From the NCBI RefSeq assembly GCF_050920415.1, contig NZ_CP169309.1: a stretch of DNA of 64,000 nt; one strand, written 5' to 3'. This stretch comes from Escherichia coli (GTDB lineage Bacteria; Pseudomonadota; Gammaproteobacteria; Enterobacterales; Enterobacteriaceae). Under the pieces are notes generated by a model that saw only the letters and a list, made by a program, of their open reading frames with translations, made no database searches and was not told where the DNA came from. This document shows, one piece after another, positions 1 through 64,000 of the stretch. How positions within the stretch are numbered: position 1 is the first letter of the stretch; every line of letters begins with the position of its first letter. The position numbers were made by a program, and so were the translations under genes.

Positions 1-17
1 ACGGATCTGGAGGTAAC

Positions 18-1067
18 GTGCGGGTATTACTTCGACCTGTACCGGTACCGGAACTCGGGGTGGTTATCGTTAAGCCAGGCCGTGAATCAATGTCGGTATT
101 CCATAACGACAGAGTACTGGTGGAGCCGGAACCAAAAAGCATGCGCGGTCTGCCGTCCGGAGTCGTCCCTACCGTTCGCCAGCCGCTGGCGGAGGATAAA
201 TCATTACTGCCGTTTTTCAGTAACAAACGAGTGATTCGTGCTGCTGGCGGCGCTGGTGCACTGTCTGACTGGTTACTGCGCCATGTCAAATCCTGCCAGT
301 GGCCTCATGGTGATTACCACCATAGTGAAACCGTTATTCACCGTTACGGTACCGGCGCGATGGTATTGTGCTGGCACTGCGACAACCAGCTGCGCGACCA
401 GACATCGGAATCACTCGAGCAACTTGCTCAACAAAATCTGACAGCCTGGATGCTTGAGGTTATACGTCACGCAATGAATGGCACGCAGGAGCGGGAATTA
501 TCGCTGGCTGAATTATCCTGGTGGGCGGTTTGCAATCAGGTGGTGGATGCTCTACCTGAGGCAGTATCACGTCGTTCGTTGGGATTACCGGTGGAAAAAA
601 TCCTCTCTGTGTATCGCGAGAGCGACATCGTACCGGGAGAACAGACAGCCACCAGCATACTGAAGCAGCGCACAAAAAATATTGCGCTACCGCCTCACGT
701 CCACCAGCAACAAAACTCACCACAGGAAAAGGCGGTGGTAAGCATCGCCGTTGATCCTGAGTCCCCGGAATCTTTCATGAAGCGACCTAAACGTCGCCGT
801 TGGGTAAATGAGAAATACACACGCTGGGTAAAGACACAGTCGTGTGCGTGCTGTGGTAAGCCAGCTGACGATCCCCATCACCTGATAGGTCATGGTCAGG
901 GCGGAATGGGAACAAAGGCCCACGATATTTTCACGTTACCGTTGTGTCGTAAACATCATAACGAGCTTCATGCAGAACCGTTGGCGTTCGAAGAAAAGCA
1001 TGGTTCTCAGGTTGATTTAATTTTTCGTTTTCTTGATCACGCCTTTGCAACCGGCGTGCTCGGATAA
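18..1067 (+). CDS. Prophage nin-region protein with C-terminal Cys/His-rich HNH-like motif (CxxC...HHL..H....C..HH...H); resembles E. coli prophage YdfU/DUF-type proteins; 5' end may lie outside window
   Basis: 349-aa ORF directly upstream of rusA and the Q-like gene; zinc-finger/HNH-like motif visible in translation; no stop upstream of position 18. Confidence 0.5.
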   Translation: MRVLLRPVPVPELGVVIVKPGRESMSVFHNDRVLVEPEPKSMRGLPSGVVPTVRQPLAEDKSLLPFFSNKRVIRAAGGAGALSDWLLRHVKSCQWPHGDYHHSETVIHRYGTGAMVLCWHCDNQLRDQTSESLEQLAQQNLTAWMLEVIRHAMNGTQERELSLAELSWWAVCNQVVDALPEAVSRRSLGLPVEKILSVYRESDIVPGEQTATSILKQRTKNIALPPHVHQQQNSPQEKAVVSIAVDPESPESFMKRPKRRRWVNEKYTRWVKTQSCACCGKPADDPHHLIGHGQGGMGTKAHDIFTLPLCRKHHNELHAEPLAFEEKHGSQVDLIFRFLDHAFATGVLG

Positions 1068-1076
1068 AAGAGGTTA

Positions 1077-1439
1077 TTGATGGGGATAGAATTTGTTTTG
1101 CCTTACCCGCCGACGGTAAATACCTACTGGCGTCGTCGTGGCAGCACATATTTTGTATCAAAAGCAGGGGAGCGTTATCGCCGGGATGTGGCGCTTATTG
1201 TTCGCCAGCAGCGGCTGAAATTAAATCTGTCCGGAAGGCTGGCAATAAAAATTATTGCAGAGCCACCGGATAAGCGCCGTCGTGACCTGGACAATATTCT
1301 GAAAGCACCACTGGATGCACTGACACATGCGGGACTGCTTATCGACGACGAGCAGTTTGATGAAGTTAATATTATGCGCGGTCAGGTTGTTCCCGGTGGT
1401 CGGCTGGGGATAAAAATCACAGAACTGGAGTGCGCATGA
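1077..1439 (+). CDS. rusA: RusA crossover junction endodeoxyribonuclease (Holliday junction resolvase)
   Basis: 120-aa translation recognisably matches the RusA family; typical nin-region position upstream of Q. Confidence 0.9.
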   Translation: MMGIEFVLPYPPTVNTYWRRRGSTYFVSKAGERYRRDVALIVRQQRLKLNLSGRLAIKIIAEPPDKRRRDLDNILKAPLDALTHAGLLIDDEQFDEVNIMRGQVVPGGRLGIKITELECA

Positions 1440-2101
1440 ATAACCAGTATTTACAGTTTGTGCGTGAGCAGCTCACGATCGCCACCGCTGATTTGAGTGG
1501 AGCAACAAAAGGTCAGCTTGAAGCCTGGCAGGAGAATGCCATGTTCAATACAGGGCGTTACAGACGTAAAAAAATCCGGTACCGCGATAAGGTCACTGGA
1601 AAAATAGTAACGCTGGATAATCCACCGATCCCGGGAAAGCAATCGCTGGCGAAAGGTTCATCAATTGCCCTGGTCAGTCCGGTTGAGTTTTCGACATCAT
1701 CATGGCGACGCGCCGTTCTGTCTCTTGAAGAACATCATAAAGCCTGGCTGCTGTGGTGTTACAGCGGTAGCATTTGCTGGGAGCATCAGATCGCGATAAC
1801 GCAGTGGGCGTGGATTGAATTTAATGCTCAATCCGGTACCAGAAAAATTGCAGGAAAAACTCTGGTGCGCCTGAAGACGTTGAGCTGGTTGGCGGCGCAG
1901 GCGGTAAAAGCTGAGCTTTTTGGTGGGGAAGGTTACGAATACCAGGAACTGGCGTTACTGGTGGGAGTAACAACCAAAAACTGGTCCAAGACATTTACTG
2001 GTCACTGGGTTGCAATGAAACACATTTTTCATCGGCTGGATAGTGAAGCTTTATTGTTAGTGGAGAGAACACGTTCAAAACAAAAGGCGGCATTTTCATA
2101 G
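1430..2101 (+). CDS. Putative late-gene antiterminator (Q-family by position)
   Basis: 223-aa ORF immediately upstream of a promoter plus short-transcript terminator (pR'/tR' arrangement) and the late region; assignment by synteny, sequence not confidently recognised. Confidence 0.45.
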   Translation: MRMNNQYLQFVREQLTIATADLSGATKGQLEAWQENAMFNTGRYRRKKIRYRDKVTGKIVTLDNPPIPGKQSLAKGSSIALVSPVEFSTSSWRRAVLSLEEHHKAWLLWCYSGSICWEHQIAITQWAWIEFNAQSGTRKIAGKTLVRLKTLSWLAAQAVKAELFGGEGYEYQELALLVGVTTKNWSKTFTGHWVAMKHIFHRLDSEALLLVERTRSKQKAAFS

Positions 2102-2108
2102 CAAAGTA

Positions 2109-2137
2109 TTGCAAAAGTAGATTAAAACGCATATATT
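2109..2137 (+). promoter_or_regulatory. pR'-like late promoter (TTGCAA -17 bp- TATATT) immediately after the Q-like stop
   Basis: -35 TTGCAA at 2109-2114, 17-bp spacer, -10 TATATT at 2132-2137. Confidence 0.4.
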
Positions 2138-2188
2138 TCGTGTAAATCTGATATTTTGCCGTTTTTATACGTGATGGCAAAGCTAGTA

Positions 2189-2214
2189 AAACCCGCGACC
2201 GAGCGGGTTTTTTA
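2189..2214 (+). terminator. tR'-like rho-independent terminator (aaacccgc-gaccga-gcgggttt + T-run)
   Basis: Perfect 8-bp stem, 6-nt loop, followed by T-run; about 50-70 nt downstream of the pR'-like promoter, as for lambda 6S RNA. Confidence 0.6.
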
Positions 2215-2287
2215 TCCCCCCAAAAAATGGCATAGACATTAAACGTGATGACGATTGTGCCAATACTTTCTCCATCAATGACGCCCC

Positions 2288-2317
2288 TTGACTGCATGGA
2301 ATCCAATTTGTTATGTA
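2288..2317 (+). promoter_or_regulatory. Candidate sigma70 promoter for the moron membrane-protein gene (TTGACT ... TGtTATGTA)
   Basis: Consensus-like -35 TTGACT at 2288-2293; extended -10-like TGnTATGTA about 18 bp downstream; lies after tR' and before the ATG at 2356. Confidence 0.3.
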
Positions 2318-2355
2318 ATATGTGTTGATATTTTTGAGTTGTTAATGGTGTTACT

Positions 2356-3069
2356 ATGAATGACAGTGCTCTGCTCAGAAACTCTTCACTTTTTGTTGCT
2401 TATATGGGCTGTCTAGGATGGGGAAGCGCTTATTTCTATGGATGGGGTACTTCATTTTACTATGGCTTTCCATGGTGGGTTGTCGGGGCTGGTGTCGATG
2501 ATGTTGCACGAAGTTTGTTTTATGCTGTGACAGTTATCGTTATATTCCTTATTGGATGGGGAGTTGGTATTGTTTTCTTTTTGGGCATAAAACAAAAGCG
2601 CAATATACAAAATTTGAGTTTTATCCGGCTTTTTCTCGCGATATTGCTGCTTTTTATTCCACCTGTTCTGGAGTTTTCGGTAATTCATCAGCATGTTGAG
2701 CCAGATGTACTGATTTTCTGCATTCTTGCTGCCTTTACAATCACGCTTTTTGTCAGGTCTGGAAGAAGACTTGTTTCAGTCAAATGTTTTTCGGAAATGT
2801 CTTTTATTCGCCATCACCGAATTGAGTTCATGATGGCTGGGTTTATGATTTATTTCTGGGCATTCTCTCTTATTGCCGGTTGGTACAAACCACAGTTTAA
2901 GAGGGAATATCAGGCGATCCACTATGAGAATGTATGGTATTACATTATTGCGCGTTATGATGATCGTCTGGTGTTATCGAAATCATACAGGAGTGGGGGT
3001 AAGAAATTCGTTATATTTAATAGCGGAAATATTAATGATTTTGAAATTAATACTATCAGAGTGCGTTAA
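2356..3069 (+). CDS. Uncharacterised integral membrane protein (about 4 predicted TM helices, Trp/Tyr/Gly-rich N-terminus, about 60-aa soluble C-terminal tail); moron
   Basis: 237-aa ORF, AT-rich codon usage unlike flanking phage genes, hydrophobic segments visible in translation; no family recognised. Confidence 0.7.
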   Translation: MNDSALLRNSSLFVAYMGCLGWGSAYFYGWGTSFYYGFPWWVVGAGVDDVARSLFYAVTVIVIFLIGWGVGIVFFLGIKQKRNIQNLSFIRLFLAILLLFIPPVLEFSVIHQHVEPDVLIFCILAAFTITLFVRSGRRLVSVKCFSEMSFIRHHRIEFMMAGFMIYFWAFSLIAGWYKPQFKREYQAIHYENVWYYIIARYDDRLVLSKSYRSGGKKFVIFNSGNINDFEINTIRVR

Positions 3070-3243
3070 AATTTCTTGAGTAATGAAGATTTTTACTGCC
3101 CGGCATTGAGCGGTTTTTTTATGCCAGAAAAATGGTGTGGTACATAAAATGTGCTGGTGGTTATTAATACCGGTCTTTCAGCTTGCTGGCTTTTTCGACA
3201 AGAGTTATTGGTATGTCACGTTAACCAATAAAGAGAAAAAGAC

Positions 3244-3441
3244 ATGCTAAAACAGCAGGATATGACCGAAACAGCCAGAGTGGTGTTTAATGAATTAAGC
3301 GTCACTGAACCGGCAACAGTTGGGGAAATTGCGCAGAATACTTACCTTTCACGCGAACGCTGCCAGTTAATACTGACCCAGCTTGTGATGGCGGGTCTGG
3401 CAGATTATCAGTTCGGTTGTTACAGACGCCTTCCGCAGTGA
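3244..3441 (+). CDS. Small (65 aa) putative winged-helix/HTH DNA-binding protein
   Basis: Helix-turn-helix-like segment (ATVGEIAQNTYLSRERCQLILTQLVMAGLA); own rho-independent terminator overlapping the stop. Confidence 0.45.
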   Translation: MLKQQDMTETARVVFNELSVTEPATVGEIAQNTYLSRERCQLILTQLVMAGLADYQFGCYRRLPQ

Positions 3442-3452
3442 AGGCTTTTTAC
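3428..3452 (+). terminator. Rho-independent terminator (gccttc-cgcagt-gaaggc + TTTTT)
   Basis: 6-bp perfect stem plus T-run overlapping the stop of the 65-aa ORF. Confidence 0.5.
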
Positions 3453-3591
3453 TTTGTGGTAATGGGCGGCTGGTGGGTGTTAGCGGCACCTGCCAGCCAT
3501 CTGCTCATGTGTTGAGGTCACAAGCAAACCTCAGGCCCATCTGCTTTGCGCAAAAGCGGTATGAGCCTATCAGAGAAGTGCTTATTGATCT

Positions 3592-4677
3592 ATGGCTAAT
3601 ACTGTAAAAATATCCAGTTGTGAGTTAATCAACACTGATTGCCTGGAATTTATCCAGACCTTATCGGAAAACTCTGTCGATCTTATAGTCACAGACCCGC
3701 CATATTTTAAAGTGAAGCCCGAGGGCTGGGATAACCAGTGGAAGGGCGACGATGATTACCTAAAATGGCTGGACCAGTGTCTGGCTCAGTTCTGGCGGGT
3801 ACTGAAGCCTGCCGGAAGTCTTTACCTGTTTTGTGGTCATCGCCTGGCATCTGATATCGAAATCATGATGCGTGAGCGCTTTAATGTGCTGAACCACATT
3901 ATCTGGGCGAAGCCGTCCGGACGCTGGAACGGGTGCAACAAAGAAAGCCTGCGGGCGTATTTCCCGGCAACAGAGCGCATTCTGTTTGCCGAACATTATC
4001 AGGGGCCATATCAGCCAAAAAATGCCGGCTATGCGGCAAAGGAGCGCGAGCTTAAACAACACGTCATGGCCCCGCTGATTTTTTACTTTCGTGATGCGCG
4101 TGAATCACTGGGAATAACGTCCAAACAGATAGCGGAAGCCACCGGAAAGAAAAACATGGTGTCGCACTGGTTTGGTACCAGTCAGTGGCAGTTACCGAAC
4201 GAAGCTGATTACAGAAAACTGCAGGCGCTGTTCGCGCGTGTTGCAGAAGAAAAACACCAGCGTGGGGAGCTGGCAACGCCACACCAACTGCTGGTCAGCA
4301 CATACAGTGAACTGAACCGGCAATATGCCAGTCTGCTTGAGGAATACAAATCTCTGCGGCGTTATTTTTCTGTATCGGCCGCCGTTCCTTATACGGATGT
4401 CTGGACGCATAAGCCCGTACAGTATTATCCGGGTAAGCATCCCTGCGAAAAACCGGCGGATATGTTGCGTCAGATAATTTCTGCCAGCAGTCGTCCGGGG
4501 GATGTGGTTGCGGATTTTTTTATGGGATCGGGGGCAACAATAAAAGCAGCAATGGGATTGGGGCGTCGCACGATTGGGGTTGAACTTGAGTCCGGGCGTT
4601 TTGAACAAACAGTTGGTGAAATATTGGTGCTGAACGATAAATTGCGAAATGCACAATTAGATAAGAACAGGAGCTAA
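3592..4677 (+). CDS. DNA methyltransferase, beta-class (N6-adenine or N4-cytosine); apparently orphan
   Basis: Motif IV DPPY near N-terminus (LIVTDPPYF), motif I FxGxG-like (DFFMGSGAT) near C-terminus; no restriction endonuclease ORF adjacent. Confidence 0.85.
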   Translation: MANTVKISSCELINTDCLEFIQTLSENSVDLIVTDPPYFKVKPEGWDNQWKGDDDYLKWLDQCLAQFWRVLKPAGSLYLFCGHRLASDIEIMMRERFNVLNHIIWAKPSGRWNGCNKESLRAYFPATERILFAEHYQGPYQPKNAGYAAKERELKQHVMAPLIFYFRDARESLGITSKQIAEATGKKNMVSHWFGTSQWQLPNEADYRKLQALFARVAEEKHQRGELATPHQLLVSTYSELNRQYASLLEEYKSLRRYFSVSAAVPYTDVWTHKPVQYYPGKHPCEKPADMLRQIISASSRPGDVVADFFMGSGATIKAAMGLGRRTIGVELESGRFEQTVGEILVLNDKLRNAQLDKNRS

Positions 4678-5197
4678 TCCTCGATTAATATCTAAGCCAA
4701 GCAGGATGCTTGGAAGTTCTGATATATTCTTATCGTTTTTCGGTATTTAAAACTGATTTTCGCTGGTTGCGAAAGCACGTGGTCGGGCACTGCGTTCACA
4801 CATGCAGGAGGGTGTGAAGTCAGCTTTTTTTCTGTGTATTCAGATGGCGTTCTGATTCTATAACGAGTTACGTGGACATCAGGGATGGAGAGAATAGGAA
4901 CGCCATCTTAATACATTTTCCCCGTTTATTTGATATATCTTCCGGATAAGGGATTAGGTCTGGTTTTTTATGTCATTCAATAACGCTCTTCTATACTGTA
5001 TACAATACTTTATCCTGGCAGTGTGTTTAAAACCTGAACTTATCCTTTGTTTCGTTTATAGACAGAAGGGTTAATATCGACTTATCATCAGCAGGATGGC
5101 AACAGATGTGTAAGCAGCTGGTCACCAGTTATACTTCAGTGGTACTTCTGAGTGCTTCTCTCCGTGAAATGATTATCATCCAGATGACAGGAGTAGA

Positions 5198-5476
5198 GTG
5201 AATATTGATGATATTTCCAGGTGCTCCAGCTTGTTGCAGCGTATTGAGGATGTTAATGCTGAACGAGCCAGGGCCTTTAGTCGTTTGACAGTTATATTTT
5301 CTACCCCTGATCGCCTTTCAGGAAAGAACATTGTTTTATTAAACAGTGATGCCATCCATAAGGTTTTTGAAGAGTTCATGGCTGCTAATTCAGAATTGCT
5401 GGCTCTTGTTGAGGAATACAACGAGATAGCCAGCCGTGTCGGTATGGATGAATTCAACGTCATACTTCGTGGATAA
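5198..5476 (+). CDS. Hypothetical protein (92 aa), GTG start with AGGAG RBS
   Basis: ORF preceded by AGGAG at 5187-5191 and followed by a strong terminator. Confidence 0.45.
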   Translation: MNIDDISRCSSLLQRIEDVNAERARAFSRLTVIFSTPDRLSGKNIVLLNSDAIHKVFEEFMAANSELLALVEEYNEIASRVGMDEFNVILRG

Positions 5477-5499
5477 AAACATGCTTCATATTTTCTGTT

Positions 5500-5524
5500 A
5501 GCTCGCTACGGCGAGCTTTTTTTG
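5500..5524 (+). terminator. Rho-independent terminator (agctcgc-tacg-gcgagct + T-run)
   Basis: 7-bp perfect stem, tetraloop, T-run of 8. Confidence 0.65.
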
Positions 5525-5657
5525 TATCTGAGCCACACCTGGCGCACATCAAAAACACAGAGCCTTTCAGGAGGTGCTTACGGGATTGTCAGTGTGACTT
5601 TCACTGTGGGCTGGTAACCATCTGGCGCAGGCTCGTCTACGCAAAGGAAAAGTCACG

Positions 5658-6083
5658 ATGTTAGGTATTTTCAAAAAGAAAACCCGCAAGGCCATCACAG
5701 AAGTGAAGAAGATGGAGAACCGTGATGCGGTGGAGGCGACCGTCTGGGGCGCATATTCCATTGCATATGCCGACGGCACCTGCGATGCGAAAGAAATCGC
5801 AGTACTGGAGAAAACTATTGCTGCGCTTCCTGCTTTTGCACCGTTCTCTGGTGAGATTGCCCAGATGAGCGCCAATATCCGCGCCCGTTATGAAGCGTCA
5901 CCGCGTAGTGCGAATGCGCATGCATTGCGTGAGCTGGCTGATGTGGCGGGGACAACTGAGGCGGTTGACGTGCTTTGCCTCTGTCTGGATATCGCTGATC
6001 AGGATGGCATTGGTCCGGATGAAGAAGCGCAGCTCAAGAAAATTGCACAGGCGCTTCAGTTACCACTGGAGCAGTATCTGTGA
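5658..6083 (+). CDS. TerB-like (tellurite-resistance TerB / DjlA N-terminal domain family) protein
   Basis: 141-aa helical protein whose acidic C-terminal motif (LCLCLDIADQDGIGPDEEAQLKKIAQAL) is typical of TerB-domain proteins. Confidence 0.55.
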   Translation: MLGIFKKKTRKAITEVKKMENRDAVEATVWGAYSIAYADGTCDAKEIAVLEKTIAALPAFAPFSGEIAQMSANIRARYEASPRSANAHALRELADVAGTTEAVDVLCLCLDIADQDGIGPDEEAQLKKIAQALQLPLEQYL

Positions 6084-6232
6084 AAAGTGCGGGCCTTGTG
6101 CTGGCTGCCATCCTGTTGTTTCTGGTAGTGGCAGTGGATTTCACTGGATGGCTGATGTCGGTACTGGCTGATGGTGTGCTGGTGGCGATGGTAACGGTCT
6201 TACTCTGGCCTTTACTTCGCAAATCTGAATAA
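6080..6232 (+). CDS. Possible small hydrophobic membrane protein (about 50 aa, GTG start overlapping the TerB-like stop)
   Basis: Unannotated frame reading VKSAGLVLAAILLFLVVAVDFTGWLMSVLADGVLVAMVTVLLWPLLRKSE; two hydrophobic stretches; start codon uncertain. Confidence 0.3.
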   Translation: MKSAGLVLAAILLFLVVAVDFTGWLMSVLADGVLVAMVTVLLWPLLRKSE

Positions 6233-6317
6233 ACAGCCTACAAAAGGTATCTGCGGGTACCTTTGATAAAGTTTTTTAGGGCCGCTGATGGTCCTTTTTA
6301 TTTACAGGAGAATAAAT

Positions 6318-6710
6318 ATGTCTGAACCCTTATCCGGTTCCGGCACTGCTGTGGCGCTCGGCGGGGCGACGGTATTCGGGCTGTTTACCGGGACGGATTT
6401 CGGGATTGTATTTGGTGCGTTCGCTGGTGCGTTATTTGTGGCAACAATGCCGCAGACACTTTCAGCCTGGCGTGTGGCTGCACATTTTCTGGTGTCCTTT
6501 ATTGTTGGTGTGCTTGGGGCCCGTGGTGTGGCCGGTTACATGGCGGAACGTATTGGGTTTAACAGTGCTTCCGTTGATGCGTTGTGTGCGGTCCTGGTGT
6601 CGGTGCTCTCAGTAAAAGTCCTGTCATTCATCCACCAGCAGGAGATTACATCACTGGTATCCGGTCTGTTCTCCCGTCAGCGTGGAGGAGGTGGTGGTAA
6701 TGACAAATAA
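6318..6710 (+). CDS. Putative holin (multi-TM membrane protein, Gly-rich C-terminus)
   Basis: ATG at 6318 preceded by AGGAG; about 3 hydrophobic helices; lies upstream of the endolysin. Confidence 0.55.
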   Translation: MSEPLSGSGTAVALGGATVFGLFTGTDFGIVFGAFAGALFVATMPQTLSAWRVAAHFLVSFIVGVLGARGVAGYMAERIGFNSASVDALCAVLVSVLSVKVLSFIHQQEITSLVSGLFSRQRGGGGGNDK

Positions 6711-6978
6711 TCTTCCAGGATTACTGAATGCGGCGTTATGTACGGTTATCGTACTGACGCTTTTTTTCTACCGCAGAAAAGAGTCCCGACACAAACCGCT
6801 GATATCGTGGTGCGCCTGGTGTCTGATGCTGTTGTATGCGATAACGCCGTTAAGTTATCTCTGTGGTCATCCGTTGCCGGCAGACTGGCTGGTAGTGATG
6901 CTGAACCTGGTGTTTGGTGTCATGGTAGTGCGTGCGCGCGGTAATGTTTCAAAAATTTTTGCTTTCCTGAGTGGCTGA
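6700..6978 (+). CDS. Putative holin/antiholin-like small membrane protein
   Basis: 92-aa hydrophobic protein (start MTNNLPGLL) overlapping the preceding gene's end and the endolysin start. Confidence 0.5.
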   Translation: MTNNLPGLLNAALCTVIVLTLFFYRRKESRHKPLISWCAWCLMLLYAITPLSYLCGHPLPADWLVVMLNLVFGVMVVRARGNVSKIFAFLSG

Positions 6979-7525
6979 TATGAAATCGAGAGATGAAATT
7001 TTTGATGAAATCCTCGGAAAAGAGGGGGGGTATGTCAGTCATCCTGACGATACAGGCGGAGCGACGAAGTGGGGAATTACTGAAAAAGTGGCGCGCGCGC
7101 ATGGTTACCGTGGTGATATGCGTGATTTGAGCCGCGGGCAGGCTCTGGAAATCCTTGAGGCAGACTATTGGTATGGACCTCGTTTTGACCAGGTGGCAAA
7201 CCTGTCTCCTGATATTGCTGCAGAACTGTGTGATACCGGGGTAAACATGGGGCCGTCGGTAGCCACAAAAATGCTTCAGCGCTGGCTGAATGTGTTTAAT
7301 CAGAAGGGAATGCTGTATCCGGACATAGTTACAGACGGGGGGATCGGGCCGCGAACCATTAATGCGTTACGTTCTTATCTGAAAAATCGCGGCAGGGATG
7401 GCGAACTGGTACTGGTGAAAGCCCTGAACTGTACGCAGGGTGAGCGTTATCTGGCGCTGGCAGAGAAACGCGAGGCTAACGAGTCGTTTGTCTATGGCTG
7501 GATGAAAGAGCGCGTTGGTTTATAA
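6971..7525 (+). CDS. Endolysin, glycoside hydrolase family 108 with C-terminal peptidoglycan-binding domain
   Basis: N-terminal EILGKEGGYVSHPDDTGGATKWGI motif characteristic of GH108 lysozymes. Confidence 0.85.
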   Translation: MADMKSRDEIFDEILGKEGGYVSHPDDTGGATKWGITEKVARAHGYRGDMRDLSRGQALEILEADYWYGPRFDQVANLSPDIAAELCDTGVNMGPSVATKMLQRWLNVFNQKGMLYPDIVTDGGIGPRTINALRSYLKNRGRDGELVLVKALNCTQGERYLALAEKREANESFVYGWMKERVGL

Positions 7526-7533
7526 ACTCATCG

Positions 7534-7558
7534 AAAAGGTCACTTCGGTGGCTTTTTT
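7534..7558 (+). terminator. Rho-independent terminator with UUCG tetraloop (aaaaggtcac-ttcg-gtggc + T-run)
   Basis: Stem with G-U wobble pairs, UUCG loop, T-run of 6, immediately after the endolysin stop. Confidence 0.5.
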
Positions 7559-7726
7559 ATTGTTCAAAAAACGAAAGAACGGAGGTACGTATGTACGCAC
7601 TGAAAAAGATTACGGTAACTGAAGATGGTCGTCAGTAGACTGGCCCCCTGAATCTCCAGACAACCAGTATCACTTAAATAAGTGATAGTCTTAATACTAG
7701 TTTTTAGACTAGTCATTGGAGAACAG

Positions 7727-8092
7727 ATGATTGATGTCTTAGGGCCGGAGAAACGCAGACGGCGTACCACACAGGAAAAGATCGCAATTGTTCAGCAGAG
7801 CTTTGAACCGGGGATGACGGTCTCCCTCGTTGCCCGGCAACATGGTGTAGCAGCCAGCCAGTTATTTCTCTGGCGTAAGCAATACCAGGAAGGAAGTCTT
7901 ACTGCTGTCGCCGCCGGAGAACAGGTTGTTCCTGCCTCTGAACTTGCTGCCGCCATGAAGCAGATTAAAGAACTCCAGCGCCTGCTCGGCAAGAAAACGA
8001 TGGAAAATGAACTCCTCAAAGAAGCCGTTGAATATGGACGGGCAAAAAAGTGGATAGCGCACGCGCCCTTATTGCCCGGGGATGGGGAGTAA
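7727..8092 (+). CDS. insC: IS2 transposase OrfA (InsC)
   Basis: Translation [41 protein letters not shown]... matches IS2 InsC. Confidence 0.9.
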
Positions 8093-8955
8093 GCTTAGTC
8101 AGCCGTTGTCTCCGGGTGTCGCGTGCGCAGTTGCACGTCATTCTCAGACGAACCGATGACTGGATGGATGGCCGCCGCAGTCGTCACACTGATGATACGG
8201 ATGTGCTTCTCCGTATACACCATGTTATCGGAGAGCTGCCCACGTATGGTTATCGTCGGGTATGGGCGCTGCTTCGCAGACAGGCAGAACTTGATGGTAT
8301 GCCTGCAATCAATGCCAAACGTGTTTACCGGATCATGCGCCAGAATGCGCTGTTGCTTGAGCGAAAACCTGCTGTACCGCCATCGAAACGGGCACATACA
8401 GGCAGAGTGGCCGTGAAAGAAAGCAATCAGCGATGGTGCTCTGACGGGTTCGAGTTCTGCTGTGATAACGGAGAGAGACTGCGTGTCACGTTCGCGCTGG
8501 ACTGCTGTGATCGTGAGGCACTGCACTGGGCGGTGACTACTGGCGGCTTCAACAGTGAAACAGTACAGGACGTCATGCTGGGAGCGGTGGAACGCCGCTT
8601 CGGCAACGATCTTCCGTCGTCTCCAGTGGAGTGGCTGACGGATAATGGTTCATGCTACCGGGCTAATGAAACACGCCAGTTCGCCCGGATGTTGGGACTT
8701 GAACCGAAGAACACGGCGGTGCGGAGTCCGGAGAGTAACGGAATAGCAGAGAGCTTCGTGAAAACGATAAAGCGTGACTACATCAGTATCATGCCCAAAC
8801 CAGACGGGTTAACGGCAGCAAAGAACCTTGCAGAGGCGTTCGAGCATTATAACGAATGGCATCCGCATAGTGCGCTGGGTTATCGCTCGCCACGGGAATA
8901 TCTGCGGCAGCGGGCTTGTAATGGGTTAAGTGATAACAGATGTCTGGAAATATAG
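8050..8955 (+). CDS. insD: IS2 transposase OrfB (InsD), DDE integrase-type
   Basis: 301-aa translation matches IS2 InsD; overlaps insC in the -1 frame as in IS2. Confidence 0.9.
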
Positions 8956-9236
8956 GGGCAAATCCAGTCAGGTTGAGGAAGTGCATGTCCTGGGGGGATA
9001 TGTATCGTATGGAGTTTTACCCGCGTAATACCCATCTGGCAGCAAAAATTGAGTATTGCCGGAACGGGAATATTTCATGTTTGCAGGTAGAGAAAACGGA
9101 TGAGGCTTATATCACTACGCTGAACGGCGATACGATGTCAGCGCCAATGATATAAGACAGTAATTCACCATTTGGATTGTCCGCTCCACCCAACATGTTG
9201 TTTCCTTAAGGTTCCTACACCACAAAGGGAACACTC

Positions 9237-11202
<1,966 letters not shown>

Positions 11203-11419
11203 TGACCAATAGCGGACATTAAAAATGGCGAAAAACGGCCAATAATCTTGGCGTTGACAACGATGCGTTGCATCTGTCGCGGCGACAGTAAAGCCCGGAA
11301 TGAAATGGCCAGATGTCGTACTCATACCAGTGAATAACAAGTAAAACCCCGGCGGCTGAAACAACCAAGGGGTTAACAGTGTAAATAAAACTGCCCATAT
11401 TGATGGGCAGCGCATGTAA

Positions 11420-11713
11420 TTATTGTGAGCAATAGACCCGAGCTTCAAGCGGAGTATAAATGCCTAAAGTAATAAAACCGAGCAATCCATTTACGAATGT
11501 TTGCTGGGTTTCAGTTTTAACAACTTTATCTGCGCCACCACAAATTTTGGCTGCATCGACAGTTTTCTTCTGACCAATTCCTGAAACGAAGAAATGATGA
11601 GTGATGGTTTCCTTCGGTGTTACTGTTGTAGGTTTGTTTTCAACTGTAAACGTCTGTTGAGCACATCCAGAGATAAGCAGCGCCAGTGTGAAAGTGAGTA
11701 GCGTTTTTTTCAT
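11420..11713 (-). CDS. bor: Bor lipoprotein (lambda Bor/Iss family)
   Basis: 97-aa translation with lipobox LLISGC, recognisably matching lambda Bor; minus strand between lysis region and cos as in lambda. Confidence 0.9.
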   Translation of the reverse strand: MKKTLLTFTLALLISGCAQQTFTVENKPTTVTPKETITHHFFVSGIGQKKTVDAAKICGGADKVVKTETQQTFVNGLLGFITLGIYTPLEARVYCSQ

Positions 11714-11937
11714 CGTGTGATTCCCGTTGTGTTTTTAAGTTTGGTGCATCGTATTTGTGGAAATTTAAACAAAACCTAAACAATGAGTTGAAATCTCATA
11801 TTGTTAATGTTTATTAAAGTATGCCAGATGTGCTGTATCTTTACTGTATACCCAGATTAACTATGGCCACAGCACCGACTGGTAACTCCTGTGTGGGAGT
11901 GCCGGCTACTGAGGCGGATCAAACCGGACGTTATGGT

Positions 11938-12348
11938 TTAGCGTGGAAAAATTTGAGTCGTGTTCTGGATGCTTTCGGTAAACAATAATGAGTTGTCAAA
12001 GGTATAGTAATATCTTTTGTGTTCGTGGATATTTGTAACCCATCGGAAAACTCCAGCTTTAGCCAGATTTACCCTGTATTCATGAAATGTGATTTCTCTT
12101 GATTTCAACTTATGAAGGTAAGTTTCTATAAGTCGCGTGTCTCTGCAAAAGCTAACATGAATAACATCATGGAAACCTTTTATTAACACCGTGTTATCGC
12201 TCTCAAATACAATGTGAATATTACCTGTGGCTAAATAGTAAATGTAATGTGAGACATTGTGGCGTTTTAGTTCAGAGTAAAACCGGTCACAGTTTAAATC
12301 TTTCCGCACTTGATCAAATATTTCTTTAAAAATGGCAACCTGAGCCAT
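11938..12348 (-). CDS. Uncharacterised protein (136 aa), AT-rich moron
   Basis: Minus-strand ORF in the bor-cos interval; AT-rich codon usage; no family recognised. Confidence 0.5.
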
Positions 12349-12907
12349 CAGTATCCCCTTGTATATGATATGAGGGGCGTAGTCTGCATGAGTGCTTTTA
12401 ATACTGCAATCTGGTCAGATGTCTTTATCGTATATTGATGATTATTGTCGGATAGTATGAGGTTTTCTCAACTCATGGAAATACCGGAAGGTGCGAAAAT
12501 TACTAAGTAAGAAGAGTTACATAAGCCCTTCATACAGTGAAGGGCTTATGTAATCTTAGAAATAAAAAACCGGTCATAGGGAGCTACACAGAACCGGTCG
12601 GCGAAGACCGCCAATACCACCCATGCATCGATGCAACATACTAATGACAATAGCTGCTATTGATGTAAATGCAATGTTATGCATCGACGAAAATAAAAAA
12701 CCGGCAGGGGAAATCCATTGAAGACTTGCCGGTGGCAAAAGTTGCCAATGCTTTTATAACCGTAGTCACAGAGTTACGAAGTGCAACACCGACTGCTGCT
12801 GGTATATGGATGAATGGCGTTTCAATGATGTGCATCATTCAAATCACAAATAGTATTGATACTTATTCTCGGTTTTGCGGGTCCTTTCCGGTGATCCGGC
12901 AGGCTAC

Positions 12908-12919
12908 GGGGCGGCGACC
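12908..12919 (+). other. cosN cohesive-end site (GGGCGGCGACCT), lambda type; cosB expected in the following ~180 bp
   Basis: 12-nt sequence GGGCGGCGACCT followed by AGCGGGTTTTCGCTATTTA, matching the lambda left end as recalled; lies just upstream of Nu1. Confidence 0.8.
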
Positions 12920-13597
12920 TAGCGGGTTTTCGCTATTTACGAGTTTTTTTGAGGTGATGGTTGTTGTTTTATCGTTTGATATATCTACTTGATAAGTAAT
13001 AAGAAAGAAAAATAAACACAACAACCTGATGATCTTTCTTATACGAAAAAGCATGTAAAATCAGAGGGTTTTACAAAAAACGTGGTTGTTGTATTGCTTT
13101 TTTGCCGGTGGTTTATGGAGGGGCTGTGGCCTTTTTATTGAATAAAAGCGACATGGCCTCCTCCATCGGTATCTCAGTACAGGCATTTGATAAATGGGGT
13201 GTTCCTCCTGTTGAGCGCCGGGGGAGAGAGGTTTTCTATGACGTTAAAACTGTACTGGAGATAGATCGCGAGCGACGTCAACAAAACCAGAAATCTTCAG
13301 GTGGTGAAAATGATCTTGAGGAAAGGCTACTTCAGGCCAGGGTTAACCTGACGGAAGAACAGGCTATTGCTCAGCGGTTAAAAAACCAGGTTGCAGAGCA
13401 TAAGGTGATTGATACAGCTTTCTCTATTTTTGCCCTGTCCCGGTTATCCGGAGAACTGGCATCTGTTTTGGACAGTATTCCGCTTTCGATGCAAAGAAAA
13501 TTCCCTGAATTGACAGGCAGACAATTGGCTTATCTAAAAGAGCTGGTTGCGAAGGGGGCTAATAAATGCGTTGAGTCCGCTGAAAAAATGAAGGAAT

Positions 13598-17310
<3,713 letters not shown>

Positions 17311-17330
<20 letters not shown>

Positions 17331-18630
17331 TCTCCCGCATATTGCCAGCATGGCCTTTAATGAGCCGCTGATGCTTGAACCCGCCTATGCGCGGGTTTTC
17401 TTTTGTGCGCTAGCAGGCCAGCTTGGGATCAGCCGCCTGACAGATGCGGTGTCCGGTGACAGCCTGACTGCCCCGGAGACACCCGCGACGCTGGCGTTAT
17501 CTGGTGATGATGACGGACCACGACAGGCCCGCAGTTATCAGGTCATGAACGGCATCGCCGTGCTGCCGGTTTCCGGCACGCTGGTCAGCCGGACGCGGGC
17601 GCTGCAGCCGTATTCGGGGATGACCGGTTACAACGGCATTATCGCCCGTCTGCAACAGGCTGCCAGCGATCCGATGGTGGACGGCATTCTGCTCGATATG
17701 GACACGCCCGGCGGGATGGTGGCGGGGGCATTTGACTGCGCTGACATCATCGCCCGTGTGCGTGACATAAAACCGGTATGGGCGCTTGCCAACGACATGA
17801 ACTGCAGTGCAGGTCAGTTGCTTGCCAGTGCCGCTTCCCGGCGTCTGGTCACGCAGACCGCCCGGACAGGCTCCATCGGCGTCATGATGGCTCACAGCAA
17901 TTACGGTGCAGCGCTGGAGAAACAGGGCGTGGAAATCACGCTGATTTACAGCGGCAGCCATAAGGTGGATGGCAACCCCTACAGCCATCTTCCGGATGAC
18001 GTCCGGGAAACACTGCAGTCCCGGATGGATGCAACCCGCCAGATGTTTGCGCAGAAAGTGTCGGCATATACCGGCCTGTCCGTGCAGGCTGTGCTGGATA
18101 CCGAGGCTGCAGTGTACAGCGGTCAGGAGGCCATTGATGCCGGACTGGCTGATGAACTTGTTAACAGTACCGATGCGATCACCGTCATGCGTGATGCACT
18201 GGATACACGTAAATCCCGTCTCTCAGGAGGGCGAATGACCAAAGAGACTCAATCAACAACTGTTTCAGCCACTGCTTCGCAGGCTGACGTTACTGGCGTG
18301 GTGCAAGCGACGGAGGGCGAGAACGCCAGCGCTGCGCAGCCGGACGTGAACGCGCAGATCACCGCAGCGGTTGCGGCAGAAAACAGTCGCATTATGGGGA
18401 TCCTCAACTGTGAGGAGGCTCACGGACGCGAAGAACAGGCATGCGTGCTGGCCGAAACCCCCGGTATGACCGTGGAAACGGCCCGCCGTATTCTGGCCGC
18501 AGCACCACAGAGTGCACAGGCGCGCAGTGACACTGCGCTGGATCGTCTGATGCAGGGGGCACCGGCGCCGCTGGCTGCAGGTAACCCGGCATCTGATGCC
18601 GTTAACGATTTGCTGAACACACCAGTGTAA
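17311..18630 (+). CDS. C: Head maturation protease/scaffold C (GTG start with GGAGGAG RBS); Nu3 scaffold encoded in-frame in its 3' portion
   Basis: 439-aa translation from GTG 17311 (VTAELRNLPHIASMAFNEPLMLEP...) matches lambda gpC; the ORF-track start at 17176 lies within B. Confidence 0.9.
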
Positions 18631-18639
18631 GGGATGTTT

Positions 18640-18972
18640 ATGACGAGCAAAGAAACCTTTACCCATTACCAGCCGCTGGGCAACAGTGACCCGGCTCATA
18701 CCGCAACCGCGCCCGGCGTATTGAGTGCGAAAGCGCCTGCAATGACCCCGCTGATGCTGGACACCTCCACCCGTAAGCTGGTTGCGTGGGATGGCACCAC
18801 CGACGGTGCTGCCGTTGGCATTCTTGCAGTTGCTGCTGACCAGACCAGCACCACACTGACGTTCTACAAGTCCGGCACGTTCCGTTATGAGGATGTGCTC
18901 TGGCCGGAGGCTGCCAGCGACGAGACGAAAAAACGGACCGCGTTTGCCGGAACGGCAATCAGCATCGTTTAA
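18640..18972 (+). CDS. D: Head decoration protein D
   Basis: [12 protein letters not shown]... matches lambda gpD (110 aa). Confidence 0.9.
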
Positions 18973-18990
18973 CTTTACCCTTCATCACTA

Positions 18991-19014
18991 AAGGCCGCCT
19001 GTGCGGCTTTTTTT
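18991..19014 (+). terminator. Hairpin plus T-run in the D-E intergenic region
   Basis: ggccgc-ctgt-gcggc stem followed by TTTTTTT. Confidence 0.4.
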
Positions 19015-19027
19015 ACGGGATTTTTTT

Positions 19028-20053
19028 ATGTCGATGTACACAACCGCCCAACTGCTCGCGGCAAATGAGCAGAAATTTAAGTTTGATCCGCTGTTTCTGC
19101 GTCTCTTTTTCCGTGAGAGCTATCCCTTCACCACGGAGAAAGTCTATCTCTCACAAATTCCGGGACTGGTAAACATGGCGCTGTACGTTTCGCCGATTGT
19201 TTCCGGTGAGGTTATCCGTTCCCGTGGCGGCTCCACCTCTGAATTTACGCCGGGATATGTCAAGCCGAAGCATGAAGTGAATCCGCAGATGACCCTGCGT
19301 CGCCTGCCGGATGAAGATCCGCAGAATCTGGCGGACCCGGCTTACCGCCGCCGTCGCATCATCATGCAGAACATGCGTGACGAAGAGCTGGCCATTGCTC
19401 AGGTCGAAGAGATGCAGGCAGTTTCTGCCGTGCTTAAGGGCAAATACACCATGACCGGTGAAGCCTTCGATCCGGTTGAGGTGGATATGGGCCGCAGTGA
19501 GGAGAATAACATCACGCAGTCCGGCGGCACGGAGTGGAGCAAGCGTGACAAGTCCACGTATGACCCGACCGACGATATCGAAGCCTACGCGCTGAACGCC
19601 AGCGGCGTGGTGAATATCATCGTGTTTGACCCGAAAGGCTGGGCGCTGTTCCGTTCCTTCAAAGCCGTCAAGGAGAAGCTGGATACCCGTCGCGGCTCTC
19701 ATTCCGAGCTGGAGACAGCGGTGAAAGACCTGGGTAAAGCGGTGTCCTATAAGGGGATGTATGGCGATGTGGCCATCGTCGTGTATTCCGGACAGTACGT
19801 GGAAAACGGCGTCAAAAAGAACTTCCTGCCGGACAACACGATGGTGCTGGGGAACACTCAGGCACGCGGTCTGCGCACCTATGGCTGCATTCAGGATGCG
19901 GACGCACAGCGCGAAGGCATTAACGCCTCTGCCCGTTACCCGAAAAACTGGGTGACCACCGGCGATCCGGCGCGTGAGTTCACCATGATTCAGTCAGCAC
20001 CGCTGATGCTGCTGGCTGACCCTGATGAGTTCGTGTCCGTACAACTGGCGTAA
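19028..20053 (+). CDS. E: Major capsid protein E
   Basis: 341 aa from ATG 19028 (MSMYTTAQLLAANEQKFKFDPLFLRLFF...) matches lambda gpE. Confidence 0.95.
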   Translation: MSMYTTAQLLAANEQKFKFDPLFLRLFFRESYPFTTEKVYLSQIPGLVNMALYVSPIVSGEVIRSRGGSTSEFTPGYVKPKHEVNPQMTLRRLPDEDPQNLADPAYRRRRIIMQNMRDEELAIAQVEEMQAVSAVLKGKYTMTGEAFDPVEVDMGRSEENNITQSGGTEWSKRDKSTYDPTDDIEAYALNASGVVNIIVFDPKGWALFRSFKAVKEKLDTRRGSHSELETAVKDLGKAVSYKGMYGDVAIVVYSGQYVENGVKKNFLPDNTMVLGNTQARGLRTYGCIQDADAQREGINASARYPKNWVTTGDPAREFTMIQSAPLMLLADPDEFVSVQLA

Positions 20054-20094
20054 TCATGGCCCTTCGGGGCCATTGTTTCTCTGTGGAGGAGTCC

Positions 20095-20493
20095 ATGACG
20101 AAAGATGAACTGATTGCCCGTCTCCGCTCGCTGGGTGAACAACTGAACCGTGATGTCAGCCTGACGGGGACGAAAGAAGAACTGGCGCTCCGTGTGGCAG
20201 AGCTGGAAGAGGAGCTTGATGACACGGATGAAACTTCCGGTCAGGACACCCCTCTCAGCCGGGAAAATGTGCTGACCGGACATGAAAATGAGGTGGGATC
20301 AGCGCAGCCGGATACCGTGATTCTGGATACGTCTGAACTGGTCACGGTCGTGGCACTGGTGACGCTGCATACTGATGCACTTCACGCCACGCGGGATGAG
20401 GCTGTGGCATTTGTGCTGCCGGGAACGGCGTTCCGTGTCTCTGCCGGTGTGGCAGCTGAAATGACAGAGCGCGGCCTGGCCAGAATGCAATAA
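20095..20493 (+). CDS. FI: DNA packaging protein FI
   Basis: 132 aa from ATG 20095 (MTKDELIARLRSLGEQLNRDVSLTGTKEELA...) matches lambda FI. Confidence 0.9.
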   Translation: MTKDELIARLRSLGEQLNRDVSLTGTKEELALRVAELEEELDDTDETSGQDTPLSRENVLTGHENEVGSAQPDTVILDTSELVTVVALVTLHTDALHATRDEAVAFVLPGTAFRVSAGVAAEMTERGLARMQ

Positions 20494-20504
20494 CGGGAGG
20501 CGCT

Positions 20505-20879
20505 GTGGCTGATTTCGATAACCTGTTCGATGCTGCCATTGCCTGCGCCGATGAAACGATACGCGGGTACATGGGAACGTCAGCCACCATGACATCCGGT
20601 GAGCAGTCCGGTGCTGTGATACGTGGTGTTTTTGATGACCCTGAAAATATCAGCTATGCCGGACAGGGCGTGCGCGTTGAAGGCTCCAGCCCGTCCCTGT
20701 TTGTCCGGACTGATGATGTGCGGCAGCTGCGGCGCGGCGACACGCTGACCATCGGTGAGGAAAACTTCTGGATAGACCGGATTTCGCCGGATGATGGCGG
20801 AAGCTGTCATCTCTGGCTTGGGCGGGGCGTACCGCCTGCCGTTAACCGTCGCCGCTGGAAGGGGGATGTATGGCCATAA
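20505..20879 (+). CDS. FII: Head-tail connector protein FII
   Basis: Translation MADFDNLFDAAIA...DETIRGYMGTSAT matches lambda FII. Confidence 0.9.
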   Translation: MADFDNLFDAAIACADETIRGYMGTSATMTSGEQSGAVIRGVFDDPENISYAGQGVRVEGSSPSLFVRTDDVRQLRRGDTLTIGEENFWIDRISPDDGGSCHLWLGRGVPPAVNRRRWKGDVWP

Positions 20880-21448
20880 AAGGTCTTGAGCAGGCCGTTG
20901 AAAACCTCAGCCGTATCAGCAGAACGGCGGTGCCCGGTGCCGCCGCAATGGCCATTAACCGCGTTGCTTCATCCGCGATATCGCAGTCGGTGTCACAGGT
21001 TGCCCGTGAGACAAAGGTACGCCGGAAACTGGTAAAGGAAAGGGCCAGGCTGAAAAGGGCCACGGTCAAAAATCCGCAGGCCAGAATCAAGGTTAACCGG
21101 GGGGATTTGCCCGTAATCAGGCTGGGTAATGCGCGGGTTGTCCTTTCGCGCCGCAGGCGTCGTAAAAAGGGGCAGCGTTCAGCCCTGAAAGGTGGCGGCA
21201 GCGTGCTTGTGGTGGGTAACCGTCGTATTCCCGGCGCGTTTATTCAGCAACTGAAAAATGGCCGGTGGCATGTTATGCAGCGTGTGGCCGGGAAAAACCG
21301 TTACCCCATTGATGTGGTGAAAATCCCGATGGCGGTGCCGCTGACCACGGCGTTTAAACAAAATATTGAGCGGATACGGCGTGAACGTCTTCCGAAAGAG
21401 CTGGGCTATGCGCTGCAGCATCAACTGAGGATGGTAATAAAGCGATGA
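20870..21448 (+). CDS. Z: Tail completion protein Z
   Basis: 192 aa, matches lambda gpZ. Confidence 0.9.
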   Translation: MAIKGLEQAVENLSRISRTAVPGAAAMAINRVASSAISQSVSQVARETKVRRKLVKERARLKRATVKNPQARIKVNRGDLPVIRLGNARVVLSRRRRRKKGQRSALKGGGSVLVVGNRRIPGAFIQQLKNGRWHVMQRVAGKNRYPIDVVKIPMAVPLTTAFKQNIERIRRERLPKELGYALQHQLRMVIKR

Positions 21449-21840
21449 AACATACTGAACTCCGTGCAGCCGTACTGGATGCACTGGAGAAGCATGACAC
21501 CGGGGCGACGTTTTTTGATGGTCGCCCCGCTGTTTTTGATGAGGCGGATTTTCCGGCAGTTGCCGTTTATCTCACCGGCGCTGAATACACGGGCGAAGAG
21601 CTGGACAGCGATACCTGGCAGGCGGAGCTGCATATCGAAGTTTTCCTGCCTGCTCAGGTGCCGGATTCAGAGCTGGATTCGTGGATGGAGTCCCGGATTT
21701 ATCCGGTGATGAGCGATATCCCGGCACTGTCAGATTTGCTCACCAGTATGGTGGCCAGTGGCTATGACTACCGGCGCGACGATGATGCGGGCCTGTGGAG
21801 TTCTGCCGATCTGACTTATGTCATTACCTATGAAATGTGA
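21445..21840 (+). CDS. U: Tail terminator protein U
   Basis: 131 aa, matches lambda gpU. Confidence 0.9.
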
Positions 21841-21847
21841 GGACGAT

Positions 21848-22588
21848 ATGCCTGTACCAAATCCAGCAATACCGGTGAAAGGTGCCGGGACCACCCTGTG
21901 GGTTTATAACGGGAGCGGCGACCCTTATGCGAACCCGCTTTCAGACGTTGACTGGTCGCGTCTGGCTAAAGTTAAAGACCTGACGCCCGGCGAACTGACC
22001 GCTGAGTCCTATGACGACAGTTATCTCGATGATGAAGATGCGGACTGGACCGCGACCGGGCAGGGGCAGAAATCCGCCGGAGATACCAGCTTCACGCTGG
22101 CGTGGATGCCCGGAGAGCAGGGGCAGCAGGCGCTGCTGGCGTGGTTTAATGAAGGTGATACCCGTGCCTATAAAATCCGCTTCCCGAACGGCACGGTCGA
22201 TGTGTTCCGTGGCTGGGTCAGCAGTATCGGTAAGGCGGTGACGGCGAAGGAAGTGATCACCCGTACGGTGAAGGTCACCAATGTGGGCCGTCCGTCAATG
22301 GCAGAAGATCGCAGCACGGTAACAGCGGCAACCGGTATGACCGTGACGCCTGCCAGCTCCTCGGTGGTGAAAGGGCAGAGCACCACGCTGACCGTGGCAT
22401 TCCAGCCGGAGGGCGCAACTGACAAGAGCTTCCGTGCGGTGTCAGCGGATAAAACAAAAGCCACCGTGTCGGTCAGTGGTATGACCATCACCGTGAAAGG
22501 CGTTGCTGCAGGTAAGGTCAACATTCCGGTTTTATCCGGTAATGGTGAACTTGCTGCGGTTGCAGAAATCACTGTCACCGACAGTTAA
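21848..22588 (+). CDS. V: Major tail tube protein V (with C-terminal Ig-like domain)
   Basis: 246 aa from ATG 21848 ([20 protein letters not shown]...) matches lambda gpV. Confidence 0.95.
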
Positions 22589-22603
22589 TCCGGAGAGTCA
22601 GCG

Positions 22604-23028
22604 ATGTTCCTGAAAACCGAATCATTTGAACATAACGGTGTGACCGTCACGCTTTCTGAACTGTCAGCCCTGCAGCGCATTGAGCATCTCGCCCTGATGA
22701 AACGGCAGGCAGAACAGGCGGAGTCAGACAGCAACCGGAAGTTTACTGTGGAAGACGCGCCATCAGAACCGGCGCGTTTCTGGTGGCGATGTCCCTGTGG
22801 CATAACCATCCGCAGAAGACAAAGCTGCCGTCCATGAATGAAGCCGTTAAACAGATTGAGCAGGAAGTGCTTACCACCTGGCCCACGGAGGCAATTTCTC
22901 ATGCTGAAAACGTGGTGTACCGGCTGTCTGGTATGTATGAGTTTGTGGTGAATAATGCCCCTGAACAGACAGAGGACGCCGGGCCCGCAGAGCCTGTTTC
23001 TGCGGGAAAGTGTTCGACGGTGAGCTGA
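22604..23028 (+). pseudogene. G: Tail assembly chaperone G, disrupted by a 2-nt insertion near 22757-22760
   Basis: Two overlapping ORFs (22604..22837 and 22783..23028) each carry part of the lambda G sequence; reading switches frame at GAAGACGCGCCATC. Confidence 0.75.
23004..23010 (+). other. Programmed -1 ribosomal frameshift slippery heptamer GGGAAAG (G to G-T fusion)
   Basis: GGGAAAG at the 3' end of G with the T reading frame opening at this point, as in lambda. Confidence 0.8.
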
Positions 23029-23444
23029 GTTTTGCCCTGAAACTGGCGCGTGAGATGGGGCGACCTGACTGGCGTGCCATGCTTGCCGGGATGTCATCCA
23101 CGGAGTATGCCGACTGGCACCGCTTTTACAGTACCCATTATTTTCATGATGTTCTGCTGGATATGCACTTTTCCGGGCTGACGTACACCGTGCTCAGCCT
23201 GTTTTTCAGCGATCCGGATATGCATCCGCTGGATTTCAGTCTGCTGAACCGGCGCGAGGCTGACGAAGAGCCTGAAGATGATGTGCTGATGCAGAAAGCG
23301 GCAGGGCTTGCCGGAGGTGTCCGCTTTGGCCCGGACGGGAATGAAGTTATCCCCGCTTCCCCGGATGTGGCGGACATGACGGAGGATGACGTAATGCTGA
23401 TGACAGTATCAGAAGGGATCGCAGGAGGAGTCCGGTATGGCTGA
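23010..23444 (+). CDS. T: Tail assembly protein T (normally expressed only as the G-T frameshift fusion)
   Basis: 144-aa frame matching lambda T. Confidence 0.85.
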   Translation: MFDGELSFALKLAREMGRPDWRAMLAGMSSTEYADWHRFYSTHYFHDVLLDMHFSGLTYTVLSLFFSDPDMHPLDFSLLNRREADEEPEDDVLMQKAAGLAGGVRFGPDGNEVIPASPDVADMTEDDVMLMTVSEGIAGGVRYG

Positions 23445-25998
23445 ACCGGTAGGCGATCTGGTCGTTGATTTAAGTCTGGATGCGGCCAGATTTGACGAGC
23501 AGATGGCCAGAGTCAGGCGTCATTTTTCCGGTACGGAAAGTGATGCGAAAAAAACAGCGGCAGTCGTTGAACAGTCGCTGAGCCGACAGGCGCTGGCTGC
23601 ACAGAAAGCGGGGATTTCCGTCGGGCAGTATAAAGCCGCCATGCGTATGCTGCCTGCACAGTTCACCGACGTGGCCACGCAGCTTGCAGGCGGGCAAAGT
23701 CCGTGGCTGATCCTGCTGCAACAGGGGGGGCAGGTGAAGGACTCCTTCGGCGGGATGATCCCCATGTTCAGGGGGCTTGCCGGTGCGATCACCCTGCCGA
23801 TGGTGGGGGCCACCTCGCTGGCGGTGGCGACCGGTGCGCTGGCGTATGCCTGGTATCAGGGCAACTCAACCCTGTCCGATTTCAACAAAACGCTGGTCCT
23901 TTCCGGCAATCAGTCGGGTCTGACGGCAGATCGCATGCTGGTCCTGTCCAGAGCCGGGCAGGCGGCAGGGCTGACGTTTAACCAGACCAGCGAGTCACTC
24001 AGCGCACTGGTTAAGGCGGGGGTAAGCGGTGAGGCTCAGATTGCGTCCATCAGCCAGAGTGTGGCGCGTTTCTCCTCTGCATCCGGCGTGGAGGTGGACA
24101 AGGTCGCTGAAGCCTTCGGGAAGCTGACCACAGACCCGACGTCGGGGCTGACGGCGATGGCACGCCAGTTCCATAACGTGACGGCGGAGCAGATTGCGTA
24201 TGTTGCTCAGTTGCAGCGTTCCGGCGATGAAGCCGGGGCATTGCAGGCGGCGAACGAGGCCGCAACGAAAGGGTTTGATGACCAGACCCGCCGCCTGAAA
24301 GAGAACATGGGCACGCTGGAGACCTGGGCAGACAGGACTGCGCGGGCCTTCAAATCCATGTGGGATGCGGTGCTGGATATTGGTCGTCCTGATACCGCGC
24401 AGGAGATGCTGATTAAGGCAGAGGCTGCGTTTAAGAAAGCAGACGACATCTGGAATCTGCGCAAGGATGATTATTTTGTTAACGATGAAGCGCGGGCGCG
24501 TTACTGGGATGATCGTGAAAAGGCCCGTCTTGCGCTTGAAGCCGCCCGAAAGAAGGCTGAGCAGCAGACTCAACAGGACAAAAATGCGCAGCAGCAGAGC
24601 GATACCGAAGCGTCACGGCTGAAATATACCGAAGAGGCGCAGAAGGCTTACGAACGGCTGCAGACGCCGCTGGAGAAATATACCGCCCGTCAGGAAGAAC
24701 TGAACAAGGCACTGAAAGACGGGAAAATCCTGCAGGCGGATTACAACACGCTGATGGCGGCGGCGAAAAAGGATTATGAAGCGACGCTGAAAAAGCCGAA
24801 ACAGTCCGGCGTGAAGGTGTCTGCGGGCGATCGTCAGGAAGACAGTGCTCATGCTGCCCTGCTGACGCTTCAGGCAGAACTCCGGACGCTGGAGAAGCAT
24901 GCCGGAGCGAATGAGAAAATCAGCCAGCAGCGCCGGGATTTGTGGAAGGCAGAAAGTCAGTTCGCGGTACTGGAGGAGGCGGCACAACGTCGCCAGCTGT
25001 CCGCACAGGAGAAATCCCTGCTGGCGCATAAAGATGAGACGCTGGAGTACAAACGCCAGCTGGCTGCACTTGGCGACAAGGTTACGTATCAGGAGCGCCT
25101 GAACGCGCTGGCGCAGCAGGCGGATAAATTCGCACAGCAGCAACGGGCAAAACGGGCCGCCATTGATGCGAAAAGCCGGGGGCTGACTGACCGGCAGGCA
25201 GAACGGGAAGCCACGGAACAGCGCCTGAAGGAACAGTATGGCGATAATCCGCTGGCGCTGAATAACGTCATGTCAGAGCAGAAAAAGACCTGGGCGGCTG
25301 AAGACCAGCTTCGCGGGAGCTGGATGGCAGGCCTGAAGTCCGGCTGGAGTGAGTGGGAAGAGAGCGCCATGGACAGTATGTCGCAGGTAAAAAGTGCAGC
25401 CACGCAGACCTTTGATGGTATTGCACAGAATATGGCGGCGATGCTGACCGGCAGTGAGCAGAACTGGCGCAGCTTCACCCGTTCCGTGCTGTCCATGATG
25501 ACAGAAATTCTGCTTAAGCAGGCAATGGTGGGGATTGTCGGGAGTATCGGCAGCGCCATTGGCGGGGCTGTTGGTGGCGGCGCATCCGCGTCAGGCGGTA
25601 CAGCCATTCAGGCCGCTGCGGCGAAATTCCATTTTGCAACCGGAGGATTTACGGGAACCGGCGGCAAATATGAGCCAGCGGGGATTGTTCACCGTGGTGA
25701 GTTTGTCTTCACGAAGGAGGCAACCAGCCGGATTGGCGTGGGGAATCTCTACCGGCTGATGCGCGGCTATGCCACCGGTGGTTATGTCGGTACACCGGGC
25801 AGTCTGGCTGACAGCCGGTCGCAGGCGTCCGGGACGTTTGAGCAGAATAACCATGTGGTGATTAACAACGAAGGCACGAACGGGCAGATAGGGCCACAGG
25901 CGCTGAAGGCGGTTTATGACGTAGCCCGTAAGGCGGCAATGGATGTTGTGACCGGGCAGATGCGCGATGGTGGTCTGTTCTCCGGAGGTGGACGATGA
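23437..25998 (+). CDS. H: Tail tape measure protein H
   Basis: 853 aa, same length as lambda gpH, coiled-coil-rich translation. Confidence 0.95.
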   Translation: MAEPVGDLVVDLSLDAARFDEQMARVRRHFSGTESDAKKTAAVVEQSLSRQALAAQKAGISVGQYKAAMRMLPAQFTDVATQLAGGQSPWLILLQQGGQVKDSFGGMIPMFRGLAGAITLPMVGATSLAVATGALAYAWYQGNSTLSDFNKTLVLSGNQSGLTADRMLVLSRAGQAAGLTFNQTSESLSALVKAGVSGEAQIASISQSVARFSSASGVEVDKVAEAFGKLTTDPTSGLTAMARQFHNVTAEQIAYVAQLQRSGDEAGALQAANEAATKGFDDQTRRLKENMGTLETWADRTARAFKSMWDAVLDIGRPDTAQEMLIKAEAAFKKADDIWNLRKDDYFVNDEARARYWDDREKARLALEAARKKAEQQTQQDKNAQQQSDTEASRLKYTEEAQKAYERLQTPLEKYTARQEELNKALKDGKILQADYNTLMAAAKKDYEATLKKPKQSGVKVSAGDRQEDSAHAALLTLQAELRTLEKHAGANEKISQQRRDLWKAESQFAVLEEAAQRRQLSAQEKSLLAHKDETLEYKRQLAALGDKVTYQERLNALAQQADKFAQQQRAKRAAIDAKSRGLTDRQAEREATEQRLKEQYGDNPLALNNVMSEQKKTWAAEDQLRGSWMAGLKSGWSEWEESAMDSMSQVKSAATQTFDGIAQNMAAMLTGSEQNWRSFTRSVLSMMTEILLKQAMVGIVGSIGSAIGGAVGGGASASGGTAIQAAAAKFHFATGGFTGTGGKYEPAGIVHRGEFVFTKEATSRIGVGNLYRLMRGYATGGYVGTPGSLADSRSQASGTFEQNNHVVINNEGTNGQIGPQALKAVYDVARKAAMDVVTGQMRDGGLFSGGGR

Positions 25999-26324
25999 AA
26001 ACCTTCCGCTGGAAAGTGAAACCCGGTATGGATGTGGCTTCGGCCCCTTCCGTCAGGAAGGTGCGCTTTGGTGATGGCTATTCCCAGCGTGCGCCTGCCG
26101 GGCTGAATGCCGACCTGAAAACGTACAGTGTGACGCTTTCCGTGACCCGGGAGGAGGCCCGGCATCTGGAGTCGTTTCTGGCAGAGCACGGGGGCTGGAA
26201 GGCCTTTCTGTGGACGCCGCCTTATGGTTACAGGCAGATAAAGGTGACCTGCGCAAAATGGTCGTCGCAGGTCAGTATGTTGCGTGTTGAGTTCAGCGCA
26301 GAGTTTAAACAGGTGGTGAACTGA
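25995..26324 (+). CDS. M: Tail tip protein M
   Basis: 109 aa, matches lambda gpM. Confidence 0.9.
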   Translation: MKTFRWKVKPGMDVASAPSVRKVRFGDGYSQRAPAGLNADLKTYSVTLSVTREEARHLESFLAEHGGWKAFLWTPPYGYRQIKVTCAKWSSQVSMLRVEFSAEFKQVVN

Positions 26325-27022
26325 TGCAGGATATCCGGCAGGAAACACTGAATGAATGCACCCGTGCGGAGCAGTCGGCCAGCGTGGTGCTCTGGGAAAT
26401 CGATCTGACAGAGGTCGGTGGAGAACGTTATTTTTTCTGTAATGAGCAGAACGAAAAAGGTGAGCCGGTCACCTGGCAGGGGCGACAGTATCAGCCGTAT
26501 CCCATTCAGGGGACGGGATTTGAACTGAACGGCAAGGGCAGTGCTGCCCGTCCGACACTGACGGTCTCTAACCTGTACGGCATGGTCACCGGGATGGCGG
26601 AAGATCTGCAGAGTCTGGTTGGCGGAACGGTGGTCCGGCGTAAGGTTTACGCCCGTTTTCTGGATGCGGTGAACTTCGTCAACGGAAACAGAGACGCCGA
26701 TCCGGAGCAGGAGGTGATCAGCCGCTGGCGCATCGAGCAGTGCAGCGAACTGAGCGCGGTGAGTGCCTCCTTTGTACTGTCCACGCCGACGGAAACGGAT
26801 GGCGCTGTTTTTCCGGGACGTATCATGCTGGCCAACACCTGCACCTGGACCTATCGCGGTGACGAGTGCGGTTATAGCGGTCCGGCTGTCGCGGATGAAT
26901 ATGACCAGCCAACGTCCGATATCACGAAGGATAAATGCAGCAAATGCCTGAGCGGTTGTAAGTTCCGCAATAACGTCGGCAACTTTGGCGGCTTCCTTTC
27001 CATTAACAAACTTTCGCAGTAA
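26324..27022 (+). CDS. L: Tail tip protein L
   Basis: 232 aa, matches lambda gpL including the C-terminal Cys cluster. Confidence 0.9.
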   Translation: MQDIRQETLNECTRAEQSASVVLWEIDLTEVGGERYFFCNEQNEKGEPVTWQGRQYQPYPIQGTGFELNGKGSAARPTLTVSNLYGMVTGMAEDLQSLVGGTVVRRKVYARFLDAVNFVNGNRDADPEQEVISRWRIEQCSELSAVSASFVLSTPTETDGAVFPGRIMLANTCTWTYRGDECGYSGPAVADEYDQPTSDITKDKCSKCLSGCKFRNNVGNFGGFLSINKLSQ

Positions 27023-27027
27023 ATCCC

Positions 27028-27771
27028 ATGACACAGACAGAATCAGCGATTCTGGCGCACGCCCGGCGATGTGCGCCAGCGGAGTCGTGCGGCTTCGTGG
27101 TAAGCACGCCGGAGGGGGAAAGATATTTCCCCTGCGTGAATATCTCCGGTGAGCCGGAGGCGTATTTCCGGATGTCGCCGGAAGACTGGCTGCAGGCAGA
27201 AATGCAGGGTGAGATTGTGGCGCTGGTCCACAGCCACCCCGGTGGTCTGCCCTGGCTGAGTGAGGCCGACCGGCGGCTGCAGGTGCAGAGTGATTTGCCG
27301 TGGTGGCTGGTCTGCCTGGGCGTGATTCACAAGTTCCGCTGTGTGCCGTATCTCACCGGGCGGCGCTTTGAGCACGGAGTGACGGACTGTTACACGCTGT
27401 TCCGGGACGCTTACCATCTGGCGGGAATTGAGATGCCGGATTTTCACCGCGAGGATGACTGGTGGCGTCACGGTCAGAATCTCTATCTTGACAATATGGA
27501 GGCAACGGGTTTTTACCGTGTCGCACTGACAGAGGCGCAGCCGGGCGATGTGCTGCTGTGCAGCTTTGGTTCATCGGTGCCGAATCATGCTGCCATTTAC
27601 TGCGGCGACGGCGAGCTGCTGCACCATATTCCTGAACAACTGAGCAAACGAGAGAGGTATACCGACAAATGGCAGCGACGCACACACTCCCTCTGGCGTC
27701 ACCGGGCATGGCACGCATCTGCCTTTACGGGGATTTGCAACGATTTGGCCGCCGCATCGACCTTCGTGTGA
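27028..27771 (+). CDS. K: Tail tip assembly protein K (MPN/NlpC-P60 type)
   Basis: Translation MTQTESAILAHARRCAPAESCGFVVS... matches lambda gpK; overlaps I by about 100 nt as in lambda. Confidence 0.9.
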   Translation: MTQTESAILAHARRCAPAESCGFVVSTPEGERYFPCVNISGEPEAYFRMSPEDWLQAEMQGEIVALVHSHPGGLPWLSEADRRLQVQSDLPWWLVCLGVIHKFRCVPYLTGRRFEHGVTDCYTLFRDAYHLAGIEMPDFHREDDWWRHGQNLYLDNMEATGFYRVALTEAQPGDVLLCSFGSSVPNHAAIYCGDGELLHHIPEQLSKRERYTDKWQRRTHSLWRHRAWHASAFTGICNDLAAASTFV

Positions 27772-28310
27772 AAACGGGGGCTGAAGCCATCCGGGCGCTG
27801 GCCACACAGCTCCCGGCGTTTCGTCAGAAACTGAATGAGGGCTGGTATCAGATACGGATTGCCGGGCGTGATGCAGGTGAAACCGAATTATCAGCCCGTC
27901 TGAATGAGCCGCTGGAAAATGGTGCCGTGATCCACATCGTGCCGCGTCTGGCGGGTGCTAAAAGTGGCGGTATTTTTCAGGCAGTGCTGGGGGCGGCTGT
28001 TATGGCAGTTGCTATATGGATGCCAGGAGTAGGAATTATGGCGAGTAATCTGCTGTTTTCTCTCGGTGCCAGTATGACGCTTGGCGGTGTTGCACAGATG
28101 CTGGCCCCTAAACCCAAAACCCCCCGCACACAGACAACGGATAACGGCAAACAGAACACCTATTTTTCTTCACTGGATAACATGGTTGCCCAGGGCAATG
28201 TCCTGCCCGTTCTGTACGGTGAAATGCGTGTGGGGTCGCGCGTGGTTTCTCAGGAGATCAGCACGGCAGACGAAGGGGACGGTGGTCAGGTTGTGGTGAT
28301 TGGTCGCTGA
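27669..28310 (+). CDS. I: Tail tip assembly protein I
   Basis: Translation matches lambda gpI; 60-bp gap to J as in lambda. Confidence 0.9.
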   Translation: MAATHTLPLASPGMARICLYGDLQRFGRRIDLRVKTGAEAIRALATQLPAFRQKLNEGWYQIRIAGRDAGETELSARLNEPLENGAVIHIVPRLAGAKSGGIFQAVLGAAVMAVAIWMPGVGIMASNLLFSLGASMTLGGVAQMLAPKPKTPRTQTTDNGKQNTYFSSLDNMVAQGNVLPVLYGEMRVGSRVVSQEISTADEGDGGQVVVIGR

Positions 28311-28370
28311 TGCAAAATGTTTTATGTGAAACCGCCTGCGGGCGGTTTTATCGTTTATGGAGCGTGAGGA

Positions 28371-31300
28371 ATGGGTAAAGGCAGCAGTAAGGGGCATACC
28401 CCGCGCGAAGCGAAGGACAACCTGAAGTCCACGCAGCTGCTGAGTGTGATCGATGCCATCAGCGAAGGGCCGGTTGAAGGTCCGGTGGATGGATTAAAAA
28501 GCGTGCTGCTGAACAGTACACCTGTGCTGGACAGTGAGGGGAATACCAATATCTCCGGCGTCACGGTGGTGTTCCGGCCGGTGAGCAGGAGCAGACACCG
28601 CCGGAGGGGTTTGAATCCTCCGGCTCCGAGACGGTGCTGGGTACGGAAGTGAAATACGACACGCCGATCACCCGCACCATTACGTCTGCAAACATCGACC
28701 GTCTGCGCTTTACCTTCGGTGTACAGGCACTGGTGGAAACCACCTCAAAGGGTGACAGGAATCCGTCGGAAGTCCGCCTGCTGGTTCAGATACAACGTAA
28801 CGGTGGCTGGGTGACGGAAAAGGACATCACCATTAAGGGTAAAACCACTTCACAGTATCTGGCCTCGGTGGTGGTGGATAACCTGCCGCCGCGCCCGTTC
28901 AGTATCCGGATGCGCAGGATGACGCCGGACAGCACCACAGACCAGCTGCAGAACAAAACGCTCTGGTCGTCATACACTGAAATCATCGATGTGAAACAGT
29001 GCTACCCGAACACGGCACTGGTTGGCGTACAGGTGGACTCGGAACAGTTCGGCAGTCAGCAGGTGAGCCGTAATTATCATCTGCGCGGGCGCATTCTGCA
29101 GGTGCCGTCGAACTATAACCCGCAGACGCGGCAATACAGCGGTATCTGGGACGGAACGTTTAAACCGGCATACAGCAACAACATGGCCTGGTGTCTGTGG
29201 GATATGCTGACCCATCCGCGCTACGGCATGGGGAAACGTCTTGGTGCGGCGGATGTGGATAAATGGGCGCTGTATGTCATCGGCCAGTACTGCGACCAGT
29301 CAGTGCCGGACGGCTTTGGTGGCACGGAGCCGCGCATCACCTGTAATGCGTACCTGACCACACAGCGCAAGGCGTGGGATGTGCTCAGTGATTTCTGCTC
29401 GGCGATGCGCTGTATGCCGGTATGGAACGGGCAGACGCTGACGTTCGTGCAGGACCGACCGTCGGATAAGGTGTGGACCTATAACCGCAGTAATGTGGTG
29501 ATGCCGGATGATGGCGCGCCGTTCCGCTACAGCTTCAGCGCCCTGAAGGACCGCCATAATGCCGTTGAGGTGAACTGGATTGACCCGGACAACGGCTGGG
29601 AGACGGCGACAGAGCTTGTTGAAGATACGCAGGCCATTGCCCGTTACGGTCGTAATGTCACGAAGATGGATGCCTTTGGCTGTACCAGCCGGGGGCAGGC
29701 ACACCGCGCCGGGCTGTGGCTGATTAAAACGGAACTGCTGGAGACGCAGACCGTGGATTTCAGCGTGGGTGCTGAAGGGCTTCGCCATGTACCGGGCGAT
29801 GTCATTGAAATCTGCGATGATGACTATGCCGGTATCAGCACCGGTGGTCGCGTGCTGGCGGTGAACAGCCAGACCCGGACGCTGACGCTCGACCGTGAAA
29901 TCACGCTGCCATCCTCCGGTACCACGCTGATAAGCCTGGTTGACGGAAGTGGCAATCCGGTCAGCGTGGAGGTTCAGTCCGTCACCGACGGCGTGAAGGT
30001 AAAAGTGAGCCGTGTTCCTGACGGTGTTGCTGAATACAGCGTATGGGGGCTGAAGCTGCCGACGCTGCGCCAGCGACTGTTCCGCTGCGTGAGTATCCGT
30101 GAGAACGACGACGGCACGTATGCCATCACCGCCGTGCAGCATGTGCCGGAAAAAGAGGCCATCGTGGATAACGGGGCGCACTTTGACGGCGAACAGAGTG
30201 GCACGGTGAATGGTGTCACGCCGCCAGCGGTGCAGCACCTGACCGCAGAAGTCACTGCAGACAGCGGGGAATATCAGGTGCTGGCGCGCTGGGACACGCC
30301 GAAGGTGGTGAAGGGCGTGAGCTTCCTGCTTCGCCTGACCGTGGCAGCGGATGACGGCAGTGAGCGGCTGGTCAGCACGGCCCGGACGACGGAAACAACA
30401 TACCGCTTCAGGCAGCTGGCGCTGGGGCGGTACACGCTGACAGTCCGGGCGGTAAATGCGTGGGGGCAGCAGGGCGATCCGGCATCGGTATCGTTCCGGA
30501 TTGCCGCACCGGCAGCGCCGTCGCGGATTGAGCTGACGCCGGGCTATTTTCAGATAACCGCCACGCCGCATCTTGCGGTTTATGACCCGACGGTACAGTT
30601 TGAGTTCTGGTTCTCGGAAAAGCGGATTACCGATATCAGGCAGGTTGAAACCACAGCCCGCTATCTTGGTACGGCGCTGTACTGGATAGCCGCCAGTATC
30701 AATATCAAACCGGGCCATGATTATTACTTTTATATCCGCAGTGTGAACACCGTTGGCAAATCGGCATTCGTGGAGGCTGTTGGTCAGCCGAGTGATGATG
30801 CTTCCGGCTATCTGGATTTTTTCAAAGGAGTGATAGGGAAAACACACCTGGCTCAGGAGCTGTGGACGCAGATTGATAACGGTCAGCTTGCGCCTGACCT
30901 GGCTGAAATCAGGACGTCCATTACGGATGTCAGCAATGAAATCACACAGACCGTCAATAAGAAACTGGAAGACCAGAGTGCAGCGATCCAGCAGATACAG
31001 AAGGTTCAGGTTGATACAAATAATAACCTGAACAGCATGTGGGCTGTGAAGCTGCAGCAGATGCAGGACGGACGCCTTTATATCGCGGGTATCGGTGCCG
31101 GTATTGAGAACACCCCTGACGGCATGCAGAGTCAGGTGCTGCTGGCGGCGGACAGGATTGCGATGGTTAATCCTGCGAATGGCAACACAAAACCGATGTT
31201 TGTTGGTCAGGGCGATCAGATATTCATGAACGACGTGTTCCTGAAGCGCCTGACGGCCCCCACCATTACCAGCGGCGGCAATCCCCCGGCCTTTTCCCTG

Positions 31301-31849
31301 ACACCAGACGGAAAGCTGACCGCTAAAAATGCGGATATCAGTGGCAGTGTGAATGCGAACGCCGGGACGCTCAATAATGTCACGATTAATGAGAACTGTC
31401 AGATTCTGGGGAAACTGTCAGCTAATCAGATTGAAGGCGATATTGTTAAAACGGTGGGTAAGGCTTTCCCCCGTGACTCCCGGGCACCGGAGCGGTGGCC
31501 GTCAGGGACCATTACCGTCAGGGTTTATGACGATCAGCCTTTTGACCGGCAAATTGTCATTCCGGCGGTGGCATTCAGCGGTGCCAGACATGAGAGAGAG
31601 CATAATGACATTTATTCATCATGCCGTCTGATAGTGCGGAAAAACGGTGCTGAAATTTATAACCGTACCGCGCTGGATAATACGCTGATTTATACCGGTG
31701 TGATTGATATGCCAGCGGGTCGCGGTCACATGACGCTGGAGTTTTCGGTATCAGCGTGGCTGGTGAATGACTGGTATCCCACGGCAAGCATCAGCGATTT
31801 GCTGGTTGTGGTGATGAAGAAATCCACAGCCGGTATCAGTATCAGCTGA
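28371..31849 (+). pseudogene. J: Central tail fibre / host-specificity protein J, disrupted by a 1-nt frameshift near 28578; C-terminal receptor-binding region appears divergent from lambda J
   Basis: N-terminal 93-aa ORF (28371..28652) matches the J N-terminus; the rest (28634..31849) continues in another frame. Confidence 0.8.
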
Positions 31850-31907
31850 ATGTTCAGAAACCAGACCGGGTGCCAGAAATGGCACCTTTTTTATTTGTGG
31901 AACGAAT

Positions 31908-34492
31908 ATGGCAGTAAAGATTTCAGGCGTGCTGAAAGACGGTGCAGGTAAACCGGTACAGAACTGCACCATTCAGCTGAAAGCAAAACGTAACAGTACC
32001 ACGGTGGTGGTGAACACGGTGGCCTCAGAAAATCCGGATGAAGCCGGGCGTTACAGTATGGACGTTGAGTACGGCCAGTACGGTGTCATCCTGCTGGTTG
32101 AAGGTTTTCCGCCGTCACATGCCGGCACCATCACCGTGTATGAAGATTCTGAGCCGGGGACGCTGAATGATTTTCTCGGTGCCATGACGGAGGATGATGC
32201 CCGTCCGGAGGCACTGCGCCGTTTTGAACTGATGGTGGAAGAGGTGGCGCGTAACGCGTCCGCAGTGGCACAGAACACGGCAGCCGCGAAAAAATCCGCC
32301 GGCGATGCCGGAACATCTGCCCGTGAGGCGGCAACCCATGCGACTGATGCTGCAGGCTCAGCACGCGCCGCCAGCACGTCCGCCGGACAGGCTGCGACGT
32401 CAGCACAGGAAGCATCTTCCGGCGCAGAAACAGCCTCAGCAAAGGCCGCTGAGGCATCAAAAAGTGCTGCCGCTGCAGAGTCCTCAAAAAGCGCGGCGGC
32501 CACCAGTGCCGGTGCCGCGAAAACGTCAGAAACGAATGCGGCAGCGTCACAACAATCAGCCGCCACGTCTGCATCCACCGCGACCACGAAAGCGTCAGAA
32601 GCTGCCACGTCAGCCAGGGATGCGGCGGCCTCAAAAGAGGCGGCAAAATCATCAGAAACGAGCGCAGCCTCGAGCGCCGGTAGTGCAGCTTCCTCGGCAA
32701 CGGCGGCAGGAAATTCCGCGAAGGCGGCAAAGACGTCTGAGACGACGCCAGGTCTTCTGAAACGGCAGCGGAACAGAGTGCCTCCGCAGCAGCAGGCTCA
32801 GAAACTGCCGCTGCATCATCGTCCCGTGAGGCGTCAGTTAAAGCGGAGGAGGCATCAGCCAGTGCCACCGCCGCCGGAAAATCGGCAGAAAGTGCCGCAT
32901 CGTCCGCTTCAGCAGCCACAACGAAGGCTGGCGAAGCCACTGAACAGGCCACTGCAGCAGTGAGGTCTGCTTCCGCTGCGAGGACATCCGAGACGAACGC
33001 GAAAGCGTCGGAAACCCGTGCAGAATCTTCAGAAACGGCTGCCGTATCGTCCGCCAGTTCGGCGGCGTCATCAGCATCATCGGCGTCAGCTTCAAAAGAT
33101 GAGGCGGCAAGGCTGGCGTCAGAGGCGCAGGGCAGTGCCACGACGGCATCCGCGAAGGCGACAGAGGCAGCTGGCAGTGCGACAGCGGCAGCACAGAGCA
33201 AAAGCACGGCAGAATCCGCGGCAACGCGCGCCGAGACTGCGGCAAAACGGGCGGAGGATATTGCGTCTGCCGTGGCGCTTGAGGATGCGAGCACGACGAA
33301 AAAGGGGATAGTCCAGCTCAGCAGTGCAACCAACAGCACTTCCGAGTCACTGGCGGCAACACCAAAGGCCGTAAAAGCCGCCTGTGAGAATGCTGAGAAA
33401 CGACTGCAGAAAGATAAGAACGGTGCGGATGTCCCCGACAAAGACACCTTTACGAAAAATATTGGTGCCTGCCGTGCCTTCGGTGGGGCCGTAAGCACAA
33501 CGACAGGAGACTGGACGACCGCACAGTTTATCGGGTGGCTGGATTCTCAGGGCGCATTTAACCACCCATACTGGATGTGCAAGGGCTCCTGGTCTTACGG
33601 TAATAATAAAATCATCACGGATACGGGCTGCGGAAATATTCATCTCGCCGGCGCTGTCATTGAGGTGATGGGGATAAAGTCAGCGATGACGATCCGCATA
33701 ACCACACCGACAACATCCAGCGGAAGTGGAACGGCGAATGCGCAGTTTACCTATATTAATCATGGTGATGGTTATTCCCCTGGCTGGCGTCGTGACTACA
33801 ACACGAAAAACAAGCCACCGGCCTTTGCGCTGGGAAAAACCGGGGAAACGCTCGCCGATACAGATGCCGTCGCCTGGAACCTGGACAGTGGCGCTTATTG
33901 TGCACAGGATGGTGGCGCATCATCCTTAATTCTTCATTTTAATACAGGGGAAGGCAGCTGCCCCGCGGTCCAGTTTCGGGTGAATTACCGGAATGGCGGG
34001 ATATTTTACCGCTCCGCCCGTGATGGCTATGGCTTTGAGGCGGACTGGGAGCGTCTGTTCACGACAACGGGCGGGACCCTGGAAGGTGCTGTGGGTATCG
34101 GTGCACAGAATACGCTGGGCGGCCATTCACTTGCGCTGGGGAGGGGCGACACAGGCCTGAAACAAAACGGCGACGGTAATCTTGATGTTTACGCCGGTAA
34201 CGCACGTGTAATGCGCTTTACAAACGGCAGCATTCAGGTCAGTAAAGGGCTGAATGTGTCCGGGCGCGTTAATCCTTCCGATTACAGTAATTTTGATATC
34301 CGCTATGTCAGGGATATCCGGCTGGGTACGCGTGTTGTTCAGGGCATGCAAAAAGGCGTGACGTATGAGAAATCCGGCCATGTCATTACGGGGCTTTGTC
34401 TTGTCGGGGATGCTGATGGCGATAACTCAGCGGTTTACCGGCCGGTGCAAAAATACATAAACGGCACATGGTTTAACGTATCGCAGGTATAA
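31908..34492 (+). pseudogene. stf: Side tail fibre protein Stf, disrupted by a 1-nt frameshift near 32747 within the Ala/Ser/Thr-rich repeat region
   Basis: N-terminus MAVKISGVLKDGAGKPVQNCTIQLKA... and the conserved GIVQLSSATNSTSESLAATPKAVKAA motif lie in different frames; genuine repeat sequence continues in the other frame across 32741. Confidence 0.75.
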
Positions 34493-34495
34493 GTA

Positions 34496-35026
34496 ATGCA
34501 GCACTTAAAAAATATTACAGCAGGTAATCCCAAAACCGTTGCTCAGTATCAACTGACAAAAAATTTTGATGTTATCTGGTTGTTTTCAGAGGACGGAAGA
34601 AACTGGTATGAAGAAGTGAGTAACTTTCAGAAAGACACAATAAAGATGGCTTACGATGAAAACAATATTATCGTTGCCATCACCCGGGATGCCTCAACGC
34701 TTAATCCGGCGGGATTAAGTGTTGTTGAGGTGGCAGATATAACGGCGAACCGCCGTGCAGACGATTCGGGGCAGTGGATGTATCTGGACGGTCAGGTGAG
34801 GAAACGCGAGTATTCGTCAGAGGAAGTCAACAGACAGACAGAGCAACGCAAGGCCACGCTGCTCAGTGAAGCAGATACCATCATCCGGCTTCTGGAGCGG
34901 TCGGTAAGGCTGAGTATGGCCACGGAAGAAGAGCGAACCCGGCTGTCGGCCTGGGAGCGTTACAGCGTCCTGCTCAGCCGGGTGGATTCAGCGAACCCGG
35001 AATGGCCACAAAAGCCAGAGCAGTAA
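34496..35026 (+). CDS. tfa: Tail fibre assembly protein Tfa
   Basis: 176-aa ORF immediately downstream of stf; sequence typical of lambdoid Tfa. Confidence 0.8.
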
Positions 35027-35290
35027 ATACCGGAGAAGAGGATTTTACGTTAATCAGTAATTACAGGCAGAGATGATAAAAGCCGCGGAACATTGTATGC
35101 AGGAATGTGCTGCGGCATACCGGATAACTGCGTATGTTGTGGAGTTTTATTTGGGGCATATATGGGACAGAAACAGGCCTCAGATAGGCAGTGATATTGA
35201 GATCAGGATATTTTTGAAAAGATGCAACCATTTGAAAAAACATAGAAAACCCCAAGAAAACCACAGGATGAAAAAAAACACCTATGAATC

Positions 35291-36574
35291 ATGGATTTCC
35301 AGTTATATTCGCTCGGCGCAGCGTTAGTGTTTCATGAAATATTTTTTCCTGAATCATCAACGGCAATGGCGTTAATTCTGGCAATGGGAACCTACGGTGC
35401 AGGTTATGTGGCGCGTATTGTCGGAGCATTTATTTTCGGCAAAATGGGCGACAGAATCGGGCGTAAAAAAGTGCTCTTTATTACCATCACTATGATGGGG
35501 ATCTGTACCACCTTAATTGGTGTGCTGCCGACCTATGCACAAATTGGTGTGTTTGCGCCAATTTTGCTGGTGACGCTGCGTATTATTCAGGGGCTGGGGG
35601 CAGGCGCGGAAATTTCCGGTGCCGGTACGATGCTGGCGGAATATGCGCCAAAAGGTAAGCGCGGAATTATCTCCTCATTTGTTGCTATGGGGACTAACTG
35701 CGGAACCTTGAGCGCAACGGCAATCTGGGCCTTTATGTTCTTCATTCTCAGTAAAGAGGAACTGTTGGCGTGGGGATGGCGTATACCGTTCCTGGCGAGC
35801 GTTGTCGTGATGGTCTTTGCTATCTGGTTGCGTATGAATCTGAAAGAAAGCCCGGTCTTTGAGAAGGTTAACGACAGCAACCAACCGACAGCAAAACCTG
35901 CACCTGCTGGTAGCATGTTCCAGAGCAAATCCTTCTGGCTGGCAACAGGGCTGCGTTTTGGTCAGGCTGGTAACTCAGGTTTAATTCAGACTTTCCTTGC
36001 AGGCTATTTAGTGCAGACGTTATTGTTTAACAAAGCAATTCCAACAGATGCATTGATGATCAGTTCGATTCTCGGCTTTATGACCATTCCGTTCCTTGGT
36101 TGGTTATCCGATAAAATTGGTCGCCGGATCCCGTATATTATTATGAATACCTCTGCGATTGTGCTGGCGTGGCCAATGCTTTCTATCATCGTAGATAAAA
36201 GCTATGCCCCGAGCACCATTATGGTTGCACTGATTGTGATTCATAACTGTGCGGTGCTGGGATTATTTGCTCTGGAAAACATTACCATGGCAGAAATGTT
36301 CGGCTGTAAAAATCGCTTTACCCGGATGGCCATTTCTAAAGAAATTGGTGGTCTTATCGCTTCCGGTTTTGGTCCTATCCTGGCGGGTATTTTCTGCACC
36401 ATGACGGAATCCTGGTATCCGATCGCCATTATGATCATGGCATATTCAGTGATTGGTTTAATCTCTGCGCTGAAAATGCCAGAAGTGAAAGACCGTGATT
36501 TAAGTGCACTGGAAGATGCCGCGGAAGATCAACCGCGTGTTGTAACAGCTGCGCAACCTTCAAGAAGTCTGTAA
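35291..36574 (+). pseudogene. ydfJ: MFS transporter YdfJ, 5'-truncated by the prophage insertion (prophage right junction about 35285-35290)
   Basis: 427-aa ORF lacking the first TM region of the family; in-frame stop immediately upstream of the ATG; same arrangement as Qin-interrupted ydfJ in K-12. Confidence 0.8.
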
Positions 36575-36663
36575 ATCCTCCATCCCTTCTCTTACCGGAG
36601 AGGGGATTTTTTATTCATATAACAAAACATGCAGCTTGCCATATTTAAATTTAAGGAATTGTT

Positions 36664-38124
36664 ATGGGAAATAATTTGTTATCAGCAAAAGCGACGCTCC
36701 CTGTTTATGATCGTAATAACCTGGCCCCAAGAATTGTTCATTTAGGCTTTGGTGCATTTCACCGTGCGCATCAGGGCGTGTATGCCGATATTCTTGCTTC
36801 GGAACATTACAGTGACTGGGGATATTATGAGGTCAACTTAATCGGCGGCGAACAGCAAATTGCCGATTTACAACAGCAAGATAATCTTTATACCGTTGCG
36901 GAAATGTCGGCCGATGCGTGGACGGCTCGCGTCGTTGGCGTCGTTAAAAAAGCCTTGCACATACAAATAGATGGCTTAGAAACCGTGCTGGCTGCGATGT
37001 GTGAACCGCAAATCGCGATTGTCTCTCTGACAATCACCGAAAAAGGGTATTTCCACTCTCCGGCGACCGGACAGTTAATGCTCGATCACCCGATGGTCGT
37101 TGCCGACGTGCAAAATCCCCACCAGCCGAAAACTGCAACAGGGGTGATTGTTGAGGCGCTGGCTCGCCGTAAAGCGGCAGGACTTCCCGCATTTACCGTA
37201 ATGTCATGTGACAACATGCCAGAAAACGGTCATGTTATGCGTGACGTTGTCACTTCCTACGCGCAAGCTGTTGATGTAAAACTGGCACAATGGATCGAAG
37301 AAAACGTGACTTTCCCATCAACAATGGTGGACCGTATTGTGCCCGCAGTGACAGAGGATACGCTGGCGAAAATCGAACAACTTACCGGTGTGCGCGATCC
37401 TGCTGGCGTTGCCTGTGAACCTTTCCGCCAGTGGGTAATAGAAGATAACTTTGTTGCCGGACGTCCGGAATGGGAAAAAGCGGGAGCCGAACTGGTTAGT
37501 GATGTGCTGCCTTATGAAGAGATGAAGTTGCGCATGCTCAACGGCAGTCATTCATTCCTGGCGTATCTGGGATATCTTGCGGGATATCAGCACATTAATG
37601 ACTGCATGGAAGATGAAAATTATCGCCGTGCGGCACATGCCTTGATGTTGCAGGAACAGGCGCCGACGCTGAAAGTGCAGGGCGTGGATCTGCAAAATTA
37701 TGCGGATCGACTAATTGAACGCTACAGTAATCCAGCGTTACGCCATCGAACCTGGCAGATTGCGATGGATGGCAGCCAGAAATTGCCACAGCGGATGTTG
37801 GATTCTGTTCGCTGGCATCTGGCGCATGACAGCAAGTTCGATCTGCTGGCGCTGGGCGTCGCGGGTTGGATGCGTTATGTCGGTGGTGTTGATGAACAGG
37901 GAAATCAGATAGAAATCAGTGACCCACTGTTACCTGTTATTCAGAAGGCAGTACAAAGTAGTGCTGAAGGGACAGCGCGCGTCCAGTCATTGCTGGCAAT
38001 TAAGGCGATCTTTGGTGATGATTTACCAGGCAATAGTTTGTTTACGACAAAAGTAACGGAAGTGTACTTGTCTTTATTAGCGCATGGCGCGAAAGCGACC
38101 GTGGCGAAATATTCCGTGAAGTAA
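36664..38124 (+). CDS. ydfI: Mannitol dehydrogenase-family oxidoreductase YdfI
   Basis: 486 aa; recognised E. coli YdfI. Confidence 0.9.
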
Positions 38125-38127
38125 AAA

Positions 38128-38158
38128 AAGCAATGCCGCCATCGGCGGCATTCACACG
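38128..38158 (-). terminator. Rho-independent terminator for ydfZ (hairpin aatgccgcc-atc-ggcggcatt, T-run on minus strand)
   Basis: 9-bp perfect stem between convergent ydfI and ydfZ; A-run on the + strand corresponds to a U-run for the minus-strand transcript. Confidence 0.6.
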
Positions 38159-38159
38159 C

Positions 38160-38363
38160 TTAGTTCATGCCGAGACGAATCAGGTCCAGTGGTGCCAGTT
38201 TCTCTTCACAACCTTCAACAACTACGGTTTTTCCGCGGCGGATTTGCTCAGCGGTCAGACCTTCAGTATCAATCGACAGGATCTTGCCAGTGTGACCGGT
38301 GCCGCTAACCATAACACGGCTGCCAGTGGTGATTGCGTTACGGTTACGATCGTAGGTCGTCAT
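38160..38363 (-). CDS. ydfZ: Small protein YdfZ
   Basis: 67-aa translation [32 protein letters not shown]... recognised as YdfZ. Confidence 0.9.
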
Positions 38364-38539
38364 AGGTGTTTTCTCCTTTCTGATTTACAGTCGAAGCCCA
38401 CGTAACGGGCGCAATATAAATACTCCTGTCGAGTGAAATATTTTTTGTTTTTGATCAAGCTCACATCTTTTTTGATGCATGCATGAGCCATATGACGGAG
38501 GGAAAAACTCTCACCCCGGATGGGATGAGAGGAATTGAA

Positions 38540-39226
38540 TTACTCTTCGCTAAACCAGTCGCTGTTTTCCTGGCGGATCTGGCGCACGGATTCGCTGATT
38601 TCCTGCAAATGTTGCGTCATTGCACGTTCTACCGCATCGCCATCACGTTTTTGCAGGGCAGAGAAAATCTCAAGATGCTGGCGTAACAGCATTTCTGGTG
38701 GAGAAACGTGGTCGAAACTCATATAGCGCACGCGATCAACGGTCGCTTTCAGGTTCTCAATGGTATCCCACGCCAGTTGACAGTCGGCAATCTGCGTCAG
38801 GAGTTGATGGAAGTTGTCATCAAGTTCAAAAAAATCATCCAGTTGCTTGCGCTCAATGGCAATGCGTTGCTGGTGAAGATTTTGTTCCAGTTGGTAGCAC
38901 TGGCTTTCGGTAATCATGCTCGCCGCCCGACGCGCCACCGCGCACTCAATGGCCTGACGGATAAAACTGCCGTTGTGCACCTGGGCCATGGAAATTTTGT
39001 TGACGTAGCTGCCACGCTGCGGACGAATTTGAATCAGGCCGTTTTCCGCCAGTTTAATAAAGGCTTCACGAACCGGCTGGCGTGACACATTGAAACGAAC
39101 AGAAACTTCTTTTTCCGACAACGGTGTGCCTGGTGCAATCAGGCAATGGACAATGTCGCGGCGAAGAATACGATAAATCTGCTGATTGACAGGCTGTGTG
39201 GGATTAAGTTGCGTTTCGACGGTCAT
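38540..39226 (-). CDS. ydfH: GntR-family transcriptional regulator YdfH (RspR)
   Basis: 228 aa; N-terminal GntR HTH plus FCD domain; recognised E. coli YdfH. Confidence 0.9.
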
Positions 39227-39314
39227 TCGTTCTTGCTTGTGAGTGAGTTAACTGCATGAGTCTACCACTTTTTTGTGACAAGCAATAACCCGGCAGTTAC
39301 GCCGGGTATAAAAA

Positions 39315-40061
39315 TTACTGACGGTGGACATTCAGTCCGGCATAGCTTTGGGTAACCGGCATCATTTCCAGGGTATTGATATTGACGTGAGCAGGCAGCG
39401 TTGACACCCACCAGACGGCTTCGCTGACATCTTCTGGCGTCAATGCAACTGTGTTTTGATAGGTTTTTTCGGCTTTACCGTCATCACCTTTAAAGCGGAC
39501 ATTAGAAAACTCGGTGCCACCCACCAGTCCCGGTTCGATGTCTGTGACACGTACTGCCGTACCGTGCAGATCTGTGCGTAGATTAAGGCTGAACTGACGA
39601 ACAAACGCTTTCGTCGCACCATAAACGTTACCACCAGCATACGGCCAGCTGCCTGCCGTGGAGCCAATGTTAATGATATGACCATGATTACGTTCAACCA
39701 TACCCGGTAAGACGGCCCGCGTCATATATACCAGGCCTTTGTTGTTGGTATCAATCATCGTTTCCCAGTCTTCAACGCTGGCTTTATGCGCAGGCTCCAT
39801 GCCCAGCGCCAGACCGGCATTGTTTACCAGGATATCAATATTGCACCACTCGGCAGGAAGCGATGCCAGCATCTCTTCAATAGCGGCGCGATTACGAACG
39901 TCCAGTTGGGCGATATACAGATTATCACCCAGTTCGTCTTTTAACTCCTGCAACCGCTCCTGGCGACGGCCAGTGGCGATAACTTTATGCCCTTGTTGAA
40001 TAAAACGACGAGTAATGCATTCACCAAAACCTGCCGTTGCTCCAGTTACTAAAACGATCAT
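39315..40061 (-). CDS. ydfG: NADP-dependent 3-hydroxy acid dehydrogenase YdfG (SDR family)
   Basis: MIVLVTGATAGFGECITRRF... with Rossmann TGxxxGxG motif; start set at the MIVLV methionine. Confidence 0.9.
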   Translation of the reverse strand: MIVLVTGATAGFGECITRRFIQQGHKVIATGRRQERLQELKDELGDNLYIAQLDVRNRAAIEEMLASLPAEWCNIDILVNNAGLALGMEPAHKASVEDWETMIDTNNKGLVYMTRAVLPGMVERNHGHIINIGSTAGSWPYAGGNVYGATKAFVRQFSLNLRTDLHGTAVRVTDIEPGLVGGTEFSNVRFKGDDGKAEKTYQNTVALTPEDVSEAVWWVSTLPAHVNINTLEMMPVTQSYAGLNVHRQ

Positions 40062-40197
40062 CTCACTGTTCCTCAACGCTTTTGTGTGTCAATAACATAG
40101 CACGTGATGCTTAAGAGCGGGTAATACTGGTTTGCAAGATTGCACTCCGTTATCAGTAAGCCTACGCTATGGAACACCTCGCGTTCAGGAGAAGAAA

Positions 40198-42243
40198 ATG
40201 ACAACAATGAATCCTTTCCTTGTGCAAAGCACACTGCCGTATCTGGCTCCCCATTTTGATCAAATTGCCAATCATCACTATCGACCGGCATTTGATGAGG
40301 GAATGCAGCAAAAGCGGGCCGAAATTGCCGCCATTGCGCTCAACCCGCAAACACCTGATTTCAACAATACTATTCTGGCACTGGAGCAGAGTGGGGAACT
40401 GCTGACCCGCGTCACCAGCGTTTTTTTTGCGATGACTGCGGCGCATACCAATGATGAATTACAGCGTCTTGATGAGCAGTTTTCCGCTGAACTGGCAGAA
40501 CTGGCTAATGATATCTATCTGAACGGTGAATTATTCGCGCGAGTAGATGCTGTCTGGCAGCGCCGTGAATCCGAGGGGCTTGATAGTGAATCCATTCGCC
40601 TGGTGGAGGTTATTCATCAACGTTTTGTCCTTGCCGGAGCCAAACTTGCGCGAGCTGATAAAGCAAAATTAAAAGTTCTTAATACAGAAGCTGCGACCCT
40701 GACCAGCCAGTTTAACCAGCGGTTACTTGCGGCAAATAAATCCGGCGGTCTGGTTCTGGACGATATTGCGCAACTGGCTGGGATGAGCGAACAGGAGATT
40801 GCGCTGGCGGCAGAGGCGGCTCGCGAGAAAGGTCTGGATAACAAATGGCTTATTCCGCTGCTGAATACCACCCAGCAACCGGCGCTTGCTGAACTGCGCG
40901 ATCGCGCGACGCGTGAAAAACTGTTTACTGCGGGCTGGACGCGAGCGGAAAAAAATGATGCCAATGATACCCGCGCTATCATTCAACGTCTGGTGGAGAT
41001 CCGTGCACAACAGGCTACATTACTTGGTTTTCCTCATTATGCCGCATGGAAAATCGCCGATCAGATGGCAAAAACACCTGAAGCAGCACTTAACTTTATG
41101 CGGGAAATTGTTCCAGCGGCGCGTCAACGTGCGAGCGATGAATTAGCCTCCATACAGGCGGTTATCGATAAGCAGCAGGGCGGGTTTAGCGTGCAGCCGT
41201 GGGACTGGGCATTTTATGCCGAACAGGTACGGCGGGAGAAATTTGATCTTGATGAGGCGCAGCTCAAGCCATATTTTGAATTAAACACGGTGTTGAATGA
41301 AGGTGTATTCTGGACCGCGAATCAGCTCTTCGGTATTAAGTTTGTCGAACGTTTTGATATTCCTGTCTACCATCCTGACGTTCGTGTGTGGGAAATTTTT
41401 GATCATAATGGCGTGGGGCTGGCGTTATTTTACGGTGATTTCTTCGCCCGTGATTCAAAAAGCGGCGGTGCATGGATGGGCAATTTTGTTGAGCAATCAA
41501 CGCTGAATGAAACGCATCCGGTAATTTATAACGTCTGCAATTATCAGAAACCCGCTGCCGGTGAACCTGCGTTGTTACCCTGGGATGATGTGATAACCTT
41601 ATTCCATGAATTTGGTCATACGCTGCACGGCCTTTTTGCCCGCCAGCGTTATGCCACGCTTTCCGGTACCAACACGCCGCGTGATTTTGTCGAATTTCCA
41701 TCGCAAATCAACGAACACTGGGCAACGTATCCGCAGGTATTCGCTCGCTACGCCCGGCATTATCAGAGCGGGGCAGCAATGCCTGACGAACTGCAACAGA
41801 AAATGCGTAAAGCCAGCCTGTTCAACAAAGGGTATGAGATGAGCGAACTGCTTAGCGCCGCACTTCTCGATATGCGCTGGCATTGCCTGGAAGAAAACGA
41901 AGCAATACAGGATGTCGATGATTTCGAATTGCGGGCGCTGGTGGCGGAAAATATGGATCTTCCTGCTATACCGCCACGCTATCGCAGCAGTTATTTCGCC
42001 CATATTTTTGGTGGCGGATATGCCGCAGGTTATTACGCTTATCTGTGGACACAAATGTTGGCCGATGATGGTTACCAGTGGTTTGTTGAGCAGGGCGGAT
42101 TAACGCGTGAAAATGGGCTGCGTTTTCGCGAGGCGATCCTTTCCAGAGGTAACAGCGAAGATCTGGAACGCCTGTATCGACAATGGCGCGGTAAGGCTCC
42201 TCAGATTATGCCGATGCTGCAACATCGTGGCTTGAACATATAA
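40198..42243 (+). CDS. dcp: Dipeptidyl carboxypeptidase II (M3 zinc metallopeptidase)
   Basis: 681 aa from ATG 40198 (MTTMNPFLVQSTLPYLAPHFDQI...); HEFGH zinc-binding motif present. Confidence 0.95.
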   Translation: MTTMNPFLVQSTLPYLAPHFDQIANHHYRPAFDEGMQQKRAEIAAIALNPQTPDFNNTILALEQSGELLTRVTSVFFAMTAAHTNDELQRLDEQFSAELAELANDIYLNGELFARVDAVWQRRESEGLDSESIRLVEVIHQRFVLAGAKLARADKAKLKVLNTEAATLTSQFNQRLLAANKSGGLVLDDIAQLAGMSEQEIALAAEAAREKGLDNKWLIPLLNTTQQPALAELRDRATREKLFTAGWTRAEKNDANDTRAIIQRLVEIRAQQATLLGFPHYAAWKIADQMAKTPEAALNFMREIVPAARQRASDELASIQAVIDKQQGGFSVQPWDWAFYAEQVRREKFDLDEAQLKPYFELNTVLNEGVFWTANQLFGIKFVERFDIPVYHPDVRVWEIFDHNGVGLALFYGDFFARDSKSGGAWMGNFVEQSTLNETHPVIYNVCNYQKPAAGEPALLPWDDVITLFHEFGHTLHGLFARQRYATLSGTNTPRDFVEFPSQINEHWATYPQVFARYARHYQSGAAMPDELQQKMRKASLFNKGYEMSELLSAALLDMRWHCLEENEAIQDVDDFELRALVAENMDLPAIPPRYRSSYFAHIFGGGYAAGYYAYLWTQMLADDGYQWFVEQGGLTRENGLRFREAILSRGNSEDLERLYRQWRGKAPQIMPMLQHRGLNI

Positions 42244-42287
42244 ACACCACCAATGGCTGGCCTGGAGATATCGCCAGGCCAGCCTGG

Positions 42288-42806
42288 TTAGAGCAGTAAT
42301 TGCAGCAGCTGGGCGAGGGCAAACCTCACCGCTAAAGCTAATACCGTTTCGCAGTCGCCAGCAAAATGCATAACCGCAGTGTAGTTCTGGCCTTTAAAAT
42401 GCCACGCGAACCAGACGGTACCCGCTGGTGTACCATCTTCACCGCCCTCCGGTCCGCCGTAGCCGGTAATGGCAATACTGACATCAGCATCCGCACGCTC
42501 TATGGCACCGGTTGCCATTTCTGCTGCCACTTTCTCACTCACCGCAGAATATCGTTCAAGAGATTGCTGGCTTACGCTGAGGATTTTCATCTTTGCCTGA
42601 TCGGTGAAAGTAACAAAGCCTGCACCGTAAAATTTGGGTGTATCTTCAGCTGCACACAGGGCGCTAGCCAACTTACCGCCGGTGCATGATTCGGCGGTAG
42701 TTAAGCGTAATTGATCCGCGATAAGTCTTTGACTCAACGCGGATGTCAGGTTTTCAATAGTGTCGGTATCTGCGAGTTGTACAATTTTATCTTTATTAAT
42801 GTTCAC
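42288..42806 (-). CDS. ydeJ: CinA-family protein YdeJ
   Basis: 172-aa translation recognised as YdeJ. Confidence 0.85.
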   Translation of the reverse strand: MNINKDKIVQLADTDTIENLTSALSQRLIADQLRLTTAESCTGGKLASALCAAEDTPKFYGAGFVTFTDQAKMKILSVSQQSLERYSAVSEKVAAEMATGAIERADADVSIAITGYGGPEGGEDGTPAGTVWFAWHFKGQNYTAVMHFAGDCETVLALAVRFALAQLLQLLL

Positions 42807-43084
42807 TGTTTTTTGTCCACGCTATTATTTATAAAGGTAATTTACTTTTTCTGTATACTCTTCCGTTATAATAATTTTCAAATTTATAAATCCGATTATT
42901 CTGAAAATGAGCTTAAGACTCTTTAATCTTCTTCTTAACTTTAGTGAGTTAAATTCTCTGAATATTTGACAGCTAGTTGGCTGATTTTAAATGCCTTATA
43001 ACAATTGGCAGTATTCTTATTTGGCAATTATAAAAATAGCAACCAGACTTAATAAGTCAAACCAAACGCAATTAAGGAGTCAGT

Positions 43085-43477
43085 ATGAAATTTCAGGCCA
43101 TTGTATTAGCAAGTTTTCTTATCATGCCTTATGCGTTGGCAGATGACCAGGGGGGATTAAAACAGGATGCAGCGCCACCGCCGCCTCATGCAATAGAAGA
43201 TGGCTATCGCGGAACCGATGATGCAAAAAAAATGACCGTTGATTTCGCAAAAACCATGCACGATGGCGCTTCGGTTTCACTACGCGGTAATTTGATTTCT
43301 CACAAAGGAGAGGACCGTTACGTTTTTCGCGATAAGAGCGGTGAAATTAATGTTGTTATTCCTGCGGCCGTTTTTGATGGACGAGAAGTTCAGCCGGACC
43401 AGATGATCAACATTAGTGGCAGCCTGGATAAGAAAAGCGCGCCGGCCGTCGTTCGGGTCACTCATTTGCAGAAATAA
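43085..43477 (+). CDS. ydeI: Periplasmic OB-fold (BOF/YgiW family) protein YdeI
   Basis: 130 aa with signal peptide; recognised as YdeI. Confidence 0.85.
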
Positions 43478-43730
43478 AAATAAATTAGCCTGATGGCCTG
43501 AACTACTGGGCCATTAGGGTATTGGGTTATGCTATTTGTCATCCTTTTATTTACGATAATGCAGAGGTAATTTACAGAATTAAACACTTTTTATCCGCTG
43601 ATTTTGTTTTAAATCAGAATGTTATCTCAGAGATGACTCATAACTTCGGATTTCTATGAAAATATTAACGTAATTTTGCTTTTCTCTCGTTAGAATAGCG
43701 CGCACAAGGAACTGTGAAAAAGGAGTGGCA

Positions 43731-44621
43731 ATGATCAAGAAGACAACGGAAATTGATGCCATCTTGTTAAATCTCAATAAGGCTATCGATGCCCACTACC
43801 AGTGGCTGGTGAGTATGTTTCACAGCGTGGTCGCGAGAGATGCCAGTAAGCCAGAAATAACGGATAACCATTCTTATGGACTGTGCCAGTTTGGTCGGTG
43901 GATTGATCATCTGGGGCCACTCGATAACGATGAATTACCTTACGTTCGGCTAATGGATTCTGCCCATCAACATATGCATAACTGTGGTCGGGAATTAATG
44001 TTGGCTATTGTTGAAAATCACTGGCAGGACGCGCATTTCGACGCCTTTCAGGAAGGGTTGCTTTCTTTTACTGCGGCATTAACCGATTACAAAATTTATT
44101 TGCTGACGATCCGTAGCAATATGGATGTTTTGACGGGATTGCCGGGTCGTCGGGTTCTTGATGAATCCTTCGATCATCAGTTACGCAATGCTGAACCTCT
44201 GAATCTTTATTTAATGTTGTTGGATATTGACCGATTTAAATTGGTTAATGATACCTACGGGCATTTAATCGGCGATGTAGTATTACGCACCCTGGCAACT
44301 TACTTAGCCAGTTGGACGCGCGATTACGAAACGGTTTATCGCTACGGGGGCGAAGAATTTATCATTATTGTCAAAGCGGCTAATGATGAAGAAGCATGTC
44401 GTGCAGGTATCAGAATTTGCCAGTTAGTCGATAACCATGCCATCACACATTCTGAAGGGCATATCAACATTACCGTTACAGCAGGTGTGAGTCGCGCATT
44501 TCCTGAAGAGCCTCTGGATGTGGTCATTGGAAGAGCGGACCGGGCAATGTATGAGGGTAAGCAAACCGGAAGAAATCGCTGCATGTTTATTGACGAACAA
44601 AATGTGATTAACCGAGTTTAA
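43731..44621 (+). CDS. dgcZ: Zinc-sensing diguanylate cyclase DgcZ (YdeH)
   Basis: 296 aa from ATG 43731; GGEEF motif (RYGGEEFIIIV) present. Confidence 0.9.
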   Translation: MIKKTTEIDAILLNLNKAIDAHYQWLVSMFHSVVARDASKPEITDNHSYGLCQFGRWIDHLGPLDNDELPYVRLMDSAHQHMHNCGRELMLAIVENHWQDAHFDAFQEGLLSFTAALTDYKIYLLTIRSNMDVLTGLPGRRVLDESFDHQLRNAEPLNLYLMLLDIDRFKLVNDTYGHLIGDVVLRTLATYLASWTRDYETVYRYGGEEFIIIVKAANDEEACRAGIRICQLVDNHAITHSEGHINITVTAGVSRAFPEEPLDVVIGRADRAMYEGKQTGRNRCMFIDEQNVINRV

Positions 44622-44654
44622 GCTCCGTTTAACATTCATTGAGAAAACTGATGC

Positions 44655-44764
44655 TACTGTGTCAACGATCCGTTATCAGTGCAGGAAAATGCCTGTTAGC
44701 GTAAAAGCAAAACACAAATCTATCCATGCAAGCATTCACCGCCGGTTTACTGGCGGTTTTTTTT
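44655..44764 (+). ncRNA. mgrR: Probable PhoP-activated small RNA MgrR (ends approximate)
   Basis: PhoP-box-like direct repeat GTTTA-N6-GTTTA at about 44616-44631, followed about 100 nt later by a terminator (caccgccggt-ttac-tggcggt + T-run at about 44737-44766); matches the known mgrR position downstream of dgcZ. Confidence 0.5.
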
Positions 44765-44839
44765 CGCCGTCATAAAAATCAGGCCCCTTGTACACAGTTG
44801 TAACAAGGGGCCGGTTAGGTGAGGGGTTATCTCCGTTCA

Positions 44840-44935
44840 TTAGTCATCCCATTTGTGGCTGAAATACGCGGCCAGAAAACCAGAAAATAAAATTATTCCC
44901 AGTACGGCCATAAAAACATTCATATTACCCAGCAT
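44840..44935 (-). CDS. mgtS: Small membrane protein MgtS (YneM), 31 aa
   Basis: Minus-strand translation MLGNMNVFMAVLGIILFSGFLAAYFSHKWDD*; below the ORF-track size cutoff; followed by a hairpin terminator on the minus strand. Confidence 0.8.
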   Translation of the reverse strand: MLGNMNVFMAVLGIILFSGFLAAYFSHKWDD

Positions 44936-45061
44936 TATTTGCCTCCGTTTATGGTGTGGTGTGTTTCCTCGCTTACCTTAATTTTCATCTCAATGAGAAA
45001 GATATTAGCAGAGGTAACCTAAACGAAGGCTGAATTAAATTTTTATTGTGTTCGACTTAAA

Positions 45062-46249
45062 TCAACAAAGCGCGGGCTGCCCCCACGGTCTTGCACGAAT
45101 CCCTTTTAACATCAGCACCCACGCAGCAATGATCACCAACGCTAAGATGATAAACAGCGAGGAAGGCGGCAGGCTGGTTAGCACTACGCCACTCACTAAT
45201 GGATTAATCGCAGCACCAAGCCAGCCTAAAGACTGGGCGGAAAAATAGCTGGCTTTCATTCCTGGCGGCGCAATATGGTCAATCAACATATACTCGCCCG
45301 GCGCATAAATGATTTCACCGACAGTAAATACCGCAGCTGACATACCCCACATTAGCAGGCTGTTGCCGGAAAAAATAAAACCGACCAGCCCGATGACGAA
45401 ACAGAGGGTGCCTGCTGTCATCAGCGCGCGGATGTTAGCCGGATTAAGGCGGCGGCCCACGGAATACTGCAACGTAACCACCATCGCAGCATTAACCGGA
45501 AGAACAACCGCGACCACCTTTTCGGCAAAATCACCATCAGCAATTACCATCACATATTGTGAAATGCATGAAGCAAATGCTCCGCTAACAAAAGAAGCCA
45601 GAAAGCCAGAGCAGGTAAACCACAACAGTGCTTTATCTTGTAATAAAACTTTCGGCGACCAGACACTGCCTGTTTCCGTGGCGATGATTTTCTCGCTGCG
45701 CTTTACCCAAATTTGAATGAAAAGCATGGGAAACGCGGAACAGATAGCTGCCAGCCAAAAGGGCAGATTGATGCTCTGCATCACCAACAGCGTGCCGAGC
45801 GGCGGACCGATGGTCCAGCCAATGTTGAGCATGGTGTAGTTGATTGAGAAGATTTTCGTTTTGCTGGTGGACGAAAGATTGTCGGCAAACCAGGCTTTCA
45901 ACACGGTAGCAAAAACGGAATAGGCGCAGTTAATAAGGGCAAAAAAGAGCACCACCAGCGTCACGTTATTCACTAAAGGAATGGCAATAAAACCGCTGGC
46001 GAAGGCGGTAATTGACAGTAACATATAGCGTTTCTTGTCGAACTTATCCGCCAGGATACCAAAACCGAGGCTAAAAACGACGCCAATAGTGAGCGCAATT
46101 GTCATCGCATAACCGATTAGATCGACACTCAGGCTGTACTGGCGACTCAAGTAAATGGTCATAAATGGCAGCGTAGCGCCGCGTCCGATGGTTAATAACA
46201 ACGACGAGGCAAGAAGGGCGCTGGTAGAGCGTCGTAGGGATAAGTTCAT
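45062..46249 (-). CDS. ydeE: MFS efflux transporter YdeE
   Basis: 395-aa 12-TM MFS protein recognised as YdeE. Confidence 0.9.
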   Translation of the reverse strand: MNLSLRRSTSALLASSLLLTIGRGATLPFMTIYLSRQYSLSVDLIGYAMTIALTIGVVFSLGFGILADKFDKKRYMLLSITAFASGFIAIPLVNNVTLVVLFFALINCAYSVFATVLKAWFADNLSSTSKTKIFSINYTMLNIGWTIGPPLGTLLVMQSINLPFWLAAICSAFPMLFIQIWVKRSEKIIATETGSVWSPKVLLQDKALLWFTCSGFLASFVSGAFASCISQYVMVIADGDFAEKVVAVVLPVNAAMVVTLQYSVGRRLNPANIRALMTAGTLCFVIGLVGFIFSGNSLLMWGMSAAVFTVGEIIYAPGEYMLIDHIAPPGMKASYFSAQSLGWLGAAINPLVSGVVLTSLPPSSLFIILALVIIAAWVLMLKGIRARPWGQPALC

Positions 46250-46443
46250 TTGTCTGTCCGGCAGTGCGTTTCGTTATGCTTTGTTTTAGAGATGTAAAGA
46301 AATAGCATGGCAAAAATCCGAAGTATAGCGACTTATTTGCGCATTAATGCCGTCGTAACCGGCGACTAACGAATCAACTGTTAAAGAAAAGTAAATTCAG
46401 CTAAGTTGATTGCTTACAAAAGATGAAATTCAGAGGCGGTAGA

Positions 46444-47343
46444 ATGTCGCGAAAAGATGGGGTGTTGGCGCTACTGGTAGTGGTCGTATGGGGGCTAAAT
46501 TTTGTGGTCATCAAAGTGGGGCTTCATAACATGCCACCGCTGATGCTGGCCGGTTTGCGCTTTATGCTGGTCGCTTTTCCGGCCATCTTTTTTGTCGCAC
46601 GACCGAAAGTACCACTGAATTTGCTGCTGGGGTATGGATTAACCATCAGTTTTGCGCAGTTTGCCTTTCTGTTTTGCGCCATTAACTTTGGTATGCCTGC
46701 TGGACTGGCCTCGCTGGTGTTACAGGCACAGGCGTTTTTTACTATTGTGCTCGGTGCGTTTACTTTTGGCGAACGGCTGCACGGTAAGCAACTGGCGGGG
46801 ATCGCGTTAGCGATTTTTGGCGTACTGGTGTTAATCGAAGATAGTTTTAACGGTCAGCATGTGGCGATGCTCGGCTTTATGTTGACCCTGGCGGCAGCAT
46901 TTAGTTGGGCGTGCGGCAATATCTTCAATAAAAAAATAATGTCACACTCAACGCGTCCGGCAGTGATGTCGCTGGTCATCTGGAGCGCATTAATCCCGAT
47001 CATTCCTTTCTTTGTTGCCTCGCTGATTCTCGATGGTTCCGCAACCATGATTCACAGTCTGGTTACTATCGATATGACCACCATCTTGTCTCTGATGTAT
47101 CTGGCATTTGTGGCGACAATCGTTGGTTATGGGATCTGGGGGACGTTACTGGGACGCTATGAAACCTGGCGGGTTGCACCGCTATCGTTACTGGTGCCTG
47201 TAGTTGGACTGGCAAGTGCGGCACTATTGCTGGATGAACGCTTAACGGGTCTGCAATTTTTCGGTGCGGTGCTCATTATGACCGGGCTGTATATCAATGT
47301 ATTTGGCTTGCGGTGGCGTAAAGCCGTGAAAGTGAGAGGCTAA
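46444..47343 (+). CDS. eamA: O-acetylserine/cysteine exporter EamA (YdeD)
   Basis: 299 aa from ATG 46444 (MSRKDGVLALLVVVVWGLNF...). Confidence 0.9.
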   Translation: MSRKDGVLALLVVVVWGLNFVVIKVGLHNMPPLMLAGLRFMLVAFPAIFFVARPKVPLNLLLGYGLTISFAQFAFLFCAINFGMPAGLASLVLQAQAFFTIVLGAFTFGERLHGKQLAGIALAIFGVLVLIEDSFNGQHVAMLGFMLTLAAAFSWACGNIFNKKIMSHSTRPAVMSLVIWSALIPIIPFFVASLILDGSATMIHSLVTIDMTTILSLMYLAFVATIVGYGIWGTLLGRYETWRVAPLSLLVPVVGLASAALLLDERLTGLQFFGAVLIMTGLYINVFGLRWRKAVKVRG

Positions 47344-47373
47344 AAAGCCCCGAGATGTCGGGGCCAGAATAAA

Positions 47374-47592
47374 CTATATAGCGTGTTGATTATAATAGGG
47401 CACGCCAAGCGCATCCGATTTATCACTGCCTGTGCTCATGTGGTTAAAATCAAATGGTGATTGTTCCGGTGATGGGGGAACAACCACCACATTGCCACAG
47501 GAAGTAACAACCGGCTGCGTGGTTTGTTCCGCAAAGCTCTGCGCAGAGAAGAGAATAAGCGCGGTTACCATTGCGGATAAAAGTGGTTTCAT
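47374..47592 (-). CDS. marB: Multiple antibiotic resistance protein MarB
   Basis: 72-aa translation MKPLLSAMVTALILFSAQSFA... recognised as MarB. Confidence 0.9.
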   Translation of the reverse strand: MKPLLSAMVTALILFSAQSFAEQTTQPVVTSCGNVVVVPPSPEQSPFDFNHMSTGSDKSDALGVPYYNQHAI

Positions 47593-47623
47593 GATTGCCT
47601 CAGTGACGTTGTCACGTTATCAA

Positions 47624-48007
47624 CTAGCTGTTGTAATGATTTAATGGATGTAAAAAGCGCGATTCGCCCTGCATATTGGTCATCCGGTATTTATGTGGCG
47701 GAACATCAAAGTAATTTTTGAAGGTTCGGGTCAGAGTTTGTTGCGACTCGAAGCCATATCGTTCTGCCAGATAGAGTATCGGCTCGTTACTTTCCTTCAG
47801 CTTTTGCGCGATTTCCGTCATCTTACGGCTGCGGATGTATTGGCCTAATGAATGACCGGTTTCTTTTTTAAACATCCGTTGCAGGTGCCATTTGGAGTAA
47901 CCCGAACGCTCTGACACTTTCTCCAGTGACAGTGGCGATTCCAGGTTGTCCTCGATCCAGTCCAAAATGCTATGAATGGTAATAGCGTCAGTATTGCGTC
48001 TGGACAT
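47624..48007 (-). CDS. marA: AraC-family transcriptional activator MarA
   Basis: [46 protein letters not shown]... recognised as MarA. Confidence 0.95.
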
Positions 48008-48027
48008 CGTCATACCTCTTTTTTTGT

Positions 48028-48462
48028 TTACGGCAGGACTTTCTTAAGCAAATGCTCAAGTGTTGCCACTTCGTCCGCCGTCAGGTTTTTTGTTAATTCT
48101 TGATGCAGGTCCTGGCCAACTAATTGATGGCATTGTTTACATATTGCCGCGCCGCTGGTGGTAAGTTTTACCAGTACGCCGCGCTTATCATTCGGGTTCG
48201 GCAACCTTTCCACCCAGCCTTTACAAACCAGGCGATCCAGCATACGGGTCAGCGCTCCCAGGTCGACCGACAACACTTTTTTCAGTTCAACCGGAGTAAT
48301 ACACGACGCGCAGCGGATAGAGCAGAGCACCTTAAACTGTGCCGCGGTAATATCCAGCGGAGACAGATACTCGTTAAGCAGGCGATCTTTCTTCTGATTA
48401 ACCATATGGATTAAGCGACCCAATGGAATAATTTCATTGAACAGATCGCTGGTACTTTTCAC
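48028..48462 (-). CDS. marR: Transcriptional repressor MarR
   Basis: 144-aa translation recognised as MarR. Confidence 0.95.
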
Positions 48463-48673
48463 ATTAGTTGCCCTGGCAAGTAATTAGTTGCAGGGGATAA
48501 TATTGCCCAGGCAAGTATAAGTCAAATGAATGAATTGACCGATGCCACGTTTTGCTAAATCGGTTCAAGTTTTGGTCAATGCGATTCAAGGCTAGCTAAA
48601 GAGTGACACTTTATCGTTGTTTACCCCTTATACTTTTCGCTGATAACCCAGATACACAGGATAACAACCACTA
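48463..48673 (-). promoter_or_regulatory. marO operator/promoter region with two MarR-binding palindromes (TTGCC-N-GGCAA) and the divergent marC promoter
   Basis: ttgccctggcaa at about 48470-48481 and ttgcccaggcaa at about 48507-48518, between divergent marR and marC. Confidence 0.8.
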
Positions 48674-49339
48674 ATGTTAGATTTGTTTAAAGCAATAGGC
48701 CTGGGGCTGGTGGTGTTACTGCCGTTAGCTAACCCATTAACAACTGTCGCGTTATTTCTTGGTCTGGCAGGCAACATGAACAGTGCCGAACGTAATCGTC
48801 AGTCGTTGATGGCCTCGGTGTACGTCTTTGCCATCATGATGGTGGCGTATTACGCCGGGCAACTGGTGATGGATACATTTGGCATTTCGATTCCCGGTCT
48901 GCGAATTGCAGGCGGCTTAATCGTCGCGTTTATCGGTTTTCGGATGCTCTTTCCGCAACAGAAAGCGATTGATTCACCGGAAGCGAAAAGCAAGTCGGAA
49001 GAGCTGGAAGATGAACCCAGCGCCAATATTGCCTTTGTACCTCTGGCAATGCCTAGTACCGCCGGTCCGGGAACCATTGCGATGATTATTAGCTCGGCGT
49101 CCACTGTGCGTCAGAGTTCAACCTTCGCTGATTGGGTACTGATGGCTGCGCCGCCGCTGATCTTTTTCCTGGTGGCGGTTATTTTGTGGGGAAGTCTACG
49201 CAGCTCTGGCGCAATTATGCGGCTGGTGGGCAAGGGGGGAATTGAAGCGATCTCCCGTCTGATGGGATTCCTGCTGGTATGTATGGGTGTGCAGTTTATT
49301 ATTAACGGCATCCTGGAAATCATTAAAACGTATCATTAA
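48674..49339 (+). CDS. marC: Inner membrane protein MarC
   Basis: 221-aa translation recognised as MarC. Confidence 0.9.
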
Positions 49340-49363
49340 AAAAGGCCCGAATGGGCCTTTCAA

Positions 49364-50554
49364 CTATTGCGTCTGTTCTTCGAGTGTCACTGGCCAGCGG
49401 CGAAAAATGATGATTGACCATATTAACGCGGCAAAAGCAGGCACCGCGCCCACATAACCAATCATCGACATTGACCAGTGCAGACTGACCTGATTACCTA
49501 CCAACGCGCCAGCGCCGATTCCAATATTAAATATTCCCGAGAATAGCGCCATCGCGACGTCGGTGGCATCTGGTGCCAGCGCCAGCACTTTAACCTGCAT
49601 ACCAAGCCCGATGATCATCATCGCGATCCCCCAGAAAATACTCAGCACCCCGAGGTGTATTTCACTGTTCGCCGCAGTTAGCAGTAATGCAAGGCAGACC
49701 AGCAACAGCGCAATCGCCGTACTCACCAACGTAGACGCATACTGATTGCCCAGTTTACCGAAAATCACGCTGCCAATAATGCCTGCACCACCGAGTAATA
49801 ACAGTAATGCCGTGGCAAAGTTGGCGCTGAATCCCGCAATGTTTTGCACAAAAGGCTCGATATAGCTGTATGCCGTGTAATGGGCGGTGACAACCACCAC
49901 AGTTAACAAATAAATGCTCATCAATGCCGGGCGGCGGAACAATAGCGGAAGGCTTTTCAACGACCCTGAATGCTCGCTGGGGAGTAAGGGAAGTAACTTA
50001 ATCAGGCACAGAAGGGTGATAAATGCCCCGATACCGATCGCGAAGAAGGTCATACGCCAACCGAAATACTGCCCCACAATGCGCCCGAGAGGTAAACCTA
50101 ATACCATCGCCAGAGCTGTACCGGTGGCAATTAAACTCAATGCCTGTGCTCGCTTTCCGGCCGGAGCCATACGGATCGCCAGAGACGCCGTAATCGACCA
50201 GAAAATCGCATGTGCAAAAGCTACACCAATGCGACTGATCACCAGAACGGTAAAGCTCCACGACAAAAAAGACAGTACATGGCTGGCAATAAACACCACA
50301 AACAGGCAGATCAGTAATTTGCGGCGTTCAACCTGGCTTGTCATTAGCATAAAAGGCAATGACATTAGCGCCACTACCCATGCATAAATGGTTAACATGA
50401 TACCGACTTGAGCGGTTTGCATATGGAAACTTTGTGCGATGTCAGAAAGCAGGCCAACAGGGACAAATTCGGTAGTATTGAAGATGAAAGCGGCGACTGC
50501 CAGCGTAACTACCCGTAGCCACGCCACTTTGCGGGAAACAGTGTTTGTTGTCAT
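49364..50554 (-). CDS. sotB: MFS sugar efflux transporter SotB (YdeA)
   Basis: 396-aa translation recognised as SotB. Confidence 0.9.
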
Positions 50555-50701
50555 AACAGATTATCGGGTGAGTTGCGAAAAGTAATGAAATGATCTTAAA
50601 ACGGTTAATGATGTGAATACAATGCATTTGTGATCTAGATCGCATCTCCATCTCTCTGACGGTTGTTCTGTCACGCGTCAGAGAGTTGTTAACATCACAT
50701 T

Positions 50702-51817
50702 TTAATGACGATCAGGAAGGTCTGGCGTTTTGGTGGCTGATGGTAAAGGTGGCCTCACAGGGGAACGAGGCCTGTTGTCCAGTAGTTCTTCGTTACTAAT
50801 TTTGGGCGGAATTTCATTTTTTACAAAAAGTTTTAAAATCTTGCGTGCCATACGATGGATACTTTTATCTTCACTTAATAATGCCGGTATCAACACATCA
50901 TTCAGGTCATTTTCATTAGGTTTCATAAAAATTTGAAAGTGCAATAACATATTTGTAAAAAATAAGAATAGACTCTGAAAGTGAGGTATTTCTTTGTTTG
51001 ATAAAAGCGATAAAAAGCAGATACAAACTTCAGGTAGTACTTGTTTGTTAGAACCTAATGAATCCATGAGGTTTTGTAATAACTCCTCTTTTAATGGGCT
51101 ATCCTTTATGTCGTAGATGGCGGTGATTAAGTTTGGGTTTTTATTCGCGAACCACCTGTGGACCTGCGGCTTATTCCATAGTCGGGGGAGTATGACAAAA
51201 TTACCACGAGAGATAAAGTTCAGTACGAATAAATCAAACTGACGTAAGTAGTCTGCAGCGGTATGATGCTCAGGAGGAAGAGGTTCAATATGTGGAGTAT
51301 GAGACCTTTTGATGGGGACGCCGGGGCTGATCATTGGAAATTGTTCAATAAAGTCATTAAGAAACAGAAAGAGCACACGCTCGACGCCGGTCTGAAAGGC
51401 CCGACCCATAGTGACAGGCTTTGGGTCGGGAGCACAATAAATATTAATTTCCCCATCGTGGCGAAAATTATCTAAATAAATAGGGCTTAAATTTATTACT
51501 ACCTGAAATTCAATATTTTCTTTATGTCTTCCATTCTTAACAGGATAAGTGAGTTTAAATTGAACCTTTTCATTGTATAGCGTGTCGTTATCTCGGAAAG
51601 TTGTCCTCTGTATATAAGATAGGTTATCAAGATTATTGAATATCTTTTTGGTGTTTGAATTGATGTTTAAAGACGTACGCCACTCCTCATCACATATTAT
51701 AATGCTGAGCGCATCAATAAAATCCTTCAAAACTTCTTTTACCTGAGGTGCAATATTGCGAACGGGAAAATCATCAGGAAGTGAGATGAAATTGCTGATG
51801 CTTACTGGCGTAACCAT
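50702..51817 (-). CDS. yneK: Uncharacterised protein YneK
   Basis: 371-aa ORF at the K-12 yneK position between sotB and yneJ. Confidence 0.75.
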   Translation of the reverse strand: MVTPVSISNFISLPDDFPVRNIAPQVKEVLKDFIDALSIIICDEEWRTSLNINSNTKKIFNNLDNLSYIQRTTFRDNDTLYNEKVQFKLTYPVKNGRHKENIEFQVVINLSPIYLDNFRHDGEINIYCAPDPKPVTMGRAFQTGVERVLFLFLNDFIEQFPMISPGVPIKRSHTPHIEPLPPEHHTAADYLRQFDLFVLNFISRGNFVILPRLWNKPQVHRWFANKNPNLITAIYDIKDSPLKEELLQNLMDSLGSNKQVLPEVCICFLSLLSNKEIPHFQSLFLFFTNMLLHFQIFMKPNENDLNDVLIPALLSEDKSIHRMARKILKLFVKNEIPPKISNEELLDNRPRSPVRPPLPSATKTPDLPDRH

Positions 51818-51900
51818 ATTTGCCCCATATAGTCATAAGTCATCGGAACATCAATATATAGAGCATATTAGCCGCATGAACTATCAAAAATAGCTCATTG

Positions 51901-52776
51901 CTAACTCTGTTTTGCTGAGTCAGGCACATCGAGCAGTTGAATAAACGCTTCAAGAGGACGCGTTTTCGCACCGCGACGCCAGACCAGCCAGGTTGTTAAC
52001 CAACGCCATTGCTCAGCCAACGGCCACGCTTCAACCTGGTGATGCCCCGGCATACTTTCCAGCATTGAGCGTGGGATAAGTGCAATGCCCGCACCCGCAA
52101 CCACACAGGCTAACATACCGTGATACGACTCCATTTCATGGATGGTCCCCGGCGCTGCACCGTCGGCATGAAACCAGCTCTCGAAGTGGCGACGATACGA
52201 ACAATTGGCGCGGAAGGCATAAATGTTACTGCCATTCACCTGACTGGCACGGGTTACTGGCGCATGTCCTTGAGGCGTGACAATCATCAGCTCCTCGCGG
52301 TACACCGGTATCCCGTCAATGGCAGTATGGTTAATGGGCCCATCAATAAACGCCGCATTCAGTTTTCCCTCCAGCACCCCTTCCAGCATAGTGCCGGAAG
52401 GGCCGGTGGAAAGTGAAAACTGAATTTTGGGATAACGACGGTTATATTCCGCCAGCGTGGCCGGAATGCGCACTGCAGCGGTGCTTTCCAGCGAACCAAG
52501 AGAAAATAAACCTTGCGGCTCATCGCCAGCGACAACGCTCCGCGCTTCATCCACTAACGCGAGAATTTGTTGGCTATAGCGTAAAAAGTTATGCCCGGCA
52601 GGCGAGAGACGTAAACGCTGATTCTCGCGAATAAACAGATCAACCCCCAGTTCTGTTTCCAGCTGGCGTAGACGGGTAGTGAGATTCGACGGGACGCGAT
52701 GCACTTTTGCTGCAGCCTGGGTAATGCTGCCAGCTTCGGCAACCGCGTTGAACATCTCCAGTTGGGTCAGATCCAT
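51901..52776 (-). CDS. yneJ: LysR-type transcriptional regulator YneJ
   Basis: N-terminal LysR HTH; divergent from sad. Confidence 0.85.
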
Positions 52777-52876
52777 GGCATTCTCAATTCGTGAATAAGT
52801 GGCTTAATATTATTCATTTTCAAGCAAGAGTAAATCTGCGTATCTTTTTACCATAACCCATAAAGGAGATACCCCG

Positions 52877-54265
52877 ATGACCATTACTCCGGCAGCCCAT
52901 GCAATTTCGATAAATCCTGCCACTGGTGAACAACTTTCTGTGCTGCCGTGGGCTGGCGCTGACGATATAGAAAACGCACTTCAGCTGGCGGCAGCAGGCT
53001 TTCGCGACTGGCGCGAGACAAATATAGATTATCGTGCTGAAAAACTGCGTGATATCGGTAAGGCTCTGCGCGCCCGTAGCGAAGAAATGGCGCAAATGAT
53101 TACCCGGGAAATGGGCAAACCGATCAACCAGGCGCGTGCTGAAGTGGCGAAATCGGCGAATTTGTGTGACTGGTATGCAGAATATGGTCCGGCGATGCTG
53201 AAGGCGGAACCTACGCTGGTGGAAAATCAGCAGGCGGTTATTGAGTATCGACCGTTGGGGACGATTCTGGCGATTATGCCGTGGAATTTTCCGTTATGGC
53301 AGGTGATGCGTGGCGCGGTGCCCATCATTCTTGCAGGTAACGGCTACTTACTTAAACATGCGCCGAATGTGATGGGCTGTGCACAGCTCATTGCCCAGGT
53401 GTTTAAAGATGCGGGGATCCCGCAAGGCGTATATGGCTGGCTGAATGCTGACAACGACGGTGTCAGTCAGATGATTAAAGACTCGCGCATTGCTGCTGTC
53501 ACAGTGACCGGAAGTGTTCGTGCGGGAGCGGCTATTGGCGCACAGGCTGGAGCGGCACTGAAAAAATGTGTACTGGAACTGGGCGGTTCGGATCCGTTTA
53601 TTGTACTTAACGATGCCGATCTGGAACTGGCGGTTAAAGCGGCGGTAGCCGGACGTTATCAGAATACTGGACAGGTTTGTGCGGCGGCAAAACGCTTTAT
53701 CATCGAAGAGGGAATTGCTTCGGCATTTACTGAACGTTTTGTAGCAGCTGCGGCAGCCTTGAAAATGGGCGATCCACGTGATGAAGAGAACGATCTCGGA
53801 CCCATGGCTCGCTTTGATTTGCGTGATGAGCTACATCATCAGGTAGAAAAAACTCTGGCTCAAGGTGCACGTTTGTTACTGGGCGGGGAAAAGCTGGCTG
53901 GGGCAGGTAACTACTATCCGCCAACGGTTCTGTCGAATGTCACACCAGAAATGACTGCATTTCGGGAAGAGATGTTTGGCCCCGTTGCGGCAATCACTAT
54001 TGCAAAGGATGCAGAACATGCGCTGGAACTGGCTAATGATAGCGAGTTCGGTCTTTCAGCGACCATTTTCACCACCGACGAAACACGGGCCAGACAGATG
54101 GCGGCACATCTGGAATGCGGTGGCGTGTTTATCAATGGTTATTGTGCCAGTGATGCGCGAGTTGCCTTTGGTGGCGTGAAGAAGAGTGGCTTTGGTCGTG
54201 AACTTTCCCATTTCGGTTTACATGAGTTCTGTAATATCCAGACGGTGTGGAAAGACCGGATCTGA
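52877..54265 (+). CDS. sad: NAD-dependent succinate-semialdehyde dehydrogenase Sad (YneI)
   Basis: 462-aa aldehyde dehydrogenase recognised as Sad. Confidence 0.9.
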
Positions 54266-54328
54266 CGCTACATATTCAGCTCTGATATACTCGCAGGTCT
54301 TTTCAGACCTGCGGTCCAGGAGTAGAAA

Positions 54329-55255
54329 GTGGCAGTCGCCATGGATAATGCAATTTTAGAAAACATCTTGCGGCAAGTGCGGCCGCTCATTGGTCAGGGT
54401 AAAGTCGCGGATTATATTCCGGCGTTGGCTACGGTAGACGGTTCCCGGCTGGGCATAGCTATCTGTACCGTTGACGGACAGCTTTTTCAGGCCGGAGACG
54501 CACAAGAACGTTTTTCCATTCAGTCTATTTCCAAAGTGCTTAGTCTCGTTGTCGCCATGCGTCATTACTCCGAAGAGGAAATCTGGCAACGCGTCGGCAA
54601 AGATCCGTCTGGATCACCGTTCAATTCTTTAGTGCAACTGGAAATGGAGCAGGGTATTCCGCGTAATCCGTTTATTAATGCCGGTGCGCTGGTGGTCTGC
54701 GATATGTTGCAAGGGCGATTAAGCGCGCCACGGCAACGTATGCTGGAAGTCGTGCGCGGCTTAAGCGGTGTGTCTGATATTTCCTACGATACGGTGGTAG
54801 CGCGTTCCGAATTTGAACACTCCGCGCGAAATGCGGCTATCGCCTGGCTGATGAAGTCGTTTGGCAATTTCCATCATGACGTGACAACCGTTCTGCAAAA
54901 CTACTTTCATTACTGCGCTCTGAAAATGAGCTGTATAGAGCTGGCCCGGACGTTTGTCTTTCTGGCTAATCAGGGGAAAGCTATTCATATTGATGAACCT
55001 GTGGTGACGCCAATGCAGGCGCGGCAAATTAACGCGCTGATGGCGACCAGTGGTATGTACCAGAACGCGGGGGAGTTTGCCTGGCGGGTGGGACTACCGG
55101 CAAAATCTGGCGTTGGTGGCGGTATTGTGGCGATTGTTCCGCATGAAATGGCCATCGCAGTCTGGAGCCCGGAACTGGATGATGCCGGTAACTCGCTTGC
55201 GGGCATTGCTGTCCTTGAACAATTAACGAAACAATTAGGGCGTTCGGTTTATTAA
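54329..55255 (+). CDS. glsB: Glutaminase 2 (GlsB/YneH)
   Basis: 308-aa translation recognised as GlsB. Confidence 0.9.
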
Positions 55256-55614
55256 TGCAGTCTCTCGATCCACTCTTCGCGCGTTTATCCCGTTCAAAAT
55301 TTCGCTCTCGCTTTCGTTTGGGTGTGAAAGAGCGTCAGTATTGTCTGGAGAAAGGCGCGCCAGTCATCGAACAACATGCGGCGGATTTTGTCTCTAAACG
55401 TCTTGCTCCGGCATTACCGGCTAACGACGGTAAGCAAACCCCCATGCGCGGGCATCCGGTGTTTATCGCTCAGCACGCCACTGCAACCTGTTGTCGCGGT
55501 TGTCTGGCTAAGTGGCATAACATTCCGCAGGGTGTTTCGTTAAGCGAGGAACAACAACGTTATATCGTGTCGGTAATCTATCACTGGTTGGTTATACAGA
55601 TGAATCAGCCATGA
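55255..55614 (+). CDS. yneG: Uncharacterised protein YneG
   Basis: 119-aa ORF overlapping the glsB stop. Confidence 0.8.
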   Translation: MQSLDPLFARLSRSKFRSRFRLGVKERQYCLEKGAPVIEQHAADFVSKRLAPALPANDGKQTPMRGHPVFIAQHATATCCRGCLAKWHNIPQGVSLSEEQQRYIVSVIYHWLVIQMNQP

Positions 55615-55752
55615 TAATTGCGGAAAACGATAAAATAGCATTCCCAGGATATCTTTATTTGCCGCCGCTATCAGCGAACATGCTATCCTTTATGAGAATT
55701 TACTTATTACGTTGAGATAATTGCCACCCGCAATTGTATGGACAGATAATTA

Positions 55753-57171
55753 ATGCATGTACAGCCCATTTCAACTTTCCGTTTGTTCCAGGAAGGTCAT
55801 CTGCTACGTAATAGCATCGCTATTTTTGTGCTAACCACGCTGTTCTATTTTATTGGTGCAGAGTTACGGCTGGTTCACGAACTTTCTCTTTTCTGGCCGC
55901 TGAATGGCGTAATGGCGGGGGTGTTTGCCCGCTATGTCTGGCTTAATCGACTGCATTACTATGCGATCAGTTATGTGGCAATGCTGGTTTATGATGCCAT
56001 AACCACCGAATGGGGGCTGGTTTCACTGGCTATCAATTTCTCCAATATGATGTTTATTGTTACCGTCGCCTTACTGGTCGCGCGGGATAAGCGTCTGGGG
56101 AAAAATAAGTACGAGCCAGTAAGTGCCTTACGGCTATTTAATTACTGTCTGATTGCCGCATTATTATGCGCTATTGTCGGGGCGATTGGTTCGGTCAGTA
56201 TTGATAGTCTGGATTTCTGGCCTTTGCTTGCCGACTGGTTCAGTGAGCAATTCTCAACGGGCGTGTTGATCGTGCCTTGTATGCTGACGTTGGCAATTCC
56301 TGGAGTGCTGCCGCGCTTTAAAGCAGAACAGATGATGCCCGCCATCGCGCTCATTGTGTCGGTTATTGCCTCGGTAGTCATTGGCGGAGCGGGGAGTCTG
56401 GCGTTCCCGCTGCCTGCATTAATCTGGTGTGCAGTGCGCTATACGCCGCAGGTAACATGTCTGTTGACCTTTGTCACCGGTGCGGTGGAAATCGTACTGG
56501 TGGCAAATTCGGTGATTGATATCTCGGTCGGTTCGCCGTTCTCCATTCCGCAAATGTTCTCCGCACGTCTCGGTATTGCCACGATGGCGATATGCCCAAT
56601 TATGGTTTCTTTTAGCGTGGCAGCGATCAATTCGCTAATGAAGCAAGTTGCGCTGCGAGCCGACTTTGATTTTCTGACTCAGGTTTACTCACGGTCCGGT
56701 CTTTATGAGGCGCTGAAAAGTCCATCGCTGAAACAGACACAACATCTGACTGTCATGCTGCTTGATATCGACTATTTCAAAAGCATTAACGATAACTATG
56801 GACATGAATGTGGCGATAAAGTGTTAAGCGTGTTTGCCCAGCATATTCAAAAGATTGTCGGTGATAAGGGGCTGGTGGCGCGAATGGGCGGCGAAGAATT
56901 TGCTGTTGCAGTGCCATCGGTGAATCCTGTCGATGGTCTGCTAATGGCGGAAAAAATCCGTAAAGGCGTTGAACTGCAACCGTTCACCTGGCAACAAAAA
57001 ACGCTTTATCTCACGGTAAGTATTGGCGTCGGTAGTGGTTGCGCATCGTACCGAACGCTGACCGATGACTTTAATAAATTGATGGTCGAAGCCGATACAT
57101 GTCTGTATCGCTCGAAGAAAGATGGGCGCAACCGTACCAGCACTATGCGTTACGGTGAGGAAGTTGTCTGA
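55753..57171 (+). CDS. dgcF: Membrane-anchored diguanylate cyclase DgcF (YneF)
   Basis: N-terminal multi-TM domain plus C-terminal GGDEF domain (RMGGEEFAVAV). Confidence 0.85.
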   Translation: MHVQPISTFRLFQEGHLLRNSIAIFVLTTLFYFIGAELRLVHELSLFWPLNGVMAGVFARYVWLNRLHYYAISYVAMLVYDAITTEWGLVSLAINFSNMMFIVTVALLVARDKRLGKNKYEPVSALRLFNYCLIAALLCAIVGAIGSVSIDSLDFWPLLADWFSEQFSTGVLIVPCMLTLAIPGVLPRFKAEQMMPAIALIVSVIASVVIGGAGSLAFPLPALIWCAVRYTPQVTCLLTFVTGAVEIVLVANSVIDISVGSPFSIPQMFSARLGIATMAICPIMVSFSVAAINSLMKQVALRADFDFLTQVYSRSGLYEALKSPSLKQTQHLTVMLLDIDYFKSINDNYGHECGDKVLSVFAQHIQKIVGDKGLVARMGGEEFAVAVPSVNPVDGLLMAEKIRKGVELQPFTWQQKTLYLTVSIGVGSGCASYRTLTDDFNKLMVEADTCLYRSKKDGRNRTSTMRYGEEVV

Positions 57172-57398
57172 CATCTTTATTTATGCAGAGCGATTTTAAC
57201 GGAATGTGTTCTACCACTTTATTGAGCGAATAAAAGGCGTAGTTCCTCGATTAAACCATGATCCGCGCCACACTTTTCTCATAAAACTGCTCATTAATCA
57301 TCAGGAGTTGATCAAAACAGGGGTTCGGCGTATTAAAGTTTGCTAACCTGTCGTACCAATTCAAACAGGTTGTATGACTAATCAGAAGGGAACCCATT

Positions 57399-58850
57399 GT
57401 GAAAACACTAAATCGTCGCGATTTTCCCGGTGCACAGTATCCAGAACGTATCATTCAGTTTGGTGAAGGTAACTTCCTGCGCGCCTTTGTTGACTGGCAA
57501 ATCGATCTCCTGAATGAGCACACCGATCTGAATTCTGGCGTGGTCGTTGTTCGTCCGATTGAAACTTCATTCCCGCCGTCATTGAGCACGCAGGATGGTC
57601 TTTACACCACTATTATCCGTGGCCTGAACGAGAAGGGTGAAGCGGTCAGCGACGCGCGTCTGATTCGCTCTGTTAATCGTGAAATCAGCGTCTACAGTGA
57701 ATACGATGAATTCCTGAAACTGGCGCACAACCCGGAAATGCGCTTTGTTTTCTCTAACACTACCGAAGCGGGTATCAGCTACCATGCGGGCGATAAATTC
57801 GATGACGCGCCAGCGGTAAGTTATCCGGCAAAACTGACCCGTCTGCTGTTCGAACGTTTTAGCCATTTCAACGGAGCGCAGGATAAAGGTTGGATCATCA
57901 TCCCATGTGAACTGATCGACTATAACGGCGATGCACTGCGTGAACTGGTGCTGCGCTACGCGCAAGAGTGGGCACTACCAGAAGCATTTATTCAATGGCT
58001 GGATCAGGCTAACAGCTTCTGTTCTACGCTGGTGGACCGTATCGTTACCGGTTATCCGCATGATGAAGTGGCTAAACTGGAAGAAGAACTGGGTTATCAC
58101 GATGGTTTCCTCGACACCGCTGAACACTTTTACCTGTTTGTGATTCAGGGGCCGAAATCCTTAGCGACTGAGCTGCGTCTGGACAAATATCCGCTCAACG
58201 TGCTGATTGTTGACGATATTAAACCGTATAAAGAGCGCAAAGTGGCAATCCTCAACGGTGCACACACGGCGCTGGTGCCGGTGGCGTTCCAGGCAGGGCT
58301 GGATACTGTAGGTGAAGCGATGAACGATGCTGAAATTTGCGCATTCGTTGAAAAAGCCATCTATGAAGAGATTATTCCGGTACTGGATTTGCCTCGTGAT
58401 GAACTGGAATCTTTCGCCAGTGCAGTCACCGGGCGTTTCCGTAACCCGTACATCAAGCATCAGCTGCTGTCTATCGCGCTCAACGGTATGACTAAGTTCC
58501 GCACCCGCATCCTGCCGCAGCTGCTGGCAGGGCAGAAGGCAAACGGCACACTACCGGCGCGCCTTACTTTCGCATTAGCGGCATTGATTGCGTTCTATCG
58601 CGGTGAGCGTAACGGAGAAGCGTATCCGGTACAGGACGATGCACACTGGCTGGAACGTTATCAGCAACTCTGGAGCCAGCATCGTGACCGTGTTATCGGT
58701 ACCCAGGAACTGGTTGCTATTGTGTTGGCAGAAAAAGACCACTGGGAGCAGGACCTGACGCAAGTGCCTGGTCTGGTCGAGCAGGTTGCTAATGACCTGG
58801 ATGCGATTCTCGAAAAAGGGATGCGCGAAGCTGTTCGTCCGTTGTGCTAA
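57399..58850 (+). CDS. uxaB: Altronate oxidoreductase UxaB
   Basis: 483-aa translation recognised as UxaB. Confidence 0.9.
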
Positions 58851-59046
58851 TACTTTGAACCCGGTTTCGACCGGGTTTCTTATTTCACTATATTAGTTAC
58901 AACATCCTATGTGCCTTTATCATTAACAGGTGCCACATGCAGCACCTGTTAATGTTGTAAGCTTGTAGGTAATTTGTAAGTAGTGTCTTGAGAATGTGAT
59001 CGTAATCACGTTTAATAGGGCGACTTTTCCACGCCTGAAGATAACC

Positions 59047-59961
59047 ATGATCGTTCGTCCACAACAACACTGGCTGCGCCGTATTTTTGTCTGGCACGGT
59101 TCAGTATTATCCAAGATATCCTCGCGCTTACTACTCAATTTTCTCTTTTCTATCGCTGTTATTTTCATGCTGCCCTGGTACACGCATTTGGGAATCAAAT
59201 TCACCCTCGCACCGTTCAGCATTCTCGGTGTCGCCATCGCCATCTTTTTGGGTTTTCGTAATAACGCCGGTTACGCCCGTTATGTTGAAGCGCGAAAACT
59301 TTGGGGACAGTTGATGATTGCCTCTCGGTCGTTACTGCGTGAGGTAAAAACGACATTGCCGGATTCGGCAAGTGTAAGGGAGTTTGCCCGGCTGCAAATC
59401 GCCTTTGCCCACTGTTTACGCATGACATTACGAAAACAGCCACAAGAGGAAATGCTGGCGCGGTATCTCAAGACTGAAGATCTTCAGCGTGTACTGGCTT
59501 CAAACACTCCAGCTAACCGTATTTTGTTGATAATGGGGGAGTGGTTGGCGGTTCAGCGACGCAATGGACAGCTTTCAGATATCCTGTTTATTAGCCTCAA
59601 CGATCGGCTCAACGATATTTCGGCGGTTCTGGCAGGCTGTGAGCGTATTGCCTATACGCCAATTCCTTTTGCCTACACCCTGATTTTGCATCGTACCGTG
59701 TATCTGTTTTGTATCATGCTGCCGTTCGCACTGGTCGTGGAGCTGCATTACATGACGCCATTTATCTCTGTGCTGATTTCCTACACTTTTATTTCGCTGG
59801 ATTGTCTGGCGGAAGAGCTGGAAGATCCGTTCGGTACTGAAAACAATGACTTACCACTGGATGCCATCTGCAACGCTATTGAAATTGACCTGTTACAGAT
59901 GAACGATGAAGCAGAAATTCCAGCGAAAATTCTTCCCGATCGTCATTACCAGCTGACGTAA
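59047..59961 (+). CDS. yneE: Bestrophin-family membrane protein YneE
   Basis: 304 aa from ATG 59047 (MIVRPQQHWLRRIF...). Confidence 0.85.
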   Translation: MIVRPQQHWLRRIFVWHGSVLSKISSRLLLNFLFSIAVIFMLPWYTHLGIKFTLAPFSILGVAIAIFLGFRNNAGYARYVEARKLWGQLMIASRSLLREVKTTLPDSASVREFARLQIAFAHCLRMTLRKQPQEEMLARYLKTEDLQRVLASNTPANRILLIMGEWLAVQRRNGQLSDILFISLNDRLNDISAVLAGCERIAYTPIPFAYTLILHRTVYLFCIMLPFALVVELHYMTPFISVLISYTFISLDCLAEELEDPFGTENNDLPLDAICNAIEIDLLQMNDEAEIPAKILPDRHYQLT

Positions 59962-59964
59962 TAA

Positions 59965-60723
59965 TTACTCCGTACGCCGGGCAACAATAAACAGACGCGG
60001 AAATGCCAGCAGTATCTCTCCGTTCTCTTGCAGTGGATACTGCTCTTCCAGCATCTGATGGTAGCGCGTAAGAAAATGCTGCTGTTCGCTCTCGGTCAGA
60101 TCCTGTAACCACGGACGTAATCCAGTGGCGGTCACCCAATCGATAATCGCCTGGTGCGACGGCATCTGGTGATAGTAGGTGGTTCGCCAGATATCGACCT
60201 CACATCCGGCTTCGCTCAAAATATCGTAGTAAGCATGAACGCCAGCCAGCGGCTCACGCCCGCGATCCGGATAATTTTGTTCCCAGGCGACTTCGCGCAT
60301 GAGCACATGGGTTGGCTCTAGCCAGTTATCCGGCATTTGTACCGCCAGCACGCCCTGCGGACTGAGTAACGAAACCAGATGAGGGAACAGTTCGTAATGG
60401 TCGGGCAGCCATTGCAGCGAGGCATTAGCAAAAATCAGATCGAGTGCCTGTTCCGGTTGCCAGTTGCGGATGTCTGCTTCCACGAACTGGCAGTCTGGCA
60501 AAGCACTGCGCGCTTCAGCAATCATCGCCGGAGACGAGTCGATGCCTGTTATCCTGGCCGCAGGCCAACGTTGATGCAGCAGGGCGGTGCTGTTACCTGG
60601 GCCACAGCCAAGATCGGCAACGTATTCGATATTCTCCAGCGGCACTCTGGCAAGCAGCTCCACCGCCGGACGCGATCGTTCAGCGGCAAAGTGCAGATAT
60701 AAAGAGGGGTTCCAGTCAGACAT
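59965..60723 (-). CDS. tam: Trans-aconitate 2-methyltransferase Tam
   Basis: 252-aa SAM-dependent methyltransferase recognised as Tam. Confidence 0.9.
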
Positions 60724-60779
60724 ATTTTTACTCCCGTCAGCGCGTTACCCCAATTGTAGATAAAACTGATAAATTCGCC

Positions 60780-61070
60780 TCACGGCATCAATCCATTGAA
60801 CAGACGTTTTTTACGCGGCCCGGTCATTAAAGATTCCAGTTTTGCGACACAGGTTTTGTAGTGGGGCGTGGTTTTATGGAACGCCACTGCGTCTTCATCT
60901 TTATAGGCTTCGTAGATATAAAAGCGCGAATTCACTTCCGGGTCCTGTAAGACATCGAAGCGCAAATTGCCTTCTTCCTGTACCGAGCCCAGGTGGTTCT
61001 GGCGAAAAACTTCGATAAACTCGTCAACCTTGTCTTCATGAACGTTAATTTCAACCAGTGTGACGTGCAT
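60780..61070 (-). CDS. lsrG: (4S)-4-hydroxy-5-phosphonooxypentane-2,3-dione isomerase LsrG
   Basis: 96-aa translation recognised as LsrG. Confidence 0.9.
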
Positions 61071-61093
61071 AATTCTTCTCCTTAAATCCGCAG

Positions 61094-61969
61094 TTACTGT
61101 TTTTCACTCAGATAGAGTTCATATGCCCGATCAGCCGTTTCGTTATGGTGTACCACCGCCTGTACGGCTTTCATCATCGCCACCGGATGGTCAGACTGGA
61201 AAATATTACGCCCCATATCCACACCAGAAGCGCCCTGATTGATAGCCTGCCAGCACATTTCCAGCGCCTCGCGCTCCGGTAATTTTTTACCGCCAGCAAT
61301 AACAATGGGTACCGGACATCCGGCAACAATCCGTTCAAAACCTTTATCGACATAATAAGTTTTGATAATCTGCGCCCCCATTTCAGCGGCGATTCGGGTA
61401 GCCAGCGAGAAATAACGTTGGTCGCGCACCATATCTTTGCCCACGCCAGTCACGGCCATGGTCGGCATTCCTACTTTCATTCCGGCATCGACCAGCTGAA
61501 TAATATTTTTAATCGACTGATGTTCATATTCACTGCCGATATAAACCTGCGCTGCCACCGCGCAACTGTTCAGGCGCACGGCGTCATCCATCGATAACGC
61601 CACGGCTTCATTACTTAATTCCGCCAGAATAGAGTTCGCACCAGACGCCCGCAGTACTACCGGCTTATTGGTCGCCGGGGGGACTACGCTGCGCAAAATG
61701 CCGCGCGTACACATTAATACATCGGCATGTTCAAACAGCGGGGCGATATTTATATCAATGCGTTCAAGTCCGGTAGTCGGCCCCTGAAAATAACCATGGT
61801 CAAAGGCCAGCATCACGGTTTTACCCGTTTTCGGATTAAATATCCGTGATAAGCGTGACTGCATTCCCCAATCCAGCGCACCGCAACCTTTCAGGGTAAA
61901 AGGGATATTTTGTTGCGGTTGATCGGTGCGAAAATCTTTACCATCTTTAATATCGTCTAAATCTGCCAT
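61094..61969 (-). CDS. lsrF: 3-hydroxy-5-phosphonooxypentane-2,4-dione thiolase LsrF
   Basis: 291-aa translation recognised as LsrF. Confidence 0.9.
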
Positions 61970-61995
61970 AACGTACTCCAGTTAAGTAATGCACA

Positions 61996-63018
61996 TCAGA
62001 AATCGTATTTGCCGATATTCTCTTTGTTGAATACCACGCGCTCTGGCAACAGTACGATGCCATTACCATCCGCTTCGTAGTCATAGCCCTGAACGCTGTT
62101 TGGCGAGACTTCAACCTGGCCTACACCCTGGATATCCAGCTTGTCGCCCGTTTTCATTGCACCTTTTTTCAATAATGCATCCGCGACATAAACTGAAATT
62201 TTGCCTTGCTGAACGACGTCCCACAGGCCAAATTCTTTCACCGTGCCGCGCTCGACATACGGACGCATCACATTTGGTGTGCTGAATCCCACAATTGCAA
62301 CTTTGTCATTTTTCAGGTTTTCTGCGGCTTGCGCGGCAGCGGGCAGGGCGTTGGCGTCCGGGGCGATAATGGCGTCGAGATCGCTATAGGCTTTTAATAT
62401 TCCTTCTGCGGTTTGTAACGATTTAGTGGCATCGTTATAGCCAAACTGCGTAGTGACAATTTCCCAGCCTGGATGGTCTTTGGCGATTTTCGCTTTCGCC
62501 TCTTTCACCCACTGGTTTTGGTCCGTAACGGTGGGACTTGAGTAGAAAAACGCGACTTTGGCTTTGTCTTTATTCACCTGACGCGCCGCCATATCCACCA
62601 ACATACCTCCCAACTGGGCGGGCGTTCCCTGATTAATGTAGTAAGAGCGGCACTCCGGTTTGGTATCAGAGTCCCAGGTCAGCACTCTCACGCCACGTTG
62701 CATGGCGCGTTTCAGTGCCGGACACAAGCCATCAGGCGAAACCGCAGAAACGATAATGGCGTTATACCCCTGATTGACGAAGTTATTAATCAACTGTACC
62801 TGACCAGAAACACTGGGTTCTGTCGGCCCGTCGTAGGTCACATCAACGCCCAGCTCTTTACCAGCTTGTTGTGCGCCGTTGCCACCGCTGGTAAAAAATC
62901 CCACGCCAACCAGTTTGGGAATAAAAGCAATACGCTCTGCGGCCTGCACATTCATAGAGATTGCGGCAATGCCAAGAGCGCTAAGTAAGGCGATTTTCTT
63001 AAAGCGATGAAGTGTCAT
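61996..63018 (-). CDS. lsrB: Autoinducer-2 periplasmic binding protein LsrB
   Basis: 340 aa with signal peptide, recognised as LsrB. Confidence 0.9.
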
Positions 63019-63029
63019 GAAGATATCCT

Positions 63030-64000
63030 TTATGGCAATGGGTTATTGGCCCGACGCGCCAGCCACTCTTTAATTTGCTGGCGATGCAGGCTAACGGAAC
63101 GACCTACGACAACGACGATAAGCAGCGCACCGGAAAGGGCGCTGGACACCTGATTTGGCACTCCTGCCATTTGCAAACCTTGTTGCAAATATCCCACTAG
63201 TAAAACCGCAATGGCGGTGCCGATAATGGAACCGGAACCACCATAAATATTGGCACCGCCAAGCACCACGGCGGTGATGGCGGGCATCAGAAACGACGCA
63301 CCGAGATCGGAACGTGCTGAACCAAAATACGATACCAGCAGCACAGCGGCGACCGCAGACGCCAGCCCCGTCATGGCATAGAGCGCACATAAGGTGCGGT
63401 TAACTTTAATCGCGCTATAAAGCGCCACGCGCGGGCTTTGCCCAATCAAAAACACATTACGTCCGGCATGGGTTTTATGCAGCCAGAGCCAGAAAACGAG
63501 GAGACATATCAGAAAGATAATCAGCGGAACGGGGAGTCCCAGCACATCCAGGTTAGCGAAATCTGTAAACGCCATCGGGAATCCACCAATACCTTCGTAC
63601 CCCGTCGCTCCGGCCATCCCGGAAAGCAGCAGAGCGCTTCCGGCAAACAGATACAGCGTGCCAAGCGTAATCACCAGCGGGTTAACTTTGGTATAGATAA
63701 TTAATCCGGCGTTAATCAGCCCGCACAATGCGCCGAGCAGAAAGGTCAGAAGAATCGCCAGCGGCATCGGCACGCCGCTTTGAAACAGTACGCCTAATGC
63801 AATGGCGCACAAGCCGATGGTCGAGCCAAACGAAATATCGATCCCGCCACTGACAATCACCATCGTCAGCGGTAGGGCGACAATGCCAATGCAGATAAAG
63901 TCACTGGTGCTGAACAGCAACATATTGAGATCTAACATCCGCGGGTTAATTGCACCAAATGCGACAATCTCAATAACGAGCAGTGCGGCAAGAGCTAGTT
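63030..64000 (-). CDS. lsrD: Autoinducer-2 ABC transporter permease LsrD (N-terminus beyond window end)
   Basis: Translation matches LsrD; reading frame stays open to the last base of the window. Confidence 0.85.

Follow-up and report, generated by a model that had tools for sequence, protein, structure and literature searches.

The ydfU locus and its prophage setting

The window, a stretch of 64,000 nt of Escherichia coli DNA, carries near its start an intact member of the ydfU family (DUF968) that belongs to a lambdoid prophage resembling Qin (Table 1). The ORF listing gave a frame of 349 aa with a GTG start. Positions 1–2200 of the window match two complete E. coli chromosomes with 100% identity, and in one of these, NZ_CP169399.1, RefSeq annotates this ORF from an identical start codon as WP_001354678.1 ("DUF968 domain-containing protein"). 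Calling ORFs on the longer sequence of NZ_CP169399.1 returned identical boundaries. The earlier note had proposed checking for an extension of the ORF beyond the upstream edge of the window; since the start is the same in NZ_CP169399.1 and the preceding gene there stops two bases before the GTG, the ORF does not extend upstream and is confined to the window, where the ribosome binding site and the preceding stop codon can both be read.

Table 1. Features of the ydfU locus, with the retention of candidate functional residues among 32 homologues
Feature	Position (nt)	Strand	Residues	Basis and remarks
Shine-Dalgarno sequence GGAGG	9..13	+		4 nt upstream of the GTG; read from sequence
TAA stop of the upstream gene	14–16	+		Read from sequence
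ydfU-family gene (DUF968), 349 codons plus stop	18..1067	+		ORF, PF06147, PHROG 96, K-12 identity, dN/dS, RefSeq
N-terminal family-specific domain	18..587	+	1–190	AlphaFold model; no Pfam family for residues 1–160
Predicted second treble-clef beta-beta-alpha finger, probably non-catalytic	294..395	+	93–126	Candidate Zn ligands C93, H101, C118, C121
Inter-domain linker	588..767	+	191–250	Low model confidence, variable length
Basic lead-in	768..842	+	251–275	9 K/R in 25 (charge count)
Predicted His-Me/HNH core	843..971	+	276–318	Candidate Zn ligands C276/C279/C310/H313; predicted catalytic H288/D303/H314/H318
Candidate zinc ligand			C276	32/32 homologues
Candidate zinc ligand			C279	26/32 homologues
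Predicted catalytic residue			H288	29/32 homologues
Predicted catalytic residue			D303	32/32 homologues
Candidate zinc ligand			C310	27/32 homologues
Candidate zinc ligand (C or H)			313	26/32 homologues
Predicted catalytic residue			H314	28/32 homologues
Predicted catalytic residue			H318	28/32 homologues
C-terminal helices, predicted to complete a YbcO-like module	972..1064	+	319–349	Helices 321–328 and 331–344 in model
rusA (Holliday-junction resolvase), conserved downstream partner	1080..1439	+		Pfam RusA, E 6.6e-16; RefSeq
Antitermination protein Q gene, end of delayed-early operon	1436..2101	+		Pfam Phage_antiter_Q, E 3.6e-89; RefSeq

The protein matched the Pfam family DUF968 (PF06147) with 255 bits against a cut-off of 27.8 bits (E 4.9e-76), residues 160–346 covering profile positions 1–171 of 171, and PHROG 96 ("HNH endonuclease") matched it from end to end; NCBIfam held no model for it. 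It belongs to the same Pfam family as YdfU (b1560) of the cryptic E. coli K-12 prophage Qin, with which it shares 297 of 349 residues (85%) in a gap-free alignment. Among 5426 complete E. coli genomes, 4542 (about 84%) contained related DNA, and similar DNA occurred at the megablast level in 20 sequenced phages, while tblastn found homologues in 186 phage records from Escherichia, Klebsiella, Salmonella, Shigella, Yersinia and Vibrio. In E. coli K-12, YdfU still counts as part of the uncharacterised "y-ome" (PMC11551758), and we found no experiment on the enterobacterial YdfU/DUF968 clade in the searchable literature; given this spread, a firm function for YdfU would annotate thousands of genes.

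The gene order in the window prophage is a hypothetical gene, ydfU, rusA and Q. The earlier note had suggested that the protein may be associated with a recombination/replication module alongside RusA, and this link is real: RusA lies downstream of YdfU in all 66 related viral loci examined, and Q is recognisable in 56 of them, these being the IMG/VR loci with enough downstream sequence and representing close relatives (88–93% identical) rather than independent observations. NinG, NinB, YbcO and YbcN were absent within 4 kb of YdfU in all 66 loci, in a search that included tblastn with lambda NinG. Wider phage diversity was sampled by hand in mEp390, PhiR55_1, ST64B, a Klebsiella phage and P1. 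The order is RusA-YdfU-Q in mEp390 and RusA-x-YdfU-Q in PhiR55_1. In ST64B unannotated genes come after RusA-x-YdfU, and the Klebsiella phage has YdfU-Q with an unannotated gene in the place where RusA would be expected. The prophage apparently occupies the same chromosomal site as Qin (ydfJ), and a Q gene is found nearby downstream of ydfU in both; in Qin the Q homologue ydfT directly follows ydfU, whereas in the window rusA intervenes, and we noted no other substantial difference.

The surrounding prophage is defective, with IS2-like and IS21-like insertions, and the annotation of a near-identical reference records a frameshift in the portal gene and a truncation of a tail-fibre gene; compared with NZ_CP169399.1, the window has an additional IS2-like element of 1331 bp. 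Such a setting, together with the many truncated or chimeric YdfU fragments in public databases, would fit a decaying, non-functional remnant, yet the frame is intact and full-length behind a good ribosome binding site, and full-length homologues occur in viable phages. Compared with K-12 ydfU, dN/dS over the whole gene is 0.11 at dS 0.68 and is lowest in the HNH part (0.06), so the gene is under purifying selection and is maintained despite the defects of the surrounding prophage. The selection analysis thus largely refutes a pseudogene, which we regard as the least probable of all the readings considered. Some database entries show YdfU N-termini fused to tail-tip J, tail-fibre collar, capsid or portal proteins; these were judged to be prophage deletions or assembly chimeras and were discarded as functional evidence.

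The C-terminal HNH module

The Cys/His cluster that the earlier note had likened to a zinc-binding HNH nuclease motif, CACCGKPADDPHHLIGHGQGGMGTKAHDIFTLPLCRKHHNELH, was located at residues 276–318, where 11 of 43 residues are Cys or His as compared to 27 in all 349 (hypergeometric P = 8.6e-5). It is no chance feature, since the pattern is kept in homologues down to 25% identity (32 homologues, with alignment identities of 25–81%). The layout consists of CxxC, a His nine residues later, and then CxxH-H-x3-H. The zinc-binding HNH-like reading of this segment is supported by the DUF968 and PHROG 96 matches, by a borderline match to HNHc_6 (PF16784) and by a profile match to YbcO. HNHc_6 was the second-best Pfam match, scoring 24.3 bits with the whole protein, below its cut-off of 26.6 bits, and 27.3 bits with the isolated C-terminus, above it; on these scores YdfU would be a sister family of HNHc_6 rather than a clear member. 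RecA_dep_nuc (PF16786) stayed far under threshold (15.2 bits against 26.9), neither PF07102 (DUF1364, YbcO) nor NinB was matched, and NinG/Rap (PF05766) gave no match at E ≤ 0.1. Homology to YbcO is detectable between profiles only, hhalign of the C-terminal slice profile against the DUF1364 profile giving 92.6% probability (E 4.6e-7) and reaching the last residues, and BLASTP against P1 Ref gave E 5e-5 over HH..G..K..LPLCRxHH. When the PDB was searched by sequence, the protein, its C-terminus and the family profile retrieved chance matches to C2H2 zinc fingers (E 0.15–1.4) or nothing, and no domain search assigned the segment to a non-nuclease zinc-ribbon fold.

The full-length AlphaFold model had a pLDDT of 86.5 and a pTM of 0.56, the latter leaving the relative orientation of the two modules of the protein uncertain. 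The beta-beta-alpha-metal fold of the His-Me superfamily is present in the predicted structure, with H288 at the end of strand 285–288, where the general-base His is expected, and H314 and H318 on helix 311–319 at the positions of metal ligands. H288 has aligned counterparts in Ref (H113) and in the YbcO family (its conserved His), and H314 and H318 correspond to H185 and H189 of Gp16 from Staphylococcus phage PhiNM1. The best structural match of the C-terminal module was P1 Ref (3PLW), with a score of 8.4 over 78 residues at 23% identity, followed by the IscB HNH domain (6.7) and YbcO (3G27, 6.3); lower matches were to Cap5, ScoMcrA, EcoKMcrA, GVE2 HNH, Gme HNH and Cas9 HNH domains. Fold and motif thus both lend good support to the HNH reading, and nuclease activity is predicted. 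We found no published nuclease assay of YdfU, YbcO or PdcB, the P1 homologue of YdfU, in the searchable literature.

Ahead of the core lies the basic lead-in, with K258 in 32/32 and P257 in 31/32 homologues, and behind it the C-terminal helices, with G329 in 32/32 and Q331 in 29/32. P1 Ref also has a basic segment ahead of its HNH core (PMC4330346), and by analogy the lead-in of YdfU may serve as a DNA anchor. Ref differs from YdfU in being 186 aa long with a disordered N-terminus, as opposed to a folded domain of 190 residues, and its catalytic H153 lies in an insertion missing from YdfU. YbcO (DLP12/phage 82; DUF1364, PDB 3G27) is encoded directly upstream of rusA in the lambdoid nin region, as is ydfU in the window, but is a single-domain protein of 96 aa, whereas the YdfU protein of 349 aa has an additional N-terminal domain. 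YbcO is likewise a predicted nuclease only (PMC4999995).

Much of this agrees with earlier work. The HNH motif of the YdfU family was already noted in 2014 (PMC4118853), and DUF968/YdfU was subsequently classed as "group 7" of the His-Me finger proteins, with RusA and Q as neighbours (Jablonska et al. 2017, PMC5714182). Published accounts thus already cover the family and its motif, its grouping with YbcO in the His-Me class, and the neighbouring RusA and Q genes (PMC4118853, 2014; PMC4999995, 2016; PMC5714182, 2017). The only increments over this published knowledge are a second, apparently non-catalytic finger in the N-terminal module, a clade lacking the catalytic histidines, and a testable hypothesis at the level of individual residues, which singles out H288, H314 and H318 and the putative ligand sets C276/C279/C310/H313 and C93/H101/C118/C121.

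The N-terminal module and the PdcB clade

The N-terminal two-thirds of the protein had been described in the earlier note as having no obvious family. This holds for residues 1–160, for which Pfam gave nothing significant, and does not hold beyond them, as DUF968 spans residues 160–346 and PHROG 96 covers the entire protein. An AlphaFold model of residues 1–195 had a pLDDT of 92.6 and a pTM of 0.77, and a Foldseek search with the N-terminal model found nothing in BFVD at E below 0.3. A NinB/Orf-like domain was not recognised, the lone NinB-named row in BFVD having E 1.1 and TM 0.19. PhiNM1 Gp16, which with the Orf-HNH proteins of Gram-positive phages belongs to HNHc_6, has the same CxxC..H..CxxHH...H layout as YdfU and the same two-module design of a targeting domain followed by an HNH domain, but the N-terminal domain of Gp16 is NinB/Orf-like, whereas that of YdfU is unrelated and predicted to contain a zinc finger.

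This predicted finger corresponds to a second Cys/His cluster, absent from the earlier note, at residues 93–121 (8 of 29 residues, P = 6e-4), and seven of the eight cysteines of the protein fall inside the two clusters. In the N-terminal model a beta-hairpin (residues 105–110 and 113–118) runs into a helix (119–125). The ligand-like pattern C-x7-[CH]-x16-C-x2-[HC] is kept among 46 sequences, with C93, C118 and H/C121 retained in 46/46 and C/H101 in 44/46. The finger is probably non-catalytic, because no conserved His ends its first strand. Its first knuckle, C-Q-x6-[CH], has the spacing and the "CQ" dipeptide of the first zinc knuckle of YbcO (C-Q-x6-C), where the C-terminal core of YdfU has CxxC instead; this likeness is suggestive but anecdotal. 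Between the modules, the linker has a pLDDT of 46–65 for residues 190–240, its alignment is rich in indels, and its dN/dS compared with K-12 ydfU (0.23) is the highest in the protein.

Bacteriophage P1 encodes a full-length YdfU homologue, PdcB, with 26% identity (tblastn). PdcB and three metagenomic relatives keep C93, Q94, C118, W119 and D122 as well as the cysteines of the C-terminal zinc site, and have lost H288, H314, H318 and the GGMGTK loop. From these losses the PdcB clade appears to be catalytically dead, which would mean that catalysis is dispensable for the work of some family members at least. The pdcB gene is non-essential for P1 (PMC10695390; PMC10067587), and P1 carries the Ref gene separately from pdcB.

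One reading that takes up these observations is that YdfU is a tandem His-Me-finger protein, in which the N-terminal finger arose as a copy of the nuclease module, degenerated and has been left with zinc-dependent targeting or partner binding as its sole function, the dead PdcB clade then revealing a job independent of the nuclease. We put this forward tentatively and consider it doubtful; if true, it would imply a scaffold function, such as bringing in a recombinase or linking DNA processing with the switch to late genes.

A further reading, which we consider unlikely, is that YdfU is mainly a non-catalytic zinc-finger protein binding DNA or protein, as a recombination mediator or a regulator of the late switch, with the HNH residues being a relic or an accessory. 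The strongest family-wide conservation indeed lies in the N-terminal domain, at the same five residues (C93, Q94, C118, W119 and D122) that the PdcB clade retains with the scaffold. The gene is also located directly before a late-gene activator both in lambdoid phages (Q) and in P1, where pdcB is directly upstream of the late-promoter activator gene lpa; furthermore, one member of His-Me group 7 is annotated as a transcriptional regulator (PMC5714182), and in Gp16 mutations of the zinc finger mattered more than those of the catalytic histidines (PMC12817073), mutation of the His equivalent to H288 leaving growth inhibition unaffected (PMC12817073). However, the clade of the window protein itself keeps all catalytic residues, in 28–32 of 32 sequences, the HNH segment has the lowest dN/dS of the protein, which is unexpected for a relic, and neither Pfam nor NCBIfam matched a DNA-binding or regulator family.

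A predicted nicking nuclease beside RusA

The reading that we favour, and hold to be probable, is that YdfU is a zinc-stabilised, Mg2+/Mn2+-dependent His-Me endonuclease that nicks recombination or replication intermediates such as D-loops or branched DNA, feeding or complementing RusA; this role is proposed because of the operon position of the gene beside rusA and just before Q. YdfU would thus have two zinc sites, and its C-terminal module (residues ~251–349) is predicted to combine the basic lead-in with a canonical HNH beta-beta-alpha-metal nuclease core of the Ref/YbcO type. A Cys3His structural zinc site (C276, C279, C310 and H313) would hold this core together, H288 would act as general base, and D303, H314 and H318 would organise the catalytic divalent metal. 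The most likely task of the family-specific N-terminal module (residues 1–190), with its second zinc finger lacking a catalytic His, is recognition of the substrate or of a partner protein; together with the basic lead-in, this module would place the enzyme on the recombination or replication intermediates. A flexible linker of about 55 residues would join it to the nuclease. In the delayed-early operon ydfU is the final or penultimate gene, and it would be expressed late in this operon together with RusA.

Two phage proteins suggest how such a nuclease might operate. P1 Ref, like YdfU linked to recombination in a phage, is a RecA-dependent HNH nuclease (PMC4330346), and PhiNM1 Gp16, the product of an early gene in a recombination/replication module, was shown experimentally in 2026 to be a DNA nickase that binds RecA, the only close relative of YdfU for which this has been demonstrated (PMC12817073). 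HNHc_6 genes are found in SSAP-ssb-hnhc_6-rep modules (PMC8093625). By analogy with Ref (PMC4330346) and Gp16 (PMC12817073), YdfU may be stimulated by a recombinase, a dependence in which we place less confidence than in the general proposal of a nicking nuclease.

The same two proteins could also be taken to suggest that YdfU is an offensive nuclease, acting in host takeover or in conflict between mobile elements by nicking or degrading host or competitor DNA, or by countering host defence. Gp16 inhibits host replication and growth (PMC12817073), P1 Ref raises killing by ciprofloxacin (PMC4713147), and K-12 ydfU has a very strong Rho-dependent terminator upstream (PMC9160355), of a kind which the authors of that study tie to the silencing of toxic prophage genes (PMC9160355). 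We nevertheless judge an offensive function quite unlikely. Among the PADLOC defence and anti-defence families none was matched, PglZ at E 0.002 being the sole hit and judged spurious, and the annotation showed no evident immunity or antitoxin gene beside ydfU. The fixed slot beside rusA and the reported domain fusions to Erf, Rad52 and RusA (PMC5714182; PMC4118853) point to recombination instead.

Many phage HNH proteins are either terminase-associated packaging factors or selfish homing endonucleases (cited in PMC4330346 and PMC12817073), and either role might be considered for YdfU. The genomic context led us to reject both as highly improbable. The small terminase gene lies ~12 kb downstream of ydfU, at about positions 13125–13631 of the window, with Q, moron genes, a lysis cassette and two IS elements in between, and ydfU adjoins neither a terminase nor a portal gene; in addition, the Klebsiella phage encodes, besides its YdfU homologue, a small HNH protein from a distinct gene adjoining the terminase. 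These roles are further contradicted by the conserved syntenic slot, which involves no insertion into another gene, and by strong purifying selection over the full length of the protein, including the large non-nuclease domain.

Under the favoured reading of a nicking nuclease acting on recombination or replication intermediates, a comparison can also be made with lambda NinG/Rap, a branch-specific endonuclease of His-Me group 24, which is encoded by a late nin-region gene just before Q, in a slot comparable to that of ydfU. The two proteins differ in architecture and have no detectable sequence similarity, and it is from gene position that we infer that they may be functionally equivalent.

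Genes between Q and the lysis genes

Immediately 3′ of the antitermination gene Q, within a low-GC island (window about 2000–3400, 38–40% GC, with flanks of about 50%), lies a 237-aa ORF that is labelled hypothetical by RefSeq and gave no match in searches of Pfam and PADLOC; it is a putative multi-pass membrane protein, and it occupies the classic 'moron' position. Further downstream, the 361-aa DNA methyltransferase is covered from end to end by a PADLOC match to a type II MTase model (E 2e-152). The corresponding Pfam match spans residues 29–340 on a profile of only 221 positions, which indicates a large insertion, within which there is a weak HTH_3 signal (residues 167–193). Since the annotation shows no adjacent gene for a restriction enzyme, the protein is probably an orphan methylase of the prophage. 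The stretch from the methylase gene to the holin genes includes a TerB-family gene and, following it in the reference annotation, a small DUF3927 gene, both of which are candidates for further moron genes.

Coordinates of features in the window and of YdfU homologues in phages P1 and ST64B
Feature	Location	Strand	Basis or remark
237-aa ORF, putative multi-pass membrane protein	window 2356-3069	+	no Pfam or PADLOC match
N6/N4 DNA methyltransferase, 361 aa	window 3592-4677	+	PADLOC and Pfam matches
TerB-family protein (tellurite resistance), 141 aa	window 5658-6083	+	RefSeq annotation
IS2-like (IS3-family) element, 1331 bp	window 7636-8966		HTH_Tnp_1 orfA and rve orfB
IS21-like istA/istB pair	window 9237-11202		second of two insertion sequences
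P1 pdcB	AF234172.1 88859-89902 (L004:4001-5044)		full-length YdfU homologue
ST64B YdfU homologue, sb47/sb48	L008:5037-5991		two overlapping genes in annotation

Insertion sequences and state of the prophage

Two insertion sequences follow one another 3′ of the lysis genes. The IS2-like element is not present in the reference genome NZ_CP169399.1, which is elsewhere 99.7–100% identical to the window, and in that genome the IS21-like istA/istB pair is marked as frameshifted by RefSeq. The prophage carrying ydfU looks defective: the annotation of this near-identical reference includes a frameshifted portal gene and a truncated tail-fibre gene. It is adjoined by ydfJ, which is truncated at its 5′ end and is apparently the site at which Qin is integrated in K-12. 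The window positions concerned (15729–17329, 31906–33468 and 35290–36573) are approximate, as a BLAST offset was used to carry them over from NZ_CP169399.1. The remainder of the window is chromosomal, running from ydfI to lsrA and including marRAB.

YdfU homologues and apparent fusion proteins

In phage P1, the homologue PdcB, annotated as a protein of unknown function, has kept the predicted N-terminal zinc-finger domain and lost the catalytic histidines, and its gene lies directly 5′ of lpa, encoding the late-promoter activator. Two tblastn pieces were required to cover the Salmonella phage ST64B homologue, which, together with its annotation as two overlapping genes, suggests a frameshift or sequencing error in that record. 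Seven database proteins (P0145, P0187, P0188, P0186, P0175, P0126 and P0247) have a YdfU-like N-terminus (first 150–270 residues) in-frame with tail-tip J, tail-fibre collar, capsid or portal domains, and these fusions are probably the outcome of large intra-prophage deletions, or assembly chimeras.

Follow-up and report, generated by a model that had tools for sequence, protein, structure and literature searches.

The window analysed here, a 64-kb stretch of DNA that matches E. coli chromosomes at 99–100% identity, carries a prophage at the site occupied by Qin in K-12, with the integrase adjoining rspB and ydfJ split at the opposite end. Around the gene of interest, the prophage genes run in the order DUF968, rusA, Q, cargo genes, holins, endolysin, and terminase, and Q closes the early-right (nin) region, with the late and lysis genes downstream of it. 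The list of open reading frames gives Q as open from a GTG at 1430 to 2101 on the + strand; the likely start is the ATG at 1436, which overlaps the TGA stop of rusA as ATGA and is also where RefSeq starts the identical protein, WP_001064920.1 (221 aa), named "bacteriophage antitermination protein Q." Directly after Q lies a compact regulatory unit composed of a promoter (pR'), a predicted pause element, and an intrinsic terminator (tR'), followed by a long series of genes (Table 1). An open reading frame on the minus strand at 1995–2306 returned no family match and overlaps conserved regulatory DNA, and we therefore treated it as spurious.

Table 1. Features of the Q82-type locus, in positions of the window
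Feature	Position	Strand	Basis
Q gene, Q82-family antiterminator, 221 aa	1436–2101	+	PF06323, PHROG 304, identity to phage 82 Q, RefSeq
TAG stop of Q, 8 codons before the stop of phage 82 and most relatives	2099–2101	+	Alignments
pR' -35, TTGCAA	2109–2114	+	Promoter scan; invariant in 9 phages
Promoter spacer, 17 nt, expected site of the QBE (Q-binding element)	2115–2131	+	Conservation and analogy with phage 82
pR' -10, TATATT	2132–2137	+	Promoter scan; conserved in alignment
Inferred transcription start, A2144 (plausible range 2141–2145)	2144	+	7 nt past -10; isrJ match begins at 2141
Predicted sigma-dependent pause element, extended -10-like TGaTATTTT	2149–2157	+	Conservation and lambda geometry
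First leader hairpin	2154–2182	+	Minimum-free-energy fold
tR' intrinsic terminator: 9-bp stem, 6-nt loop, run of 6 T	2188–2213	+	Fold
Genes past tR', reached only by read-through	2356–7525	+	Profile searches and RefSeq

The product of the Q gene belongs to a known antiterminator family. A Pfam search matched it to PF06323 (Phage_antiter_Q) at 298.7 bits (E = 3.5e-89; curated cut-off, 25 bits) across profile positions 1–216 of 220, and it also matched PHROG 304, "anti-termination protein Q-like," with an E-value of 2.8e-104. In a translated search of phage genomes, the Q of phage 82 (X92588.1) was 77% identical to the window Q over its full length; the Qs of the E. coli prophages PPompW and 689R5 are 90–91% identical to it, and that of Gifsy-1 (AntQ) is 65% identical. 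At E ≤ 0.1, Pfam yielded no family besides PF06323, with both the lambda-Q family (PF03589) and the Q21 family (PF06530) absent. A PDB sequence search gave a chance match only, with no lambda Q chain, and a search of NCBIfam gave nothing useful. PF06323 is the Q82 family, and the three Q families, Q82, lambda Q, and Q21, are unrelated to one another (PMC9388147). An earlier note on this DNA had proposed, with some hesitation, that the gene encodes a Q antiterminator, and the full-length match and the identity to phage 82 Q bear this out. The note's further suggestion of a distinct Q family holds insofar as the protein belongs to neither the lambda-Q nor the Q21 family, and fails insofar as the family is not a new one. 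The note would have given up its assignment had the gene resembled no Q family and another gene in the prophage been identified as Q; instead the gene has this clear similarity, and the RefSeq annotation of the prophage contains this single Q and no further one.

The one feature that could suggest something other than a Q, a Q of a new family, or a lambda-type Q that has shed its zinc finger is the low number of cysteines, of which there are exactly two, C108 and C114, as the earlier note had counted. Phage 82 Q itself contains none, nor do the Qs of PhiR47_2, ST11-VIM1phi8.1, and KO-TP1; the Gifsy-1 protein has one, and CobraSix Q has three, located elsewhere in the sequence. An alignment of 60 Q82-family sequences, reaching down to 20% identity, contains no invariant cysteine column. 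Because no cysteine is conserved in the family, having few of them is the Q82 norm, and there was no zinc finger to lose. Lambda Q does carry a zinc finger (PMC9371919), and the earlier note was right to expect that the window protein would lack one. The PF06323 match together with the identity to phage 82 Q rules out a new Q family and a lambda-type Q without its zinc finger; with a full-length, high-scoring match of this kind and with no other family appearing in Pfam at E ≤ 0.1, we give this whole set of readings, including that of a protein that is not a Q at all, practically no credence.

The predicted structure can be set beside published models. AlphaFold models of phage 82 Q are reported to resemble both AlpA and lambda Q, save for the zinc finger inserted in the latter (PMC9371919). 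Our AlphaFold model of the window Q (mean pLDDT 89, pTM 0.77) predicts a helical body and, at the C terminus, a helix-turn-helix region; confidence is lower at about residues 20–80, where pLDDT averaged over blocks of 10 residues ranges from 58 to 92. A Foldseek search with this model ranked AlpA first, at a probability of 0.91 but with a weak E-value of 0.27, and this ranking agrees with the published remark on the likeness of 82 Q and AlpA. By PDB sequence search, Q82 is the only one of the three Q families for which we found no solved structure.

The window allele is shorter than those of most relatives. The codon at 2099–2101 is TAG in the window, CAG in phage 82, and AAG in the closest relatives, and the window Q lacks the last 8 residues of the 229-aa proteins. 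This difference in length would fit a reading of the whole module as a relic, in which a premature TAG has weakened or inactivated Q, the prophage is defective, only a constitutive promoter and a terminator still work, and the late genes stay off. The nature of the lost segment speaks against such damage: the missing residues lie beyond the Pfam match (1–216 of 220) and beyond the last modelled helix, and they form the least conserved part of Q, with a different tail in Gifsy-1. The short form is also widespread and not a private defect. The exact 221-aa sequence occurs on 84 contigs and other 221-aa variants occur on 457 and 239 contigs, and the existence of several such variants argues against a recently dead allele. 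In full-length alleles, furthermore, the final Q codons serve a second time, as the -35 and the first part of the promoter spacer; in phage 82, the -35 falls within ...ATT GCA AAA CTG GAT TAA. The last codons of full-length alleles are thus probably held by DNA rather than by protein function, and this double use is probably why the DNA past the TAG is still intact in the window.

The sigma-70-type promoter beyond the stop codon, at 2109–2137, consists of TTGCAA, a 17-nt spacer, and TATATT. Its match to the consensus is, taken alone, at chance level, with 10 promoter-like sites in 6.5 kb vs 10.1 expected. We aligned the DNA that follows Q in nine phages of E. coli, Enterobacter, Klebsiella, and Salmonella, whose Qs are 58–91% identical to that of the window, and found a nearly invariant 46-bp promoter, spacer, and pause core at 2109–2154 (TTGCAAAA-nnnnAnTnAAAnnnnTAnATTTnnTGnAAATCTGATAT). 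This core contains the -35, the spacer, the -10, and the first bases of the transcript, and the sequence flanking it diverges freely. It remains about 90% identical even in the Enterobacter, Klebsiella, and Salmonella phages in which Q identity drops to 58–65%, and the 46-bp composite motif occurs once in the 64-kb window vs 0 expected. In phage 82, the QBE is located between the -35 and the -10 (PMC4914094); in our alignment, spacer positions 2115–2116, 2121, 2123, and 2125–2126 are invariant in all nine phages.

Conservation continues into the first transcribed bases, where AAATCTGATAT does not vary and nine of nine phages keep the pattern TATnnT. Using the geometry of lambda, we selected the hexamer TATTTT at +9 to +14 as the candidate pause element, and lambda-like spacing would put the pause itself near +25, at about position 2168. 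At the pR' of phage 82, the polymerase pauses 25 bp past the start (PMC9191641; PMC4914094), and by sequence the geometry of the core fits a pause at this distance.

The tR' stem (AAAACCCGC / GCGGGUUUU) occupies 2188–2211, and its T-run ends at 2213. Counted from the inferred start near 2144 to 2211–2214, the leader would be about 68–71 nt long, in line with the 50–70 nt that had been estimated before; folded as an 82-nt sequence, it has a free energy of -24.1 kcal/mol (z = -4.2). A terminator is present at the equivalent distance in eight of eight relatives, 45–75 nt after AAATCTG, and all nine phages have one there, with stems of three kinds (CCCGC/GCGGG, CCCGAGG/CCTTGGG, and CCTCGC/GCGGGG). 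The structure is kept while the stem sequence changes, which makes the compact promoter-terminator unit a trait of the Q82 family and not a local peculiarity. What the earlier note had described as a compact pR'/tR' unit is the conserved partner of the Q82 family, comprising promoter, pause element, and terminator. A simple terminator scan did not list tR', probably because the stem was extended into the A/T run, leaving too few T. A consensus fold of all leaders was poor, as terminators of unequal length were misaligned, and folds of single sequences were clearer. The first leader hairpin (UUUUGCCGUU / GAUGGCAAAG) is also found in 689R5, PPompW, and PhiR47_2, where one G-U pair becomes A-U; leaders of the Enterobacter/Salmonella type have a different, weaker hairpin in its place.

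Family membership, conserved site architecture, terminator, and gene order all characterize this locus, which is very probably the late-gene switch of a lambda-like prophage at the Qin site, in which a Q82-family antiterminator gene is paired with its own site of action. For binding, pausing, and antitermination by the window allele, we rely on work with phage 82, whose Q is the only one for which QBE-dependent, NusA-stimulated terminator read-through has been shown (PMC4914094). By this analogy, sigma-70 RNA polymerase would start at pR' both in lysogens and on induction, and would pause about 25 nt downstream as sigma re-binds the -10-like TGaTATTTT. Without Q, the polymerase would stop at the hairpin and T-run of tR' and release a leader RNA of about 70 nt. 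After induction, Q, whose start overlaps the rusA stop, would be made from the early rightward transcript; it would bind the spacer element via its C-terminal helix-turn-helix and load on the paused polymerase with the help of NusA. Riding with the polymerase, Q would cause tR' and later terminators to be ignored, so that the cargo genes, the holins, and the endolysin are reached.

Comparison with known systems places the locus within this scheme. Because X92588.1 ends at the Q stop and the Q of PhiR47_2 is nearly identical to 82 Q, we used PhiR47_2 as a stand-in for the pR' DNA of phage 82. In addition to the similarity of their Qs, the window and phage 82 share a Q gene placed after rusA, a -35 TTGCAA overlapping the 3' end region of Q, a transcript start of AAATCTGATATTTTGCC (as in the 82-like PhiR47_2), and a short terminated leader. 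They differ in that the window Q is shortened by its TAG and has two cysteines, neither of them conserved, against none in 82 Q, that the window has no ylcG/orf45 gene between rusA and Q, and that it carries 4 kb of cargo ahead of the lysis genes; relative to the 82-like sequence, 4 of the 17 spacer bases differ, and the terminator stem is also unlike. With lambda (pR', qut, and 6S RNA), the locus has in common the job of Q, its gene position, and the logic by which the promoter holds a QBE, the polymerase makes a sigma-dependent pause, and the leader is terminated, whereas the two Qs have no detectable sequence similarity, the window Q is without a zinc finger, the predicted pause is at about +25 rather than +16/17, and the leader is about 70 nt rather than 194 nt. 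Sequence similarity to Pseudomonas AlpA and to phage 21 Q is likewise absent; Q82-type proteins may or may not share their closed ring in the RNA exit channel (PMC9388147). The unit as such is already known, as a RefSeq-annotated Q from one of three textbook Q families, and is a standard example; its use is as a clean Q82-type case, in which each component, from the promoter with its probable Q-binding spacer to the pause element and the terminator, is placed to the base.

Beyond tR', the downstream series begins with genes for a PHROG 1521 membrane protein and a 65-aa protein; next come those for a DNA methyltransferase, a PHROG 2873 protein, and a TerB-like protein, and last those for two holins and for an endolysin, which lie on the same strand as Q. 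Further terminator-like hairpins lie on the + strand at 3428, 5500, and 6278; since these and tR' intervene, Q-modified polymerase would be needed for the lysis genes. About 4 kb of cargo (2356–6083) separates tR' from the holins. The PHROG 1521 membrane protein has no Pfam match, the 65-aa protein has weak winged-helix matches, and the methyltransferase was assigned by PADLOC to MTase_II (505 bits), and we saw no nuclease to partner it. Among the cargo genes, PADLOC found the methyltransferase alone, so nothing here points to a defence system linked with Q. In relatives, tRNA genes occupy the cargo position; the window has none there.

Relative to strain MFDS1022581, the window contains a 1331-bp insertion at 7636–8966 (with a 5-bp overlap in the mapping), just past the endolysin and where spanin genes would be expected. 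It holds two overlapping transposase-like open reading frames, which we take to resemble InsC and InsD of IS2. In MFDS1022581 itself, whose prophage is 99–100% identical to the window, RefSeq lists the portal, an IS21 transposase pair, and the tail-fibre as frameshifted or partial, and judging from these annotations in that strain, the prophage lineage may be defective. With insertion sequences present and with portal and tail-fibre genes frameshifted in a near-identical strain, a productive cycle may no longer result from the switch. These lesions, like the shortened Q, are what a relic would be expected to show, and we nonetheless consider a module with a disabled Q and silent late genes quite improbable, given the distribution of the 221-aa variants and the poor conservation of the lost residues.

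The same stretch of DNA has a counterpart in a Salmonella small RNA. Window positions 2141–2212 match the full Rfam isrJ model (RF01393) at 23.4 bits (E = 0.76), a sub-threshold score, the gathering score of isrJ being 37 bits; because the score falls below this value over a full-model match, the window leader is a homologous locus and not an IsrJ member by Rfam's rule. Gifsy-1 scores 100.3 bits against the same model, four other relatives score 57–73, and the 82-like PhiR47_2 scores 30. As judged from sequence, the window leader is a divergent relative of Salmonella IsrJ, an RNA of 74 nt that experiments detected in the interval between STM2614 and STM2616 (PMC2330248). In Gifsy-1 (region 4015–4121 in the numbering of that locus), IsrJ begins at the Q82-type promoter and pause core and ends at the equivalent terminator. 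Since its promoter carries the Q82-type core, IsrJ appears to correspond to lambda 6S RNA, as the terminated leader made from the Gifsy-1 late promoter, and its detection would lend indirect support to the start and stop predicted in the window. We did not find this reading of IsrJ stated in the literature that we searched, one paper of which names IsrK, not IsrJ, as the antitermination-linked RNA of Gifsy-1 (PMC7547250). Should IsrJ, a virulence-linked RNA of Salmonella, be a late-promoter leader, this may help explain its constitutive production.

Gifsy-1 thus resembles the window in its AntQ (STM2617), in the 46-bp core upstream of IsrJ, and in the equivalent terminator, and differs from it in the low isrJ score of the window leader and in an IsrK/C4-type anti-repressor module between Q and promoter. 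In its own locus, positions 3180–4014 between Q and promoter contain Rfam matches to c4-a1b1, isrK, and C4 antisense RNA, after which comes STM2616, an anti-repressor-like gene; in the other phages examined, the Q82-type promoter comes directly after Q.

These similarities raise the question of whether the leader itself has a function in trans. We regard it as rather unlikely that the window leader (about 2144–2213), made constitutively from pR', is a working trans-acting sRNA in E. coli lysogens and a counterpart of IsrJ; if it were, IsrJ-type sRNAs in general would be terminated leaders of Q82-type late promoters. A stronger version, in which the RNA of about 70 nt is the main product of the locus in lysogens and acts on host mRNAs in the way of IsrJ or StxS, is compatible with the Q switch and strikes us as unlikely. 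The full-length, if sub-threshold, isrJ match would agree with it, as would the relatives that score above the threshold and the precedent of StxS, a pR' leader that is a working sRNA (PMC7547250). On the other hand, past the first 20 nt or so at the 5' end (2141–2160, mostly the invariant AAATCTGATAT), both hairpins of the window leader are unlike those of IsrJ, it has no known target or known binding to a chaperone, and promoter, pause, and terminator function explains the conservation well enough. The late-gene switch remains our reading of the locus. Among the relatives, two Klebsiella phages match Rfam STnc100 above its threshold (1098–1290 and 1096–1290 in their own loci) about 100 nt past the Q82-type terminator.

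Follow-up and report, generated by a model that had tools for sequence, protein, structure and literature searches.

The segment at positions 2,109 to 4,677 of a 64,000-nt stretch of Escherichia coli DNA (NZ_CP169309.1; hereafter the window, referring to the whole stretch) belongs to a lambdoid prophage of the Q82 type. We read it as a mosaic of two unrelated units within the Q-dependent late operon, a cargo gene and a methylase cassette, with a probability of about 0.7. The first unit (about 2220-3100) would be an AT-rich moron with its own promoter-like element, inserted in the slot directly after the terminator tR'. The second (about 3100-4677) would be a conserved late cassette composed of a winged-helix (wHTH) gene, a structured leader and the gene of an M.EcoGII-type methyltransferase. 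Judged from sequence comparisons across genomes, the three genes are two independently inherited units and not one module.

The late-operon setting

The Q protein shares 77% identity with its Q82-like counterpart in phage 434. The pR'-like region downstream of it aligns with the intergenic sequence between Q and the membrane protein gene of that phage, and probably serves as the late promoter. The terminator tR' is homologous to the annotated post-Q terminator of phage 434; its fold (2188-2211) has a free energy of -14.2 kcal/mol (z -4.04), and none of 200 shuffled sequences was equally stable. Downstream of Q, the three open reading frames were confirmed on the plus strand at the positions listed in Table 1. 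The methyltransferase gene is followed on its 3′ side by a non-coding stretch of 520 nt and then by a small ORF, TerB and DUF3927. The interval holds no tRNA genes of the kind present in Stx phages, and an Rfam scan of positions 1900-6400 yielded as its sole match a sub-threshold isrJ at 2141-2212.

Table 1. Features of the Q-to-methyltransferase region, in window coordinates.
Feature	Position	Strand	Basis
Q late-gene antiterminator, Q82 type	1430..2101	+	phrog_304 'anti-termination protein Q-like', E 2.9e-104
pR'-like late promoter (putative), TTGCAA-17-TATATT	2109..2137	+	consensus scan, 9/12 matches
tR' intrinsic terminator, 9-bp stem then U run	2188..2217	+	fold and homology
Promoter-like element: -35 TTGACT (2288-2293), 18-nt spacer, TGnTATGTA (2309-2317)	2288..2317	+	conservation
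TfpB/STM1630-family inner-membrane protein, 237 aa	2356..3069	+	phrog_1521, PF27470, AT-rich cargo
Degenerate second tR' copy; mosaic joint between the membrane-gene unit and the wHTH-methyltransferase unit	3099..3132		direct repeat (D2)
65-aa winged-helix protein, first gene of the conserved pair	3244..3441	+	phrog_331, E 1.4e-37
Hairpin and U5 over the wHTH stop codon, possible weak terminator or attenuator	3428..3450	+	scan; 6-bp stem
Conserved structured leader, ~135 nt	3458..3591	+	conservation, fold z, covariance model
M.EcoGII-family beta-class N6-adenine DNA methyltransferase, 361 aa, orphan	3592..4677	+	M.EcoGII identity, motifs

Separate distributions and a variable slot

The earlier note had taken the three genes for a single cluster, a claim that their distributions contradict. 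The complete 2.8-kb block was found in 159 genomes and the membrane protein gene by itself in 459 (1196 if any match is counted); 1868 of 5426 complete E. coli genomes, about one third, carry the wHTH-methyltransferase pair. The pair was present with fixed spacing in all 78 sampled viral contigs, the wHTH gene lying in each at -348 to -154 relative to the methyltransferase ATG. It is conserved in prophages of Escherichia, Salmonella, Klebsiella and Providencia, with the same gene order in Klebsiella and Salmonella, and in Stx phages it is located between Q and stx. Each unit also occurs without the other: 67 of the 78 loci have the pair without the membrane protein gene, and phage 434, UPEC957C, an ETEC plasmid and Salmonella have the membrane protein gene without the pair.

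The joint between the two units can be located. Positions 3099-3132 form a direct repeat of 2192-2225 with 74% identity, that is, a decayed copy of tR' without a stable hairpin (z 0.33), and from 3099 onward the window matches the sequence between tR' and wHTH in phages 1720a-02 and phiP27. The segment of the membrane protein gene has a GC content of 0.35-0.41, and the gene itself 0.36-0.41 compared with about 0.50 in the flanks; the wHTH and methyltransferase genes, with about 0.45-0.53, resemble the flanking phage genes. The AT-rich, foreign character once ascribed to the entire block is thus confined to the membrane protein gene.

The interval following Q and tR' is a hypervariable cargo hotspot, as the earlier note had supposed in calling it a moron hotspot. 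Across the 78 related viral contigs the Q-to-wHTH part of the Q-to-holin interval was either empty or filled with AT-rich cargo. The membrane protein gene occupies it in 11 loci only and is thus missing from most relatives, and the remaining loci are empty or carry other genes with a GC content of 0.34-0.44. These genes encode Kiwa, PD-Lambda-5, a PD-Lambda-1-like nuclease, a Ser/Thr kinase with a PP2C phosphatase, an AbiL-like ATPase, OmpC-type porins, a CPBP protease and lipoproteins, in addition to several unassigned cassettes. In phiP27, a PD-Lambda-1-like GIY-YIG gene stands where the window has the membrane protein gene. The latter was also found directly after a Q82-like Q and tR' in O157:H7 prophages and after a different Q type in UPEC957C and two IMG/VR loci. 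Well-known examples of such cargo are gp15 of HK97 and, downstream of Q, stx and nmpC; defence hotspots of P2 and P4 were reportedly described by Rousset et al. in 2022. The slot between tR' and the cassette therefore offers a practical hunting ground for new anti-phage genes in lambdoid prophages, the TfpB/STM1630 family and several unassigned cassettes being the candidates at hand.

The membrane protein gene

Contrary to the view that the membrane protein could be assigned to no family, it matched phrog_1521 (E 1.4e-85) and belongs to the TfpB (PF27470) or STM1630 family. PF27470 is precomputed on all 104 homologues, among them the protein's own 90% cluster, a family profile search retrieved only proteins carrying PF27470, and an 89%-identical gene bears the PGAP name 'STM1630 family'. 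A Pfam-A scan gave no significant match because the local library predates PF27470, and an NCBIfam search with the membrane and wHTH proteins returned nothing useful. The Pfam name TfpB presumably derives from Moraxella TfpB.

Hydropathy analysis revealed four clear transmembrane segments, in agreement with the earlier description of a 237-aa protein with four such segments. Alignments, hydropathy and an AlphaFold2 model together delineate a conserved aromatic and Gly-rich N-terminal segment, four transmembrane helices and a C-terminal beta domain of five strands. The model (pLDDT 78, pTM 0.71) was computed from 41 sequences including distant ones, after an earlier run with 28 close homologues (pLDDT 62) had been discarded, and it matched family members in AFDB with TM-scores of 0.7-0.9. 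Identity to STM1630 of Salmonella Typhimurium, to PF27470 relatives and to CPT_434_68 of phage 434 amounts to 46-56%, with a common architecture and the common N-terminal motif AYxGxxGWGSAYFYGWG...YYGFPWW. CPT_434_68 occupies the identical position after a Q82-type Q and tR', whereas STM1630 is a stand-alone chromosomal remnant adjoining sseJ and the distant PF27470 members are solitary chromosomal genes.

With respect to transcription, the earlier note had placed a candidate sigma70 promoter after tR'. An element is indeed present there, conserved among five independent gene copies (the window, phage 434, UPEC957C, the ETEC LT plasmid and M7424), but the consensus promoter scan did not list the site at 2288..2317. 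Its consensus across the copies is TTGAC(T/G) followed by a TG-extended -10-like sequence, the -10 part being weak. The element moves with the gene, and on the ETEC LT plasmid homology starts at the -35. In the lysogen the gene is probably transcribed from this promoter, and it would in addition be transcribed late by Q-modified polymerase. The gene resembles morons and the cargo of prophage defence hotspots in its patchy presence at one site among relatives, deviant composition, promoter-like element and a site shared with known defence systems. It differs from them in lacking a PADLOC match and a terminator of its own: no stable hairpin with a U tract was detected downstream of it in the five loci checked. 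The tR' copy at 3099-3132 was considered as its terminator and ruled out, as it has no stable fold.

Since the gene is slot cargo with its own promoter-like element, 'candidate exclusion/defence or conversion gene' is a fair label. The proposal of defence or exclusion cargo can thus be upheld, as a fair candidacy based on the company in the slot, for the membrane protein, but not for the wHTH and methyltransferase genes, which are not slot cargo. Our best guess for the first unit is a benefit to the lysogen at the level of the envelope, either a block of superinfection or another form of lysogenic conversion.

It is possible, with odds clearly short of even, that the protein is a non-defence envelope factor for lysogenic conversion or host adaptation, e.g. 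in stress tolerance or virulence. Copies outside intact prophages adjoin virulence genes, namely eltAB on the ETEC plasmid, sseJ in Salmonella and the iro locus, although this adjacency may merely reflect common prophage ancestry. In Pasteurellaceae and Moraxella-like genomes, solitary chromosomal members are surrounded by housekeeping genes, and porins and lipoproteins are found in the slot as well. A separate transcription start has been mapped for STM1630, which is up-regulated in macrophages, but deletion of STM1630 caused no phenotype in LB growth or in macrophages (10.1101/689075).

More tentatively, the TfpB/STM1630 family may represent an unrecognised single-gene determinant of exclusion or defence at the membrane, the leader with or without the wHTH protein being, secondarily, a device for methylase control. 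Its genes would then be expressed in lysogens by a promoter of their own, and lambdoid prophages would have acquired them again and again, at the same post-tR' hotspot that also carries Kiwa and PD-Lambda systems.

We regard it as unlikely that the protein is a late lytic accessory, for instance one tuning lysis timing or membrane integrity, that is not expressed in the lysogen. In every case the gene opens the late operon, in sense orientation and ahead of the holins, and Q-modified polymerase must therefore transcribe it. Against such a role, most closely related prophages lack the gene, homologues stand alone on chromosomes outside a phage context, and the protein does not resemble known holins, antiholins or spanins; moreover, expression of STM1630 starts at a site of its own and needs no phage (10.1101/689075).

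The methyltransferase cassette and its leader

The 361-aa enzyme shows the beta-class motif order, with TDPPYF at residues 34-39 preceding FMGSG at 310-314, and it aligns with beta-class structures (RsrI, CcrM, MboIIA) in separate N- and C-terminal stretches. No ORF suitable for a cognate endonuclease was found beside 3592-4677 on either strand, nor does the RefSeq annotation of an identical locus contain one, and the endonuclease-free arrangement is the same across the 78 loci. The description of a beta-class methyltransferase without endonuclease was therefore accurate; that of uncharacterised cargo was not, as the wHTH and methyltransferase genes form a conserved pair that includes the experimentally characterised M.EcoGI/M.EcoGII locus. 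Usually the pair is annotated just as 'hypothetical protein' and 'DNA methyltransferase', also in the stx-proximal region of Shiga-toxin phages, and recognising it as a late anti-restriction cassette instead of a defence system avoids mis-annotation.

Over 344 residues the methyltransferase is 86% identical to M.EcoGII, whose sequence came from the SUPREM supplement as machine-read text with a few errors; the active ancestor Anc291 and the enzyme of phage 1720a-02 likewise show 86% identity to it. Compared with the O104:H4 copy, 48 of 343 aligned residues differ, many of them in the central target-recognition region. Homology to the methyltransferases of other phages stops about 25 codons before the stop codon, and the last roughly 17 residues are unrelated to M.EcoGII. 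With the M.EcoGII and M.EcoGI loci of O104:H4 prophages (Murray et al. 2018, PMC5778455) the window shares the beta-class motif order, the place after Q and tR', the 65-aa wHTH gene and the leader; the M.EcoGI-like locus has the same Q-wHTH-methyltransferase order. It differs from them in that the cargo gene with its promoter-like element and the decayed tR' copy, not an intact tR', lie directly upstream of the pair. The same pair, with 85-91% nucleotide identity, is present as L23/L24 in phiP27 and as 'hypothetical protein + DNA methylase' in phage 1720a-02, in these Stx-converting phages upstream of stx2. Both share the order Q, slot, wHTH, methyltransferase, but there tRNA genes and stx follow the methyltransferase, whereas the window has neither tRNAs nor a toxin.

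M.EcoGI and M.EcoGII are silent in their lysogen and toxic when expressed, and protection of phage DNA against host restriction was proposed as their role (PMC5778455). M.EcoGII, Anc291 and SUPREM (Anc284, a reconstructed clade ancestor) all methylate adenines without site specificity. By extension, the enzyme encoded here is presumably a non-specific adenine methylase as well, a statement we qualify in view of the many positions at which its target-recognition region departs from that of M.EcoGII. Its role would be counter-defence and not host defence. By analogy with M.EcoGI and M.EcoGII, pR' transcripts in the lysogen would end at tR', and the toxic methylase would therefore be silent. Upon induction, Q would let the polymerase read through, and the methylase would then modify many adenines of the replicating phage DNA, so that the progeny would resist restriction in the next host. 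One point needs consideration: as the membrane protein gene lacks a terminator and the tR' copy is degenerate, read-through into the wHTH and methyltransferase genes is possible if the promoter is active in the lysogen. Unless such read-through were halted by the hairpin at 3428-3450, by Rho or by the leader, the methylase could then not be strictly silent.

The same possibly active promoter, with no strong terminator before the methyltransferase gene, could be taken to indicate an orphan enzyme with site specificity that works in the lysogen, either in epigenetic regulation or in protection of the host chromosome. The divergent target-recognition region would fit such an enzyme, as would M.PflMI, the nearest site-specific relative cited, which illustrates that the family can be specific. 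Given the 86% identity to M.EcoGII and Anc291, the lack of site specificity also in SUPREM and the absence of M.EcoGI and M.EcoGII expression in their lysogen (PMC5778455), we consider this improbable.

Largely refuted by the distribution data, and in our judgement scarcely credible, is the proposal of the earlier note that the three genes jointly constitute one lysogen-expressed defence or superinfection-exclusion module: their adjacency and shared strand downstream of tR', the promoter-like site that precedes them and a slot that holds real defence systems in other prophages are outweighed by the separate occurrence, the mosaic joint and the lysogen-silent character of the methyltransferase family (PMC5778455), and PADLOC-DB v2 returned 0 families for the membrane protein, one marginal, non-significant match for the wHTH protein (E 0.0035) and only generic MTase_II models for the methyltransferase (E 2e-152).

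The wHTH protein has weak Pfam matches to TrmB, MarR and DprA_WH, and a PDB sequence search with it gave a chance-level match only. All 63 aligned residues are identical to the protein of phage 1720a-02, and 24 of 30 variable sites in the gene are third codon positions. A function as m6A 'reader' or as shield against methyl-dependent restriction would be speculation, and no Mrr_N or DpnI-type Pfam match was found. The terminator ascribed to the wHTH gene corresponds to a hairpin with U5 whose stem is maintained by compensatory changes in Klebsiella and Salmonella; in the window, though, it is weak (z -0.14).

The arrangement recalls the controller (C) proteins of restriction-modification systems, small HTH proteins encoded before a methyltransferase whose untimely expression is harmful. 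As in those systems, a gene for a small HTH protein lies just upstream of the methyltransferase gene, and an inverted repeat and structured region separates the two. Here, however, there is no restriction enzyme, and the protein is a winged helix with only weak TrmB/MarR-like matches. Furthermore, the leader and methyltransferase occur without the wHTH gene in several genera and the wHTH gene also without the methyltransferase, and M.EcoGII is active when cloned alone (PMC5778455).

The leader, which the earlier note does not mention, folds into a long hairpin and a multi-stem domain in which the nucleotides preceding the AUG (-14 to -1) are paired. Its conservation exceeds that of the flanking coding sequences, the fold yields z values of -3.1 and -2.8, and a covariance model (R1) detected it in 32 of 32 loci. 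Of the alignment cells, 87.8% are paired compared with 28-43% in slid controls, and seven pairs show compensatory change, a covariation that comes mostly from one clade (Providencia/Morganella) and is biased by the model-fitted alignment. On an ordinary MAFFT alignment of 24 leaders, misalignment of the Providencia sequences caused RNAalifold to miss the long-range helix, and the model-based alignment was used instead. The leader has no Rfam family, with no match within 3442-3591 at E <= 1. The leader, and possibly the wHTH protein too, would limit or time methylase expression, and together with the optional wHTH gene it may provide dedicated control of toxic non-specific methylases of the M.EcoGII type. 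The conserved leader suggests a testable account of how a host-toxic methylase is kept in check, which is also relevant to users of M.EcoGII in chromatin footprinting.

Locus layout and its two units

The window is 100% identical to E. coli chromosomes, and the site lies inside a lambdoid prophage. Gene order, the pR′-like promoter and the fold of tR′ establish the open reading frames and the Q/tR′ landmark as real (Table). The Q of the window shares 77% identity with the Q82-like antiterminator from phage 434. Rfam gives a match below threshold (23.4 bits, E 0.38) between the short pR′-to-tR′ transcript and the Salmonella sRNA isrJ, a family whose members may represent the leader RNA of a late promoter in prophages.

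Table. Features of the locus and of comparison loci (L-numbers)
Feature	Coordinates	Strand	Remarks
DUF968, RusA, then Q	1430-2101 (Q)	+	upstream of membrane gene
pR′-like promoter	2109-2137
Short pR′-to-tR′ transcript	2141-2212
tR′	2188-2211		strong terminator, fold -14.2 kcal/mol, z -4.0
Membrane protein	2356-3069	+	237 aa
Winged-helix (small) protein	3244-3441	+	65 aa
Conserved structured leader	3458-3591		~135 nt, upstream of M.EcoGII-type methyltransferase
Methyltransferase	3592-4677	+	361 aa
Second cargo interval	4678-6232		methyltransferase to holins
Non-coding AT-rich DNA	within 4678-6232		520 nt
25-nt inverted repeat in this DNA	4835-4859 / 4891-4915
Small ORF, phrog_2873	5198-5476	+	92 aa
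Strong terminator of this ORF	5500-5517
TerB-family gene	5658-6083	+
DUF3927 gene	6080-6232	+
Two holins, endolysin		+	downstream of DUF3927
Unassigned AT-rich slot cargo	L083 1285-3308; L070 2117-3400; L039 2470-3402; L045 2814-3530; L046 2892-3371
Membrane-gene copy, ETEC plasmid	L007 5000-5713		NZ_CP122717
Membrane-gene copy, Salmonella	L017 5001-5717
Membrane-gene remnant	L008 5001-5635
Prophage region, E. coli M7424	L015 3688-7237

The earlier note had treated the membrane gene, the small winged-helix gene and the methyltransferase gene as one foreign, AT-rich cluster. Low GC content (0.35-0.41) holds for the membrane-gene segment, whereas the composition of the other two genes equals that of the flanking phage DNA. 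Of the complete E. coli genomes, 159 contain the whole 2.8-kb block, 459 the membrane gene at ≥80% coverage (1196 with any match), and 1868 of 5426 the pair of small protein and methyltransferase, which reaches eight copies in a single genome. In phage records (phiP27, 1720a-02, many Stx2 phages) the match is confined to the second half of the block. Because these distributions differ, the block consists of two units. Intergenic alignment supports this split: positions 2102-2355 resemble the phage 434 spacer between Q and the membrane gene, and positions 3070-3243 the spacer between tR′ and the small gene in 1720a-02 and phiP27. Within the latter, 3099-3132 directly repeats, in degenerate form, the tR′ region (2192-2225); this second copy gave no stable hairpin in a fold test, and it marks the point of recombination between two modules of phage origin. 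The observation in the earlier note was confirmed in part, and its reading as a defence or exclusion module is supported in part.

The methyltransferase and its winged-helix partner

Aligned over 344 residues, the methyltransferase and M.EcoGII share 86% identity; the M.EcoGII sequence was taken from the SUPREM supplement, with a few reading errors in the machine-read text. Identity is likewise 86% with Anc291, a reconstructed ancestor, and with the phage 1720a-02 enzyme, which Murray et al. (PMC5778455) named a close relative of M.EcoGII. A copy on the O104:H4 chromosome, preceded by the same small gene, is 94% identical to M.EcoGII, consistent with its being M.EcoGI. Two reconstructed ancestors in the M.EcoGII clade, Anc291 and SUPREM, are still non-site-specific. 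On this identity and clade evidence we assign the methyltransferase, by sequence, to a characterised family. M.EcoGII methylates adenine in any context and is toxic on expression, it is not expressed in its own lysogen, and protection of phage DNA from restriction is the role proposed for it by the authors (PMC5778455). A part in a host-defence module, as proposed in the earlier note, therefore finds no support; most likely the enzyme serves the phage in counter-defence. As had been noted, no endonuclease gene adjoins it among the window ORFs or in the RefSeq annotation of the identical locus. Here the cargo gene brings a promoter-like element, and the repeat of tR′ ahead of the cassette has decayed; if that element is active, silence of this enzyme would need some other stop. 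The last ~25 codons of the gene (about 4604-4677), which span ~17 residues of the C-terminal tail, show no relation to other family members, and this points to another mosaic joint inside its 3′ end.

The 65-aa protein belongs to phrog_331, and its Pfam matches are all weak ones to winged-helix families (TrmB, MarR, DprA_WH; E ≥0.003). Among seven copies of the gene, 24 of 30 variable sites are third codon positions, and any two copies differ by 0-5 amino acids (0-3 from the window copy). This pattern marks it as a real protein under strong purifying selection. The gene occupies -348 to -154 from the methyltransferase ATG in all 78 IMG/VR loci with upstream sequence, behind at least five upstream Q types, and the gene order is the same in Klebsiella and Salmonella prophages. 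The methyltransferase and its small partner are already known as late genes and are very common in lambdoid prophages. Their link is not obligatory: Kluyvera, Trabulsiella, some Enterobacter and others (L140, L148, L153, L161, L196, L207) have leader and methyltransferase without the small gene, in L196 with the leader directly downstream of Q and a terminator. These cases make the small protein an optional addition to the cassette rather than a fixed part. M.EcoGII cloned alone is active (PMC5778455), and in another prophage the small gene is followed by DUF3927. A regulatory role of the protein is purely hypothetical. In the Stx2d prophage of E. coli M7424, Q, the membrane gene and the winged-helix gene are arranged as in the window, and a 237-aa HTH-domain protein stands in the methyltransferase's place, directly upstream of tRNAs and stx2d.

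A conserved structured leader

The stretch between small gene and methyltransferase, which lay outside the earlier note, is one of two things worth following up. In 75 loci whose methyltransferase is <95% identical to that of the window, the 150 nt between the genes average 94.5% nucleotide identity to the window, compared with 93.7% in the small gene and 87.9% in the methyltransferase gene; the inter-gene DNA is thus as conserved as the small gene and more so than the methyltransferase gene. In Klebsiella and Salmonella the leader is 78-81% identical, the small gene 69-77% and the methyltransferase gene 73-74%. Its fold lies well below shuffled controls (z -3.1 and -2.8). A search of one-genome-per-species contigs with an 18-nt core located it in many Enterobacterales, from Escherichia to Providencia and Morganella, always ~130 nt upstream of a related methyltransferase, and a covariance model recovered it in 32 of 32 loci. 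In the alignment, which was fitted to the model, has its 5′ core fixed by the search pattern and owes most double changes to one clade, 87.8% of cells pair as against 28-43% with partners slid, and seven pairs show compensatory change (matched by 9 of 500 shuffles), four of them in a long-range helix pairing nucleotides -14 to -1 before the AUG. In window coordinates, this helix joins 3517-3527 to 3578-3591. No Shine-Dalgarno sequence was read in the 15 nt before this AUG, and no Rfam family matches the leader. We infer that this element keeps the translation of a dangerous enzyme, the methyltransferase, in check.

The cargo slot and the membrane protein

In 78 related viral loci, the slot between Q and the small gene holds either ~240 nt, if empty, or 0.8-3 kb of AT-rich DNA. 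Its cargo includes Kiwa (KwaA E 2e-83, KwaB E 4e-148), PD-Lambda-5 (components A and B), a Ser/Thr kinase with PP2C phosphatase, an AbiL-like ATPase, the phiP27 GIY-YIG protein matching PD-Lambda-1, OmpC-family porins, a CPBP protease and several unassigned genes. The unassigned AT-rich cargo of five loci (Table), among it a three-gene cassette of 322, 130 and 221 aa, gave no PADLOC match, and the five proteins also compared with NCBIfam (322, 427, 310, 238 and 159 aa) gave none there; these may be undiscovered defence genes. The membrane gene occupies the slot in 11 of the 78 loci, behind two Q types. This finding supports the idea of a moron hotspot for this one gene but not for the common late pair. 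Location in the slot, and this only, makes a defence or exclusion role plausible; plain envelope genes in the same slot and chromosomal relatives outside phages qualify that reading.

Although the earlier note could not assign the membrane protein to any family, it belongs to phrog_1521, all its homologues carry the precomputed Pfam PF27470 'TfpB', and PGAP names a close copy 'STM1630 family protein'. It is thus an uncharacterised protein from a catalogued family, and its site is a genuine hotspot for cargo and defence genes; this family is the second subject worth following up. PF27470 is small (72 cluster representatives at E ≤ 0.001 among 1.84 billion proteins), with hosts in enterobacteria, Pasteurellaceae, Neisseria and Moraxella. 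Hydropathy gave four clear TM segments, as had been described. An AlphaFold2 model from a 41-sequence alignment (pLDDT 78, pTM 0.71) has a conserved N-terminal helix, hydrophobic helices and a five-strand C-terminal domain, predicted to be periplasmic from the positive loops 78-87 and 134-154 and the positive-inside rule.

Phage 434 and O157:H7 prophages have the homologue as their first gene behind a Q82-like Q and tR′; in UPEC957C it follows another Q type, before tRNAs. Solitary chromosomal members exist in non-phage contexts. The Salmonella copy adjoins sseJ, as STM1630 does, and is STM1630, which has its own transcription start, is induced in macrophages and on deletion gives no phenotype in LB or macrophages (10.1101/689075). 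On the ETEC plasmid, 870 bp separate the copy from eltA, and it is oriented divergently from the heat-labile toxin genes eltAB; a remnant adjoins iroBC and tRNA-Arg. Outside intact prophages, the gene is retained, whole or as a remnant, beside virulence loci. Common to the copies in the window, phage 434, UPEC957C, the ETEC plasmid and M7424 is a conserved promoter-like element, TTGAC(T/G), 18-nt spacer, TGnTATG(T/A)(A/G), and homology of the ETEC plasmid copy begins exactly at its -35. No terminator was found downstream of the gene in five loci.

A second cargo interval lies between the methyltransferase and the holins (Table). Stx phages carry tRNAs and stx at the matching position.

What the first reader, a model, noticed from the sequence alone, without database searches (positions are those of the whole stretch)
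3592..4677. Orphan beta-class DNA methyltransferase carried as phage cargo
Motif order (DPPY N-terminal, FxGxG C-terminal, large intervening target-recognition region) indicates a beta-class N6A/N4C methyltransferase. No endonuclease gene is adjacent, so it is either an anti-restriction self-protection methylase or the modification half of a system whose effector is unrecognised, possibly the upstream membrane or wHTH gene.
Basis: partly seen in the sequence, partly recalled or inferred. Interest (0 to 1): 0.5.

Follow-up and report, generated by a model that had tools for sequence, protein, structure and literature searches.

The report
Prophage M.EcoGII-type non-specific adenine methylase
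The gene is an intact copy of a well-known prophage enzyme family (M.EcoGI/M.EcoGII) that methylates adenines in any DNA sequence, so the enzyme is ordinary; the less ordinary part is the conserved control cassette around it, which includes a structured, possibly antisense RNA element not found in Rfam or the papers searched.

Summary
ORF 3592-4677 (+) encodes a 361-aa beta-class amino-methyltransferase (Pfam PF01555, E 4.7e-42), with DPPY at residues 35-38 and FMGSG at 310-314. The protein is about 86% identical, target-recognition domain included, to M.EcoGII. M.EcoGII is the characterised non-specific N6-adenine methyltransferase of E. coli prophages. So there is probably no recognition motif to find.

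The gene is common: 1886 of 5426 complete E. coli genomes carry it. It always lies in the late operon of lambdoid prophages, between antiterminator Q and the lysis genes. That is the slot that holds stx in Stx phages.

It is not half of a hidden restriction system:
- The upstream membrane gene is linked in only 8 of 80 close loci.
- The 65-aa winged-helix protein has no catalytic domain.

Most likely role (inferred): the gene is silent in the lysogen, is transcribed late after induction, and methylates progeny DNA broadly against restriction.

One thing appears undescribed. The gene sits in a conserved cassette: terminator, wHTH gene, terminator, then a ~115-nt element with compensatory base changes. 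That element is absent from Rfam and is found only upstream of these methylase genes. It pairs better on the antisense strand and sits next to an extended -10-like motif.

The parts
1430..2101 (+). Late-gene antiterminator Q. It marks the start of the late operon that contains the methylase.
   Evidence: PHROG 304 'anti-termination protein Q-like', E 2.9e-104. RefSeq annotation of the identical region calls it the same.
2109..2213 (+). pR'-like promoter (TTGCAA-17-TATATT, 2109-2137) followed by a tR'-like intrinsic terminator (CCCGC GACCGA GCGGG plus T6, 2192-2213).
   Evidence: Promoter scan. Hairpin and T-run read directly from the sequence. Weak isrJ-like Rfam match at 2141-2212, below the gathering score. 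The function is inferred from position.
2356..3069 (+). 237-aa multi-pass membrane protein. It is a variable 'moron' in the slot between Q and the cassette and is not a partner of the methylase.
   Evidence: PHROG 1521, unknown function. No NCBIfam or PADLOC match. Present near the methylase in only 8 of 80 close loci. In phiP27 the same slot holds a PD-Lambda-1-like GIY-YIG protein instead.
3098..3120 (+). T1: remnant of the terminator hairpin plus T-run that precedes the wHTH unit in all variants. The stem is degenerate in this window.
   Evidence: Alignment of 53 non-redundant wHTH upstream regions. Window sequence.
3182..3219 (+). Conserved ~40-nt block (CTTGCTGG..GACAAGAGTTATTGGTATGTCAC) between T1 and the wHTH start. 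It is a candidate promoter or operator of the wHTH gene.
   Evidence: It is conserved across clades whose flanks are unrelated. The function is inferred.
3244..3441 (+). 65-aa stand-alone winged-helix (wHTH) protein, the most constant neighbour of the methylase.
3428..3455 (+). T2: intrinsic-terminator-like hairpin (GCCTTC CGCAGT GAAGGC) overlapping the wHTH stop codon, followed by TTTTTACTTT. It insulates the methylase from non-antiterminated transcription.
   Evidence: Terminator scan. A hairpin is found at this place in 25 of 52 non-redundant leaders: + oriented in 17, - oriented in 10, 2 of them in both orientations.
3444..3597 (.). Conserved structured element (core about 3461-3557). It is a three-way junction: P0 (TGGGC/GCCCA) encloses the long hairpins P1 and P2, and hairpin P3 follows. 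It is either the 5' leader of the methylase mRNA or, more likely, a cis-antisense RNA read from the - strand.
   Evidence: Covariance model R1 finds one hit in the 64-kb window (127.5 bits, E 7e-29). It finds one hit per locus, always ending at the methylase ATG, in 64 of 78 divergent loci. 88% of cells are paired against 33-42% for slid controls, and 19 pairs show changes on both sides, 0 of 500 shuffles reaching that. A.C cells outnumber G.U cells 97 to 41, and in P2 70 to 8. RNAalifold gives -36.2 kcal/mol on the - strand against -27.5 on the + strand. No Rfam match on either strand. 116 of 117 pattern-found copies lie 51-55 nt upstream of such a methylase gene.
3564..3572 (-). TGATAGGCT on the - strand, matching the extended -10 pattern TGnTAnnnT. 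It is the candidate promoter of the antisense RNA, with a predicted start near 3557 at the base of hairpin P3.
   Evidence: Present in 110 of 119 unique leaders at a fixed 19 nt from the ATG. Variation is confined to the 'n' position (all four bases occur) and one inner position. There is no transcript evidence.
3592..4677 (+). Beta-class N6-adenine DNA methyltransferase of the M.EcoGI/M.EcoGII family, intact. The last ~17 residues differ from other family members.
   Evidence: PADLOC MTase_II PDLC03265, E 2e-152. RefSeq WP_000024338.1 'DNA-methyltransferase'.
6288..7525 (+). Lysis cassette (two holin-family genes and a GH108 endolysin) that closes the Q-to-lysis interval holding the methylase.
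   Evidence: RefSeq annotation of the identical region. NCBIfam holin-associated muramidase match.

Best explanation
ORF 3592-4677 encodes an intact member of the M.EcoGI/M.EcoGII family. These are beta-class, SAM-dependent N6-adenine methyltransferases whose four-helix-bundle TRD does not read sequence, so adenines are methylated in essentially any context.

The gene belongs to the late operon of a lambdoid prophage. In the lysogen it is kept silent for three reasons: late transcription needs Q, at least two terminators (tR' and T2) lie upstream of it, and a dedicated structured element, probably an antisense RNA, lies just before it.

After induction, Q-modified RNA polymerase reads through the terminators. 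The enzyme then methylates replicating phage DNA before packaging. Progeny DNA therefore enters the next host already protected against restriction systems that adenine methylation blocks.

Shown here: the family membership, the intact motifs, the late-operon position, the conserved cassette, and the lack of a linked nuclease. Taken from the literature on close relatives: the non-specific activity, the toxicity of constitutive expression, and the silence in lysogens. Inferred: the timing of expression and the anti-restriction benefit.
For: - Identity: 86% over 345 aa to M.EcoGII (sequence from PMC11551740, Suppl. Table S1). 86% over 344 aa to the phage 1720a-02 methylase, which PMC5778455 names as a close relative. 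The N-terminal catalytic part is 127/134 identical and the TRD 63/78.
- Motifs: DPPY and FMGSG are intact.
- Literature on relatives: M.EcoGII methylates up to 99% of dA, is deleterious when expressed constitutively, and is silent in the lysogen (PMC5778455). M.EcoGI and its ST131 and O111 homologues are also reported as non-specific and inactive in culture (PMC4659465, PMC6602927). Reconstructed ancestors of the family remain largely sequence-independent (PMC11551740).
- Context: Q, then a pR'/tR'-like site, then the cassette, then the lysis genes, all on one strand. In the 80 close loci the flanks recovered are consistent with the same position: Q-region genes upstream in 63 and holin genes downstream in 58. 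stx2 lies directly downstream of the methylase in phiP27 and 1720a-02.
- Insulation: T2 lies between the wHTH gene and the methylase.
- Abundance: 1886 of 5426 complete E. coli genomes, up to 5 copies each.
Against: - No activity, expression or methylome data exist for this allele.
- The TRD differs from M.EcoGII at 15 of 78 positions, so some sequence bias cannot be excluded.
- The C-terminal 17 residues are unique to this allele, and the DNA from 4590 onward has no match in the phage collection.
- This prophage carries IS2 and an IS21-family element between the endolysin gene and bor, and a near-identical prophage has a frameshifted portal gene. The gene may therefore never be used in this host.
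- In the literature I could search, nobody has shown that virion DNA of such phages is hypermethylated or protected.
Confidence: 0.78

Rival explanations
1. It is a site-specific orphan methyltransferase that acts in the lysogen as an epigenetic regulator, as Dam, CcrM or YhdJ do. It would have a defined motif that a methylome comparison would reveal.
For: It has a beta-class fold with a large TRD that contains an HTH-like segment (weak HTH_3 match at residues 167-193). The closest NCBIfam models are YhdJ-like and CcrM. RefSeq names some relatives 'site-specific DNA-methyltransferase'.
Against: NCBIfam scores fall far below the curated cut-offs: 110 against 292 for YhdJ-type and 70 against 830 for CcrM. 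The protein is 86% identical to an enzyme shown to be non-specific, and the TRD aligns without gaps. Homologues are silent in culture. Two terminators lie upstream of the gene.
Confidence: 0.07
2. It is the modification half of an unrecognised defence or restriction system whose effector is the upstream membrane protein or the wHTH protein.
For: The wHTH gene is tightly linked: 78 of 78 close loci, and still about 55% of loci at 55-70% methylase identity. The slot just upstream can carry defence genes, for example a PD-Lambda-1-like protein in phiP27.
Against: The membrane gene is linked in only 8 of 80 loci. The wHTH protein is 65 aa with no nuclease or other catalytic domain. Neither matches a PADLOC family convincingly. 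The methylase often occurs without the wHTH gene, and M.EcoGII alone is fully active (PMC5778455). Methylation of all adenines cannot mark self against non-self at specific sites.
Confidence: 0.04
3. It is a decaying remnant. The gene is intact by chance in a defective prophage, and the altered C-terminus has inactivated it.
For: The last ~17 residues are unique and the downstream 520 bp has no match in the phage collection. IS2 and an IS21-family element sit in the lysis-to-bor region. A near-identical prophage has a frameshifted portal gene.
Against: The reading frame is full length and every conserved motif is kept. C-terminal tails vary naturally in the family..QDLIV..QDLVSQNG..IKNIC..IRALTGE. 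The same allele is 97-100% conserved in several genomes and viral contigs.
Confidence: 0.08

Closest known systems
M.EcoGII and M.EcoGI (E. coli O104:H4 C227-11 prophages; GenBank EGT69837.1 for M.EcoGII; Murray et al. 2018, PMC5778455)
   Same: Beta-class order (DPPY, TRD, FxGxG). About 86% identity over 345 aa, including the TRD. Same size class (349 against 361 aa). Carried on a prophage. The family is described as 'very large' in E. coli prophages, and it includes the phage 1720a-02 enzyme, to which the window protein is also 86% identical.
   Different: 15 of 78 TRD residues differ. The C-terminal tail is different and 12 aa longer. This allele's activity has not been tested.
Alpha-class promiscuous phage adenine methylases (Hia5, Hin1523, Nma1821; Drozdz et al. 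2012, as cited in PMC5778455)
   Same: They are prophage-borne, adenine-specific and nearly sequence-independent, and they are presumed to counter restriction.
   Different: The motif order is opposite (FxGxG N-terminal, DPPY C-terminal) and there is no sequence relationship. This is an analogue, not a relative.
YhdJ and CcrM-type beta-class orphan methylases
   Same: Same Pfam family (PF01555) and the same catalytic core. They are the best NCBIfam neighbours.
   Different: They are site-specific (ATGCAT, GANTC). Scores fall far below the family cut-offs, and the TRD is unrelated.
Cis-antisense RNA control of toxic or timing-critical phage and R-M genes (lambda OOP/cII, P22 sar/ant, antisense RNAs of EcoRI-type R-M systems; from my own knowledge)
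   Same: A short structured RNA appears to be encoded opposite the 5' region of a gene whose untimely expression is harmful. There is a promoter-like motif and a 5' hairpin.
   Different: No transcript has been shown here and the strand assignment rests on wobble-pair asymmetry. There is no sequence or Rfam relationship to any of these RNAs.

Membership tests
Beta-class N6A/N4C amino-methyltransferases (Pfam PF01555) | The catalytic motif IV (D/S-PP-Y/F) lies N-terminal to the SAM-binding motif I (FxGxG), with the TRD between them. | tested here: met
   DPPY at residues 35-38 and FMGSG at 310-314. PF01555 E 4.7e-42 over residues 29-340. Two-stretch matches to solved beta-class enzymes.
Beta-class N6A/N4C amino-methyltransferases (Pfam PF01555) | The enzyme is active as a dimer. 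| not testable with these tools
   Reported for M.EcoGII by size exclusion (PMC11551740). The interface residues named there (97-110 and 116-140) are nearly all identical in the alignment.
M.EcoGI/M.EcoGII family of non-specific adenine methylases | Full-length similarity, including the TRD, to a member whose activity has been characterised. | tested here: met
   295/345 identical to M.EcoGII with only 2 gap positions, both in the C-terminal third and probably from machine reading of the published sequence. TRD residues 160-237 are 63/78 identical. 295/344 identical to the phage 1720a-02 enzyme.
M.EcoGI/M.EcoGII family of non-specific adenine methylases | The gene lies in a lambdoid prophage. 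| tested here: met
   The relatives lie in Stx and other lambdoid phages.
M.EcoGI/M.EcoGII family of non-specific adenine methylases | The enzyme methylates adenine independently of sequence context. | not testable with these tools
   Known for M.EcoGII and M.EcoGI (PMC5778455, PMC4659465). Here it is inferred from 86% identity.
M.EcoGI/M.EcoGII family of non-specific adenine methylases | The gene is transcriptionally silent in the lysogen. | not testable with these tools
   The position downstream of Q/tR' and of T2 is consistent with silence. No expression data exist.
Type II restriction-modification system (modification subunit) | A cognate endonuclease gene is adjacent. | tested here: not met
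   No nuclease domain in any neighbouring ORF. The upstream gene varies among 80 loci.
Type II restriction-modification system (modification subunit) | An Xre-type controller (C) protein with a C-box is present upstream. | tested here: not met
   The small upstream protein is a winged helix of the ArsR/MarR/TrmB type, not an Xre-type HTH.
YhdJ / CcrM orphan regulators (NCBIfam equivalogs NF008572, NF050803) | The score exceeds the curated whole-protein cut-off. | tested here: not met
   110.2 bits against a 292 cut-off, and 70 bits against 830.
Known RNA families (Rfam 15) | The upstream structured element matches a curated covariance model. | tested here: not met
   No match at E up to 1 in window 1900-5700, and none at E up to 0.1 in six divergent loci, both strands searched.
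Cis-antisense regulatory RNA | A conserved secondary structure is supported by compensatory changes. | tested here: met
   19 of 31 pairs show changes on both sides. 88% of cells are paired against 33-42% for slid controls, with 0 of 500 shuffles reaching the observed values. I derived the structure from these same sequences, which is a caveat.
Cis-antisense regulatory RNA | The RNA has its own promoter and a transcript on the strand opposite the target gene. | tested here: inconclusive
   An extended -10-like TGnTA(G/A)GCT occurs in 110 of 119 leaders, and wobble asymmetry favours the - strand. There is no clear -35, terminator orientation is mixed, and no RNA data exist.

The most novel reading that the evidence does not exclude
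M.EcoGII-family methylase genes come with their own control cassette, which appears undescribed. Its centre is a ~115-nt RNA with a three-way junction, transcribed antisense to the methylase leader from an extended -10 promoter (TGnTAGGCT). A GATC site lies in its -35 region and an adenine at its -11 position. In the best-sampled clade there is also a lysogen-expressed 65-aa winged-helix regulator between two terminators. Together these would set a threshold that keeps a genome-wide, toxic adenine methylase off in the lysogen and lets it fire only in the late lytic burst. Because adenines lie in the antisense promoter, the methylase could feed back on that promoter, making the circuit sensitive to methylation.
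Probability: 0.35. Interest if true: 0.55.

Novelty: already known. Interest (0 to 1): 0.3.

Why it matters
The enzyme needs no new explanation. It is a natural allele of M.EcoGII, which is sold commercially and widely used for chromatin and RNA footprinting. It shows that about a third of complete E. coli genomes carry such a gene in prophages, silent in the relatives examined so far. This corrects the expectation that a REBASE or methylome search would yield a motif. Lysogen methylomes will probably show nothing, which should not be read as inactivity.

What might matter is how a cell tolerates a gene whose product methylates every adenine. The conserved terminators, the winged-helix gene and the covarying element that looks antisense offer a concrete, testable answer. 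They could also supply a compact natural off-switch for people who express EcoGII-type enzymes. Whether progeny phage DNA is in fact hypermethylated, and which defences that defeats, is still untested.

Tried and rejected
- tRNA scan of the whole window. In Stx phages tRNA genes and stx follow this methylase, but none was found here.
- Rfam scans of the region and of six divergent loci. Nothing matched at the element. The only nearby hit was a weak isrJ-like match at the pR'/tR' site.
- Prophage sRNA literature (AgvB/AsxR and the Pas sRNAs). Those genes lie elsewhere, near the esterase, holin or lpxR genes, and are not this element.
- A literal search of papers for the element's sequence. It turned up four papers; none concerns an RNA, and in the one phage-related paper the match is probably a primer, which I did not check.
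- PADLOC and NCBIfam searches for the membrane and wHTH proteins as possible effectors. No convincing match.
- RNAalifold on the raw MAFFT alignment. It gave a muddled consensus because the hairpin loops were misaligned, so I replaced it with a hand-registered structure and a covariance model.
- A sigma-70 promoter for the antisense RNA inside the first codons of the methylase. Only 8/12 matches with poor spacing were found (and my own reading), so I rejected it in favour of the extended -10 motif at 3564-3572.
- Low synonymous variation in codons 1-10. It is compatible with that idea but equally with ordinary constraints on translation initiation.
- Orientation of the hairpin left of the element as a test of strand. 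The result was mixed: 17 + oriented and 10 - oriented.
- The 520-bp gap downstream of the methylase. No match in the phage collection.
- Fang et al. 2012, the original M.EcoGI/GII report. It is not held in the library, so statements about it are taken from papers that cite it.
Full report
**1. Observation**

Pfam assigns N6_N4_Mtase (PF01555) over residues 29-340 with E 4.7e-42. DPPY lies at residues 35-38 and FMGSG at 310-314. The catalytic motif therefore precedes the SAM-binding motif, with an insert of about 170 residues between them. That is the beta-class order. Solved beta-class enzymes (M.RsrI, CcrM, M1.MboII, DpnA/HpyAVI and 8urk/9c3u) match in two stretches on either side of the insert. 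No neighbouring ORF has a nuclease domain.

**2. What the enzyme is**

The decisive comparison is with M.EcoGII. Its sequence is printed in Supplementary Table S1 of PMC11551740, machine-read and with a few evident misreads. The window protein is 295/345 identical to it, with 2 gap positions that lie in the C-terminal third. Identity is 127/134 in the N-terminal catalytic part and 63/78 in the four-helix-bundle TRD, residues 160-237 (domain limits from PMC11551740).

An independent and clean anchor gives the same figure: 295/344 identical to the methylase of phage 1720a-02. Murray et al. name that enzyme as a very similar relative of M.EcoGII (PMC5778455). [quoted passage not shown] It has the canonical beta order and no extra domain. 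It methylates up to 99% of dA in any context, as well as ssDNA and RNA, it is deleterious when expressed constitutively, and it is silent in the lysogen.

M.EcoGI and its homologues in ST131 and O111 strains are likewise reported as non-specific and inactive in culture (PMC4659465, PMC6602927). Reconstructed ancestors of the family remain largely sequence-independent.

NCBIfam places the window protein far below the cut-offs of the site-specific relatives: YhdJ-type 110 against 292 bits, CcrM 70 against 830. DPPY rather than SPPY fits adenine rather than cytosine; that point rests on my own knowledge.

My conclusion is that this is an M.EcoGI/GII-family non-specific N6-adenine methylase. The large central region is a DNA/RNA-binding module, not a sequence reader.

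**3. How common it is**

Megablast of the ORF finds it in 1886 of 5426 complete E. coli genomes, up to five copies per genome and almost always chromosomal. The protein search lists relatives at 75-92% identity in Citrobacter, Klebsiella, Salmonella, Cronobacter, Enterobacter, Pantoea and others. At the level of 50% clusters, 293 clusters score E 1e-30 or better, and many align end to end down to about 35-45% identity.

**4. Context**

The window is a lambdoid prophage at the rspB locus. An identical region is annotated in NZ_CP169399. The order on the + strand is:
- DUF968, RusA and Q (1430-2101; PHROG 304);
- a pR'-like promoter at 2109-2137 and a tR'-like terminator at 2192-2213;
- the membrane gene, the wHTH gene and the methylase;
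- a 520-bp gap, a 92-aa ORF, TerB, two holins and a GH108 endolysin.

In 80 close loci from viral contigs the flanks recovered fit the same position. DUF968, RusA or a Q gene lie upstream (63, 62 and 22+27 loci) and holin genes lie downstream (58 loci). In phiP27 and 1720a-02, tRNA genes and/or stx2 follow the methylase directly.

This is the classical moron slot of the late operon, which is transcribed from pR' only when Q allows read-through. That is established knowledge for stx, and here it is inferred from position.

**5. Is anything nearby an effector?**

The membrane gene is present near the methylase in only 8 of 80 loci. It has no NCBIfam or PADLOC match and belongs to a PHROG of unknown function. 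In phiP27 the same slot holds a GIY-YIG protein that matches the PD-Lambda-1 defence family. The slot is therefore a variable cargo site, independent of the methylase.

The wHTH gene is different:
- It lies at a fixed -348 in 78 of 78 loci that have upstream sequence.
- It accompanies 82 of 82 methylases at 85% identity or more, 39 of 46 at 80-85%, 19 of 32 at 75-80%, and 43 of 75 at 55-75%.
- 41 nucleotide alleles encode only 15 protein variants, so it is under purifying selection.

**6. A conserved cassette**

Alignment of the regions upstream of the wHTH gene shows, in clades whose flanks are otherwise unrelated, the same three features in order. First a terminator hairpin with a T-run (T1), then a conserved ~40-nt block, then a ribosome-binding site and the start codon. 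T1 is degenerate in this window (3098-3120). The conserved block is at 3182-3219.

The wHTH stop codon overlaps a second terminator-like hairpin, T2, at 3428-3455. The unit therefore reads: T1, block, wHTH, T2, element, methylase. Two or three terminators between pR' and the methylase explain how a toxic gene can stay silent without Q. That step is inference.

**7. The element upstream of the methylase**

The ~150 nt before the ATG are as conserved as coding DNA in every locus with a methylase at 75% identity or more, whether or not the wHTH gene is present. They remain recognisable down to about 57% identity.

In 43 non-redundant leaders I registered four helices:
- P0, TGGGC/GCCCA, invariant;
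- P1, a 12-bp hairpin;
- P2, a 9-bp hairpin;
- P3, a 5-7-bp hairpin.

On that alignment 85.9% of cells pair, against 78.5% in shuffles and 30-42% when partners are slid. 17 pairs change on both sides, and 0 of 500 shuffles reach that number.

A covariance model built from it finds exactly one hit in the 64-kb window (3444-3597, 127.5 bits). It finds one hit per locus, always ending at the methylase ATG, in 64 of 78 divergent loci. On that second alignment 88.2% of cells pair and 19 pairs show changes on both sides. Up to four pair types occur at single positions, for example UA 23, GC 13, AU 10, CG 1.

There are two caveats. I derived the structure from these sequences, and the second alignment is fitted to the model.

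A DNA pattern for the element alone recovered 119 matches in viral contigs. Of these, 116 lie 51-55 nt upstream of an M.EcoGII-family start codon, one is at a contig end, and two are GC-rich chance matches. Rfam 15 has nothing like it on either strand. Neither the prophage sRNA papers I read nor a literal sequence search identify it.

**8. Which strand?**

Read on the methylase strand, the helices contain 97 A.C/C.A cells but only 41 G.U cells. In P2 the counts are 70 against 8. P2 therefore pairs in 94.1% of cells on the minus strand and in 79.4% on the plus strand. RNAalifold gives -36.2 kcal/mol for the reverse complement against -27.5 for the sense strand. The core folds more stably on the minus strand in 43 of 47 sequences. 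In the window's own sequence, P2 is an uninterrupted helix of about 10 bp with three G.U pairs on the minus strand and has three mismatches on the plus strand (my reading). The minimum-energy fold of 3557-3422 reproduces the junction.

The most conserved 'single-stranded' segment reads TGnTA(G/A)GCT on the minus strand in 110 of 119 unique leaders, at a fixed 19 nt from the ATG. All four bases occur at n. This is the extended -10 pattern TGnTAnnnT, and it would place a start at about 3557, the first base of hairpin P3. A conserved GATC then falls in the -35 region.

Several points count against a firm call. There is no convincing -35. The flanking hairpin is + oriented in 17 leaders and - oriented in 10. 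P0 has nine U.G pairs on the plus strand. There is no transcript evidence.

My estimates are: a real functional structured element, about 0.8; a cis-antisense RNA, about 0.45; a sense-strand leader, about 0.3.

**9. Mechanism proposed**

In the lysogen, pR' transcripts stop at tR'. Any read-through, and any transcription of the wHTH unit, stops at T2. Residual sense leader would be neutralised by the antisense RNA, if it exists.

After induction, Q-modified polymerase ignores the terminators and sense RNA outruns the antisense RNA. The methylase start region has no canonical Shine-Dalgarno sequence. The conserved UGAUC before the AUG is complementary to the GAUCA at the 3' end of 16S rRNA, which is an inference. 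On that reading, translation would be modest. The enzyme then methylates adenines across replicating phage DNA, and also host DNA in a cell that is about to lyse, before packaging.

The benefit is protection against Type I, Type III and many Type II systems in the next host, as Murray et al. proposed. The cost is sensitivity to m6A-dependent nucleases.

None of the steps after 'family membership' has been tested for this allele. I also found no study showing hypermethylated virion DNA for such phages.

**10. State of this copy**

The reading frame and motifs are intact. The last 17 residues differ from all listed relatives, whose tails also vary. Homology to phage records ends at about window 4604, and 4590-5200 has no match in the phage collection.

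IS2 (7682-8955) and an IS21-family element (9237-11202) sit between the endolysin gene and bor. A near-identical prophage has a frameshifted portal gene. This prophage may therefore be unable to complete a lytic cycle, in which case the methylase is latent cargo here.

**11. Verdict**

The finding is real but ordinary. Novelty: already known. Interest is 0.3, kept above the floor only because of the conserved control cassette and the candidate antisense RNA, which appear undescribed and are directly testable.

Noticed in passing
window 3444-3597 (core 3461-3557), both strands: A covarying three-way-junction element lies directly upstream of the methylase start. It is absent from Rfam and, in the sample examined, is found only upstream of M.EcoGII-family genes. 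It pairs better on the antisense strand, with an extended -10-like TGATAGGCT at 3564-3572 on the - strand.
   Followed up: partly
window 3244-3441, with 3098-3120 and 3182-3219: The 65-aa winged-helix gene is almost invariant in protein sequence and lies at a fixed -348 from the methylase in all close loci. It is preceded by its own terminator remnant and a conserved ~40-nt block, so it may be a separate transcription unit, possibly expressed in the lysogen.
   Followed up: partly
L001 (phage phiP27) 3652-4881: In phiP27 the slot between Q and the wHTH-methylase cassette holds a 409-aa GIY-YIG protein that matches the PD-Lambda-1 defence family (E 2e-89). In the window the same slot holds a membrane protein of unknown function. 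The slot looks like a swap site for defence or moron genes.
   Followed up: partly
window 2109-2213: A pR'-like promoter and a tR'-like terminator lie just after Q. A weak match to the Salmonella sRNA isrJ (23 bits against a gathering score of 37) covers the short transcript they would make. This recalls the short pR' RNAs of other lambdoid prophages.
   Followed up: no
window 4678-5197: A 520-bp stretch after the methylase has no ORF of 40 aa or more in this direction, no tRNA gene and no match in the phage collection. It sits where Stx phages carry tRNA genes and stx. Homology to phage records ends inside the methylase 3' end, at about 4604, which gives this allele its unique 17-aa tail.
   Followed up: partly
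window 7682-8955 and 9237-11202: IS2 (TnpA and TnpB above the NCBIfam cut-offs) and an IS21-family element (IstA and IstB) are inserted side by side between the endolysin gene and bor, where Rz/Rz1 would be expected. The prophage is probably defective for lysis or later functions.
   Followed up: partly
window 3592-3621 (methylase codons 1-10): Synonymous-site diversity across 84 non-redundant homologues is about one third of the gene average in the first ten codons (0.47 against about 1.3 bits). This suggests an overlapping constraint, either on translation initiation or on the antisense promoter region.
   Followed up: partly
loci L189, L195, L196, L209, L220, L226 (methylases about 65-67% identical): One clade of homologues has a shorter and different leader that keeps only a P1-like hairpin and lacks the TGnTAGGCT motif, with the wHTH gene at about -290 to -300. 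The control region has therefore been remodelled at least once.
   Followed up: no
window 5658-6083: A TerB-family ('tellurite resistance') gene lies between the methylase and the holins. It recurs in 24 of 80 related loci and is another frequent passenger of this late-operon interval.
   Followed up: no

Follow-up and report, generated by a model that had tools for sequence, protein, structure and literature searches.

The window, that is, the whole 64,000-nt stretch of Escherichia coli DNA analysed here, is the late region of a phiP27-like lambdoid prophage, and the locus is syntenic with phiP27, SerU-LTIIb and E. coli prophages. Upstream lie genes encoding DUF968, RusA and then Q (PF06323, E = 3.6e-89). 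From Q, the order continues with a PR'/tR'-like pair, a 237-aa ORF, a 65-aa ORF, a DNA N6/N4 methyltransferase (MTase), the gap studied here, a 92-aa ORF and a terminator, followed by TerB, DUF3927, two holins and an endolysin. Directly after Q are a PR'-like promoter (2109–2137, + strand; TTGCAA-17-TATATT) and a tR'-like terminator (~2191–2212, + strand; hairpin AAACCCGC..GCGGGUUUUUU plus a U-run, ΔG −14.2, z −4.1), and this predicted promoter and hairpin together form a classical PR'/tR' arrangement.

The gap (4678–5197, 520 nt) is bordered on the left by the MTase gene (3592–4677, + strand; 361-aa ORF, PF01555, E = 7.3e-43), which is labelled DNA-methyltransferase in RefSeq relatives, and on the right by the 92-aa ORF (5198–5476, + strand; phrog_2873, PHROG E = 9.2e-47; RefSeq WP_001017777), which has a GTG start at 5198. 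No ORF of more than 35 aa is present in any frame of the gap, and its G+C content is 0.404 vs 0.512 in the window, which places it in the 6th percentile among 520-nt windows. The run from 4678 to 5175 is the longest in the 64-kb window that is devoid of ORFs of at least 40 aa (498 nt vs 213 nt for the runner-up). The gap is carried by 50 of 5,426 complete E. coli genomes at 92–99.8% identity, and RefSeq places no annotation in it in any of these 50 carriers. The initial annotation had described an AT-rich non-coding stretch of about 520 bp between the MTase and the next gene and had called it unusually long, and both points hold. It had also taken the gap to separate a moron cluster from a TerB-like module, which needs amending on the right-hand side: the neighbour there is the 92-aa moron, closed by its own strong intrinsic terminator (5500–5523, + strand; 7-bp stem with 5 G-C pairs and then a T-run, ΔG −13.0, z −3.8), and TerB does not adjoin the gap.

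We are close to certain of the anatomy of the gap, a tRNA slot with a dead tRNA-Thr and a conserved + strand structure. It is a composite of a conserved RNA-structure module (4743–4915, + strand), a fast-evolving, indel-rich spacer (4916–5076), a decayed tRNA-Thr gene (5078–5141, + strand) and the leader of the 92-aa ORF (~5170–5197, + strand), in which inspection of the sequence revealed a Shine-Dalgarno motif (AGGAG, 5189–5193). Just 3' of the MTase stop there is also a small hairpin (4697–4713, + strand; CCAAGCA/UGCUUGG, RNAfold ΔG −9.3 kcal/mol, z −2.6) with no U-tract behind it. This hairpin was found only in window-like prophages, and its position in the other clade is occupied by a different, terminator-like one (L021 4063–4091, ΔG −12.1, then U5). 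As a whole, the gap is an ordinary, already known kind of prophage architecture with one structured RNA element.

A tRNA/cargo slot with a decayed tRNA-Thr gene

An nhmmer profile built from six phage tRNA-Thr variants gave a single match in the 128 kb searched, at 5078–5141 (E = 4.8e-7), and this segment matches the intact phage tRNA-Thr of loci L002, L004 and L007 at 79.6% identity over 54 nt. Both the D stem and the anticodon stem are disrupted, and the segment has lost the CCA and the 3' strand of the acceptor stem. Thus, judging from significant homology at a syntenic position combined with loss of the structure that defines a tRNA, this segment is a dead tRNA-Thr(UGU) gene. The initial annotation, which had seen no tRNA-like sequence in the gap, was wrong in this respect, and the tRNA/Infernal-type search that it had proposed had a divided outcome, as the remnant was found by the nhmmer profile and no intact tRNA was found. 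ARAGORN reported no intact tRNA or tmRNA gene in the window, the gap was also negative in relaxed settings, and the Rfam tRNA model gave no match at E ≤ 10 across 3500–6500. The one call made in the window by ARAGORN in mitochondrial mode ('mtRNA-Pro') is spurious, since it is absent from relatives. No remnant of the tRNA-Gly partner, or of any other tRNA type, was detectable in the gap. The tRNA-Thr remnant is present in all carriers, and its scores are unequal (34.2 bits in strain 442/2, 26.1 in the window and 16.5 in the L037 type), which indicates independent decay of one ancestral tRNA gene.

Rates of change were compared as the fraction of variable alignment columns per nt among 19 distinct close variants. 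The flanking genes were stable (MTase, 0.035; 92-aa ORF, 0.043), as was the segment directly behind the MTase (4678–4742, 0.046). Variability was 0.081 in the module, with zero variable columns within 4833–4919, and rose to 0.205 in the spacer, which also carries 7-, 3- and 1-nt indels, and to 0.313 in the tRNA remnant, where one strain has an 11-nt deletion; 5144–5197 showed a value of 0.111. The spacer and the tRNA remnant therefore accumulate both substitutions and indels at several times the rate of the genes on either side, and the 3' two-thirds of the gap behave as unconstrained DNA. The spacer had no significant homologue. Homology to the second inverted repeat of L021 and L004 was considered and rejected, as the 27-nt colinear match to L021 was reached by 22 of 300 shuffles. 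The spacer has no detectable function and is possibly a relic of three elements that are seen in L021 and L004, a second inverted repeat, a terminator and a tRNA-promoter region.

In phiP27, ileZ, argO and stx2e occupy the segment behind the homologous MTase, and in the LT-IIb phage the same segment contains tRNA-Arg/Gly and tRNA-Thr/Gly. More broadly, tRNA genes lie within 1.5 kb of the MTase stop in 66 of the 80 IMG/VR loci that encode relatives of the MTase. The gap is therefore a tRNA/cargo slot, and the earlier statement that tRNAs occupy this site in Stx phages was borne out for phages of the Stx/phiP27 type. The gap has the same place as their tRNA cluster (ileZ-argN-argO upstream of stx; tRNA-Thr/tRNA-Gly in LT-II and related prophages), namely directly behind the homologous MTase and ahead of cargo genes and holins, and the remnant at 5078–5141 is homologous to the tRNA-Thr(UGU) of this cluster. 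Unlike the cluster, however, the gap has no functional tRNA left and no tRNA-Gly, and it has the 92-aa moron in the 3' part of the cassette.

Locus L021, which has the layout MTase, module, second inverted repeat, terminator, tRNA-Thr, tRNA-Gly, several terminators, TerB, DUF3927 and holin, probably represents the intact ancestral arrangement. Compared with L021, the window has lost ~200 nt ahead of the tRNA, and where L021 has the 3' end of tRNA-Thr and the tRNA-Gly, the window has the 92-aa ORF with its terminator. The moron thus appears to have replaced the tRNA-Thr 3' end together with the tRNA-Gly that followed it. All carriers examined have the 92-aa ORF together with the gap, including those in which DUF1883 takes the place of TerB. 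These comparisons correct the prophage annotation, in that what looked like a long 'empty' stretch is the decayed form of a tRNA cassette and hides no gene, and they document the turnover of a tRNA/toxin cargo slot in phiP27-/Stx-like phages, in which tRNA-Thr and tRNA-Gly gave way to the 92-aa moron, next to which either TerB or DUF1883 is found.

Conservation and predicted structure of the module

The module at 4743–4915 is the sole segment of the gap with homologues beyond the near-identical carriers. It recurs in a second clade of E. coli prophages (L004–L007, L015 and L021), with 78–80% identity to L004, L005 and L006 and a partial match to L007. There it lies behind the MTase or, in L007, behind a short remnant of the MTase 3' end, which itself comes after a DUF1133 Q-like gene and the tR'-like terminator belonging to that gene. 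Identity between the two clades was 0.68–0.72 at the MTase 3' end, ~0.5 in 4642–4741, 0.74–0.84 in the module and 0.36–0.6 thereafter, and the flanks of the module do not align between the clades. Conservation was strongest in an invariant 20-mer (CUGGUUGCGAAAGCACGUGG, 4763–4782) just inside the structure described below.

The module was found in 56 of 5,426 complete E. coli genomes. Scans of viral contigs, of one genome per species and of metagenomes returned the same three sequence types only, plus chance matches, and megablast and blastn searches of a phage database with the gap as query gave no match. Among the 80 MTase loci, nhmmer detected the module only in the window-like ones. The module is dispensable, since most of the relatives that bear the MTase lack it.

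Minimum free energy (MFE) folds of the + strand predicted a branched stem structure (4762–4831) with a 7-bp closing helix (4762–4768/4818–4824), followed by U7 (4825–4831). The branched structure is 63–65 nt long and ends at U6–7, and both clades keep the helix and the U-tract. Of the 8 variants folded, 7 had the closing helix in their MFE structure (−18.6 to −23.1 kcal/mol). The exception was the window's own copy, where a private substitution, C4820T, changes a G-C pair of the closing helix to G·U and thereby tips the MFE to two separate hairpins. One of these is a simple terminator-like hairpin at 4790–4823, which is the alternative fold of this region (4790–4801 paired with 4812–4823; ΔG −11.9, z only −0.3). 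Substitutions in the closing helix preserve pairing (GC to AU in L021, UG to CG in L007 and GC to GU in the window). The branched, cloverleaf-like topology prompted us to consider the module as a diverged tRNA, which was rejected, as no similarity was found to any of the six tRNA types of related phages.

Behind the U-tract lies a long, nearly perfect hairpin of ~80 nt (4834–4915, + strand; arms 4835–4859/4891–4915, ΔG −32.5 kcal/mol, z −4.9), made up of a 25-nt inverted repeat with 88% complementarity. The L021 version has a z of −4.6, and the hairpin is much weaker in the L007 type (−16 kcal/mol). In the second clade, the hairpin had a predicted energy of −27 to −33 kcal/mol on the + strand but only −6 to −14 on the − strand, because of several G·U pairs in the stem, and this asymmetry points to selection on a + strand RNA rather than on a DNA palindrome. 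The inverted repeat is not a dispersed repeat or MITE, as it occurs at 1–2 places per genome and always in this prophage context.

When the predicted pairs were examined across the alignment, 98% of paired cells could pair, compared to 30–44% with the partners slid by 1–3 columns, and there were 15 extra pair types and 2 pairs changed on both sides; these counts derive from eight distinct sequences of ~3 types, the same ones from which the structure was derived. The covariation rests on few events, as only ~3 sequence types exist in all the collections searched. Overall, the module appears to be the single element of the gap under constraint, a + strand RNA structure with a U-tract. Against selection on it, similarity islands in mosaic phage genomes can mark recombination boundaries.

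Candidate roles of the module and competing explanations

From its sequence and predicted fold, we put the odds that the module is a transcription stop or processing signal at about even. The whole package, in which the gap is a tRNA slot that was emptied of its tRNA genes and has retained a terminator/processing module on the late transcript, we hold to be just as likely true as false. Because the PR'/tR'-like pair sits directly after Q, the module belongs further downstream within the late unit. Its identification as the late promoter region (PR'/qut/tR') was rejected, as it lies 2.6 kb downstream of Q and a PR'/tR'-like pair is present next to Q; a PR'/qut role was also ruled out by its co-occurrence with two unrelated Q types, PF06323 and DUF1133.

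As a terminator/processing module it would work as follows. The closing helix and U-tract would form an intrinsic terminator on the late strand, which would stop polymerase that lacks Q modification, whether from tR' read-through or from transcription started at an MTase promoter in the lysogen, and the stop would fall ahead of the cargo and lysis genes. Upon induction, Q-modified polymerase would pass this terminator; read-through of terminators by Q-modified polymerase is established for lambdoid late operons generally. The long hairpin, which would exist on read-through late transcripts only, would then be a processing or stability element, e.g. an RNase III-type site that parts the MTase segment from the tRNA/lysis segment, and the remainder of the gap would be functionless.

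The module resembles the known terminators of lambdoid late operons (tR', downstream and moron terminators) in lying on the late strand of a Q-dependent unit and in having a helix that abuts U6–7, and relatives carry a series of such hairpins between MTase and holin. It differs from a tR' behind PR' in its distance from Q, and unlike the simple G+C-rich terminators of lambdoid phages it is predicted to be branched. Against a terminator, moreover, shuffled sequences fold as stably as the simple hairpin, terminators are not typically branched, and a consensus terminator scan made no call at 4762–4831, because the loop exceeds 8 nt. The ~80-nt hairpin, with its near-perfect stem of ~24–30 bp, is comparable to the RNase III hairpins of phage polycistronic transcripts (T7 early/late, lambda N-leader and sib), and by this analogy its intergenic location in a long phage transcript would also fit. 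RNase III sites are not known to have a sequence consensus.

A possible, if rather doubtful, alternative for the 3' third of the gap (~4970–5197) is that it mainly serves as the promoter region of the 92-aa moron, allowing Q-independent expression from the lysogen. This would not exclude a terminator/processing module at 4743–4915, since it concerns another part of the gap. Two sigma-70-like sites are consistent with such a promoter (TAGACA-18-TATCAT at 5059–5088, 10/12 matches, and ATGTCA-16-TATACT at 4970–4997), and the 92-aa ORF has its own strong terminator and always travels with the gap. However, promoter prediction gave 4 sites vs 3.0 ± 1.8 in shuffles, and the −10/−35 candidates are mutated or deleted in close variants (5060, 5081–5087). 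In phage mEp460, whose homologue lies behind Q, tR' and tRNAs, the sequence is shared from ~28 nt ahead of the GTG into the first part of the ORF; the overlap with the upstream region of that homologue is limited to these ~28 nt. With respect to moron criteria, the 92-aa ORF thus has its own terminator and is an insertion relative to L021 and L004, and the promoter-like sites ahead of it are at chance level and not conserved. The suggestion of the initial annotation that the gap could hold a promoter therefore found no support, and the module is terminator-like with a long hairpin rather than promoter-like. Its wider proposal of a regulatory element, an sRNA or a decayed gene does cover what was found, although the decayed gene is a tRNA gene and not a protein gene, for which there was no homology, and the part that looks regulatory is confined to 4743–4915.

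It is unlikely that the 5' half of the module (~4743–4831) is a small regulatory RNA that ends at an Hfq-binding U7 tail. Such an RNA could be released by processing of the MTase mRNA 3' UTR or have a promoter of its own, with the 20-mer CUGGUUGCGAAAGCACGUGG as seed or scaffold, and would resemble the Pas, AgvB/AsxR or StxS RNAs of lambdoid prophages, which lie between Q and the lysis genes. The compact 63–65-nt structure closing in U6–7 and the peak of conservation just inside it are in keeping with an sRNA, and lambdoid prophages are documented to encode sRNAs with a terminator hairpin and U-tract in roughly this region (PMC8550237; bioRxiv 10.64898/2026.05.13.724894). In EPEC prophages, Pas sRNAs are encoded between Q and the holin (PMC8550237; bioRxiv 10.64898/2026.05.13.724894), and some prophage sRNAs, e.g. 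PasA, are processed from longer transcripts (PMC8550237). An sRNA would also be compatible with a terminator at this position. Against it, there is no convincing promoter upstream (the + strand scan of 4678–4830 was empty, and a TTGACA in the other clade has no −10 partner), and the putative seed is base-paired in the predicted structure. A search of 3500–6500 with Rfam 15, including STnc100 and DicF, yielded no family at E ≤ 10 other than eukaryotic snoRNA/miRNA models (E = 0.67–8) far under their gathering scores. When 2000–6400 of the window was compared by blastn (word size 7) with the E2348/69 pasA, pasC and pasD1 loci, only protein-coding neighbours matched and nothing within 4678–5197. 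The module shares with the Hfq-dependent sRNAs of pathogenic E. coli (PasA, PasC, PasD, STnc100, AgvB, AsxR and StxS) a short, structured form with a predicted terminator-like stem and U-tract, and a location between Q and the lysis cassette of a lambdoid prophage, but it has no sequence or covariance-model similarity to them and has a different and much rarer distribution (LT-II ETEC, porcine ETEC and bovine strains).

It is similarly improbable that the entire gap, including the module, is functionless debris, in which case the module would be a mosaic segment with a more recent common ancestor than its flanks and its hairpins would be leftovers, e.g. former terminators of the lost tRNA cassette. 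In favour of debris, phage genomes are mosaic and similarity between them starts and stops abruptly, the module is missing from most relatives, it is rare and limited to three sequence types, the closing helix is weakened by mutation in the window's copy, and the remainder of the gap is demonstrably decaying. Against debris, the helix substitutions are nearly all pair-preserving, with G·U pairs that work on the + strand only; 4833–4919 is invariant vs 0.2–0.3 variable columns per nt in the adjacent 4916–5143 of the same genomes; and identity in the module is above that of the adjacent MTase 3' coding sequence.

We also give a low probability to 4743–4915 being an undescribed prophage RNA element, in which a 63–65-nt branched RNA with its U-tract and the ~80-nt hairpin would arise from the late or MTase transcript and act as an Hfq-type sRNA/sponge or as a conditional terminator of cargo and lysis genes. 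Such an element would belong to a limited set of E. coli prophages, found for the most part in LT-II ETEC, porcine ETEC and bovine strains. In lysogens, the module is a candidate for shielding the cargo and lysis genes from transcription that has not been antiterminated, or for being the source of a small RNA, and either role would be relevant to the silencing of prophage cargo (toxins in sister phages) before induction. As one testable RNA element in a rare prophage lineage, its practical consequence is small.

Very improbable is a small protein gene or gene remnant hidden in the gap, such as a frame through 4723–4860 whose translation in some variants is MICAGCESTW...GVKPAF.CVFRWRSD..., with weak similarity to a phage zinc-binding domain: PF24071 (17.6 bits, E = 0.0035) and phrog_2147 (E = 0.018) match the same stretch, and the L009 type regains the frame relative to the other clade through a 4-nt deletion and a 1-nt change, but the PF24071 score is below the Pfam cut-off of 27, versions from the other clade do not reproduce the match, the frame in the window is without a start codon or Shine-Dalgarno, and the length of a T-run shifts the C-terminus among near-identical variants (32, 34, 40, 43, 46, 47 or 74 aa). 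Six-frame pieces of at least 20 aa had no significant match in Pfam or PHROGs, and the longest conceptual ORF had no homologue among 5.8 billion protein clusters, so that the proposed check for gene remnants revealed no protein homology and no degraded ORF. Conserved small ORFs were rejected because of frame-breaking indels and T-run length variation, with those at 4970–5074 and 5106–5201 broken by indels in close variants. The strains that carry the module include many from pigs and cattle, several of them named ETEC, as well as human isolates such as 357900 and P393-F10.

Exchange of genes downstream of the 92-aa ORF

The 92-aa ORF (phrog_2873) and its own strong terminator occupy window 5198–5523, and this ORF and the gap at 4678–5197 were invariably found together. 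The N-terminus of the encoded protein is 16 residues shorter than the PHROG profile. Its homologue in phage mEp460, which lacks annotation there, lies downstream of Q, tR' and the tRNAs, in the same slot that is occupied by stx in Stx phages.

On the 3' side of the 92-aa ORF, TerB and DUF3927 (window 5658–6232) were replaced in some carriers of the gap by a reverse-strand DUF1883 gene (L036 4151–4420; L037 4156–4425). Because DUF1883 stands in place of TerB and DUF3927 in these prophages, the comparison shows that cargo is swapped at the slot downstream of the 92-aa ORF. The leader of TerB, which follows the terminator of the 92-aa ORF (window 5530–5657) and contains short inverted repeats (cagtgtgactttcactg), was conserved in the second-clade prophage L021, where it likewise lies upstream of TerB; the match in L004, a second-clade prophage without TerB, was limited to the first ~50 nt.

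The methyltransferase junction and the closing helix

Two second-clade prophages that carry the conserved module, L007 and L004, lack the methyltransferase gene but retain a short remnant of its 3' end next to the module. In L007 this remnant (3861–3903) is flanked on one side by a DUF1133 Q-like gene and its terminator and on the other by the module; the corresponding stretch of L004 was read by eye. Since the remnant persists beside the module, these loci suggest that the methyltransferase–module junction is ancestral and that the methyltransferase was deleted in these prophages.

Within the conserved structure, a C-to-T change at window 4820 was private to the window's copy, as C was present in all 18 other close variants and in the second clade. 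This change converts a G-C pair to G.U and weakens the closing helix.

The region directly 3' of Q

Immediately downstream of the Q gene, at window 2109–2212, a sequence resembling a promoter (TTGCAA-17-TATATT) is accompanied by a strong hairpin with a U-run; together these are the PR'/tR' pair anticipated after Q. A short transcript of ~70 nt would be produced from this pair, similar in length to the StxS RNA that Stx phages encode.

Related DNA under other taxon labels

The gap and flanks of L039 (JAEWMQ010000075.1), a 2.7-kb contig labelled as a 'Bacillota bacterium' MAG, were almost base-for-base identical to the window, and this contig is probably E. coli prophage DNA that was mis-binned. 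A phage deposited as infecting Actinobacillus pleuropneumoniae (H53; PP818812.1) exhibited 83% DNA identity to the TerB–holin segment (window 5501–6838), an unexpected likeness to an E. coli prophage for a phage recorded from another bacterial genus.

Follow-up and report, generated by a model that had tools for sequence, protein, structure and literature searches.

The window analysed here is a 64,000-nucleotide stretch of Escherichia coli DNA in which three plus-strand open reading frames (ORFs), between positions 5,198 and 6,232, stand upstream of a set of phage lysis genes. The leftmost frame (5198–5476) starts with GTG and encodes a 92-aa protein. Upstream of it, at 5059–5088, lies a sigma-70 promoter-like site (TAGACA-18-TATCAT, 10/12), which is a consensus match only, in a region where such sites are no more numerous than in shuffled sequence. 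Twenty-four nucleotides past the stop codon of the 92-aa gene begins a strong intrinsic terminator (5500–5527), formed by a G+C-rich hairpin at 5500–5517 (7-bp stem with five GC pairs, 4-nt loop) and a run of seven T residues. There follow a conserved leader of ~85 nt with an AAGGAA ribosome-binding site (5572–5657), the ATG-initiated tciA gene for a predicted cytoplasmic TerB-domain protein of 141 aa (5658–6083), and the GTG-initiated tciB gene for a 50-aa DUF3927 protein with two predicted hydrophobic helices (6080–6232). The tciB start overlaps the tciA stop by four nucleotides, GTGA, and a GGAG lies 8 nt upstream of the GTG. Scanning for consensus sigma-70 sites alone, we found no promoter-like site between the 5500–5527 terminator and tciA, the leader included.

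Downstream of tciB, a weaker terminator-like hairpin (6278–6295) with a T-run ending at 6305, likewise from a consensus scan only, precedes the first gene of a phiP27-type lysis cassette, a holin of family phrog_198 (6318–6710; E 2e-39). A second holin-family gene (phrog_217, 6700–6978; E 2e-35) and a GH108 endolysin gene (6971–7525) complete this plus-strand context, which lies outside tciAB. A stretch 100% identical to this region occurs in a prophage of E. coli P393-F10, annotated in the order Q antiterminator, two hypothetical genes, DNA methyltransferase, 92-aa gene, 'tellurite resistance TerB family protein', 'DUF3927 family protein', holin, holin and endolysin. Neither tRNA genes nor Rfam families were found in positions 1–12000 of the window.

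A sequence-only reading of this DNA had placed the three ORFs, the 4-nt overlap and the strong terminator behind the 92-aa gene exactly where we find them. It had also called the small ORF unannotated, which is incorrect: RefSeq lists it in the identical prophage as WP_000833498.1, 'DUF3927 family protein'. Identical proteins carry the same names in RefSeq, and to this extent the finding is already known. As for interpretation, that reading is supported on the TerB domain, the small gene and the possibility of phage cargo, and unsupported on the partnership of the 92-aa protein and on the suggested link to lysis timing.

TciA and its small partner

Across its full length the 141-aa protein shares 87% identity with TciA of phage P1, itself 141 aa, and it matches phrog_632 (E 2.5e-65). 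Its relationship to TerB emerges at the level of the family. Searched alone, the window protein matches Pfam TerB (PF05099) weakly (E 1.1e-3) and finds no match among PDB sequences by single-sequence phmmer; TerB is reached only with a family profile. Scanned in full, a set of 1.84 billion representative proteins contained 166 relatives, nearly all of them single-domain proteins of 140–150 aa. The profile of 96 relatives matched the solved Klebsiella TerB 2JXU (E 1.2e-27, residues 6–142 against 12–149), and 89 of the 96 family members individually match PF05099. AlphaFold2 predicts a compact, all-helical protein of six helices (pLDDT 90.3, pTM 0.83), for which the best Foldseek match is the TerB-like 2h5n_A (probability 1.0, TM 0.52); the NMR entry 2JXU was not among the Foldseek matches. 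Two acidic ADGxxxxxE motifs (D39/G40/E46 and D116/G117/E122) are invariant or at least 90% conserved in the family, and a pooled dN/dS of 0.06 indicates strong purifying selection on tciA. The N-terminus carries a conserved hydrophobic-then-basic pattern, MFGxFxKK, that fits the amphitropic behaviour reported for TerB, as cited in 10.1101/2022.05.11.491447. By profile and predicted fold, then, TciA is a full-length TerB-domain protein, and the assignment passed the fold test that had been set for it beforehand.

The 50-aa ORF matches Pfam DUF3927 (E 1.2e-13) and phrog_1470, a 'TciB-like' family in the moron category (E 8e-22); the latter is its only PHROG match, and none was found among the PHROG lysis families. 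Its two hydrophobic stretches are separated by D-F-T-G-(R), both ends are basic, and the conserved residues are D20, S27, D31 and P44. Of 84 close loci, 82 preserve the GTGA junction, and a length of 50 aa predominates among the tciB alleles. Of the three reading frames, the gene's own has the lowest pooled dN/dS (0.43; the others give 0.69 and 1.18), and within it the value is 0.28 for codons 2–35, the 5′ part, and 0.53 for codons 36–50. The family matches, the preserved junction and the frame-specific constraint together identify the small ORF as a real gene, as had been suspected.

We then looked for the pair in other phages. Scans with a single window protein yielded only close relatives. 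We built a TciB HMM from eight sequences and used it to scan the ORF directly 3′ of the TerB gene. A TciB-like ORF stands in that place in 173 of 178 loci with this TciA type, from at least six phage groups, and in almost every phage of this type its start either overlaps the tciA stop or directly adjoins it. Since two lambdoid lineages, themselves close relatives, supply most of these loci, the count stands for fewer independent events than it implies, and the spread over phage families is the stronger point in favour of TciA–TciB pairing. The pair is found in P1, P7, the lambdoid phage JLK-2012, the N4-like phages SP-058 and Pollock, the Erwinia jumbo phage ChrisDB, Pantoea phage LIET2 and Pseudomonas phage Nican01, where the small ORF is unannotated. 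A TerB gene with no TciB behind it occurs in Pseudomonas phage AF, Sinorhizobium phage phiM5, Vibrio phage BUCT194 and one metagenomic locus. In BUCT194 the TciA-like TerB adjoins a membrane protein of the TerC/Alx family (TIGR03718, E 4e-104), along with a TerD and another TerB; TciB itself does not resemble TerC in sequence. Judged by gene order, TciB is the constant partner of TciA.

Constant pairing does not extend to particular alleles. The TciA proteins of P7 and P1 are only 35% identical and their TciB proteins are nearly the same, one example of a free shuffling of alleles that speaks against close co-evolution at an interface between the two proteins. The variable 3′ half of tciB goes with the type of downstream region (holin type), and this pattern, together with the P1/P7 allele mixture, points to recombination joints inside tciB. 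We also came across a 196-aa TerB+DUF3927 fusion (P0174), which we discarded as Rosetta-stone evidence; it is confined to a single P1-type contig and reflects a 1-nt shift at the junction.

A cassette in a phage cargo slot

The 92-aa protein belongs to phrog_2873 (E 9e-47), and no relatives were found in Pfam, NCBIfam or the PDB. The sequence-only reading made it a partner of the TerB protein, and a three-gene operon in which it works with TciA and TciB would be in keeping with the shared strand and the 181 nt between its gene and tciA. Its distribution tells otherwise. DNA running from the methyltransferase stop through the 92-aa gene is present in 50 of 5426 complete E. coli genomes; tciAB follows in ~13 of them, and in ~37 the match stops at query position 894, which is window position 5571. 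In two such genomes that we examined, a minus-strand DUF1883 gene takes the tciAB slot before the holin. Among 80 close tciA loci, 72 have tciAB without the 92-aa gene and 8 have both; the gene is absent beside tciAB in all other phage groups, and phage mEp460 carries a 61%-identical homologue between Q and the lysis genes without tciAB. Composition agrees, with a G+C content of 36–44% in the segment 4600–5500 against 52–55% in tciAB, and the strong terminator stands between the two. A three-gene operon is thus effectively refuted by distribution, and we regard it as exceedingly improbable. Given its promoter-like site and its own terminator, the 92-aa gene instead looks like a separate, unrelated AT-rich moron outside the tciAB cassette, with the classic layout of promoter-like site, gene and terminator; its dN/dS is 0.26, from four alleles only.

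The tciAB cassette has a sharp left edge. Homology to genomes without tciAB ends at ~5571, the cassette begins at ~5572, and conservation among 53 distinct upstream sequences sets in ~85 nt before the tciA ATG. We put the probability at about 95% that window positions 5572–6240 are a P1-type tciA–tciB cassette in identity and architecture. Such cassettes are very common. By blastn, similar tciAB DNA occurs in 1635 of the 5426 complete E. coli genomes, in up to eight places per genome (a copy number seen in EHEC) and in 390 places on plasmids, and every sampled match carries one or both of the annotations TerB family protein and DUF3927 family protein. The 1.8-kb arrangement seen here recurs exactly in 14 genomes. 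For a gene pair of this abundance, function has so far only been proposed.

Position suggests what kind of unit this is. O157:H7 prophages have the order Q-like region, tRNA-Ile, tRNA-Arg, TerB, DUF3927, esterase and holin. Stx phages are laid out in the same way, with stx in the place that tciAB takes here. Like the late morons of lambdoid phages (stx, bor, lom, nanS-p and iraM), tciAB occupies the slot between Q and the lysis genes, has sharp mosaic edges and alternates with other occupants, and its place is the exact stx position of related prophages; unlike them, it has no recognisable promoter of its own. We read the pair as mobile accessory DNA, a 'moron' of two genes that has entered a lambdoid prophage between its late antiterminator gene Q and its lysis genes, and of the options raised earlier, further cargo fits best with the edge at ~5572, the alternative occupants and the stx-equivalent position. 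The slot is thereby one that tciAB shares with Shiga toxin genes, and TerB domains have recently been found in validated anti-phage systems. We also followed up and dropped a lead concerning Pas small RNAs: PasA and PasC have a TerB neighbour but sit between nanS-p and the holin, and the window has no nanS-p.

Comparison with known TerB systems

P1 carries tciA, tciB and a 35-aa tciC in the C1-controlled ban operon, with tRNA genes on the flanks. The window resembles P1 in the close identity of TciA, in a DUF3927 ORF that begins at the tciA stop, and in carrying genes that in P1 are dispensable cargo in a variable region. All three P1 genes were nonessential in a genome-wide CRISPRi screen (PMC10695390), and in a survey of P1-like plasmids tciABC figures as a region that varies greatly and whose role is unclear (PMC9603915). 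The window locus differs in lacking tciC, a third small membrane ORF present in P1 and P7 (the gap from tciB to the start of the holin gene is just 85 nt, and no ORF fits there); in its TciB, just 48% identical to that of P1 over residues 20–50; and in location, the window pair lying in the Q-dependent late region by the holins and the P1 pair in an early operon. The name tci (tellurite or colicin resistance, inhibition of cell division) was given to the P1 genes 'by homology' only, according to the GenBank note. The pair was already described with the P1 genome.

TciA resembles TerB of the ter operon (terZABCDE, 2JXU) in the full length of the domain, both acidic motifs and the all-helical fold. 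Each is also paired with a membrane protein, which for TerB is TerC (PMC11003894, PMC12054061). The resemblance stops there. TerC, TerD, TerZ, TerA and TerE are all absent at the window locus, where the neighbours are the DNA methyltransferase, the 92-aa gene, the holins and the endolysin; the membrane partner is a predicted hairpin of 50 aa, not related to TerC; the genes are carried by a phage and not by a plasmid or genomic island; and the pairwise phmmer match is too weak to register. The annotation name and the TerB homology might suggest a true tellurite-resistance determinant, but ter-operon resistance requires TerC and TerD-family proteins (PMC12054061), neither of which is encoded here, and the P1 name carries no weight beyond homology. 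We consider this explanation scarcely credible.

Bunzi, Shango and Dionysus, defence systems linked to the membrane, also contain TerB domains (10.1101/2022.05.11.491447; 10.1101/2025.09.30.679545). These systems, for which a membrane-surveillance role has been proposed, likewise combine a TerB-like protein with at least one transmembrane component; the window pair, unlike them, has no helicase, ATPase or pore-forming toxin partner and is of a type encoded by phages, virulent ones included. None of the three window proteins had a match at E ≤ 1 in PADLOC-DB v2, which has Bunzi and Shango and predates Dionysus. By homology, the tciAB module is a member of the P1 tciAB, TerB and DUF3927 families that lacks tciC. 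It is not a ter operon, a known defence system or a holin.

Possible roles of TciA and TciB

By homology, an envelope or membrane role for TciAB is plausible. We propose that TciA and TciB would be made together by translational coupling, as their start–stop overlap and the known behaviour of overlapping genes suggest. TciB may then act as the membrane partner of an amphitropic TciA TerB domain, a role held in ter operons by the unrelated TerC; the reported TerB–TerC complex, the membrane association of TerB and the arrangement in BUCT194 all point this way. Lambda Q biology and the lack of a promoter-like site behind the 5500–5527 terminator make it probable that, once the prophage is induced, Q-modified RNA polymerase carries out most of the transcription of the pair. 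Finally, while the phage grows lytically, the complex might shield or condition the inner membrane against outside insults such as superinfecting phages or pore-forming colicins; ter operons, with their phage inhibition and colicin resistance, would offer a parallel, as would the presence of TerB in Bunzi, Shango and Dionysus. This protective effect is the weakest step of the proposal, and a membrane-protection or exclusion mechanism for tciAB is, in our analysis, a tentative suggestion; cassette identity and membrane protection, taken together as one reading, stand at roughly even odds. The presence of tciAB in virulent phages indicates that it does not serve the host purely through lysogenic conversion or exclusion. 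An AlphaFold2 model of a TciA-(GGGGS)6-TciB fusion (pTM 0.56), which rested on a shallow paired alignment of 25 rows and came without PAE or contact output, showed TciB as one long helix at pLDDT 50–75 with no confident docking. Searchable literature yielded no experiments on TciA or TciB function, and the sole functional datum is the nonessentiality in P1 (PMC10695390).

Adjacency to the holin invites a different explanation, in which TciAB modulates holin triggering, for instance by stabilising the membrane potential or acting like an antiholin. In the window lineage (TciA at least 94% identical), a phrog_198 holin lies within ~100 nt downstream in 54 of the 65 loci with enough downstream sequence; in the remainder iraM, DUF1883 or another holin comes first. 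The pair is moreover probably on the same late transcript as the holin, TciB is a small protein with two predicted membrane helices, and its 3′ half varies with the type of holin downstream. The adjacency, however, is a property of this one lineage and not of the tciAB module. In a second lambdoid lineage (JLK-2012 type, TciA 43% identical), the sialate esterase gene nanS-p comes first in 39 of 49 loci, and the holin is found ~2.5 kb further on, behind nanS-p. P1 and P7 keep tciAB in the early ban operon, and in N4-like, jumbo and Pseudomonas phages the pair sits among early or auxiliary genes far from the lysis genes. A recombination joint inside tciB would also make its 3′ half co-vary with the holin. 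TciB itself falls in no lysis-category family, and with lysis-gene linkage in one lineage only it does not class as a holin or antiholin. Once co-occurrence with the holin is checked in this way, the link to lysis timing raised by the sequence-only reading proves weak, and we hold a lysis-timing role to be improbable.

TciB and a metal-binding TerB domain could also form a small cation-handling device for ion or metal homeostasis, one that replaces or modulates host TerC/Alx and keeps the stressed, infected cell productive. The acidic motifs conserved in TciA, two conserved Asp residues of TciB (D20 and D31) in or near the membrane, and the occurrence of the pair among the auxiliary genes of virulent phages are all compatible with this account, as is the position of TerC/Alx beside TerB, in TciB's place, in BUCT194. 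Proteins of the TerC family have a role in metal homeostasis, with TerB reported as a partner (PMC12054061, PMC11003894). Against it, TciB has no sequence similarity to TerC, metal binding by TciA is putative, and the exchange of TerC for TciB rests on a single phage; we judge the homeostasis account rather unlikely. Alternatively, a membrane-anchored phage homologue of TerB could serve as a counter-defence decoy that disrupts TerB-based membrane-surveillance immunity of the host, by which we mean ter-operon phage inhibition, Bunzi, Shango and Dionysus. The pair occurs in virulent and temperate phages alike, and anti-defence genes are typically dispensable in laboratory hosts. So is tciAB (PMC10695390), and TerB domains are part of validated defence systems (10.1101/2022.05.11.491447; 10.1101/2025.09.30.679545). 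TciA, however, has no PADLOC match to defence-type TerB models, and abundance in E. coli prophages suits host-beneficial cargo at least equally well, which leaves the decoy account by itself very unlikely.

TciA–TciB might even be a minimal phage-borne TerB system with a defined activity at the inner membrane, either a two-gene device that excludes superinfecting phages or colicins or a decoy against TerB-based immunity of the host; we consider this quite unlikely. If true, either role would explain what the pair does in ~30% of complete E. coli genomes and in P1-like, lambdoid, N4-like and jumbo phages. The comparison across phages already narrows the experiments worth doing, with TciB the constant partner, the 92-aa gene outside the unit and the holin link a feature of one lineage.

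Neighbours of the tciAB cassette

In two sets of lambdoid loci (L006-L085 and L093-L172), genes for tRNAs lie within 1.5 kb upstream of tciAB at 47 of 79 and at 71 of 80 loci. They also adjoin the pair in phages P1 and P7 (L002 and L181), an Erwinia jumbo phage (L088) and a Pseudomonas phage (L089), and none occurs in the window itself. This proximity may reflect nothing beyond a common accessory-gene zone, although it recurs in unrelated phages. On the upstream side of the window's cassette, a 520-bp AT-rich gap (4678-5197) separates a DNA methyltransferase gene from the 92-aa gene (5198-5476). The gap contains no tRNA, no long ORF and nothing that matches Rfam; in related prophages the equivalent position is occupied by tRNA genes or by toxin-antitoxin-like genes.

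The slot itself (window 5572-6240) can hold other cargo. About 37 E. coli genomes that share this prophage backbone have a minus-strand DUF1883 gene in place of tciAB, as in L004 (5656-5925) and L005 (5657-5926), and a few genomes possess both the DUF1883 gene and tciAB. A different arrangement was found in the virulent, N4-like Vibrio phage BUCT194 (L091 1-2926), which encodes TerD and two TerB proteins, the second of them TciA-like, together with a membrane protein of the TerC/Alx family (E = 4e-104); TciB is absent from the cluster. This gene set amounts to a near-complete ter-like cluster carried by a phage.

Recombination and decay of tciB

Recombination joints lie within tciB. TciB is nearly identical in P1 and P7, whereas the TciA that precedes it is only 35% identical (tciB at L002 2926-3090 and L181 1935-2099). 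The 3' third of tciB (window 6185-6232) differs among loci of the window's lineage according to the type of holin region downstream. The window's own TciB allele has Gly5 (codon 6092-6094), where at least 90% of 25 aligned homologues retain Arg, and Trp24 (codon 6149-6151), where most close alleles have Arg. Each substitution is a one-base change, and each removes a positive charge beside a hydrophobic helix.

Two TciB homologues had escaped annotation or gene calling: a 60-aa ORF 3' of the TerB gene in Pseudomonas phage Nican01 (L089 2935-3117) and a second on a metagenomic contig (L177 3444-3605). In one P1-type Logan contig, a 1-nt shift at the junction yields a 196-aa read-through TciA-TciB fusion (P0174); its source is probably either sequencing error or a rare mutant. 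In E. coli strain 219, a DUF3927 gene truncated to 38 aa (L187 3500-3616) lies directly 3' of tRNA-Ile, with tciA deleted and iraM following; this locus is a decayed tciAB cassette.

Insertion sequences beyond the lysis genes

Immediately 3' of the window's endolysin gene lies a 1,331-bp IS3-family (IS2-like) element (7636-8966) with orfA, orfB and a 5-bp target duplication. It is missing from an otherwise 99.5% identical prophage in NZ_CP076274. Using the same prophage as reference, we called a second insertion, a 2,122-bp IS21-family element encoding IstA- and IstB-like proteins (9138-11259). The IS2-like element occupies the position expected for spanin genes.
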